Positions 1-48,442 of a stretch of DNA of 48,442 nucleotides are shown in pieces. The stretch lies in NCBI GenBank assembly GCA_051941275.1, contig JAVEBF010000025.1, positions 1 through 48,442 of the forward strand, written 5' to 3'. The notes beneath the pieces were generated by a model. It saw only the letters and a list, made by a program, of their open reading frames with translations, did no database searches and was not told where the DNA came from. Position 1 is the first letter of the stretch. Each line of letters opens with the position of its first letter. The DNA is from Dirinaria sp. TL-2023a. Taxonomy: Eukaryota. A program made the translations under genes and the position numbers.

Positions 1-186
1 ATGGCAGTCCGCGGATAGGTAAACCGCAGGGCTCCGGGTAATAGTAATATCGGGTATATAGTAACCCACAATTCCTCGCTTTTCTTATAGAAGGGAGGCA
101 ATTAATCACACACATACAAACTGCCAAACATAGGTGCAATTGACCTCACAAACACCTTCTAAATCTGACATCTAATCATTTCTAGA

Positions 187-855
187 ATGCTACAAGCACT
201 GTTTAAAGTTGCTACGGTCAACGCCCCAGCCGTTGTTTTTTTCGACAAGGTCGACTACTTGACTCGCTCGAGGACAGATGATGAGTCCAGCTTTGATCGG
301 AGGAGTAAAAACCAGTTGTTGAGTCTGTTCAGCGACTTTGGTAAAGGTACATCGGTGTTTTTAATGGGGGCAACGAATCGCCCATGGCAAATCGACTCGG
401 CTTTCTTGAGCCGATTCCAACAGCGGATCTTCTTAGATCTGCCAGATGATGAAGCGAAGCTTCGAATGCTGGAACACGGCTTTCAAGGAGATAGCTTTCG
501 CTTCTGTGAGGATGAATTGGCTGCGATCAAGCATCTTCTTGGGTCCTCGGAATGTTCGGGAAGGGATATCGAGGCCGCGATGGCGAAGCTGCGATTTGAC
601 AAGCTAAGGCAGCTGAGGAAATCGTCTTTCTTCGCTCCATCAGGAGCTCAAGGCCTTTGGGAACCCTGCGCATCAGATCACCCACTTGCGAAGCATCAAC
701 CTTTCGCGGATTGGCCGGTCGAACAATTGGTGCCTAGTACGATCACGTACACCGAGCTCAGCGGCGCATTCGGCCGGCTGAAGGTGGCTTCCAGCAGGGA
801 AGAGCGTCAAAAACACCAAGACTGGGCAAAGAACTTCGGCACTGTTGATGTTTGA
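187..855 (+). CDS. Vps4/katanin-like (meiotic clade) AAA+ ATPase, C-terminal exon only; Walker B altered, possibly a pseudogene
   Basis: ORF has APAVVFFDKVD (Walker B position, normally hhhhDE), MGATNRPWQID (sensor 1/SRH), SRFQQRIFLDLPD, SGRDI, a Vps4 beta-domain-like WEPCASDHPLA and C-terminal W-x-x-x-FG. A splice acceptor (ctaatcatttctag) ends at 185. No Walker A exon is recognisable in 1-185. Confidence 0.75.
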   Translation: MLQALFKVATVNAPAVVFFDKVDYLTRSRTDDESSFDRRSKNQLLSLFSDFGKGTSVFLMGATNRPWQIDSAFLSRFQQRIFLDLPDDEAKLRMLEHGFQGDSFRFCEDELAAIKHLLGSSECSGRDIEAAMAKLRFDKLRQLRKSSFFAPSGAQGLWEPCASDHPLAKHQPFADWPVEQLVPSTITYTELSGAFGRLKVASSREERQKHQDWAKNFGTVDV

Positions 856-1873
856 GGAGAAGAGGGGTTGGACGGTTGTCAGGGATCATAGCTTTGTAGC
901 TTCCTCTGTTGAAAGACGAGATGGTTTGGTGTCCTCATATCGCAGTCGAAGGACTTGCACTCTGACCACCTTGACCATGCGAGAATTCATCATTTAGTGA
1001 AGTGGAGACGGTAAGAAGTTTTTAGAAACTCTTGCGAAACTTTTGCTAGCTGTTATATGCGCACCTTGAGCGCAGATTGCCTATGGTTGCAAGATTAGTT
1101 AGCAAATTCAGGGTGTACGAAGTCTTGTTCAGATATTGAAAGTAATTAGAGCTCCAATTCTTATTACGGGGTTTAGTCTAGCGGTAAGGCACGGTAGACT
1201 GACCATTTGGTCTTTCTACAAACGGTGGGAGGTTCGACTCCTCCAGCCCCAAATCTGCTCTTTTGTTTTCCTTTTGCCTTCTTCATCTCACCTTCTATTC
1301 TTAGTCGCCAGAACCCAATTGAAGAGGTTCCGGAATTGGTCAATGTCTTTTTTGCTAGCTCTTGGCATGATCGATGATGTCGTACTGGATTTCTTAGCGA
1401 AAGGCTTGGCCACAAACTCAGGAGATCAGCTCTCACCACCAAAACATCCAGCCAACTTACTCACCCGACTGCGAGCTTCGACTATCCTGTGTTCCAACCG
1501 TAAAGTCATCATTACTAAAACTGCTTTTCGTCCTATCATCATCATGCCTCGACAAAAGGGACGAAACATCTCTGGAGCAGTGCCACAGCCAAACACCCGC
1601 TTGACCCCAAGGCACACTCACAACAGACAGCAACGACTGCCTAGTGAGCACGAGGGGGTTATGGCTCGAACGTGCCTCTTAGATGGTAGGTCGCGGGAGA
1701 AGATCGTCTTAAGTCCTAGACGCAGGCTTATGAGCGAGGTGTAGAGATTTTACGAAGCACCCCGGAAGAATACCCCGAAGGGTTACTGCGACAATGGACA
1801 GTACGTTTGGCCCTTCTGCTAGCATCCCTAGAGGCATAGCTGAGATTAGCTCCCTTTACTAACGCTGCTAAAG

Positions 1874-2755
1874 TCATTAAGTCCACAAACGTCCGCGCAT
1901 GTCGAATTTAACGGCTCCAATGGTATTGCAAGTATAGTAATTCGGAAGGGTCCGAGGCCGACCAAGGGCCGTGTCGTAGAGACCCAACCCTCAACACTCT
2001 TAGCGGCCAGCATCCCCCAAAGAGACTACAAGGCTGCCGTAAGAATGTTCAAAGGGGCCTTTTCAGTGGAGATCTGGCTGGAGCACGAGACGGACAGAGC
2101 GCAAAGTGAGATATGGGCGCTTGTGTTGACCAGCAAGAACAACGACGACCGAGTACGCTCGATAAAAGGACTTTGGGAAGCCATGCGAAACAGTTTCTCT
2201 ACAATGAGCTTGAGAGACCTACCCTACACCAACTTGAAGAGGAAAGACGAGGACATCGGCCGAGCGCTACCAGACCCTCCTTATAATTTCCGCAAAGGCA
2301 CCAGGATCCAAAGGTCAGAAGCGTTCGAAGCCCATTCCTGGTCGATCGAGATAGACGGACGAGAACCGTGGTTTTTCACGAACGCGCTGGCGGATCCTGG
2401 CCTCGTGCGCCGGGTCGAGAAAATCACCGCCCAGAGGAATGAGGACGACGACGAAGAAGAGAATCGTTCGGACGACGGGCCCAGCGAGGATGAGGCTGCC
2501 GGTCCCTCGGCAGAGGCCAGAGCGTCCCAAGAAGATACCGAGCAGCAGCCGGTCCGGGGAAGAATGGTACCCAGCAGAGGGGTCGAGCCACGAGGTGCCA
2601 GAGGAGGCAGGGGACGTAAGAGATCCCGCGAGGACGAGGATGAGCTCTTTCTCTTCCTGCCGTCTCTTTCTCCGCACTTCTCGTCGCTGGAAATGAAGCT
2701 TAGAGAGAACCCATTCTGGAGCATTTTGTATGAATACAGTATTGTTGCTGTGTAG
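1874..2755 (+). CDS. hypothetical protein with acidic/Arg-Gly-rich C-terminal tail; 5' part (from ~1544) possibly disrupted
   Basis: Frame is open from a putative acceptor at 1873 through ORF 2045-2755 (DDDEEEN, RGARGGRGRKRSRE). The upstream MPRQKG... segment has a TAG at 1742 and does not splice cleanly in frame. No family recognised. Confidence 0.4.
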   Translation, partial: SLSPQTSAHVEFNGSNGIASIVIRKGPRPTKGRVVETQPSTLLAASIPQRDYKAAVRMFKGAFSVEIWLEHETDRAQSEIWALVLTSKNNDDRVRSIKGLWEAMRNSFSTMSLRDLPYTNLKRKDEDIGRALPDPPYNFRKGTRIQRSEAFEAHSWSIEIDGREPWFFTNALADPGLVRRVEKITAQRNEDDDEEENRSDDGPSEDEAAGPSAEARASQEDTEQQPVRGRMVPSRGVEPRGARGGRGRKRSREDEDELFLFLPSLSPHFSSLEMKLRENPFWSILYEYSIVAV

Positions 2756-3076
2756 AGTAGAATTCAAATATCCAAACGCACACGATAGTTCCCTGTACCA
2801 TAGAGAAAAAAATGCAGTAAGCTGGTTTAGTCGCCCCATTGCTTGTGGATTTGAAACAAAAAGGCAGGGTGCTGGTTGTGTTATCAATGTGTAGAACCGG
2901 TCCCGCTTTTACAGTATGGCTCACCAATTTCCCACGGAGTTGTTACTCGAGAGATACAACCCGGAGCAAGAATTACGCCCGTCAGAATCAGCGCTACGGC
3001 TTGTTGGATCATGCGTAAAGTCCTAGAACAGAAGACGTGGACGGAACACAGATAGTAGACTCTCGGAAGCATGAGA

Positions 3077-3148
3077 TAGTATAGCAGTCAGTGTAAAAAG
3101 CAGTATGGGAACCAGTATGACAGGCAGTATGGCAGGCAGTACGGTAAT
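3077..3148. repeat. degenerate 12-bp tandem array (consensus ~CAGTATGACAGG), about 6 units
   Basis: Units read tagtatagcagt/cagtgtaaaaag/cagtatgggaac/cagtatgacagg/cagtatggcagg/cagtacggtaat. Confidence 0.7.
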
Positions 3149-3489
3149 AACAAGGTACGAAGATATGCAACCCTGATAGAGCCCTGTGTTAAATGTTACA
3201 AAACCGCCACTATCATCTCGGTTGGAGATGGCGACCCTTCTAGTCCTATGTAGTCTATACAACCCCTCTAACGACAGTACGACTAGATCAATACATGATA
3301 TACATATAATTGACAATGCTAGCCCCCATGATGCATCGAGGATATTTCGCAAACGACGATAGGCGGGGCGCTATTCCCTTTTAAATCAGATCGCCGAGAT
3401 TAGATTGCGAGGGCTACAACCATCATCACCTTTCTCTCTCCCTGACCTATGCTCTTGGGACGGGTCGCGAGTTGGCACTCATTGAGCCT

Positions 3490-5369
3490 ATGGGGTCAGA
3501 CATCAAATTTGATATCATTGTTCTCGGTGCGGGTGCGATATCGATGATCCTAGAACCAGATGAGTAGAAGAGCTCACACATGCGATACTTAGGAATTAGC
3601 GGCTTAGCATTTGCGAGGTTCTATCTTGACATCCATCCGAAATGCCTACTAGCTCTACTTGAAGGAGATTCTTGTGTCGGGGGCGTTTGGAGCTCCAGTG
3701 AGTCAGAATGTTTCACTTCTAGTAGCGCTAGAACGAGCATTTGATTAACTGGATATCTGTTGTAGCCCGCTTGTACGACCAGTTTTGGACACAGAGTGGT
3801 CGTCGAATGCTCGGGTTCTCTGATGTGCCGTTTGACATTCCTCCCAACGCCCCTTCGTTCTATGGATGTGTCGAAGCTAAATATGTGACCAAATACCTCG
3901 AAGACTACATCGATGATCATGTCTACTGTGGGAAATCTCTCCGCGAGAGGATATTTTTTGGACATCAGGTCGAGAAAGTAGAGAAGTTTCATGATACGTG
4001 GAAAGTCCGCACCAGAGATACTCGCGATGGAACCCGGAGTTTCAAGGCTTCCAAAATTGTTGTCGCCACTGGTTTAACCTCTTCACCTCAGATGCCCATC
4101 TTGCCTGGGGATCCCGAATTATTCAAGGGTCGTGTATACCATCACAAACGATTTGGCGAAGTATCGAGAACCTTGCTCCGAATGGAAGGTTGCCACAATG
4201 TGGTCGTTCTGGGCGCCGGAAAGTCCGCCACTGACATGGTCTACGAATCGATCAAGAGACGCAAGAATGTAAGCTGGATTATTCGAAGAGATGGAGAGGG
4301 CCCTGCACTATATTTTCCCGCCCAGGGTGGCGGCCGATACGAGAACTCTACAGAAGCCGGTGCAACAAGATGGAGCGCGCTTTTCAGTCCTTCCTCGTTC
4401 ATGCCAGAATCTTGGCTGTCAAGCCTGATCCATAGGACCAGTGTGGGCGTGAGCTACCTCACTAGTAGAATTGAAAAGGGTGATCAGAGCTGCCGCGACG
4501 CAGCAGCCTATCGGGATCGGGAAGGCGCTTTGCCAAATTTCCAAAATCTCGAGCCCACAACCTCGTAAGTGCTTCATAGATTGGTCCTCCGTAATACTCC
4601 TGACGTAAGTAGCGCATTTTGGTGCAACGGACCGCTAGGTCTCGCACAGCACGATGATTTTTGGAACGCCATTGCTCAGAATGTACGCGTTTGCCGCAAT
4701 GACATTAAAACGATTGAGGCTCATGATGTTGTTCTCGACGATGGGTCTAGGATCGAAGCAGATGTTCTGCTCTGTGGTACAGGATGGAATTACGACTATC
4801 CATTCTTTACAAAGGAGCAAGCTCAAACATTCGGGCTTCCTCAACATCCTCAGAACGACCTACCAGAACACACTGAGCTTTGGGACACACTTCTAAAGAA
4901 TGCGGATCGGCAAGTGCTTTCGAATTTCCCAATCCTCAAAAGTCCACCGCCACACAGAAGGTCGGAGGTCCCCACTACTACCAACAGGCTTTACAATGGC
5001 ATTGCGCCCTTGGGAGACACTTCGATAGTCTTCCTCGGCCGCTCGCATTTGTCAAACTCGTTTCGTACAGCTGAAGCGCAAGCCATCTGGGCCACAGCAT
5101 ATTTTGACGGGAACTTCAAATTGCCTCCTTTGGAAGAAGCACAGCGTCAGATAGCCTACATGAACGCTCTATCCAGGAGAAGGTATCCCTCTCGAGGTAT
5201 AGCTGGAGATTACCTCTTCTTTGAGTTGATCTGGTATACAGACAAGCTGTTGGCAGACGTTGGACTGAAATCACATAGAAAGGGATGGTGGACAGATTGG
5301 CTGGAGCCTTGTCTAGCCATTGATTTGAAGGATATGCCAGACGAATACCGGAAAAAGGCTTTATCCTGA
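3490..5369 (+). CDS. flavin-containing monooxygenase (class B FMO, PF00743-like), 4 exons
   Basis: ATG at 3490 gives MGSDIKFDIIVLGAG|ISGLAFA (FAD GxGxxG across intron 1), then VGGVWS, VVATG, FMO fingerprint FKGRVYHHKRF (FxGxxxHxxxF), NADPH site LGAGKSATD, and LLCGTGW. Introns have GT...CTGAC/CTAAC-like...AG. Stop TGA at 5367-5369. Confidence 0.92.
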
Positions 5370-5571
5370 CTTCAAGTCACTTTCTCTCCTAAAGCTGCGC
5401 ATATAGACTGCTTCACATTGGTACAAGTAATGCCTACTTATCATACATCCCTCGCTGGCTGTCCCGTACGTCATGCATCACAAAGTTACCCAAATTCTTA
5501 CCAACACCCATTAACATTCCACATGGACGGATATCTTTTATTTGGACGCCTACTCTATGAAAAACCAAACT

Positions 5572-7285
5572 CTATAATTTTAACTGGAATCTAGGCGAAG
5601 TCCGTATCTGCTCACCATACCTCATGAATAGCACCGCAATGGGTATGGCGCCTAAGGCAATAAAAGCCAAAACGCTGTTACCCCAGCCGTATCCTAAACG
5701 CTCATATAATGGATTTGCCCCTAGGGGAACGAGCGCCCCACATAAACTCCGGATAATGCCGCAGGCCCCGGTCGCGCTCGCTGCAAATACGGTGTAGGTA
5801 TCTACAAGATACATCTGAATCGGCAAATAGGTATATAGAATACCTACCGCAATAAATGCGCTACCAATGATAGGCACAATCCAATGGCAATGCTGTTGGA
5901 GTGACCACCCGTACCAGAGCAGCCCGGCGGGGAGTACCAGCGCGCCTACGAATATAGGCGGCAGGCGGTATTCGGGTTTCTGTTCTTCGTACTTCTTAGA
6001 CATCCTCTTGGTATACCAATCGGAAAAGTGGCCCAGTGTGATTTGGCAAATGACGAAGCCAGTCGTGAGGCCAAAGTAGGCCATGCCACTTTCACCAGGA
6101 CTCAGACCATATGTGTCCTGGAAAATGGTTCCGACTGTTGCGAAACAGATTTGGGCGTACGAATTCATAACTGCGGTATAAAAGCCTAGCAAAAGTATTA
6201 TAGGAGAGAGAAACAGTAGTCTTAATGGCCTCGTCCAAGCGAGGGTGAAGGCTCTGTTGTGGTCTAGTGCAGCTTGGGAGCGGTTTGTGTCTTCTTCGAT
6301 CGCTGATTTTCTCTTCGCTTTCAAAACAGGACCGTACGTTTCTCGGAAAACGAATACGGCAACCAGCGACGTAGTTCCCAGCTTTTCCAGTCAGAGAATC
6401 GGTCCAGCAGGTGAAATAAAAGTTCAACATACAGCGATCAGAGTCGACCAAAATGTCCATCTCCATGTCGTGTTTTCTACGATGTATCCACCCATGACGG
6501 GGCCTAGAGCTCATTAGATGTATGATCTGCGTATCAATGTAGCCATAGCTCTCTTACCTAGCGTGGGTGCCTACGGGTAATTAGCGTCTATTGACTCAAA
6601 AGGCTTATATGAAACCGGCTTTCGAACAAGGACAACAGAGTTAAAGCTCACCACGACCGGCCCGGCAGACATGATACTCAGGCTCAAGCCTCTTTTCTCG
6701 AACGGCATAATGTCTGCAACAATGGCTGGGCCTAAGAGTACGAAAGCTATACCCGCGAAACCCATAAGGGCCCTGAAAACGATGAATATTACTATGTTTT
6801 CACTGGCGCCACAAACGGCCAGCGCCACCATGAAGGTTACATAGGCCGGAAATAGCACATAACAACGTCCAAAAATTTCACTGGCAGGCGCGACGAGTAG
6901 CGGCCCGAGAACATATCCGAGGACGTAAATGGAGACGGTGAACGAGGCTAGGGCGGAGCTATGGGATTGTAAGGAGGACATTACGGAAGGCAGGGTGGGT
7001 TCAAAGGCTGTGGAGCAGAGTGCACTGATTTTGAGTACGAACATTAGTGGAGCAGCCCTTCAGCTTGTCCATAATTGGAGCACTTAAAAATATCAATACT
7101 GAGGAATAGAAGTGAAAGAAACAGGTTGCCTACGCTATTATGTTACTAACAACCAGCAGACACAAAATCATCCATTTGCGCCAAAGAGGCCAATTTTCAG
7201 GGTTGTGAGGGTCGTTCTCCCAGCTTTCAGTTGAATCATGCCCCTCTGTGTTCATAGGAGTAGGGGTGACACTGTCGTCAACCAT
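5572..7285 (-). CDS. MFS multidrug/drug:H+ antiporter (DHA1 family)
   Basis: Motifs WENDPHNPENWPLWRKW, SIYVLGYVLGPLLVAPASEIFGR, FRALMG, PEYRLP and LGYGWGNSVLAF, with about 12 hydrophobic segments over several exons. Includes a 13-nt micro-exon at 6558-6570 (APTLG). Confidence 0.93.
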
Positions 7286-7759
7286 AATTTGTGCTTCGCA
7301 ACCAATTCGGAAGAAACTTGCAAAACTGATGCCCTCTCGAATTGAAAATCTTTCCAAGAAAATATGTCTAAGCAAGGGGCTGGATTGAGGTTTTTAAGGA
7401 CTACCCTTTTTATAGGCGGAGGAGTGTACGCATCGGGAGTAATCCTGCCGAGCGAAGAGGCTTCCTTGCATATGAGTTAGCCAATCGAACACGTAATTCG
7501 AGCCCAGCGGACTTGTATGACGCATGAAATCCGTGCAGCAGTCGCGAACTTTGAGAGGATGTGGAGCCTCGCATCTGCCGTAGCACGGTTACAGCGTTGC
7601 TCGTCAATGGCTGGAAACATTTTGTCTTTGAAACAGTCTTTCCGATTTGCTTGCCCCTAAGGTGAACCGCAGCCAGCAAAGCGTCGTGAATTTAACCCTA
7701 ACCGTAGTACTAAATTAAGTGGAGCTCATCTCCAAGTTCCTAGAATCTCGCCCCCAAAT

Positions 7760-8777
7760 TCAATACTGGCCCTTTTGACCAGTCTCTTGAACTAGTTCCG
7801 ACTTCTCATATCCTCGTTCGGCAAGATACCTTGAGAAGGCGTCCCAATTGACGCACTCCCGTTTCACTGGCGGTCTTGTGTTCATCTGATGCATTTCATT
7901 CCCGGACCAATAGTAGGAAAGCGGTGCAATATCAGGCTGACACACTATGGACGAACGAATAGACTCCAAGCAGTGCACTAAATCTTCTTAGGCCACTGAT
8001 AATCGAGCTTGAGCTTCTTCGTAAGGTGCCACTCACAGGTATGTTCATGATCATGTTTCCGTTGCGTTTCTGTCCAATCTGGGTAATAATGTTCCGCATA
8101 CAAGAGCTGCCGAATTCGTCTCTGTACGGCCCATGTCAGCGAGGGAAGAAGGATTGCTATTCTGAATGGCCTGCTTACTAGGCAATGCAGATTGTGGTGA
8201 ACGCTGAGAATTACTGCAAAGCTACCATCGTGAAGCGAAATGCTCTCGTTGATGTCCAGGCGCGCAGCTTCGTTGCGGTATAGTCGAACGCCATGTTGTC
8301 TGTTCGCTAGATATGACACTCTCTTAGCTTATTGAAGTCAGGGGCATTGTAATCCTACCATGTATGAGCTTATTCCACGCGCGCTCAGATTCGTCAGATG
8401 GTTTCCCCATGTACAAATCTGTGTGCAAAAGATTGGGAGGCGCAGTCTCCACACGATATTGAATTCCACTACGGAACGGCGCTATGTATGAAATTAGTGA
8501 TGAGATCAATTAGAAGTCGCCATCTCAGCAGACAGTATAATTGTTGGTCTCTAGATATACGTGAATCTGTTGGTGCAAAAACGAAACCTCCGGCAGAGGA
8601 AGACGACCACGCCTTGCTAAACAGCATCAGCGAAACAACGATACTGTAGATTGCCAACATCGCAGGCCAAAATCGCAGGCTGGACTTGATTAAGGTGACT
8701 AGACTGCTGCGACGAAAATCGCTTGAGTAACGTCTATCATCTTTCTCAGCGGAAGGCGGATTTTCAAAGTCGCCCAT
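7760..8777 (-). CDS. UstYa-like / DUF3328 (PF11807) oxidase, 5 exons
   Basis: N-terminal TM helix (FWPAMLAIYSIVVSLMLF), YMGKPSDESERAWNKL, first motif SVHHNLHCL, second motif H-T-L-H-C formed across the last intron, followed by LESIRSSIVCQPD and RECVNWD. This is the canonical DUF3328 layout. Confidence 0.93.
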
Positions 8778-9326
8778 ATTCGAGAGCTTGTTTGTCGTCG
8801 CTATCGCAAAACCGCAAAGTCTTGAGTTGAAGTATTGGAAAAAAGAAGAGCCAGCTTACGTCGCATATAATACACAATGAATGCTCGTGGCAAGTCCATT
8901 TCGAAGGGCCTGCACACAATTGAACCGGCAGTATCAACTCCGGTTATCCCCCCTTTCAGGATACTTGCATGAACTAGGTATTGGCTGATCTCTCGTCCTC
9001 CCTTACCGCCTAACGCGATGGAGAAGCGGCCGGATAAGGTAGGGAGCCCACCATTGGCTACCAAGCTGTCCTTTCGGATACATGTGAATGCCTGTGATGT
9101 CATCAGCTGAGTCTCGCGTAATCTTTGTAAGTGTTGCACAGCATTACGGTAACCTAGGCGGAGCCGACAGACATCTTGAGGCACATCCAGTACACAGATT
9201 CTCTACTTCTTAAACGCTAATTTTCCCACACACTTTTCCTTCATTAAATTTAACAGATCAGCCAAGAAACAGATTCTTCCGTCAAATCGATTCTTTATTT
9301 GACCAAGTCCACTACCACCATTCAAC

Positions 9327-9503
9327 ATGCGGTTCGAAGCGATGTTCGTCCTTGTTCTAGCGATAATCCTCACTGCGTCTGCTTCCCCACTCCACAACAG
9401 TAAGTTAGAGGTATATAATGAAACCGAAAGCAGACTCGGAGTAACGATTACAGGTGATGAATACGAGGAAGAAGGCACCGCGATCGAACGCATGCTAGCA
9501 TAG
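9327..9503 (+). CDS. small secreted peptide, candidate RiPP precursor (40 aa spliced, 58 aa unspliced)
   Basis: ATG in caacATG context encodes signal-like MRFEAMFVLVLAIILTASA-SP. An in-frame 54-nt intron at 9400-9453 (GTAAGT...TTACAG) gives spliced MRFEAMFVLVLAIILTASASPLHNSDEYEEEGTAIERMLA*. TAG at 9501-9503. Below the ORF-track length cut-off. Confidence 0.7.
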   Translation: MRFEAMFVLVLAIILTASASPLHNSKLEVYNETESRLGVTITGDEYEEEGTAIERMLA

Positions 9504-10227
9504 GAGTACGAAAAAAAATCTTTCAGGCAACCGCGCTAGTGTCGCCTTGTTGAACTCATGTGGGCGGATCTCCGGAGATAGTTGGCTTTCAACGCACTCT
9601 GTGCTTATTTGCATTCAGTATGCCGTGCTTTTCGCAAGAGGGGCTTGGTGGGATGGTGGCCGGTCTTTACCTTTGTTCGTGAGATAGCCGTTAGTTTCCG
9701 GAGGATTGAAGCATCAACCACCACTAGTCCATGCAGGAGATCGTGATCAGCGATTGCGATTTCATGAATACGACATTGCTAGACCTATTCGAACCATGAT
9801 CCACGTGTCTCGCTGTACTCCGTACCGCTGACAGCCCTGGTTGAAAGATAAGGGAGCGACGAGCACAGCTTAGCTTTGATTGACAAGCCCCAGATGATTG
9901 GTGACCCGAGATGACGCTGCAATCACAGGACCGTGGTAAGGTACGGGGATTATTATCAACGCGGGCGGGCCACTTACCGGGCGGCTCGGAGCGCAGCGCT
10001 AATGTACGAACTAGCATGCTCGCAGATAACGGCCCCCCAACTACATTTTCAGCTCCGCTTTTGCAGGTGGGTCTTTCGGTGGGGTTTTATGATCTGGGAC
10101 GCTACGTATGTTGGGTCGCCTACGCTACCTAGATATACCGCGCTTACTCCACGTCATAGGTCTTGGGTTCAAGAGTGCGTGGGTCACTATAACTGCCCAG
10201 CTGCTTCTGTATTCAACTCTTGTTGAC

Positions 10228-11665
10228 ATGGCCGATCTCCAGATTCACGCAAATCTCGCCATTGCAGCGGGAGCAACCTTTATACCAGTATGCACTGCTT
10301 GCGTTGGGCTGCGCATTTACGCTCGACGACTGCATCGAGTAAATTTGGGCGCAGATGACTGGCTGGTCGTTGCAGCCTTGGTCAGAAAAAGCCACGGCCT
10401 CCCAGTCGAACAGGTCACTAATGATCGGTGCACAGGCATTTGTCATTGCGATGGGAGTTACCCTTATTGCGGGTGAGTTTCAGCATCGTACTGTAGATTC
10501 TGTGCTGACCTCCCAATAGAAGTGGGTATTAGACGGCTAGGATACCCCGCAAATAAGACGCCAGGTGAACCAGACGCGAATATAGTACGGCCATCATTTC
10601 CAGTCTGTTCATAAAAACTAATCTAATGGAAGGCGTTCTGGCCGATGGAACTCTTGCAAGTTCCAGCATTAGGGCTAGTCAAGTCCAGCTTTATTCTGCT
10701 CTACCGACGTATCTTTACCAAACAAACAGCGTCAATTTTCAACAAGGTCACATGGATGATTTTGGCGGTTGTCATTATTTGGACAATTTCGTTTTTCTTT
10801 GCCCTATTGTTCATCTGCGGGACGGACTTTTCGGCCTATTGGACTAGCACAAAGGTGGAAAAAGCGCATTGTGTCAATACCAACAGCCTGCATAATGCAT
10901 TTGCAATGTCAGATTTTATCACCGATTTTGTGATTATTCTCCTTCCTCTACCCATGGTACGTCTCTTTACATATAACCTCCAGAATAGCTCAATTGACTT
11001 TTCTAGATATGGCGTTTGCATCTGACGACTCGGCGCAAGCTCGGTATTTGCGCCATCTTTGGTCTCGGTGCTCTGTGCGTTATCATCAGCTTTTGCAAAA
11101 AAGCCGATTCTAATATGTGGTAGCTCTGTCGGTGCCTCAATTGTTAGGATGGTGATATTCATACAAGCAACATCAGGTCTGCGCTCCAACTTCACGATAG
11201 TTTTGAGCCACTTTTCATAGGGATTACTGACGCTCTGGCAGTTCAATTTAATCCTAACACCGACTTTGAATGTGGGCTTCTGTGTTTCTACTCATTGAAC
11301 TCAAGCTAATTAGCCCCTCAGTTGTTTGCACGGCAGGTGTTTACTGGAGCATGATCGAGTCTGGCCTCGGACTCTGTGCGGCATGCCTCCCCGTTCATTA
11401 TGGCCTCACAAAATCCAAAGGTGTCCAGAGCATTGTTAGAAGCGTCCAATCCGCCATCTCATTACGCTCGCAAACATCTCCCAAACATACTGCCCAAAAG
11501 TCGAAGCTGTCACCTCAACATTCTCAGGAGTGTATCATTACTAGAGCAGAAGGGCCGGCAGCTGTCGATGACTCCATGCTCGAGTTAGGTCGCATGCCAC
11601 CAGAGCACGAAATTGTTGTCACGCAAAGTCTGGAACAGGCACGGGATCTGAGATCGCAATTGTAG
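10228..11665 (+). CDS. PTH11-like rhodopsin-domain integral membrane protein (no CFEM)
   Basis: VGLRIYARRLHRVNLGADDWLVVAAL, LGLVKSSFILLYRRIF, SDFITDFVIILLPLPM, ASIVRMV and YWSMIESGLGLCAACLP. Multiple GT-AG introns. Confidence 0.9.
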
Positions 11666-11999
11666 GACTGTTGATATCAACTACGTTAAGGATTATCAAC
11701 TACAGGTGTTACGAGGGGCTTTAAGACATAGGAGGACTAAGGGTATATACTATATCTGCATCAGCACATTGGTGGTTGCAACTACTAGTAAAGGAAATTA
11801 CCATCATCCTTCAGCAACTTGGGCTCTGATTGATGAGATTGTTTGGCTTATGGTCGTATAGCTAGATCGGATTGACTTGGACTTTGACTGCTTAACAAAA
11901 TAATCAATCAGTCAACCTTTTTAAAGCTGCGAGACTTATCCAGTCACATCTCATGGTACATGACAACGCTCAACTTAACATGTATAATGACTTTCTCTT

Positions 12000-12844
12000 A
12001 TCTCCGTCGCGAAAAGCTCGATGGGCTCACCACCGGTAAGAGTCGCCCTACTTACTACTCATAACTCGGCCGACTATCTGAACCGTGTAAGTAAAGATTC
12101 GGCTTCATTCTCAATGCAGTCACAACATCGTTCTATTCTTTGTCAAACTTCACTGTTCTACTGGTCAGCGTTCACTAAGCCGAATAACAAGCTGTCATTA
12201 ACTCAATGCTTCTAACACTATATCGCCTTCTTGAAGGTAGCTCCTCGTTCTTAATGAAACACTGCAAAGATCTTAAACAAATATTACTCATTCTGTTGAG
12301 AGCTAAAGTCTTGGAGAAAGCTGTATTCAGCTTTGCTTTTCAGCATTTGTAGCCCAGCTCGCATACCTTGTATTTCGTACAACGCTCTAGAATATCTTAT
12401 TTGTCGATCAGAGTGAGATCGTGTTGAAGCATACCTGTCACTTTTCATGGTTGAAGTATCGGAAAGAATGTCGTCCACCGGAGCAGACCCAGCGACAGAG
12501 TCTAAGTATTCTTTAATCGGAGAACGCAGAAGCTCCTTATACTTTGGAAAGCATTATTGGCGAGAAATGGGCGATGTTTGACTTATTTAGTCTATCCGAA
12601 ACTGCCTTCTCACTTGCGTGCCAGGCTCTTGAGACATTGCGCTGCTCTTGCCAGTGTGTCATCCTTGAGTGTAAATATATACCATTGAGTTTTTTGCGCG
12701 CGCCAAGATTCGAGTATTTCTAGAAAGACTAGAGACTGTTTGATTTATGAACACGCCCTGTACACTCATCAATGAAGCATCGCTGCCCATGAAGTCTTGA
12801 CGCTCTTCAAACGTTGTACCCTTGAAAGTTTCCTCACCGCGCAT
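12000..12844 (-). pseudogene. decayed ORF relic with several in-frame stops
   Basis: ORFs 12659-12844 and 12284-12478 lie in the same minus-strand frame, separated by stop codons, in an AT-rich stretch. No family recognised; lower boundary approximate. Confidence 0.35.
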
Positions 12845-12891
12845 TGTATGGTTTTTCGCATGGTTCTTAACATGATATTTTCAACGATGGG

Positions 12892-12975
12892 CAGTATGAC
12901 ATGCGACATAGTAGATAGTATGATAGGCAGTATAAAAGACAACATGACAGAGAGTATAACAAGTACCATGACAGA
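12892..12975. repeat. degenerate 12-bp tandem array (consensus ~CAGTATGACAG[A/G]), about 7 units
   Basis: Units read cagtatgacatg/cgacatagtaga/tagtatgatagg/cagtataaaaga/caacatgacaga/gagtataacaag/taccatgacaga. Same consensus and orientation as the array at 3077. Confidence 0.65.
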
Positions 12976-13296
12976 TGATGTTGCGATGGTGTGAAATAAG
13001 AGATGTAAAAGGGAAATTAATGGGATTCTCAAATTTCAGCTTCGTTTTTTTGGGTTTTGAATTTCGATTTTTTGTCGGAAGTCAGGCCTTGTCAATCGTA
13101 CTTTACCGCTTTGTTTAATAGCTTTGGGGCTAGAGGTATCGAATATAAGTCAAAGCACGGACACCACGATCCTTTGAGCTTGTTCCGAGATGCGACTCGC
13201 GACGAAAAACTTTGTAAGTAGCTCGACTTGATCAGGAAAACAATCCGTAGATACTAATCTCCTTTTGCCCTCTTTGATTTCCTATTGCAGTCGATC

Positions 13297-13928
13297 ATGA
13301 AGTCAGTCCGCCTATTTTTCGTCGCAACCGTGCTATTTCGTCTTCATTTCTGCTATCACAATGTCCTTAGCCATAGCCTGCAACAGATTCAGCTGCCAAA
13401 GGATAACAATACAAGAGTGATCTGGGAGCCACTCAGGTAATGTGGTCGACTGAGCTCTTTCAGCTCCGCTCATCTCTACCAGCTAACCACACTATCAGTC
13501 TCAACGGCTCTTCTCCTCACCTCGAAGCTGGTCTCTTCCAAGGCCTCTTCATCCGCAACCGCACCCAGACCCTCCCCGGGCAAGCTATCGCAGCCATTCT
13601 GTTCCAATCGCTCTTCACCATGACCTTCAGAGAGCCTAATTTCAACCTCTCGACCTTCGATTGGACGGTGAGCTATCCGAAGGGAGGAGTGATTTTCCCG
13701 CTCAATGCTTCGATCCACGTGGTATCTACCGACTTGCCCAAACCATACGAAATGACGAACAATCGTTTGTCTGTCGCATTAAGCACTTTAGGCAATCACT
13801 TCAACGAGCATTGGGATTTGAACCACATGCATGAGTGGGAGTTTGATATCGCGATCTGTTATTTCTCGATTGGGGCTATCAAGATTATCGGTCGTGGTAG
13901 TATTGTTAAAGGTCTCAACGCGCCATAG
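13297..13928 (+). CDS. putative secreted hypothetical protein (probably 2 exons)
   Basis: MKSVRLFFVATVLFRLHFC signal-like start at 13297, an acceptor ctgagctctttcag at about 13463, and an open frame to 13928 with several N-glycosylation sequons (NHT, NGS, NRT, NLS, NAS). Intron donor uncertain. Confidence 0.5.
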
Positions 13929-14450
13929 CTAGTTGTTGCCTATGTTTTAGCTTCGATAGCAACTGATGTTGAAGTGAAAAAGCCATTAAACTCCCGAGTG
14001 AAGGTCTGCTGGGAACTGACATCGGATTCGCGAGAGCACATCCTAAATTTCAGATAATTATATTCATTTTCGACGAGGAAACATCCAAGGCAGCATTAAA
14101 TGATATACTCAAAGTTTCGCCAAAGAGTTTGAGACTGCCACAGGACGTCACTCACGTCAGCCCTCGCTGAGATTCCGGTCATAGACAATCGAGTAGGATT
14201 TTCTGACCATTCGTAGAGTAACTGTTCAAAGCTTTTGCAAAGATTTCAAGACCTTCTACGTCGCAAGCCCACAGTCAAGCGGGCATTGGAATGTTCCCTC
14301 GAGGTCGGAATCGGAAGCTATACCTTTGTACAGTCCATCCTCTTACATAGAGCAGCCTCGTGCCAAGCTAACAAGGTAAATAAGACATGGACCCAACCAA
14401 TTTCTCCCAGTTTGAAGCTTCAATCTTGATAGGGAATGCACAAATTCAGA

Positions 14451-16050
14451 CTAGTACAGTCTGTCATTATAGTCCACCATATCACTTGTTGTCCAAGAAA
14501 TCTCAGTCCTGACGTTAATTCCATATGGCGGCACTTCAGCAGCCCCTTCCTCGTCTTCGTTGTTTGTCACTCTTCCGCCACGTATTGTAGTACCGTGGCC
14601 AAGTGGGCGCAAATCTTCTGACGGATCGAGCTGAGTGAACGTTCCGTTGCTGCTTCTCCCCTTTGAGGATCCCCATCGGTTCATGGACGATACGTTGCCA
14701 CTGGAGCGGGGTGCATTTTTGATCGAGGGATGCTTAAAGATACCTTGGGTCATTACCGTGAAAAGTGGTCGGAGACTTGGAATGCACGCGCAGACGACAG
14801 CCATGCTAGGTTCCAATATGCACCATATACTCGGATCGACGTAGCTCCCTACGCCTTTTAGCCATGTCCAGCACAAGGTGTTAAGTCAGAAAGATGACTT
14901 ACATGTGAAGTCTATTCGCTCCAATCGGGAGCAGACGACGACCCAAATAATGCTTATCACAACGATACTATCAAGGTCAGTTACGAGATGAAACACTCGG
15001 CGCTTGTACATACAAGCCTGCCAGTGTAAACATGGCAAACACTACCATACGTTGCCTATAGGTAGTACGAAGGCGCCATACTAAGGGTATTGGCTATCAA
15101 TTGTTAGTGGTCGGATCATCTAGCACGAATAGAGCAACTGCATACGAGGAGGAATATTATAACGTTCTGCACGACGTTCACCGAGCCACTAGCAACATAA
15201 AACGCAATTACATCATAACAATGTCCGGTGGAGTGTCCTTCGATCTGATCCCAAGTATAATGAATTGGGAGGCTGCTGGCATTAGCTTCTGTTTTAGCAT
15301 TAATGAAGAGGTTGGGTACCATTGGAAAGTGGCAATGAGGGGAATTGACACCATGAGAACTACGGCGAGTAGAGATACCCCAAGAACAAGGTTCCGGAAA
15401 CGAGGAAGTGTGAAAATGCGATAGTAGAATAATAAGCTACTCGTTGTGGTTGTCTTGTCAGCTAGCTAATCATACAATCTAGGCCCACGAAAGGCAGAAG
15501 ATCGCTTACATTGGAAACTTTGCAAATTGATTTGCTATCGTGAATAGCAGCTGGAAGACATATAAAGTCATTAACCACCTCTTCCCTTTATGAAGTCGAT
15601 CTTCTAGACCCCAATACCATATGTGTCTTCCAAGTCCTTCGGAAACGGCTGCACGCATCGTAAGCAAGCATACTGAACAGGATCGATTCCAGAAAATTGA
15701 GTACATACCAATCAGCATTATCACGACGCATGCATTTGAGAATATCTGGGTTTATTAGACTTTGAGCAATTTAACGAAGAAGCCACGAAAAGACTTACCA
15801 AGGCTAAAATCGTAATGTAATCATCCCACTTCGATCCCTTTCATTAGCATTCGAGTAGCAGCATTTCCAAGCACGGGTTTATCCAGTTTCTTACCCAAAG
15901 TCCAGCTCTGGATAGCCTGCGAGAGAGCAGGCGGAGAACGACGAACGTGATTGGGATTATCAGGGTTGCAACGCCACTTCCAATAATACGGCCCCGCTGA
16001 TCTGCGTGGATATCGATGCCCGGTGGAGCAGCGTCGCTGAAGAAAGACAT
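14451..16050 (-). CDS. second PTH11-like rhodopsin-domain integral membrane protein
   Basis: PPGIDIHADQRGRIIGS...FVVLRLLSRRLSRAGLW|DDY, GLGRHIW, YVFQLLFTIANQFAK, IWCILEPSMAVVCACIPSLRPLF and C-terminal INVRTEISW. Many short introns. Confidence 0.9.
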
Positions 16051-18868
16051 CGCAGGAAGTGGTAAGTCTCATCAAGTCTAGTACATCAGGGGACTGAATG
16101 CACAGAAACCCACCGCCAGATAGACAGCACGAGCACAGAAAGGAAGAATTGCGAAGAAGTGTAGATTTCAGATGAGATAAGAGAAGTGTTTGAGGTAACC
16201 GAGACTATCTTATGCTTATCCCTTGTAACGAGGCGCACGCCTCAAACAGGCAGACGATGGGGTTGCGGATCATTTCCCACGGCTCGGTAAGCCCGATCAG
16301 CATTGAAGACAATGGTTGCATACATTGCGACTTGGCGTTTTCCACGCCTCATCATCGCAGACTAGAATGCGGCAAGTGCTATTGTCGGTGGTCTGAGCTG
16401 TGGCCCCCAACCTCTGATGACCATTCAGATTCGTTGATAGCGTTGCACACACAAATGGGTTCAAAGATCAGTGTCATTGTATGTACAGTAACAAGTCATA
16501 TCGGGCTATACTGACTGATATGCATCCTCCATTGCCAATTTAGCAGACGAAGGCAGCTACAGTGCTATTAATGGCGAAGTCAGTCGGCTCCAGCATGATC
16601 GCAACGGAACCTGCATGATGCCCGCTAGCCCATCTGCCCAACCGTTGAGGACACAAAGTCGAATAGTGGAAGGAAAGAGTGGATTGGACGATATCGGGAA
16701 GTAAGAAAGAAGGATGAAGAGACTGTCATGCCATTTAGTATGCACGTCAGCTGGCCCGTCCTGCAGACGCCTTTCTCTGCCAGGAACCTGCGTTAGACGA
16801 AGAATGCAGACGGCTGATCATGCCTGCATCCATGACTTTGGTGTGTATTACTGTCGCAGATTGTCCCGGACATCATTTAACAATGCTCTTTTCAGGAAGG
16901 AGTACCATACTGTAAATCAGCATCTTAATTGTCGAAAATAAACCAGAATACTAAAGTGTGGAGAGTTACTCATCCCTCGAAACAAGATTCTCACGTAGCG
17001 ACTTGATAGGGTTGCTAGACATCAATAAGATGATCACGAACATGAGCGAAATTTCGGGATCTTGTGAAGAGATCAGCACTAGTGGATCATGGAACAGCAT
17101 GTGCATTTTCGGCGGCACGGTTAGCGTACAGCTAGAACTTTTCTAGCGTTCAGTGCAACAGCTCTTCTTCACTTCAGCTGCTAGTGAAAGAGCCATGATG
17201 CGCGCGCATCCATGGGTGTCACAGAATTAGCTGTCACAGTCTCAGAGCTGCTGTGCCGATCGTCCTGCATCGCATTCAAGATACCTCTGATCACTTTTTT
17301 CACATGACTCCTAGCTTTTCGGGATCGCAGCTAGCCTGTGCAACAAGTGTTCCTAAACTTCAATTTCTCTCTTCGCCTCCCATTATACTAACTCGGATAC
17401 TTCCCATCTAGACCAATATACAGGCATTTCACGTGTAGCTCTCCAAGCATTGTCTACGCCATCGTTGAACCAATTGTTTTCATGGCAACACGATGTCAGA
17501 TCCGCTCTTGACACGCCTCAAAATAAGACGGATTGACTCTCGAAGATGATGCGCTCCATGAAACAATGTCTTCGGCAAAATGTAGTGTTCCAAAACCATA
17601 CCTTAAAATGCAAACCTCCACATCTAGTGCACGATCTTGTTTCATGATCTGTCAATCATACCCTTCTATGTGTTTGTTGCATGGGTCGAAGATCGAGAGA
17701 CTGTTCCATACGTATGTATAGGCCTTGTCTGGTGCAAGAGGTAAGGTTACTAGCGATTCTTGCGTTGAGAAGGCCAGGGTAAGCGGCTGCAGCACAAAGA
17801 GCGCTAATAGCCTAATCTGCCCCAATTCACCTCGCTTCCTACTCCGCAGCTTCGACAGACTGCTTTTCCTTCTACCGTTCTCTGAATCATCTACTTCATC
17901 GCCTCCATATCGCATCATACGCTGCTCGTCTCTCCTCTCTTCGTCCGGTTTACGTCGTCATTCACCTCGCCTGTTGATGTGATCTTGTTTGGTCACCTTC
18001 CCAAACCCCTCCCCCCTTTTCCAAAGCAGTCTCCCGGCTCTGCATACTTCTGCTTCTCCGCACATGCTCTTATTGCGTCGAGATGCTTGTTTCCTGAGCG
18101 AATGTGCCATGCCTGACAACGGCCTGATAGGACGATAGTAGGGACTCGATGTCGACTTGATATCTGAATGACGGAGGGTGGAAGCAAACACGATGGATAT
18201 AGTAGCGGAAAAGGCAGTGTCCAAATGGGTTCTGTAACGAGGCCGAAGCTGAGGAAGTGGATAGTAAAACGGCGCGGCGGTGATAGCGGGCGATAAGAAA
18301 AGGAGCGGTAATATCAACAGAACAAAACCATTAGAAGATCTAAAGAAAGCCCATCCAAAAGGCCGCTCATCAAAGGTTCCCGCAAACAATTCAAAAGCAC
18401 ACGCTTCCTGAAGAGTAAATTCGAATTGCGAAAATGGCACCGGATCGAGATTTTACCGTGCCCTATCGAAACGGTCGTGCGCTTTCTGCATTACTGTAAC
18501 GGCACGATGAACTTAAGATCATCATCCACCAGCTGCGAATCGCTTTTACCTCGCGTCGTATCGCTGTGGCCCTTGAGGCGCGGAGGGCGGAGTGGAGGAA
18601 TTGCAGATTGGCCCTTGGATTTGCGCCGCACCTTGCTTTGCGCGCAATCTCAGTTGGAGAACATCTGAAAATTGGTGCGTACCAGCGCCGGCACATGCTG
18701 CAGGAGGAGGCGCATCTAGCAGTGCAACAGAGTATGAGTGGGTGCCACAAGGTTATGCTGGCTTGTTGTGGAAACGACCGGGAGCAAAATTTGTAGATCT
18801 TGGTAGAAATCTCTTCAATCCTTTCCCGCAGGCTCAGAGCTGCCCATTTCTGCTCTCAAGGTCTGCGA

Positions 18869-19969
18869 TCAGGCTGGAAGTTCGCCATGTGCCCTAGGAT
18901 TGCTTGGATCATCGAGCTCCGGTATCCGCCTAGGATTGTTTGGATCGTCAAGCTCCGGCGTACCTCCATCCCCCCTTCTATCCGCTGGAGCATAATATCC
19001 CTTCTCCGGCGCTGCTTGTGCCGATCTTGCAGGCAGTTCACTCTTGTATTGTCCACCGCTCACTCCTCCCTGTCTTCGGCTCCTTGTTCTGAGGAAGAAT
19101 AGTCCAGCGACGACTGCGGCAACGGCGACGACGACCCCGATCACGATCCCGGCAATCGCTCCCCCGCTCAAGCCGCCCGACTTGGGCGAGGCTGTAGCCG
19201 TGTTTGTTGTTTGGGGTGGAGTTGTGTTCTCCGCTACGGCTGCCGCGCCGGCTGTTGTGCTCGCTGATGCTTTTTGCTTCGACGATGTGACAGCGAGCTG
19301 AGATTCAGATGAGGTTGCTTTTGCTTTCTTCGAGGAGGTGGTGGTAGTCTGAGTGGTCGAAGATGTATGGGAGGTTGTGGGAGCTCCAGTGACGCCAACG
19401 GTTGTCAAAGGCGTGCCTAAATCGAGACTCTTGACTTTCGGATCGGGGTAACAAGGTTGATCCAAATCCGCCTGGCAGCAGAAGGTGTTATCCTGTGAAT
19501 TCAGCGTAATGCCCCGACCCAGATCTGTTCGCGACACTTTAGTAGTCGCTCACGCTACGATCCACGTTCAGGCTCGCTTACTGTTGAGGCAGAATTTGGG
19601 GCAGACGGAACTAGTCCAGGTAGAATCGGTGCAGGTTGCACGAGCCAGGAGTGTCTCGCCTGAACCGATTTCCTGTCTGTACGTTGTACCAAAAGTCAGT
19701 GCTGCCGAGAACGTGGTTGCGGGCGCTTACGTCGTGTTTTGATCGGAGCAGACGCCATTGAGACATGTCCAAAACTGGCCACAGCAGATGGACGCGTGAG
19801 CACCAGGGTTGCACGGAGAATCGCCCTCAACGATGCTACCGTCGAAGTCGTAGCATGGGACTGTGGAACCGTTGCTGGAAGCGGTGTTCTGCGAGCGTGC
19901 GACACCGGCAAGCAGCAGCAGTGTAATTGCGAAAATCCACTGTGCGCCGCTCAGTCTTGCACTCAGCAT
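18869..19969 (-). CDS. Cys-rich single-pass type I membrane protein (Mid2-like cell-surface protein), 3 exons
   Basis: Signal peptide; Cys-rich ectodomain (CY..PC..SICCG..TCLNGVC..RATCTDSTWTSSVCPKFC..FCC..C); Ser/Thr-rich stalk; TM GLSGGAIAGIVIGVVVAVAAVVAGLFFL followed by RTRSRR; cytoplasmic tail with ELP/ELD motifs. Confidence 0.85.
18893..18958. repeat. 36-bp tandem duplication encoding PELDDPNNPR / PELDDPSNPR
   Basis: cctaggattg(c/t)ttggatc(a/g)tc(g/a)agctccgg at 18893 and 18929. Confidence 0.85.
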
Positions 19970-22900
19970 GGTTGCGAGAATTCGTGGGCGGTCTTGAAAG
20001 AGTCGGAAGAGTCGGATGAGGTTTGTGTAGATCGTTAAAAGCCGGGACTTGCGACTGAATCTTCACGACGGGAGAAAAGTCGAGGTGGTGGGAGATTATT
20101 GCAGGCATATTGGCGTGGGCGCTGGGCGAGCGCTGGAAACAGGAGCTAAGTGCGGCGGTGCTGAATGGCTGAGCCCCTATAAACCTTGATGATCCTTCGC
20201 CTTCTAGGTCTTAAAGGCATGAAATTAGGTATTTGTACAGTAGTAGCTAAGTAGTGGTGGTGGTGCGATTGGTTATGCTTTGATGGGTTTCGTATTCAGC
20301 CACGGAAACCTTCCCTTTTTCAATAATCGCCGTCAATTGGTTCGGTCTCGGAGCTTGGCACTCTTTTGAGCAATTGGTCATGATTGGTCTGCCGGAGCCT
20401 CGAGCCTCATTCCGCGATTATTGCCGTATCTGGACATAGCCTGGAAATGCTTGGCAGATGATTGGTGGTAAAATATTAATTAAAGCAGACAAGCAGACCG
20501 TTTGATGAAGCAGCACGAGCTGAAAATGAGAAAAGATGCCCGCGAAACGAAAGCACGTCTGAGGGGAATAAAAAAGCGATGATCAAAGCAGCAGAAGGCT
20601 TCCAACGGCCTAGTCCGCATATTCAGCAACTAGAGACCACCTCATCATACTTCAAACCTGCCCCTCAACCGACCCTTTTGCCGATACGCGAACACGTAAC
20701 TTGGCATCCAACGAAACATGCAAACGGCTTTTCGACCAACTTTCAGCGCCTGATCAAATCAGTCTAGAAAAGGTTTTGAGAATTTCGTACAATGACAATG
20801 CAGAAGGTGGATCTTTCTCGCCAGTTGTTCATTGGTCCCTTCCCTCACATATCTTTTGAGATCCCTGCCCGGCACTTTTCCATGTCGTCGAACACTCTTT
20901 TGGCCAAGTCATGTAATTGCTATACTTCACATCGCCCTTTTGACTTATACGAGGTTCGATCGGCCCACCTACCACCCTGAGTGTCGAGGATATACTGTTG
21001 TGGGGGAGATTGTTAGTGCTTGTAAGTTGATTTACTAGAATTTAATACTGATGCAGCTTATTAAAGACTGATCTCACTTCTATCACTGCTTGGGGTTTTC
21101 TTTCCGATCTGCGACATTACAATGCTCACAACGTTATCGAGTGGGAAGAAATACCTCAGAGATCTTCTACACGATGTGCCCTATGCGTGACGTGACCCTC
21201 CTCAGACGATAGACGCTGAGAAGGAGGTTTGAGGACAGAGACGCCACTCCTCATCATGTGTGGAAGGTCACTAGGCCATCCCTGAAAGTTACCATAAAGC
21301 TCCAAATTGCTTCGGGCTCTCAGCTACTGGAACTCGAGCGCCAATTTCTTATCGTTAGAAGGAGCACCCAGCTTAATGTCGACCTTGGCAGCCATGCGAA
21401 GGGATCATCATTTAGAATTTGACACGACCTTGAAAGAGCACATCTTGCTGTGAAACTACTGCCAACAAGGTTTTATCTTCGATCGAATCACGTTGGAAGG
21501 CTTCCTGAGGCTTCCAATGATCATGTGAGCTATGAGTATCTCAGGTTCGCCTACTTTTCCTGTAATGAACCTTTCAAAGCCGGATTATGATACTGAAATG
21601 GCTAAGGCTTTTTACACTCGTCAGCCGTGCTGAAGAGCGTCTACATCTAATACCCGTGCATAAAGAAGCCAAAGTAGCGAACTGTCGACACATAATCGCC
21701 ATCTACTGTTAATAAGACAGGCTTCACCGTACTTCGCTCTTGCGCGGCCTGAAAGAGATCTAGTATTACTAACAACAGATCTCCTTCGTCTTTCATACCG
21801 TTGCCCGTAATTTTATTCGATCGCAAGATCCATCCAGCCTGATGTTATGATGACATCAGCAGCGGTAACAGGTGGCAAAGACTTAAATGTCGACCTTTGG
21901 GATCATATCAAGACACCATCGATTGTTTTCGACAAAACAATACTTGATGTGGAGACAGAGACCGGCACACCACTTTACACATGCAATGTGTGTGTGTTTC
22001 CGGTGTTTGGGACAGGAATCTCAAATATCTAATTTGAACGATTCTGGACCAGCCGGACTACCTCGGTCGCAAATTGCTTCAACGTTGCCCTCCTAAACCC
22101 CGACATTGGTGGATTATTGAAAAAAAAGCACGTCTGGAAATGTCCTGCATGGTTCACTTCCCGAGACTCCAGGCGGGGTGGAAAATAAATCGCAACCATG
22201 TTCTGGCCACTGGCTTGATTTCGAATTTTGGGTTCTTGCACTTCAAAGTCCCGGAGCTTCCTGTAGCGCAGCTTATCCCTGTCCCACACGTATGCTGCAA
22301 TGGGAGAACCAGGCTGTTTTGAGAAGTGGCTGCGGAGAGGCGTTCATTCTTGAGAGCTCGATATTCTTTCCCTCGAGCATGTAGCTCTTCTTCAAACGCT
22401 GGTGTGTCGCCGCAGACTTAGTAGCAACGGACTAGCATCGAGTACCAAGTCTCCGGATAGCTCGGTCATATCCCGCCAACCTTGAAGTCTACGGAGAAGC
22501 TAAGTCTTTAATCCGAGGGCCAGGATGAACAAAGCTTCGCTTTTGAACGGCGTTTTTTGTTTGGATTTCTAAAAAAGGAAGAAAACGTCGCTCCATCAAC
22601 AACCTTGAGAATCTTCACCGATCTCAAGGCGCTATCTAAGATGTCTCTGCTTCTGTGAGATAATGCGAACGCTTGCAGAGGTGATCAGAGGGTATATCCT
22701 ACGACTACAGAGCTGACTTAAGCCGAACGCCGTCTTACATCCAAGCTGCTACCATTGTCTCCACTCACCCCTCCCCCTTCCTCCCCACCAGACCAGGATA
22801 GTCGCAAGCCCCAGCGGCATCTATGCCTGGCTTTCGATATCTCAGATGGCAATTTCATGACAATGTGGAGCATCTCACACGTATGTGGAGCAGCGCCATG

Positions 22901-23180
22901 CTTTTCTCATGACGTGTAGGCTCTCTATCTGTTTGCAAGATCTAGCAAGACTCGCTCTTCTATGCTTCAAGCGGGATCAATGCTACGATTGAATCGAACA
23001 AGCGGTCTACCTGGTGTATATAAAAGGTGCGAAGATCCCTTCCAAGTCTGTCTCACTCTACATCAAGCTTCAGTTTTTTCCATCACTTCCCTTACTCCCA
23101 TCCCAAGAGCCTCTACCTATACACCCCTTTCCTCGCTTCCGTGCCTCTTTCTATAGCTACTCCAATCAACCACCGACGAT

Positions 23181-24018
23181 ATGAAAAGAATCTTCGTTGC
23201 ATGCCTCGCTGCCGGCCATCTGGCTGCCGCTTTGCCGAACACCTCGCCATCGTACTTTTCATACACCCAAACCTCCAAGGTAACTTCTGCTCATCCGCCA
23301 CATCACCTCCAGTCACGCTGACTCTTGTACTCGAACGCCAGTTTGACAACATCGAAAGCGTGCCCGGCGCAGCCGTCGGACCCGTAGGCGACAACAGCAT
23401 CGACGAGAATCTCAAATGGAGTGGCTTCAGTCTTGTCGAAACCATGTTCCCGACAGGTGAAGGGGTCGTGCCGGGCGTCATCCCGCAGTCGGCGCCGAAC
23501 TTGATTGCGTTCGCGACGGATGACGTTGAGACGATCAACGAAGGTGAGAGAGAGAGAAACTCCTCCTTGTCTGCCAACCACCGTGCCGTGCTGCAGTGCA
23601 AGAACGAGAGAGAGCGAGAGATTTTGTCACTGACCCAGGAGAGACAACAGGGACCCCGCAGATCACGTCCAACTTCGAGGACTCGCAAACGGCGTTCTTC
23701 GACCTCATATCCATGTTCATCGCCTGCTCGTCCGCCACCGAAGCCTCCGTCACCGCTCTACCGGTCCCGTGCAACATCACCGTCACCGGCTTCACCCCAG
23801 CTCCGAACCCGAAGCAGGTGGGGCCGCCGGCGACATTCCGCTTCGTGCCCCCCGGCGGCACGAGCGCGGATATGGTGCCTGTGGCTCTGCCGAGCTATTT
23901 TAGGGGTCTCGGCAGTGCGGTGTTTACGCTCCAGAGCGCCAATAACGCGGTCACCTCCGGGCTGGTAGACAATGTTCAGAACACCATCACCAGCACGGCG
24001 CCGGTGTCGAGCTCGTGA
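23181..24018 (+). CDS. secreted hypothetical protein, 3 exons
   Basis: TATA-like tatataaaa at about 23017. Signal MKRIFVACLAAGHLAAA-LP; introns start at gtaact (~23280) and gtgaga (~23544). Exons encode FDNIESVPG...PQSAPNLIAF and FFDLISMFIAC...CNITVTGF...LVDNV. Confidence 0.75.
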
Positions 24019-25149
24019 GACGGAGAGTATGGGAAGCCTGTTCCGTTTTGAAGGAAGAAGATGGGCCCAGCGTGGAGTTTATGTCGAGTCTCTAGCTTTG
24101 AGTTGATCCGTTGCTAAGTCGTGTTCTTGATGCTCTACATGTGTTGTGCATACGTGATCCAATCCATAACTTTTTTGTGCCTTGGAATACTACTTTATTG
24201 ACTCATCTCCCTTCCCATCGCGTGCGCCATCGCCGGATCAAGGGCACATCAAGCTCCCCGAAAGTTTTTCTTCTTGCAAATTGAATCAGCTATCTCAGAA
24301 TGAAGTAACTTCAATTTGACGTGCGGGAGAGATAAGTTTAAATAGTTAGTGCAGTTCAAGAACATGACGAATTGCACGCCGACCTGCACGAAATGTCTTC
24401 TCTCCATAGTATGACATCTGTCCTATTCGACTGAAGCAAATGCAAAGCACCGTGCCACACATTCAGCTCTCTCACACCAAGAACTCACTACTGCCATCAA
24501 TCACAGCGTTGACCGTCCCTCTTCTCAAATAGATTACTGTCCATTGATGCACCCCCCCTCCCCCTCGTTCCCTCCCACCTACAGAAAAAGAGAACGCCGT
24601 ATGATATTGCTCCACACTCTCCACGATCAGCGCCCCAATCCATATCAATTACAAAAACTCCCAAACCACGATCTGTCAGAAGATGCGAGACTTCGTACCC
24701 TCTAAGTCGATCTTATGAGGAAGAAGATAAGTCATGAATTACGTCTCTGCAGTCGGATGTTGTAGATCTGGAAATCGAGAAACAGCGCTGAAATGAGATC
24801 AAGAGCGATAAGTGGAAATTTCATCAGTTGGGTTATGTTTATCGAATGATGTGCATTTGCTCGGACTTTGAAAGGCATTCGTTGGAAGCGCTTCACCGTG
24901 GTATGAGTACTTTACGCAAAGGTCATGGACAGTTTTGTCGGTGAATGAGGACACCTTGGATGTATTACTCTACTCTGTTGAGAATCTAGCTTCTGCATAG
25001 CGTCTAGATGCATATCCATCATAGTCACATTTACCTTTGATTGTTTGTGTGTGGTCTCTTTAGTAGTTCCATTCCCAGCACTATCATAATGTTCTCCATG
25101 CTTTCTCTTCGCTTTCAGGTTGGCGCTCTGCCTACATAGACCTCAGCAG

Positions 25150-26250
25150 CTTTTCGCTCCTTGTGCATGTAAAGTCAATTATTACCGCTCTGCTTTTCCG
25201 TGAACCGGCTTGTGGGTAAATTGCTCTTGAACCTCTTCTGGGATTCCCTGGATCTACTTGTTCAACGCATCACACGTTAAAAATTCTTTTGAAAACTGTC
25301 TAGGTTGAGCTTCTCAGCACCTTTTCGCGCTGTGCAACTCTTGTTTCTCATCCTGTTCAGTTAGTGAGACATAACCTACCTTTTCTTTGGAAGGAGAATG
25401 TTTGGTCTGGGATCCGTCTCAAGACTTCGTTCCGATGCATTGAGGAGTTGACGAAGAAGCGCACGTCGAATTCTATCAGTCAAAAAGTTTTCGATTGATT
25501 ATAAGGGACTGAGAAAGAGATTCCGGTAGTCTCCGTGACGGCCACAACTTTTTTGCAGAGCAAGCCTAGCTAGCTTCTAATAGTTTGGATTCGATATGAA
25601 GAAACGAATAGTAGAAGATGAGTTTGAAAGAGCTTTCCATAACGAGGAATGTGGTCACCAAGTGACAGGAGTACAGCATTCAACATGATGAGCAGAGACT
25701 TGGAAAACGTCAGTAAGGCAATTATTAGCATCATCAGGAGAAAGGCGCTGACACGAAGATCTACCACGAGAACTAGCCGTATTTCAACGAGGTCAATTGT
25801 AGAGAAGTATCATCTCCTACTGAGCCATAATGGAAATGGGTGGCGTCTGGACCGGAGTTGCCCATGTAGCCTTAACTGTCCTTCATATCGGGGCTACGAT
25901 TGAAAGGATCTTTTTGAGCAAAAGCATCCTCAATTAGTGCTTTGTTCTCGGCAAGGAATGTTCAACGGCGAACATTTTCCAGCTCCGGGCTCGAGTCGAA
26001 AATGCCTTCAACTCTATGATCCGAAGAGTTCTCCTCAGCTTCACTGAAATTGAACTTCTCCCTGTAGTAGTTGTTTCCACATGAGCTAGGATCCATCTTC
26101 CCAGAGCTGCCTAAGTGCAAGAGCTACTCGTCTGGGGGCCAGATTTTCCTGAGATGAACTGCTCTCATCTTGTTGAGGCTTTGAAGAAGCTGGAATTGAG
26201 ACTTACTTTCGTGTATTAGTGGTGGAAATGATATGTTAGGACATGTGAGA
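25150..26250 (-). pseudogene. heavily decayed gene relic, weak resemblance to the N-terminal helical domain of fungal NACHT/STAND proteins
   Basis: Fragment IRLVLV|intron-like|...LGDHIPRYGKLFQTH, with many stops and frameshifts around it. Resemblance judged by eye only; boundaries approximate. Confidence 0.25.
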
Positions 26251-28645
26251 GGGGTCCTCCCATTTTTCTTGTTGATGCCACGCTACCGTGCAGCGAGTGA
26301 GCTGTTCATCTCATCTGCACGCCGCAAAGCTTTCACTGCAATTCTCTACGGCCGGAATCGGTCTGTACAAGACTATACACAACTGCCCGACGATGTCCGG
26401 AAGGGGCTAGCAGGACTTCACAGATGACGTGCGTATGCCTGCAATTCTCAACATGTAATCATAAGCAGCAATTCGAGACGGGCCAAACCATGCGATATAT
26501 TTCTTCTATTCAACAGAATGTGCTCCCATTAGATATGGTCTAGTCTAGCCGTGACGATGTACGACAAATTCTCCATAGGAGGCTACGAAAGTAGGCAAAT
26601 CATCAAGGTTCCGAATATACTGTCAGATTTTCAGTTCTGTGTTAAGGCTCGATGGTCGTCCAAGGATGCGGAGTGAGATTATCTTGTTCTTGATGGGTTT
26701 TGAACGTGGCACCTTCCTCATTTTCCAGAATCTTTTAAAAATAGACTTCTACTAAGGCATCCGTAGTGTAGGCATGCTCATGCGCAGTGCTCTGCGCGAC
26801 CTTTTGCATGCTAGGTGTCCAGCCCGGATTCTCGAATGCGAACCGATCCGAGTAGAGCTGTCATGTCTTGCGTATCGACTCGTTGACAATGATTCCACTC
26901 CCTGTAGTACTGTCCATGAGAGTCGCGTGCGGCAGTCGTGTGCTTGCATCGTACGTTGAGCATACGGCGCTTGGAGACAGATATTGATCATTGCTCATGC
27001 AACGTACTCGCTGAGCCAAAGGTCCAGATGTCACGGAGAAACCTTGAACCATGACCTCAGGAAGCAGTGTGTGTCGCCAAGCATTGAAAGCAGTCTTCGA
27101 TGTCATCGCTGTTGTAGCTATCATCGCTGTCCTCGTGAGTTCATTGATTTGACTGCAACGAGCTTCGTTGAAGCAAAGGTGCCTCTGAAGACGCAAGCCT
27201 TGGCGAAAGAGACCTTGAGATTTACGAGCCATATCAAGACGCGTCGCACATTTCCAACATTATTATTGTCATTGGCTGCACCAAAAGGAGCACGAGCCAG
27301 AAGCGAACTGTTCCACGTATTAACGAAAGGTTCGTCCAAGCAAGAGCCAACGCATGAACTCACCAATCGGGCTAGACTGAACGCTAGTGTCAACCCACAC
27401 CAACCACAGATCACTTGTGTGGCCATCATATCTCCACAACCTAGAAACGCACGATTGTTGGATCTCATTCTGAATTGATTAGATAGTTCAGTCGCAAAAC
27501 CTCGGCCACAATAGCTGCGTGTTCTGTTCGATGAGCTTTGATGACTGGCCGTTAGGCGGTGATCGAGAGTCGCCAAACTTCGCGGCTTGCATTTACATCT
27601 GCTCCTTGAGCATGATCCGATATCCAGCCACCTTCCGTACTTTCAACATAGACTAGAGGTAGAGTATCCACGACTAGGACATCCACGAATGCGCAGAGCA
27701 ATTATGCAAGTCGAGCCGTGGCTTGGATCTTTTTGAGGCAATGATTGACAATCAATCCACTCAAGTCCAAAGGGCGAGAAGATTGGACTTCAATATGCAG
27801 CGGAGACCCAACAGACCATATTACAACGAAGAGAGGCAACTCAATTGCTATAATGAGCAAAGCCAGCCACCGAGCAAGGCATGACTCAACCATAGCATGT
27901 GCTAACTCTGCCACAGCCGCAGAATCGCTCCTCGCTCTTCTTCATGCCTGTTGGAGAGTCGAGTACGACACCGCCCACGAACAGCTACCGTATTTACTTG
28001 CACAGGTTCCCATGTCGGGCTTTTTCAAAGATCTATGAAAGCGCTGTACGAAGCTGTCATGGCGGATTTCGTTCCATGCCTGTGGAAAAGCCTTGATCTT
28101 TATGTCATAGCACATGCGGTCGGAAATGGAGACATTGCCGTTTTCAGACGTCGAGCTGGGGGGAGTGGATGCTGGCATGCTGGGTGCCAGCTGGCAGAGG
28201 TATGGAGAAATGTCAGACAGAAGACAGATGTAGCTTAGTTCGAGCTGTGAATTTTTGAATTCATAAAAGGATACTTTTATATGGTGCGTCTCCAATTAGA
28301 TCCATAATGGATTATACTTCACGTCCCATCCCTGTCGGCTGTAGCATAGACACAGAAGATACTATACACAAGTAATCATTGCCAGAACCTGGGCTCTGAT
28401 TCCACAGCAAAGAATGCAGCGCCGCGGACCATCAGAGACTTTACAGAACCTTTCCCAAAAGCCGATGCGGAGAAAATGCGATAAATCTGTGCGACACGGT
28501 AGGATTATGAAGTACTTCGAACACACACACTGATACACAATAACGATAGGTGACCTGGTGACGAGGAATCCCATCGGTATCCGAGGAACGTGGCTTCCAT
28601 TCCGCCAAGCTTCTGCAATAACGTCTGTTGGTAGGCGGCCTCGAA

Positions 28646-29113
28646 TCAGACCTTGTGGCATGCCAATCTGCTTATCCACCTCTTCAGTACTCGCCGCCAA
28701 CCTGTCTCGCTTGGGCGTTCAATGTCCTTGAAATCTGGCTTAAACTCGGGCTCCTCGTGCCCTATCTCCACTTTGGTCATGCTCGAATTGTGGGAGGGTG
28801 CCGTGCGGCCCTCAGGCCCGATGGAAGATGCTCTCAAAGCAGGATGGATTACCGACGGTGATACAGGCTCTTCGCGTCGACCGAACGAGTGCAGACCCAA
28901 AGATATAGTGGAGGGAAATGTTACCGAGATTGGTTCATCCTGGTCTTGTACGGTGGCTTCAGATCGGGAGTTATGGACGTCGACTTCCTCTCTCGCCTCA
29001 GCTAGCCTAGGCAAAGTCGAAACCTCGCCTGGAATTCTGGCTGTCGTGGTAGAAAAAGGCGCCGCGCGTGACTTGTAGCTTCTCAGCCATGCTGGTTCTT
29101 GTGCTTTATCCAT
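28646..29113 (-). CDS. hypothetical disordered protein
   Basis: Open frame MDKAQEPAWLRSYKSRAAPF...WRRVLKRWISRLACHKV within ORF 28646-29257. No family recognised. Confidence 0.35.
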   Translation of the reverse strand: MDKAQEPAWLRSYKSRAAPFSTTTARIPGEVSTLPRLAEAREEVDVHNSRSEATVQDQDEPISVTFPSTISLGLHSFGRREEPVSPSVIHPALRASSIGPEGRTAPSHNSSMTKVEIGHEEPEFKPDFKDIERPSETGWRRVLKRWISRLACHKV

Positions 29114-30711
29114 TGCTTTCGGTATCCGGTAGAGGAGAGCACGGCGGTTGAGGGAAGAAAGGCAAGATAGTGTGGAACGCGATTCAGAGATTCCCCCTAC
29201 ATATGTACGTTCATGGCGTGCGATGAACAGTTTGCGGTCTGACACAAAGTTTCCCACTAACCGGAGCCGTTGCTTAACGGACGCACCATTGAAGTGTCCG
29301 CACGGACATCAGACCATTGAAAACTTGCAATGATCAGCCGCATGCATTGTGGGAGCCGGCAACGGCTCGCTGTGCCTTGCCCAATTGAGATGCTTCTGGA
29401 TCGTCTTCGTCGAACATCCATAACTGACATCCTGTGGCAGTCCATCAATGATCCTTCGGGTTCTTTTCGCCGTTGTTCGGTACCGGACTGTCGGGGACGT
29501 GGGGCTGACAAGTCATCGTGTTCGACGACTGATTGGCCATGAGTATCTGCATATGCAAAGTGTGCCTAGATTGGCGCGCCTAAGGTAGCTCGTACCTGTA
29601 TACATTTTGCATAAATGGTCCGAGCTCAAGCACAAAAGTGAAAGGCTCGAACTGCGCTCGTGCCTCGCCAAGCTCTTAGAGGATTCATGGTTCAAGCTTA
29701 GCTCGTAGCGAGGTTGGGGAGCTGGGAAGCTGCGCTAAATTGCCTGGAGAAAATCGGCAAGGAAGCTCTGTTGCAAGTTGCACGCAGAATTTGTGTTGCA
29801 AGATTGAATGTCGCCGTTACAAATTAATGTAACCTTTTCGTGTTTGACCCACCGTCATCATGCCGAGAAGCACGCAGTCCAAAGTGCTTGCGCTGAGTCC
29901 AAATCATAAGCTCGTCACGATAACCAATCTGCAGGCTTGGGCCTGGAGGAATCCTTGTCTTCGCATGTACTGACGTGTCTTGCAGCGGCTTCTTCCCTCA
30001 AGCTGTGAGGATTTGCAGCTTGGAAATCTTACTATTTTCGATGCTTAACATGAAGCACAGTAAGGTACAATGTCGTACATCGCCTCGCATTTATTGACTC
30101 TTGCTCACGATCACGCGTAGCTAGCACGCGAGCTCATTCAGCCGTGAGGGTCAAGAAATGCAGGAGAGGTCCGGAAGTAGTAGTGTAGAGGAAAAAGCTC
30201 GCGTCGGTGGCTTGAGTTTCCGCGTTATGGAACGCTGTTGGAACGTTCTTTCACGTTGTTCGTGATAGAAAAGAATCGGCTGCAAGAAACTGACGCGTAC
30301 TTTATGCAAGTCGAGCTTCAGAAAGAAAGTCTTATCTAGGAACAATAGACAGTAAATGGCATCCGAGGAACTTTTAGCATTTTGGGTACTGCATTTGCAA
30401 CACTCGTCCTCATCAGTACGCACAAGAAGATCCTAGGAAATTTCCAGGAGGCTGGGCCTGACAGACTGGTGGCACTCTTATCGTTACGTTCAGGATGGCT
30501 TGACGCTTCTTGCTTGGCGTAGGCCACGCAAATTGTTGATCTCATGCGGGACATGAGTCTTATACTCAAGCTGAGTATGCATACAATTGGTTAGCTTCAT
30601 CTTCTGGATTGCTGCACTCATAGATCTTTAGCTCGACAAATCCTCCCACCAGCCGTCTTCTTCACTCTTCAAGATTTGAGTGTTGCGAGGTTTCCAATGC
30701 ACTCCTTCAAA

Positions 30712-32488
30712 TCATGGGTTCTTTGATATTCGTCTAGATGCACCTTCTTCATTACCTGTGGCAGTGCGCCTAGCATTCTCCTTCTCTTGCTGCTTTTTCT
30801 CATCCTTGAGTCTCTTTTCTCGCCGCCATTGAGGTCCACGTTTGATGACTACCAGGACGATAGGGCTCATGCATACCCACACAGCTGCGACCAAAACAGA
30901 AGTCCATCCAAGACCGATAGCTTTGAGCAATGGATTGACGAATGCCACTGCGCCTGCTCCCATCCAGCACCTGGCCACGTTCATTGCCGCTGAAGCTGCG
31001 CCCGGGCTTCTGAGGTTTAAGTCCACAATCAGAGCATTCAACCCGGTAGAACATCCAGTCATGCAGAAGGTGGAGAGGAACAGGAAGACAAGCGGGCCTG
31101 CAAGAGAGGTGTGACTCATCATCACCCAACCGTAGGAAATTACTGTTACCGCAGCGCCATACATCAAAGGAAGCACCACTTGGAGGCGAGCAGCCTCGAT
31201 TGGAAAGTTGGTGAGGTCTTGTTGTTTTCTGTCGACGACTTCCATACCGAGCCGTCTAGCGTGCCGTCGGAAATTCCAGTTGAGGAACCGGCCAACCAGC
31301 ACAGAAGCCAGCATACTCCCGAGACCAGTGGGGATGTAGCACAGCCCGATTTGCAAAGTATTGAAACCATACTTCTCGGCAAATAGAGCTGGCATGCTGC
31401 TGAGAGCCATGTAGAAGCCACTGAAGACGGCGCCAGCGTAAAAAAGGATCAAGCCACTTTCCTTCTGAGTGATGATGTAAACCGACTTCAGGGGATTAGG
31501 ACGAGCTTTAAAGCCAGACTTCGACTTCTGCTGATCTTCAGCTCCAGTATTGGGCTGTTTTCTCAAGTGCAAGTAACTCATCAGGGACATGTTCCATTTG
31601 CGCGGAGGAATCGATCCATTGCCGACGATTTTCCTGCCGGTTTCAGGCAAGCTGACGAGAATGATGAGAAACACGACCCCAGAGAATATTGTGAGAAACC
31701 AAAAGATAGACCTCCAGCCAAGAAATTGATTGAGTAAACCTCCGACGATGGGACCAAAGGCCGGGCCGACCATGGCACCCATTTGCGCATATCCCATACT
31801 GGTACCTCGCTCCGCAGATGTAACAATATCCGCGACGACAGCTTGTGCCAGAGCGACCGTGCCGCTACTCCCTGAGCTTTGGATCATGCGAACTATCAGC
31901 AAAGACGGATAATTCTTGAGCTCTGCGAGACCAATGTTAGCGCCTATATAGACGATAAAGCAGATCATGTAAGACGGTCGCCGGCCGGCCTCGTCCGAAA
32001 AGCTTCCAACGAAAGACGGTGCTAGCCCTTGGAAAATCTACGTCTAAGTCAGCATTACAGACCAAGGTGGTCTTCGATCGTCGTACCAGGTATGTGGTGA
32101 TCGTCAAATTAATTTTGCTCAAGGAAACATGTAGATCGGTGGATAGGGTATTGAGGGCCGGATAGTAGATATTGGCTGTCAGCGGAGAGAACAGGGCAGC
32201 CAGCGACGCGATCGCGACAATGAAATTACTCTCGCGAGCACTGAAGATTGAGAATGGTGGCTCTGGATCAGGAGCTTGCTGTCCAATTTGATCTTGGACA
32301 TGCTTTTCTGACTCCGCTGGAGCCGCCTGCGTTTCTGCTTCAGCATCCCGGTGGTCTAGCTCGGACTCCAGAGCTCGTTTCGTCTCAGGTCGGTCTCCCC
32401 CTCCTTGTCGGTGACACGATGGCGTAGATGCATCTAGTAACTCTATCTCGTTGGAATTCTCGGTGCCTCTTTGCCTGTTGGACTGCAT
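30712..32488 (-). CDS. MFS drug:H+ antiporter (DHA1, Qdr/Aqr1-like), 2 exons
   Basis: PPFSIFS, FSPLTANIYYPAL, INLTITTYL|IFQGLAPSFVGSFSDEAGRRP (intron 32038-32086), RMIQSSGSSGT, GPAFGPIVGGLL, GWRSIFWFL, LPETGRKIVGNGSIPP and FPIEAARL. Confidence 0.95.
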
Positions 32489-33271
32489 ATTGCTTTTGAA
32501 AGACGCGCGCAAGGGAATCAGGAAGCTTTTCCTGTGACGAAAAGAATAGGGTTAAACATGATGCGAAATGTTCTGATACTGGCAGAACCGGGGACACTAC
32601 TGAATCTGTAGTCATGGTGATGGTGTTGAGGGCGGATCAGGATTAGTTGATCCCCTTCCAGATGACGCATTGTTTCCTGCAGGCCACCGGTCGAGCGGGT
32701 CTATGATGGCTTAACCCCGTCTTCTAGGACATCTGACCCCTAGGAAAGCTGGCATAGGTAATTTTGAATTGGGATATCCAAGCTTTTTGAGGCATAAGGT
32801 AGTCATGGACCATCGATCTTATTTTTCGCCAACCTCGCAGCTCTTTTTCGGTAGTAGGGAGAGGAAAGTAAACTGCATGGAATATTTAATTACCTTTTCC
32901 ATCTCGTTGTTTGTGGATATATTCAGGGTTGATTTAGGTTTGGAAAATAATGACCAGGACGATTTTTAATCTCCGGAGTGCAGGTAACTCCGCCGGAATT
33001 ATCTTATCTCGCATGAGATAACGGAAGTGACAATCAACTCTTCGTGATCAATTCATCCTGTTCAGGGAGTAGATGCTACAGGCAATTTCCGTTTGCCTGC
33101 ACTGTGCCTGTGCAGTGCGCTCACAGCCATCTGGAGAAGCTCCTGGACAGCATCTTGTTCTTGCCCGTCCAAAGCGGTCCGCCGCACTCTTATCTTCCCA
33201 CCTTTCCCAAGCCTATTTTCAGACCGGATCGACCTGGAACCTCAACCTTTCCAATTGAAACTGCCGAAAAC

Positions 33272-33910
33272 ATGGCAGCCTACATAGAGTGGGCCATTGG
33301 AAGCCTCACCTCCGGCTTCAAAGGTCACGACGCCAAGTTGTTCACCAAAGGCCCCGCCTTCGCCGACTTCCCCAACCCTACACTGGAGCTGTCGTGCCCA
33401 GAATGCGGACCCTCGGGCTCGAGCATGAAGCTGCACCACTCGCAAGACGGAGCAGAGAAGGCCAAAGACCGCTTTCTCGAGCTCAGCTGGCGCCGCGTGG
33501 AGGGCGCCAAGGAGTACATCCTGCTGTGCGAAGACGCCGACCTGCCCGTCCCCGCCGTCATTTTCCACGGCCTGTTCTACGCGATCCCGCCGACTACGAC
33601 GGCGGTCGCGGCTGCCGATATGGATCTGATGGAAGGGGAAGACGGGCAGGTGAAGGGTAGCAACGCCCTGGTGGTGAAGGCTGGGTTCCGGTGTATCAAG
33701 AACATACAGGGAAGCCACTATACTGGGCCCAAGCCATTGCTGAACCATGGGCCTCACCGATATTTCTATCAGCTGGTGGCTTTGAAGGAGCCCGTGGACC
33801 TGGAGAAGTTGGGGCCCAAGGTCACAAAAGATGGGTTGGGTGCGGCGATTGTGGGCAAGGTCATCGGCTGGGGAGAGTGGGTTGGCGTATATGAGCGGAA
33901 GTGGGAATGA
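33272..33910 (+). CDS. phosphatidylethanolamine-binding protein (PEBP, YbhB/YbcL-like), intronless
   Basis: LSW...EYILLCEDADLP...FHGLFYAIP, YTGPKPLLNHGPHRYFYQLVAL and C-terminal WGEWVGVYERKW. ATG at 33272 in aaacATGG context. Confidence 0.9.
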   Translation: MAAYIEWAIGSLTSGFKGHDAKLFTKGPAFADFPNPTLELSCPECGPSGSSMKLHHSQDGAEKAKDRFLELSWRRVEGAKEYILLCEDADLPVPAVIFHGLFYAIPPTTTAVAAADMDLMEGEDGQVKGSNALVVKAGFRCIKNIQGSHYTGPKPLLNHGPHRYFYQLVALKEPVDLEKLGPKVTKDGLGAAIVGKVIGWGEWVGVYERKWE

Positions 33911-34373
33911 TTAAGTTAGTGAACATGATTTCAGCTCAGAACGAGACAGTGAGCGGAATTGAAGTGCGCAAATGTTCTCGCCAAGGTCGTTGCTAACTTT
34001 GTCATGGGCGAAAGATACCAGAAGTAGCCCCAGGTAAGGATCGCCAGGCCGAAATACTAAAACCCGCAAAAGGCGACAAGCAAATAAAAAAGTGCTGTGC
34101 GTATGTACATACGTGTGACCGAGGCAACTCCCTCCAATGAAGAAGACCCGCCCACTATAAGCGCTCCTTGCCATCAAAAAAATCTCCTAGACCTCAAAAA
34201 TACTTAGACCGAGGCTCGGCATGCCCGAAAGCCACAAAATTCGCCACAAAGCCAACCAGCCATCCACAAACCCTCACTCAGAAGAAAAGAGCCATCAAAA
34301 TATAAGACCAGCCCACTACTCCAAGTCTCCTCCCTCACAAATGAAAAATCCCTAACTATCACCTCTCATAACA

Positions 34374-35178
34374 ATGTTATCCCCCACACTCTTCTTTCCC
34401 CCTATAATCCTGCTCCTCGCATCCCTATCCCTATCCAGCGCCAGCGTGACCTGTCTCAAACCCAACCAAGCCGCCACAGCGACGTGGACCGATTCCGCGG
34501 GGAGGAAATGCTCGTGGAGCGGGACCGTGGGGTCGAATTTCGGGATTAATGGGGTTAATAATGGGAAGTGAGTTTGCCTTTATCTGTTGGTCTTGCCTGT
34601 TTGGTTGCAAGGGTGGCTATTGAGTCGAGTATTTGAGAATGGGAGTGGAGATGAGGATGGGTTGTGGGAATGGAAGACTGACGTACCTTGGGGGAGGGTG
34701 TAGTTATAGTTGTAATGGACGGTAGGGAAGCCAGGGATGGGGTTCTGAATTTACGATCGTGAAGTTGATTATGATGCAGATGTGGTGCAGCGTGCGACGG
34801 AGGTCCGTTCAAGGGTGGTTTGGGGAATGCTTAGTGAGTAATCTTACTTTTATTACCCCCTCCCTTAAAAGGTCCTTCATCATCACACAAATCGCGAGAC
34901 TAAAAGACATCAAAAATTTACCAGCACGCAAGACTGTTGGTCGCACGACATATGCTCGTGGTTCAACAACGCGCAGGGCGGATCCAAGTAAGAGTCTCTT
35001 CATTTGATTCTGTTGTGAAAGAGCAGAGTTCATATTGTCAACTCACAGAGACCCGAACTGTGGCAAAGCATACGATGCCGCGCAGGACGATTACCTTCTT
35101 GGTATCATCGATGGATGTGGAGCGGCGAACCCTACCGTTGCGCCCAAGCCGCCGACCAGCCTTCCGAGCTGCAGCTAG
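34374..35178 (+). CDS. small secreted cysteine-rich protein (10 Cys), 5 exons
   Basis: Exons 34374-34567, 34704-34721, 34780-34833, 34925-34987 and 35049-35178 splice in frame. Product: signal peptide, then SVTCLKPNQAATATWTDSAGRKCSWSGTVGSNFGINGVNNGNYSCNGRCGAACDGGPFKGGLGNAYTQDCWSHDICSWFNNAQGGSKDPNCGKAYDAAQDDYLLGIIDGCGAANPTVAPKPPTSLPSCS*. Confidence 0.85.
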
Positions 35179-36178
35179 AAGCGGGTTGGAGTTTTGATCG
35201 CAGGCTGTGGATGTGATGTGATGGATAGGAGCAGCGCGTTTTTGTACGTTATAGACTGCGCTTAGGGAAACGAGGAGAGCTGGAGCCGAAATTTTAGTGC
35301 GCTGAGGAAGGTTGGAGGAAGGCTGTTTGATATAGGATCTAGTTTTGCTTCGATCTGCTGTTCCTTTGCAGAAGCTCCGTTTCGGCTCGATATTCAACCC
35401 TAGGAGAAAAGTTGGAAAGTCCACAGATTTGCAGCGATGAGAAAAGGTTTCATGTAGGGATATCTCAAGTCGCGACGCAGACCATCAGTCTTCACCTGCT
35501 CGTGCAGGCTTTCCGTGGCGCCATTCCGAAATTGAATACGATAAAAGCGTATCGCCAAATCGTCATTAGTAGTCTTATTCGTACATTCCAAAAAATTAAA
35601 CTTTCACGCAGGAAATGCCTTGCTCTCGTAGCGACGATAGCAGAACGTAACATCGCCTCAGGATACTGCGTTTCGCGGATACCGTTCTGCGCCATTCTGA
35701 GCCTTCTGAGCCAGTGCAAAAGGATAGGAGCACTGAGCCACCTGTATACGAGGAAGAAGCTATAAGTGTTAAAACGAAATAGGAAATCCTTATGAATACT
35801 TTCCGAAACTTCGAAAGGAAAAATCAGGACACATGACACACTTGTGTATGTATAAACAATCGATTGAAATGGTAGACTTAATGGCTAGCCACGCTAACCA
35901 TCCATACAGCGCGACCTACTAGTCCCATCAAGCGCACAATGCGTTATACTATGCTTCTACACTTTTCTGCGATTTGATTTCATAGGAAGCGAAAGTTGAA
36001 ATACTCAAGAACCCTCATTTTTTCCAAATGCTGATGACCAATCAAAGGTACTGACTCTCGAGGTTCCTAGGGTAAGCACAAGGTCCATGTACATCGCATG
36101 CAGATCAATAAGAAAGCATGCTCAACCTGATGGTTCAAGTCTTCCTAGTTCGCAGTAGCTCTTCTCATACAATGTGCA

Positions 36179-37957
36179 TCATGACTGTGAGGACTGCAGT
36201 GCGTCTTCGCAGGCCCTGAACACATCGAAACTGCACGAAAAGTCAGCTTCGAGCTTGAAGTATTTGATTATTGATGGCACTGACCTATACGCAAAATGTG
36301 TGCGGTCCCCGTGGCTTTTGGGTATTTCTGCCCTATGGTAAGCTTGGTCAAGAGACAAATGTTTGGTGTACTGAGGACGTACCACTCCCTGGCTCGGCAT
36401 ACTGCCGCAATTTATCCGCTACGGTGTACTCGAGCCCAGCTCTTGCTGACGATAGTACTTGTATCATGGCAGTTCGATTTCTCTTAACGTTTTCAAAGAT
36501 CTGTAATCTTTGCGAGACTTCGGCACTGGTGTTGACACCTTTGAACAGAGCGCCCAAGGCACCTGCATCCTCCATTGCTTGGTTCGCTGCCTGTCCGCTA
36601 AAAGGAAGCATCTGGTAGAGAATGGTTCAATAGGAATGCTTGGATAGAATCAGATAAGTAGCAGACTTACGGGATGTGCAGCGTCGCCAATCAGCGCTAT
36701 ATTGTGCAAAGTCCAATGTGAGAAAGGCTCGTAGTACGCAAGCCGCCAGCATGAGACATCTTCCGCGTAGCTAGAAGTCTTCGTCAGCGTCTATACTAAG
36801 TGCTGAGTTGATGAGGGAACTAGCTTCAGTAATTCAATAATGTCTTTATGGAAGTGGCCGAACTCAGCGAGCAAAAAGCCTTTGGGGTCTAAGGTCAAAG
36901 TAATAAGTGTTCTGCGTTCCGAACATACGAGGTATTTGATACAGACTTACCGCTACTTGGGTCTTCCGAAAACCGTGTTGGGTAGATACCAACGATATTT
37001 TGAACCTCTCCTCTATCAAGATTTCAGCGCGATCACCGTTTCATCGGATACTCATGACCATACCCACGGCATCCATACCACTAAAGATTCGCGAAGTCAG
37101 TCATCTGTCGTTGTGCTGATTGATGTAATTGAAAAGGTTGATTTAAAAGTAGATGCTGTTTAGACAAAAATTGCAGCCCTTGAATATGTTCATGTAGGTT
37201 AGGTATGCTTGAAAATATGACTTACAATAATGTGGCGTTCTTTCACTTTTTCGGAGGTGTCTGCTATGAGAGTCGAGCCTTGAACTTTTGCTTTGAGAAG
37301 CCCACTTAGTGACTCTGACGCTTGATCCTTCAATTTCTTTGTAGGTATCAAGAGTCGAAACGCGCTCACGTCTGTCGCTGCGGGCGCTTGTAATTCTCCA
37401 TTCAGTACTGTCTTTCGTGTGGTGGAATGAACTCCATCGGCGCCTACGATCAGATCGGCGTGTAGCTTCGTCCCATCATTTAGAGTGACATAACCTTGCT
37501 CGTCCACTGCTTCTACGGTGGAGGCTAACTTCAAAGAAGCAGGGTTGTCCTCGCCTTCCAGAGCTAATCTTAAAAGCTCCTTATGGAGATCGACTCGGTG
37601 GATTGTCACGGCACGGCCGCCATATCTGGCTTCACTATCACTGAAATCCAGGCAGGAGAGCTGCTGCCGGGTGATACCATCCATGATTTCCCAATACTGC
37701 ATTTCGCATGGCTTCGCACTCTGCCAATCAAAGCCCAGCGCAGAGAGTACACGGGTTCCATTTGGAGAAAGTGCCACAGCAGCTCCGATCTCTGCCGCAA
37801 AGCGAGACTTTTCGAAGATCTACCAAAGGAGTCAGCGGTGTCCCATTGCTGCGTCCACACGTGACTGAACCTTCACAGAGTGACCAGCTTGACGTAGAGC
37901 TACTGCAGCGCAAAGCCCGCCAATGCCTGCGCCGGCAATAATTACTTCAAGCGGCAT
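36179..37957 (-). CDS. FAD-dependent monooxygenase, salicylate hydroxylase-like (FAD_binding_3), multi-exon
   Basis: MPLEVIIAGAGIGGL (GxGxxG), EIGAAVALSPNG, IHRVDLH, DLIVGADGVHS (DG motif), ALIGDAAHP|MLPFSGQAANQAMEDA (GD motif). Confidence 0.92.
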
Positions 37958-39228
37958 GACGTCCTAGATCGTGGTCTTATTCACGTTAAAACGAATGATG
38001 GATTACCATCGATCGAATCAATGGAATTTTCCTGACGTCTTGAACAAGCTTCGCAATTCGTCTTTTGAGTATATGCAGATGGAAGAGCGTGGAGAGATAC
38101 GCTACTTGACCTGTAGAGCGGCAAGTTCGAGGGTTGATTTTGTTGGGATTCGGCGTCTGCCCGCGCAACTCTGTCCTAATAGAGCGGCTTCTCCTCTTCG
38201 ACGGTTCAGCTGACCTCGGATGCGGAGAAGCTCGGCATCTTCCAAAAGGTGGCGCAGTGACGCAATGGAGGTGCCGGCTAAGGCAGGTGTTACAAAACTT
38301 CTACGCCGTACGTACCTGCATGTATCTTGCAGGCCATGCCACTTCTATATGGTCTGCTCCCTAGCTGTCAGGTCGGCAGTCTCAATCTTGCTCGTCTTGG
38401 TTCTATCATAGAATAACAAACTGAAGAAGAGAATATAAGCAGAATATTGGTCAAAACTGAGTTCCTGAGCGAGCGACTGTGATGAAAGTAGGTGATAGAG
38501 GTATCTTCAGTTGGGGTTCAGTGTCGGCTATACTTGCTCTGACATCTCAGGTCTAACCCGCATTGGACTAGCCTTTTGGCCAAAGTTCTTCGGAATTGAT
38601 TCATCACTCAGATTGTTGCAACACCAACACAGAAACAATCGATATTTCGTAGCCACAGCTCCGAAATCCGACCCTTAGGAATATCACAAGCAAACAATCA
38701 TCCAGTAACACATACCGGGTATTTTCAACGATCATATACCCGGCCGCTCCAAGATCAGCGTGATTACTGGAATTAGCCAATTACATTAGGGCAATTCTTG
38801 GACTCTGGACCGTTCGAGAGATCTTCCTCCGGCTTCCAAGCTTAAAACCAACCTCAAAGGGCTGAACTTAGAAGGCCGTGCGGTTTAGTCTAACGCTGAG
38901 GAGAGAGACAATATTGTGACTAACATGCTTGTCTCTAACCTCTCTTGGTAGTCAAAGCATCGTCATCGTCAGCACCTCTTTTAAGTGTCTTCACTCCTTC
39001 GATCTTAGGGATCAATAGTGAGGGAATCTTGACTTTAGTGCGTTGTATACACCTTGACATTGAGCACATGCCACAATCTCTAGTGGTATCATGGCTCTGT
39101 CTCTGACCAGATGTGACGTAATGATTTCATGTGCGAGAAAAAGAAAGGAATGGAAGAAACGATGCACCGGGGAGACGTCTAATACTACTAATGGGCCCTT
39201 CATACTTTCGTCACGTACGCCAGTTATC

Positions 39229-41117
39229 TCACCATTTCTTTGCTGGCGTGACTGGACACAGCCTCTGCTGTGCATCTTCGGCCCAATATTCGCTGCCCAC
39301 CGCCGTTTTAGCATACCACACGCCCGTGGGGTCATATTTTCTTTTGATAGCGAGCTGTTGGGGATAATTTGCACCATAGAAGCTCTGCTGCCAATTCGGG
39401 TCATCGGCATCTGCCTCATTCATATAGGTGCCTCCACCCTGACTCACAGGCGCCAGGGACTCGAGTGCGCTAGTCCAGTGCTGTGTGATGAATTTTCGCG
39501 CGTCGACGTTCTCCTGGAACGGTGCGCTGTCATTGTAAGGCTTCCCAGCTACAAGGTCAATGATGCTGTTGCGCCACGCAGGCAGCACTGAGTTGTTCGG
39601 GGGCTGAGAGACTTTCAGCGAAGGGTTCATGACGGCTTCGACCATGGTTGCGCCATCGTCGAAGAGCGACTTGAATGCTTTTGATACTGCGGCCGGTTGC
39701 TGAGTTATGATGTTGCGTGGAATAAGCCGGCTGGTCCATTGCAACGTGCCTGATCCCAGATAGGGGAAAAGGCCTTGGTAAGCCTTGTTGAAAGTGGGGT
39801 AGGTGTAAGACGTGAAATTGTACGTCAGACTGGGATGTTTCAATTTCAATTTCTCGAGATGGCCAACAAACGGCTGAATGAGTGCAACTGCTTGCGCTTT
39901 GTTTAATTCCGGAGCGAAGAGCGGCCAGACCTGGAAATACCCAGTCTGGTAGAAGGCGTAGGCGTAAGCGCCTGCATCGGTGATGTTGGGGGTAAGGGTG
40001 TGCCATAAATCAATCAAACTCCAAAATTCGGCTTCGGAAATCACGCCTGCGTACGGGAAGGTGAGAATGGTACCGCTGACCTGGAAATCCTTGAAGATCT
40101 TGAAAGTTACTGATTTGATGTAGGCAATTGTACCGCCCGAACCGCTGCCGCTGAGAAACCAGTAGATGTCTTGATTTTCTTCCGGCGTGGCTGTAAAGGA
40201 TGTTCCGTTTGCCAATATACCTTCAATTTCGAGGATCTTGTCTGCGGCCAGGCCTAGCTTGGAAGTTGTGGGTGCGTGGCCTCCCGCGAAAATGTAACCT
40301 CCTGCCAGTCCCACAGTAGGGCACTCCCCACCAATAGCCATGTACCCTTGCTTCTCTAGGAAGTTGTATACCTCGCCTACCTGCACGCCGGCCGAGACTT
40401 GCAGCGCTGGTCCGTTATAGCTAGGGCTTTTATAATTCTGTAATATAGGGCTTATCTCTTTCAAGTGGTGCGTCCATAGAGCCAACGCGCCATAACCAGT
40501 GGACTTGCCCAGGTAGCTACTTCGCGCTTAGCTAACATTTTTTATCGAACCCATGAAAACTTGGAAGAAAATACGTACTCATGACCGGTGTTCCGGATCA
40601 AAAGTCGAATGTTGTTTTTCTTCGCAAAAGCAATACCAGCCCTGGCATCATCATCTTCAGTGACATTTATTGCGTACTGGACATAGCTGCCAATCCCGCA
40701 TTTGCCTTCACTTTGATCGGCAATCGGGTTGCAGCTGTCATTTGCAAAGTATGTTTGCATGATACTTGAGGAGCTCTGCTCATGAAATGCTGGGTCATGC
40801 CAGCCTTTTTTGACGGCTGCACAGGCAGCTTCGTTGTATGTTGACGGTTCATATTTCTTTGTCGTCACGTCGTATGTGCTGTGATAGCAGGGTGCAGCGA
40901 CTGGTACAGTGGCGATTAAGCGGCCGCTAACAGTTTTGTTCAGTATAGCCCATTGCTGCTCTGAGGGCCATTCAGGGTCCGAAGGAATGAAACGACATCC
41001 GCCTTTGACCGCGGGAACTGAGGTATAAAGCTCAGCTAGCGCGTTGCCGGCGTTGACAGAGAACAAAAAAAGCAGTGTGCAGCAAGCCGAAAGTAGTGAC
41101 AGCTGTGATGAAACCAT
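39229..41117 (-). CDS. secreted FAD-linked oxidoreductase (BBE/VAO-like; FAD_binding_4 plus BBE domain), 2 exons
   Basis: Signal peptide; CRFIPSDPEWPS; RNTGHD|YLGKSTG (His for covalent FAD); GGECPTVGLAGGY (second, Cys, FAD link); C-terminal YMNEAD...FYGANY..L..IKRKYDP. Confidence 0.95.
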
Positions 41118-42982
41118 AGCGCCGTTTGGATGAGGCTTTACAGCACCAGAGAAAGTGAACTAGCACTAGCTCAAGAATAGCTTTAGAGAGGAAATTCGTG
41201 ATTTATAAGGATCATAATAATATTATATTATCAGTCCGCAGTCTTTCAACAGTCTAAGCGCGCTCTCACAGAGATTAAGAAAGCCTGGATGATTTGGCGC
41301 TTCATTTGCGATACGTCTCTAGATAATTCGATAGAGAAAGAGGATTCTGGACAGACGAGCAAGTCGGCGAACAAGTGGCAATCTTTGAGCATGAAAGGAT
41401 TCGCCACGCATCCCGTAGGATTTGCATGACGCCTTTTTTCTTCAGCTTGATGACTTCGATCGGCTCTGGTTCAAAGCTTACCTGGTCCTTAGCTGAGGTC
41501 TGACGGCTGAATGCAAGCGTTATTCTAGTTCAGATGCTAGCCCCATCGTGAGGGGAGCTTGAAAGGCTAGCATGAGCCAATAGAAGGCACAAGTTTTCCA
41601 GGACACCAGTTTGTAAGTCTTACCTTTATTAGAATAGCAAGCTGCAGTCTCAGTAAAGCACCTAATCATGCTCTCGAATACTTCATCCGTGCTGAGATCT
41701 GCGATGATGCGACCGCGAAGGCTCTGCGATAGGAACTCAACATGCAACGCCGCCTTCTCGATATCATTGAAGGGCCTGAGCGCCTGTGCAACACTGGAGA
41801 AGGAGCAGCAGCACCACCGGCAATCTTCGAATGATAATGATTTTTTTCACTGGTACTTCAAGCAGCTCATATATTGCAGCTGTCATACTTCAAGCATTAC
41901 GAATTCAATCGCAGCCAACAACGACCTGACTCCATTGTTCGCATTTCGTGAGGCTGTGAGCATATAGGAAAAATCGTTTTCAGGAATGAAGATCTTGAAT
42001 CTGCCTCCGAAACGACACTAGAAGCCAAGAAACGCCTCATAACCCCAATCCTAAAGGTCAGCTGGATACTCATAAAGACTATGAGTAGGTATGACTTGAT
42101 CAATCGAGCTTTGCAATGATCGAACTAATAGTTCTGAAATACTAGACAATGTAAGTGGGCTGGACCCTCGGGCGGCCTGGTATCCCTGCTCCTGCTTGAA
42201 AATTGCTGATAGAATTTTTCACAGGACATGTCCTATTCGGAGAATACTGTCGTGGGCCAAAGGTTACATCAACTGCAATTCAACCCACTCTCCCTTGATT
42301 TTCCAGTGACATGGACATTTCTTTCGCTGACTGCGCAATACTCTCCTTTACTATGGATCTAAGTATTCTCGTTGTCGTGTCTAGCGAACCGCTAGCTCTG
42401 GGGCGCTCGGCGAAAGCTGTCCGCTCCATATCCCTCCCACTCTAGGCCCTTTCCTGTCTTGGCTCGATGCTCTGTCCAATGAAAGTTATGGCAATCTCCG
42501 CGACATAAAGATTGATCGATAAGGAGCGAAAGTGAAGTCCACTTGACAGACGGGAGTCTGCAAATGTAGCTACGCTCTGTCAACTACGAGCTGTTCGGGA
42601 CTTTACGATTCTATCACAGCAAGTAAGAGAATCGCTTGCAGGGCTAGGAACCTTGACTTTTCGATAGCGGGAGTGGCATGGAGAGGTATGGTAGAGCCTG
42701 AAATATGAAAAATGGACAGTCGATAGACGGGGATGTCGTCGCTGCCAGTTGTAATGCAGCAGTCCAAGAAAGGGATGCCGGCGAGGAGGGGGTGCATAGT
42801 AACGAAATTCAGTAAAGCAGAGATGCGTGATTAAAGCACTATCTAAAACACAACTATTCTATACTCGCCTTCGGGAGCCGAAAGCATGCTGAGAAACTTC
42901 CCACTTTGGGCTATCTTAGTTGCAGTTCTTTGCCCAGTCAGCCATCGACTATCTGTCTTCCAGCGCATCTTGTCAGTCTCGT

Positions 42983-44683
42983 TCACATGATAAACAAGTT
43001 CTTTAATGAAATCGCCTGCCATAGTTGGGACCAAGTCCGCCCGCTTGATTGTGTATGTTTGAGATCTGATGCCTCTGGCTTTATCGCGCATGTTTGCGGA
43101 TGTTCGCCATCTGATACCTCTAAAGTTGTCTCGCCTGGTTGCGTGAGTTTGTGATCTGATACATCTGACTTTGTGCCGATTAACTGTATGCCGCCTGTTT
43201 GCGTACTTATGAGATCTGACACCTCTGGCTTTATCCCGTCTGATTGCGTACGTTCGAGATCGTATATCTCTGACTTAATATACGCTGAAACTTCGTCGTC
43301 TTCGACGCTCATTTCTAGCATATCGTCAGGTATCCATCGCATAATCAGAGCGGCAAGCTGAGAAAGCCGGCCCCTTGAGAGATGAGAGTACAGCAATCCT
43401 GATGAAATCAGGCCTTTTAAGGTCAAGGTTTCGAGGTGTAATATATTCCCCAGCTGTGTTGCAACGTCTTTCCAGGAGCCATCGTGCAGACAAATAGCCT
43501 GTAGCTTGATATGGAGAAGTGTGGCTTGGTGTCAATAATAGAAGTCTATTAGCATAGACGGCTTGAATATCATGCTGCTTAGGTTCAGAGTGACTAGACG
43601 CGGCCAGTGGACATTTCCGAGAGTGGCATTAAGTCCAGCAGGCTTGAAAAAGATTTCTAATGAGACCGTCTCTAATTTTGGGGCTTCTTGCAGAAGTGTT
43701 CTCAACGTGGACCCAGCTTCCATAGGGTCAACTTGTTCCGCAGTACAATTGAACTCCAAACATCACACGTTTTCCAAAATTACTTGGAATGAAGTAGCAG
43801 CGTATCCATCCAAAAGCAACCCGAATGGCATGGGTGAGGATTGTGAACCGTAGTTGAAGTGCGTAATGTGCGGACTGTGTTTAGAGGCCACCTTTAGGAA
43901 AGTTGCGAGACTGTAGGTATCCCATATTTGCTCCGATCCAGGTTCGCTGTAAAGCCTGCCATGTTCGCTTACATCAAGTTCATCGCAGCGCCGCCCCTTT
44001 TTCATGGCAGTCAAGAGCGATTCATCCTTGACGTGACACCAGTATCTCGTTGACCATTTATAAAACCAATCTGGAGCGATATTAGGAACAAGGTTCTGAA
44101 CTGTTGGTTCAGTGTAATCTGGTCTGTTGCCAGCCATGATAGTGATTCTTCTGAGGTGGCGAAATTTCTCCAGACCCTTCGAGAGAACATCGACGTCTCC
44201 GTTATGATGTAGGAAATCCTGCTCCTCCCCAAGCATCTTCATAGAGTGTCGATGGTTCCTCACGACGTTCAATTGGTACTTTGGCATTGGATACTCCTTG
44301 ATGTCTCCTAAGCGTGGTTCTCTCCGATATGATGGTAGGTTTTTGAGATTGAAAGGGATGTCATGATGCAAAAGCGCGTAGTAGGTGAATTGTTTGTTGT
44401 ATTCATCGAGCCGGATCAAGCGTAGCAAGGACATTCTCGCATCGTAAATCAGTTCCTCTACCCCTACAGCAAAGGCCGGCTCATGCGCGATTCGTTTGAA
44501 GTTCGCCATTATCTCTTGGCGTGGGAAAAAGTAAATACGCCGGAACAGCCACCGGGAGCCGCTCGCAGCCCATCTTCGCGAAGTTAAACGGCAACTCTTC
44601 AGGCTCGATATGTCAAGATGCTTAAAGATTTGGACTAGGATCTCGTCCGGAAGGTCTTGTATTGATCGAGCCATGGTAAACAA
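42983..44683 (-). pseudogene. F-box domain protein gene with two in-frame premature TGA stops
   Basis: N-terminal F-box IQDLPDEILVQIFKHLDISSLKSCRLTSRRW. ORFs 43763-44683, 43532-43759 and 42983-43426 share one frame, interrupted only by TGA at 43763-43765 and 43532-43534. LRR-like segments PKLETVSL, WPRLVTLNLS and HQATL..IKLQAI.L..GSW. Confidence 0.8.
43040..43280 (-). repeat. about 5 degenerate 15-aa (45-bp) repeats in the F-box C-terminus
   Basis: IKSEIYDLERTQSDG / IKPEVSDLISTQTGG(IQLIG) / TKSDVSDHKLTQPGE / TTLEVSDGEHPQTCA / IKPEASDLKHTQSSG. Confidence 0.7.
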
Positions 44684-45859
44684 GATCTGTTCATGGGGTT
44701 CTGAGAGTGCCCAGAAGTGAGCGTGTTGGATTTCGGGGAAAGGGATGCTTACAAGCGGCTCCTTAAATCATGGGCAATTGGAGTGATGAGTAAAAGGCGT
44801 GACCATTTTCTACGCTACACCGAATTCGAGTTAGTGACCACACAGCCGAGGGAAGGCCATGATGTTTGCACAGATACGCTTCGCGGCCTCAGCGCAACTC
44901 TGATGAGCCTGTATGAACGAGTGTTGATTTCTTAAGGTAAACCGAAATGCCTCGGCTAAACTTGCTAAAAGCAGGAATTGGATTAGCCCGCACGAGATCC
45001 GACCTTATGATACCTGGATACTGGATATCTCTTTCCCTTACTTCGTACCTTCTACTTCTAGCCCCGGCTAACAAATGCGGAACCTCGGATTTTCTCACAA
45101 GCCAGGCATTTGCCCATAAGTAGTGTTTTTAGCTAGTTGACTTACGAACAATATCTATTTCCAACGACCCTTGACGTCGCCCACCCAAATCTAACCTAAA
45201 CAGTCAAGCTCACTCCTCCATGTTCTCTTGCGACTGCTACTTGCAACGACGTCAGACCTCGAGTACAGTCTGTGTGTAAATGGCAGCGAGGTGATGGTAT
45301 AAGTATCATTCTTTGGCGCGAGCCGGGTGGATCAAACGTTAAGATACATTATACTACTCCTTGATATACAGAATTGCATCCCCGGAATAGCCTTAGAAAC
45401 TCCCTATACCAAGGCTTTTTACCTTCTACGACGAGACACACATAGATCATGGACGCAAAAACCGGTGTCGTTGCAACCCTTCATAGTATGCCCTGCTTTA
45501 GGCATATTGCAAATTTTGACATACTGTTTTTGTCGTACAGAAGACGACCTCTGGTCCCATAAACGCAAAGAACGAGGGTTGCTAGCATGATATGAAGGAA
45601 AGAGGAGTGAGAGACTATTGTACTCAAGAATATGGACATATATGGCCATGGAAGTGTTCTGCTCATACAACCTAGCTTGCCGGCATTTCTGGCAATGCAG
45701 TCCATCATGCTATCAATCAACACCAAAAGTGTTGTTCTCGCTGCCTTAGACCTCGCACTAATGAAGATCTCGTATTCGCTTCTGATGGCGTTGATATTCG
45801 AGGACTCCACTTTCCTTAAGCGAGATTTCACATCACAACTGCTCTACTTTGCCTCAATT

Positions 45860-46090
45860 CGAGACCTTTCCTTCCTCTGCTTCCTGCACCATCACTCATC
45901 CCCACGAGCTGCGTCTCTCTCCTGTTGCTTTGGAACCGCCAACAAAATCTTTGTTTTTCGCTCGTCAAGTCAAGTGCTTGACCTCACCTCGCGACCTTTC
46001 CTCCTGTCTCTACTTCCTGCATCACTCGTCCTCGCGAGCTGCGTTCCTCTCTTACTGCTTCGGGACGGCCAACGAACTCTTTGTTCTTTG
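45860..46090. repeat. ~100-bp imperfect direct repeat, 130-bp spacing, upstream of the last gene
   Basis: cgagacctttcc...catcactcatccccacgagctgcg...gccaacaaaatctttgtt at 45860 versus cgcgacctttcc...catcactcgtcctcgcgagctgcg...gccaacgaactctttgtt at 45990. Confidence 0.75.
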
Positions 46091-46108
46091 CTGCTTCAAT
46101 CAAAAGCC

Positions 46109-48331
46109 ATGCATAAACTCATTGTTCTAGCGATCACATCAGTGGTCAGCTATTTGATGAGTGGTTTGATTGATAATTCGTCTCTCGCTTTGTGCGAGCA
46201 CCTCACGGGTCAGGTGCTTGCATATGGTACTCGCGCAAAAGCTTGCTTGGAGCTGGTATGTATCCATTTCTCGTGTCCTATCCCATGTGCTGGTCTGGTG
46301 GCTAAATAGGAATCGTCCGAACAGTTCGAAATCCTGCCTCTTTTCGAAAAGAAGAATGCAGCAGCGCCGGTCGATGAGCTCAGCTTTTTGACGCTTCCCA
46401 TGCCACCGCTCTCTGCAAAGGGAGATCTATCAAGTCTCACCGAGCAATGTAAGACTCTTGTGCTATTTTATCGAGGCTCAAGGTGACATTACACAGGGGA
46501 CAGCTTCTTTACCGCTCTTGTGTGGTTGTCATTTTTGACACCGTTTCTGGTTCTTGCTGTTGTTCTGACCAAGCAGCTGCGTCATGTTTCTCACCTCTCC
46601 AATGACGATGGAACTCAGGAGAGTGAGAATGACAACCCAATTGCCATCAATGAGCTCGAGCCAACTAAGATCGCCAAAAACGAGACGAGCAGCTACAAAG
46701 ACGAGGGAGTACAGACGGACGAATCTACGAGACCGGACTCTCACCTCTCCAATGACGATAGAACTCAGGAGAGTGAGGATGACAACCCATCTGCCATCAA
46801 TGAGCTCGAGCCAACTAAGTTTGCCAAAAAAGAGACGAGCAGCTACAAAGATGAGGGAGTACAGACGGACGAGTCTACGAAACCGGACGCCCACGACTAC
46901 AAAGACGCCGGTGTACAAACAGATCGGTCAGCAAGCCAAGACGACGTAGTGATACCACTAGTGACCGAGTACGCGCCGCCTCTGTCAAAGTCCGCCCAAT
47001 ATTACAAACGCAGTCGAGACCGTCACCGGAACGCGTTATGGGACATTCTGGACGAGCTCGAAGGGACTCCAAGGTTCAAGAAGGAGCTAGAGAGATGCAA
47101 GTCCGAGGCCGAAGAGAATAAGAAGTCTTATGCGAAACTCTACGACGTTGCTAAACGTGAAAAGGCGAGCGCGGAGAAATGGGCCTGCGTAGCTGAGGTC
47201 GATCTAGAGGATCAGAGGGCTTACGCGTTCGCGGAGAAGGATTCCCTTGAGCTTGAGTATGACAATCTTAAACAGGAGAAGGAGGACCTCGAGGAGCAGC
47301 TGGCCTCGTCTCAAGAGCAGCTTCGACAAGCATTGGAACGTATCGAAACCCTATCGAGCCATGAATTCTCACCAGTTGCTGGTGAAGATGAGAAAAACGA
47401 TGGCGATGGGACACAAGAAGCTGGCGAGCCGGAGCCTGCAACCTGCGAAAGCAAAGATCAGATACCCGAACCTCTTGCATCTGATGTCCCGCAGTCCCCC
47501 GAACCAGAGCGTCAACCATCCTCCGAAGCAATTACAGGACCCATCGAACATTCGGCAGATGAACTCTCGAAGACTTCCGAACAAGATTCAATCGCATCAG
47601 AGCATCAATCATTCTTCGAGACAATTACAGAATCTCTCGAAGATTCGACAGATCAACTCTCGAAGGTTTTCGAACAAGATTCAATCGCACCAGAGCATCA
47701 ATCATGCTCCGAGGCAAATACAGGACCTCTCGAAGATCCGGCGGATGGACTCTCGGAGGCTTCCGGACAAGGTCTGATCATGGACTCTCCAAAAGAAGCA
47801 AACGAAAATGAGGTAGACGAAGCTTTAGAAGGATCCGAACCGGACGAGATCATCGACTCTCCAGCAGTAAAGCCGACCAAGACTGAGTCTCGTCTACAAC
47901 TCGCTTTCCTCTTTTTCGTCCATGCTTATTTTTTGCCGACCTCGTTCCTCCTCCTATTCGCTTTCCTGTTCTTCTTCATTCGTGCATGGCAGCAGCGCAA
48001 AGAAGAAGAGATAAAGACGAAAGAAACAGATGAAGTTTCAAAAGAGCTTAAACCGGATAAGATCACCGGCTCTTCAGAAAGTGAGACGAGCGAGACTCCC
48101 TCTCGTCTTCTTACTGCTTTCATCCTTCTCGTCCATCTTTACTTCGTCCCGACGTTCTACCTTCTGCTGTTCGCTTTCCTGTTCCTCTTCTTTGTGGCAC
48201 GACAACAGCGCAAGGAAGAAGAGAGAAAGAGGAAAGAAGCAGAGAAAGCTGAATTGGAAGATCTGATCCATCGATTCGGGCGATTATCTATCCGGAACAA
48301 GAAGAGTCCGTCGAGGAAGAGTCGAAAATGA
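46109..48331 (+). CDS. repeat-rich acidic membrane-anchored coiled-coil protein, 3 exons
   Basis: ATG at 46109 (MHKLIVLAITSVVSYL). Introns 46256-46309 (GTATGT..CTAAATAG) and 46449-46496 (GTAAGA..CACAG) join in frame to ORF 46520-48331. Contains a TM segment, a coiled coil (ELEYDNLKQEKEDLEEQLASSQEQLRQALERIE) and two duplicated C-terminal hydrophobic segments. Confidence 0.75.
46589..46888. repeat. 150-bp near-identical tandem duplication (50 aa x 2)
   Basis: tctcacctctccaatgacgat...gtacagacggacga at 46589 and 46739. Confidence 0.95.
47521..47772. repeat. 93-bp (31-aa) tandem repeat, about 2.7 copies
   Basis: Units start at 47521, 47614 and 47707 (SEAITGPIEHSADELSKTSEQDSIASEHQSF and variants). 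Confidence 0.9.
47888..48230. repeat. duplicated hydrophobic/TM module at 213-bp spacing
   Basis: SRLQLAFLFFVHAYFLPTSFLLLFAFLFFFIRAWQQRKEEE (47888) and SRLLTAFILLVHLYFVPTFYLLLFAFLFLFFVARQQRKEEE (48101). Confidence 0.9.
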
Positions 48332-48442
48332 CACAGAGAAAGCGAAGTCAAAAGGTTCGAGTACCGTCGTGAACTGGTTTAGCAGGTGTTCCGACGTCGA
48401 ATTTGAATACCTTTCCTCCATTCTTCGTGTCCGACTTCAAAA

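Follow-up and report, generated by a model that had tools for sequence, protein, structure and literature searches.

The 48,442-nucleotide contig JAVEBF010000025.1 of Dirinaria sp. TL-2023a, analysed here over its full length (the window), carries a small secreted-peptide gene that lies head-to-head with an intact UstYa/DUF3328 oxidase gene and in tandem with an intact Pth11-like receptor gene. We propose, with a probability of roughly 0.45, that the peptide gene encodes a single-unit, dikaritin-type precursor free of Kex2 repeats, whose product the DUF3328 enzyme matures and the adjacent receptor senses, the three genes forming a UstYa - peptide - Pth11-like receptor module. The peptide is probably a substrate of UstYa, and a signal-bearing acidic peptide expressed from the shared interval would be the natural one. 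Linkage is the basis for regarding it as the ligand of the neighbouring receptor, a role to which we assign slightly less than even odds. The receptor linkage is the most surprising part of the locus. The features concerned are as follows.

3732..5369 (+), flavin-dependent monooxygenase (FMO), main exons
5575..7243 (-), MFS transporter directly downstream of UstYa; start not mapped
7760..8777 (-), intact UstYa/DUF3328 gene of 5 exons and 256 aa, with one N-terminal TM segment, two HxxHC motifs (151, 183) and PF11807 matches
9200..9326 (+), pyrimidine-rich 5' flank and putative promoter, GC 0.36, A at -3, within the 549-bp divergent interval common to UstYa
9327..9503 (+), small secreted-peptide gene, 2 exons (9327-9399, 9454-9503), 40 aa spliced and 58 aa unspliced; homologue P0007
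9327..9383 (+), predicted signal peptide of 19 aa, A-x-A then S-P, from a hydropathy heuristic and likeness to P0007 residues 1-25
9400..9453 (+), putative phase-1 intron of 54 nt, in frame and stop-free, with GTAAGT donor, CAG acceptor and weak GTAAC branch site
9454..9503 (+), exon 2, conserved Y-x-E-E ... (I/V)-E-R-x-L-x-stop; candidate recognition and core region
10228..11665 (+), intact Pth11-like 7TM receptor gene (PF20684, no CFEM) of 8 exons and 357 aa, 725 bp after the peptide stop, in tandem

In the proposed mechanism, the intron would be spliced and signal peptidase would free a 21-aa acidic peptide into the ER, where membrane-anchored UstYa, with Cu and O2, would oxidise or cross-link it. 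The modified site may most simply be the phenol of the Tyr, which is conserved in both available sequences (window peptide and P0007), as in the reaction of AprY; the C-terminal (I/V)ER-x-L unit is an equally good candidate. Kex2 repeat processing would be unnecessary; the N-terminal X-P dipeptide or the one Arg that is conserved may serve for trimming. At the C-terminus, the unit of such a precursor ends at the stop codon, as does the last unit of the repeat precursors in this genome, so that no Kex2 cleavage is required there. The neighbouring receptor would then detect the secreted product, which would act as a signal of self or kin.

The peptide gene and its homologue

The peptide gene runs from an ATG at 9327 to a stop at 9501-9503, a 58-aa open frame whose spliced product of 40 aa includes a mature part of 21 aa that is acidic and has one Tyr. 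An ER signal peptide is predicted by hydropathy and an A-x-A heuristic and is conserved in P0007; in the heuristic signal scan of the window, this N-terminus had the top hydrophobicity score (3.71) among the matches listed. A previous sequence-only reading had described the signal peptide, the 54-nt GTAAGT...CAG intron and the one-Tyr acidic mature part, and had put the gene about 550 bp from the DUF3328 start codon on the opposite strand. These points agree with ours, in which splicing is predicted and the UstYa start at 8777 (-) is 550 nt from the peptide ATG. A stricter signature (A at -3, an h-region, A/S-x-P and a phase-1 donor at nt 58-82), defined after these genes had been seen, occurs once in the 48-kb window, at 9327, five times in 114 kb around other UstYa loci and once in 217 kb of other DNA. 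It was found in 0/3000 shuffles of 8778-10227.

Searched with phmmer against 1.84 billion proteins, the 58-aa frame had two matches in total. P0007, an unnamed 58-aa protein from an ENA metagenome, matches with E 6.2e-4 and 48% identity over residues 1-57. The second, P0006, is a 159-aa helical-repeat protein that matched on acidic composition and was rejected as a homologue. The score of the signal region (residues 1-25) against P0007 was reached by 0/5000 shuffles, as was that of exon 2, which aligns without gaps. Leaving out the intron-coded stretch, the two mature peptides are both 21 aa long and align ungapped with 9/21 identical residues, the Tyr 13 residues from the stop and the stop at the same place; the sole indel downstream of the signal falls in the intron. 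At the protein level, P0007 shows S-K at the expected read-through of the phase-1 donor and I-G at the acceptor. Its exon-coded part has no dibasic site, and one RK occurs in its intron-coded stretch.

The exact 58-aa sequence was absent from the searched protein collection, and own-genome searches found no paralogue of the peptide gene. A word-index search with an alignment of the two peptides as query gave only P0007 among 3 candidates. A metagenome DNA scan for orthologous loci yielded 1 locus of 359 candidates (47% over 34 aa), a prokaryote scan matched 1/59 candidates, irrelevantly, and a viral scan 0/44. ESM Atlas matches, with scores of at most 0.82, gave no useful information on either peptide. 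We consider it very probable that this is a real translated gene.

The mature peptide contains no dibasic site and no repeats, where dikaritins and KEPs have three or more cores, and no KR-repeat ORF was found anywhere in the window. Since it lacks the repeats and Kex2 sites, it is not counted as a dikaritin member, dikaritin-like as it is. KEPs are defined by at least three repeats between dibasic sites in PMC7329392, a definition that excludes a precursor without repeats; as had been anticipated, KEP mining would miss this gene. The suggestion of a single-core, Kex2-independent precursor thus holds insofar as the gene is real, conserved, non-repetitive, free of dibasic sites and beside an intact UstYa, with the Tyr no more than a candidate core: it is kept in P0007, but it is lacking from the unit of the C921 repeat precursor and from the mature C432 peptide (both described below).

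It is very improbable that the gene is a chance ORF or the decayed stump of a repeat (KEP) precursor. A short exon-2 look-alike does follow the stop (9504-9540), and the related locus C921 has a true KR-repeat precursor. As a decayed second repeat, however, the look-alike was rejected as not significant (its score was reached by 245/2000 shuffles and 241/1608 windows), both flanking genes are intact, and P0007, with its same length and stop, largely refutes this reading.

Upstream of the gene, a GTAAGT donor at 9127 and a branch site, pyrimidine tract and CAG before 9260 (9127-9260, +) could delimit a 5'-UTR intron. CGGATAA, tried as a common promoter motif, showed no enrichment (10 in 114 kb versus 10 in 143 kb).

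Predicted splicing of the intron

The 9400-9453 intron is probably removed by splicing, as judged from its sequence. Its donor and acceptor fit the consensus, its GC is 0.39 compared with 0.52 in both exons of the gene, and its 54 nt resemble the 47-79 nt of introns in the neighbouring genes. A phase-1 intron is present at nt 61-79 in seven other peptide genes beside UstYa in this genome and at nt 73 in the window gene. An in-frame, stop-free intron is expected about 12% of the time; one of seven first introns in the paralogous peptide genes is also open, and six carry stops or frameshifts. The 58-aa retained-intron isoform that had been put forward is therefore not needed, although the second Tyr and the N-glycosylation sequon (N-E-T) that the intron-coded stretch would bring are present in the sequence. 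Because the signal region and exon 2 beat all shuffles and the intron stretch is only weakly similar, we take the 40-aa form as the main product.

Intron retention is nonetheless a possible event, given a weak branch site and a residual similarity to P0007. The GTAAC branch site lies 14 nt before the acceptor and is poorer than the CTRA/TTRA sites found in 11/11 introns of the two flanking genes, and the similarity of the intron-coded stretch to P0007, with the splice-fixed K and G left out, was reached by 53/5000 shuffles. A different gene model, in which the product is the 58-aa intron-retained form or the protein is extended by splicing of a second intron whose GC donor is at 9490, would draw on these two observations and on the intron frame being open in both homologues; we think it improbable. 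The same-phase introns of paralogous genes carry stops or frameshifts (6/7), intron GC is low, and the G-V-T common to P0007 and the window peptide overlies the branch site. An open intron was also a precondition for finding P0007 at all. As for the second intron, the context at 9490 is weaker than the AG|GCAAGT donors at C24 and C250, and both homologues stop at the same codon.

The UstYa oxidase and its neighbours

The peptide gene and UstYa diverge from an interval of 549 bp. The UstYa protein is 54-61% identical to seven orthologues (from Clarireedia, Botrytis, Sclerotinia, Monilinia and one Logan contig). Its association with the transporter is found in one other species: the B. fragariae model P0018 is a UstYa orthologue fused to an MFS protein that is 51% identical to that of the window over 488 columns. 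No PKS or NRPS domain was found among the 149 window ORFs scanned, and the eight PF00264 (tyrosinase) matches in the genome are on five contigs, none of them a UstYa contig. The KEP table of PMC7329392, in which three genomes were confirmed (B. cinerea B05.10, S. borealis and S. sclerotiorum), listed no accession with the prefixes around six UstYa orthologues. A search for PDB sequence relatives of the UstYa clade found none, and the Botrytis and Sclerotinia locus tags tried were named in no paper found.

The Pth11-like receptor and its linkage in other fungi

The sequence-only reading had overlooked the Pth11-like gene that starts 725 bp downstream of the peptide stop. Its product matches PF20684 with E 4.6e-20 and is 61-74% identical to six orthologues; the largest exon, used as query, retrieved 24 proteins at 65-78% among 302 candidates. 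A structural model of the orthologue P0037 (pTM 0.70) has seven long helices, and 50/50 of the PDB matches listed are GPCRs, these fold matches being weak (best E 5e-3, none at E<=0.001 among the 50). A second Pth11-like gene, distant in sequence from the first, is present at 14454-15465 (-).

Receptor orthologue P0042 and peptide homologue P0007 are both from ENA contigs of 18,642, and we infer from this equal size and source only that they share one contig. On the same grounds, receptor orthologue P0034 and UstYa orthologue P0001, both with a longest Logan contig of 5,483, appear to lie together. In C. jacksonii, the receptor (ACMFMG_007942) and UstYa (ACMFMG_007944) are separated by one gene, and in a second record their accessions are consecutive. 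Some 90-220 locus tags, or a change of scaffold, separate the UstYa orthologues from the receptor orthologues in Botrytis, Sclerotinia, Stromatinia and Monilinia, the distance being about 100 genes in the first two genera; in B. fragariae, UstYa and MFS adjoin and the receptor is 100 accessions away. Since the trio arrangement recurs in other fungi, it may encode a peptide signal that has so far escaped notice, together with the enzyme that matures it and the receptor that senses it.

Peptide genes at other UstYa loci of the genome

The 33 PF11807 matches in this genome collapse to 16 contigs, and the DNA around all 16 was read; the peptide gene models, made in this analysis, are unverified. 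Twelve of the 16 UstYa loci have a peptide gene, and none was found at C1732, C1443, C611 and C1207, which are short contigs or contig ends. Precursors with at least three dibasic-delimited repeats are present at five loci (C402, C207, C497, C921 and C2329), short intermediate forms at two (C24 and C250), and short non-repeat peptides without dibasic sites at five (C25, which is the window locus, C1744, C432, C119 and C30). The genes of the last type outside the window, and the repeat precursor at C921, are located as follows.

C1744, L046:149 (+), short non-repeat signal-peptide gene beside UstYa
C432, L045:6309 (+), short non-repeat signal-peptide gene beside UstYa
C119, L043:3778 (+), short non-repeat signal-peptide gene beside UstYa
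C30, L044:5008 (-), short non-repeat signal-peptide gene beside UstYa
C921, L034:7540-7993 (-), repeat precursor with eight Tyr-free units ending in Phe; start off contig

The C1744 gene has its intron at the same offset (73) as the window gene, followed by Y-E-E, and the C432 and C119 models have alternative 3' splice options. Besides C25/P0007, 2 of 28 pairs of short peptides from different loci scored at a level reached by 41/2000 shuffles, which is not significant over 28 tests. These peptides thus have a common architecture and, at the sequence level, no demonstrable homology. The C921 precursor is convergent with its UstYa, which in turn diverges from a same-group receptor gene.

Tyr-containing repeat or near-repeat precursors lie beside UstYa at C402 (L033:6172, -), C207 (L035:2660, -), C497 (L038:4540, +), C2329 (L027:1182, -), C24 (L040:5594, -) and C250 (L042:6324, +), and these loci are candidates for ordinary dikaritin clusters. 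Two further small peptide genes are 1.4-2.4 kb from a Pth11-like gene. One, at C811 (L083:2334-2546, +), is a signal-peptide ORF 1.4 kb from a same-group receptor on an 11.8-kb contig with no UstYa; the other, at C24 (L086:5864, +), is a small secreted-peptide gene beside a Pth11-like gene, 8.8 kb from UstYa.

Receptor enrichment at UstYa loci and phylogeny

A PF20684 receptor occurs within 6 kb at 8/16 UstYa loci and at 16/103 control loci (13/80 P450 loci and 3/23 FAD_binding_4 loci), a difference with Fisher p 0.004 among the 150 receptor matches listed. With distances chosen by the analyst and paralogous loci not being independent, p was 0.04 at 3 kb and 0.006 at 10 kb, the 3-kb enrichment being weak against P450 alone (p 0.07). 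On contigs numbered up to 1000, the receptor is at 8/11 UstYa loci versus 12/73 controls (p 3e-4). When the window is left out, 7/15 UstYa loci (p 0.01), or 7/10 on the larger contigs (p 9e-4), retain a receptor. These counts used the 150 listed of 156 PF20684 matches found (150/274 candidates scored); for the P450 controls, 92/207 candidates were scored and 96 matches were merged to 86, of which the 6 on UstYa contigs were dropped to leave 80.

Five of the eight closest paralogues of the window receptor sit at UstYa loci. The receptor tree was built from 43 rows and 107 columns; the C250, C402 and C24a receptors and the second receptor of the window failed the coverage filter and were left out. 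A branch with 96/90 support joins the window receptor, 12 orthologues and nine other genes of this genome. Within this branch, five of the ten own receptors have a UstYa at <=4 kb (C25, C921, C432, C119 and C30), and the other five have none in the DNA read, two of them being near contig ends. On the other side of the tree, 2/21 own receptors have a UstYa within 10 kb. The receptors of C921, C30, C432 and C119 form one 95/90 group, and the UstYa proteins of C921, C30 (two), C432, C119 and C1744 form one 100/99 clade. The window UstYa is outside this clade and groups with its own orthologues. The two trees are thus partially congruent, the UstYa tree being built from two short motif blocks with one row in which a block was mis-picked.

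These patterns bear on an alternative in which UstYa acts on the peptide, a single-core substrate, and the product is exported for defence or to act on a host, and the Pth11-like protein is a co-clustered cue sensor or accessory membrane protein that does not bind the peptide. Such a role would fit the B. fragariae arrangement, in which UstYa and MFS are adjacent and the receptor is 100 accessions away, the finding of Pth11-like genes in many kinds of cluster, and the mostly toxic nature of known dikaritins (PMC12048977). We regard it as unlikely but a serious contender, because the receptor enrichment at UstYa loci exceeds that at other secondary-metabolism genes, one receptor group recurs at UstYa loci with a topology that matches a UstYa clade, and P0007 appears to share a contig with a receptor orthologue.

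The peptide could instead be an unmodified secreted ligand of the receptor, with UstYa, MFS and FMO acting on a small-molecule or non-ribosomal substrate, as ApnU and CctR do. Consistent with this are the C811 ORF 1.4 kb from a same-group receptor with no UstYa on its 11.8-kb contig, the P0007 contig, for which no UstYa has been shown, and the different clade of the window UstYa from the other receptor-linked ones. The absence of PKS and NRPS domains among the 149 ORFs scanned, the head-to-head orientation of the peptide gene and UstYa, and the presence of a peptide gene at 12/16 UstYa loci make this reading improbable.

More broadly, a whole class of such modules, each sufficient in itself for signalling, may exist in filamentous ascomycetes: a DUF3328 copper oxidase would mature a very small secreted peptide, usually of one unit, and Pth11-like GPCRs of a linked clade would perceive the product. 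We offer this generalization tentatively, at about one chance in three. Against the module stand the single peptide homologue found, the separation of receptor and UstYa in Botrytis, Sclerotinia, Stromatinia and Monilinia, and the position of the window UstYa outside the receptor-linked clade. The five own receptors of the 96/90 branch with no UstYa in the DNA read, the weak enrichment at 3 kb, the occurrence of Pth11-like genes near other biosynthetic genes (13/80 P450 loci here) and the wider substrate range of DUF3328 enzymes also count against it.

Relation to known systems

Among characterized clusters, that of asperipin-2a (precursor AprA, single DUF3328 enzyme AprY, transporter and reductase; PMC12048977) resembles the window in having a single gene of the UstYa type with a transporter beside it, in lacking a tyrosinase, and in its Tyr-containing precursor with a signal peptide. 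The window differs in that its precursor has one unit and no dibasic site and its next gene is a Pth11-like receptor. A DUF3328 enzyme makes the Tyr-O to C-beta ether of asperipin-2a (PMC12186524). The ustiloxin, phomopsin, victorin and epichloecyclin dikaritins and KEPs are alike in their ER-targeted acidic precursor adjoining DUF3328 with an MFS nearby, whereas they have multiple Kex2-delimited repeats and the window peptide has none. Ustiloxin and phomopsin also need a tyrosinase, which is on no UstYa contig here. The literature passages on dikaritin and KEP systems contained no mention of a receptor gene.

DUF3328 enzymes, known for cyclising fungal peptides, are described as lumenal, dimeric, dicopper and O2-dependent in PMC12435403, and also act on non-ribosomal and polyketide substrates (PMC12048977, PMC12435403). 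KEP neighbourhoods held 31.8% of DUF3328 counts in one survey (PMC7329392). PMC12048977 notes as a puzzle those DUF3328 clusters in which no repeat precursor is found, and its authors suggest a remote or single-core precursor for the lichen RiPP clans R1 and R2. No precursor was identified there, whereas the window locus provides a concrete candidate type and, with named gene pairs, the puzzle becomes testable. The combination of signal, phase-1 intron and 20-50 aa acidic tail is a simple signature for finding candidate precursors. With regard to processing, peptides between the signal and a single Arg were detected from a yeast-expressed KEP (PMC9769878).

The receptor resembles Pth11-like class XIV GPCRs (PF20684) in its Pfam match and GPCR-like 7TM fold and differs in having no CFEM and a candidate self-made peptide ligand encoded next door. 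The alpha-factor/Ste2 system likewise pairs a 7TM receptor with a secreted peptide that has an X-P start (X-P being removed by Ste13). Unlike that system, the window pairs a receptor of another class with a repeat-free peptide and has an oxidase in the cluster. Genes for pheromones and for their receptors are not usually linked.

Pth11-like receptors are the largest GPCR family of filamentous ascomycetes, with the ligands of studied members unknown (PMC13308352), and 4.2% of their genes belong to clusters, for the most part of PKS or NRPS-like type (PMC12842992). For T. reesei, a putative RiPP cluster includes one gene of the PTH11 type (PMC7099791), and KEP peptides or cluster products have been speculated to be GPCR ligands (PMC6339444, PMC12842992). 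We found no paper on a natural single-core DUF3328 precursor or on DUF3328-Pth11 linkage in a search that covered little subscription chemistry, and prior art may exist; both kinds of term co-occur in PMC9731116, PMC12196386 and PMC12409109. If such modules exist as a class, the largest orphan receptor family of these fungi would gain its first endogenously made ligands, many DUF3328 genes that have no repeat precursor would be accounted for, and some dikaritins would have to be viewed as hormones instead of toxins. The five receptor-peptide-oxidase loci (C25, C432, C119, C30 and C921) would allow cognate and non-cognate pairs to be crossed.

Other observations in the window

A 614-aa intron-free acidic ORF at 46487-48331 (+) has 150-bp and 93-bp tandem repeats and hydrophobic segments, with no convincing family match. 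Other signal-peptide starts are at 34374 (+) and 23181 (+), one of them followed by a Cys-containing sequence without a Pfam match. Two related degenerate arrays with a 12/24-bp period, at 3074-3141 and about 12890-12975, flank the FMO-MFS-UstYa-peptide-receptor block in the same orientation; their similarity is marginal and of low complexity (local score 44, compared with 41 for the best of 364 other windows).
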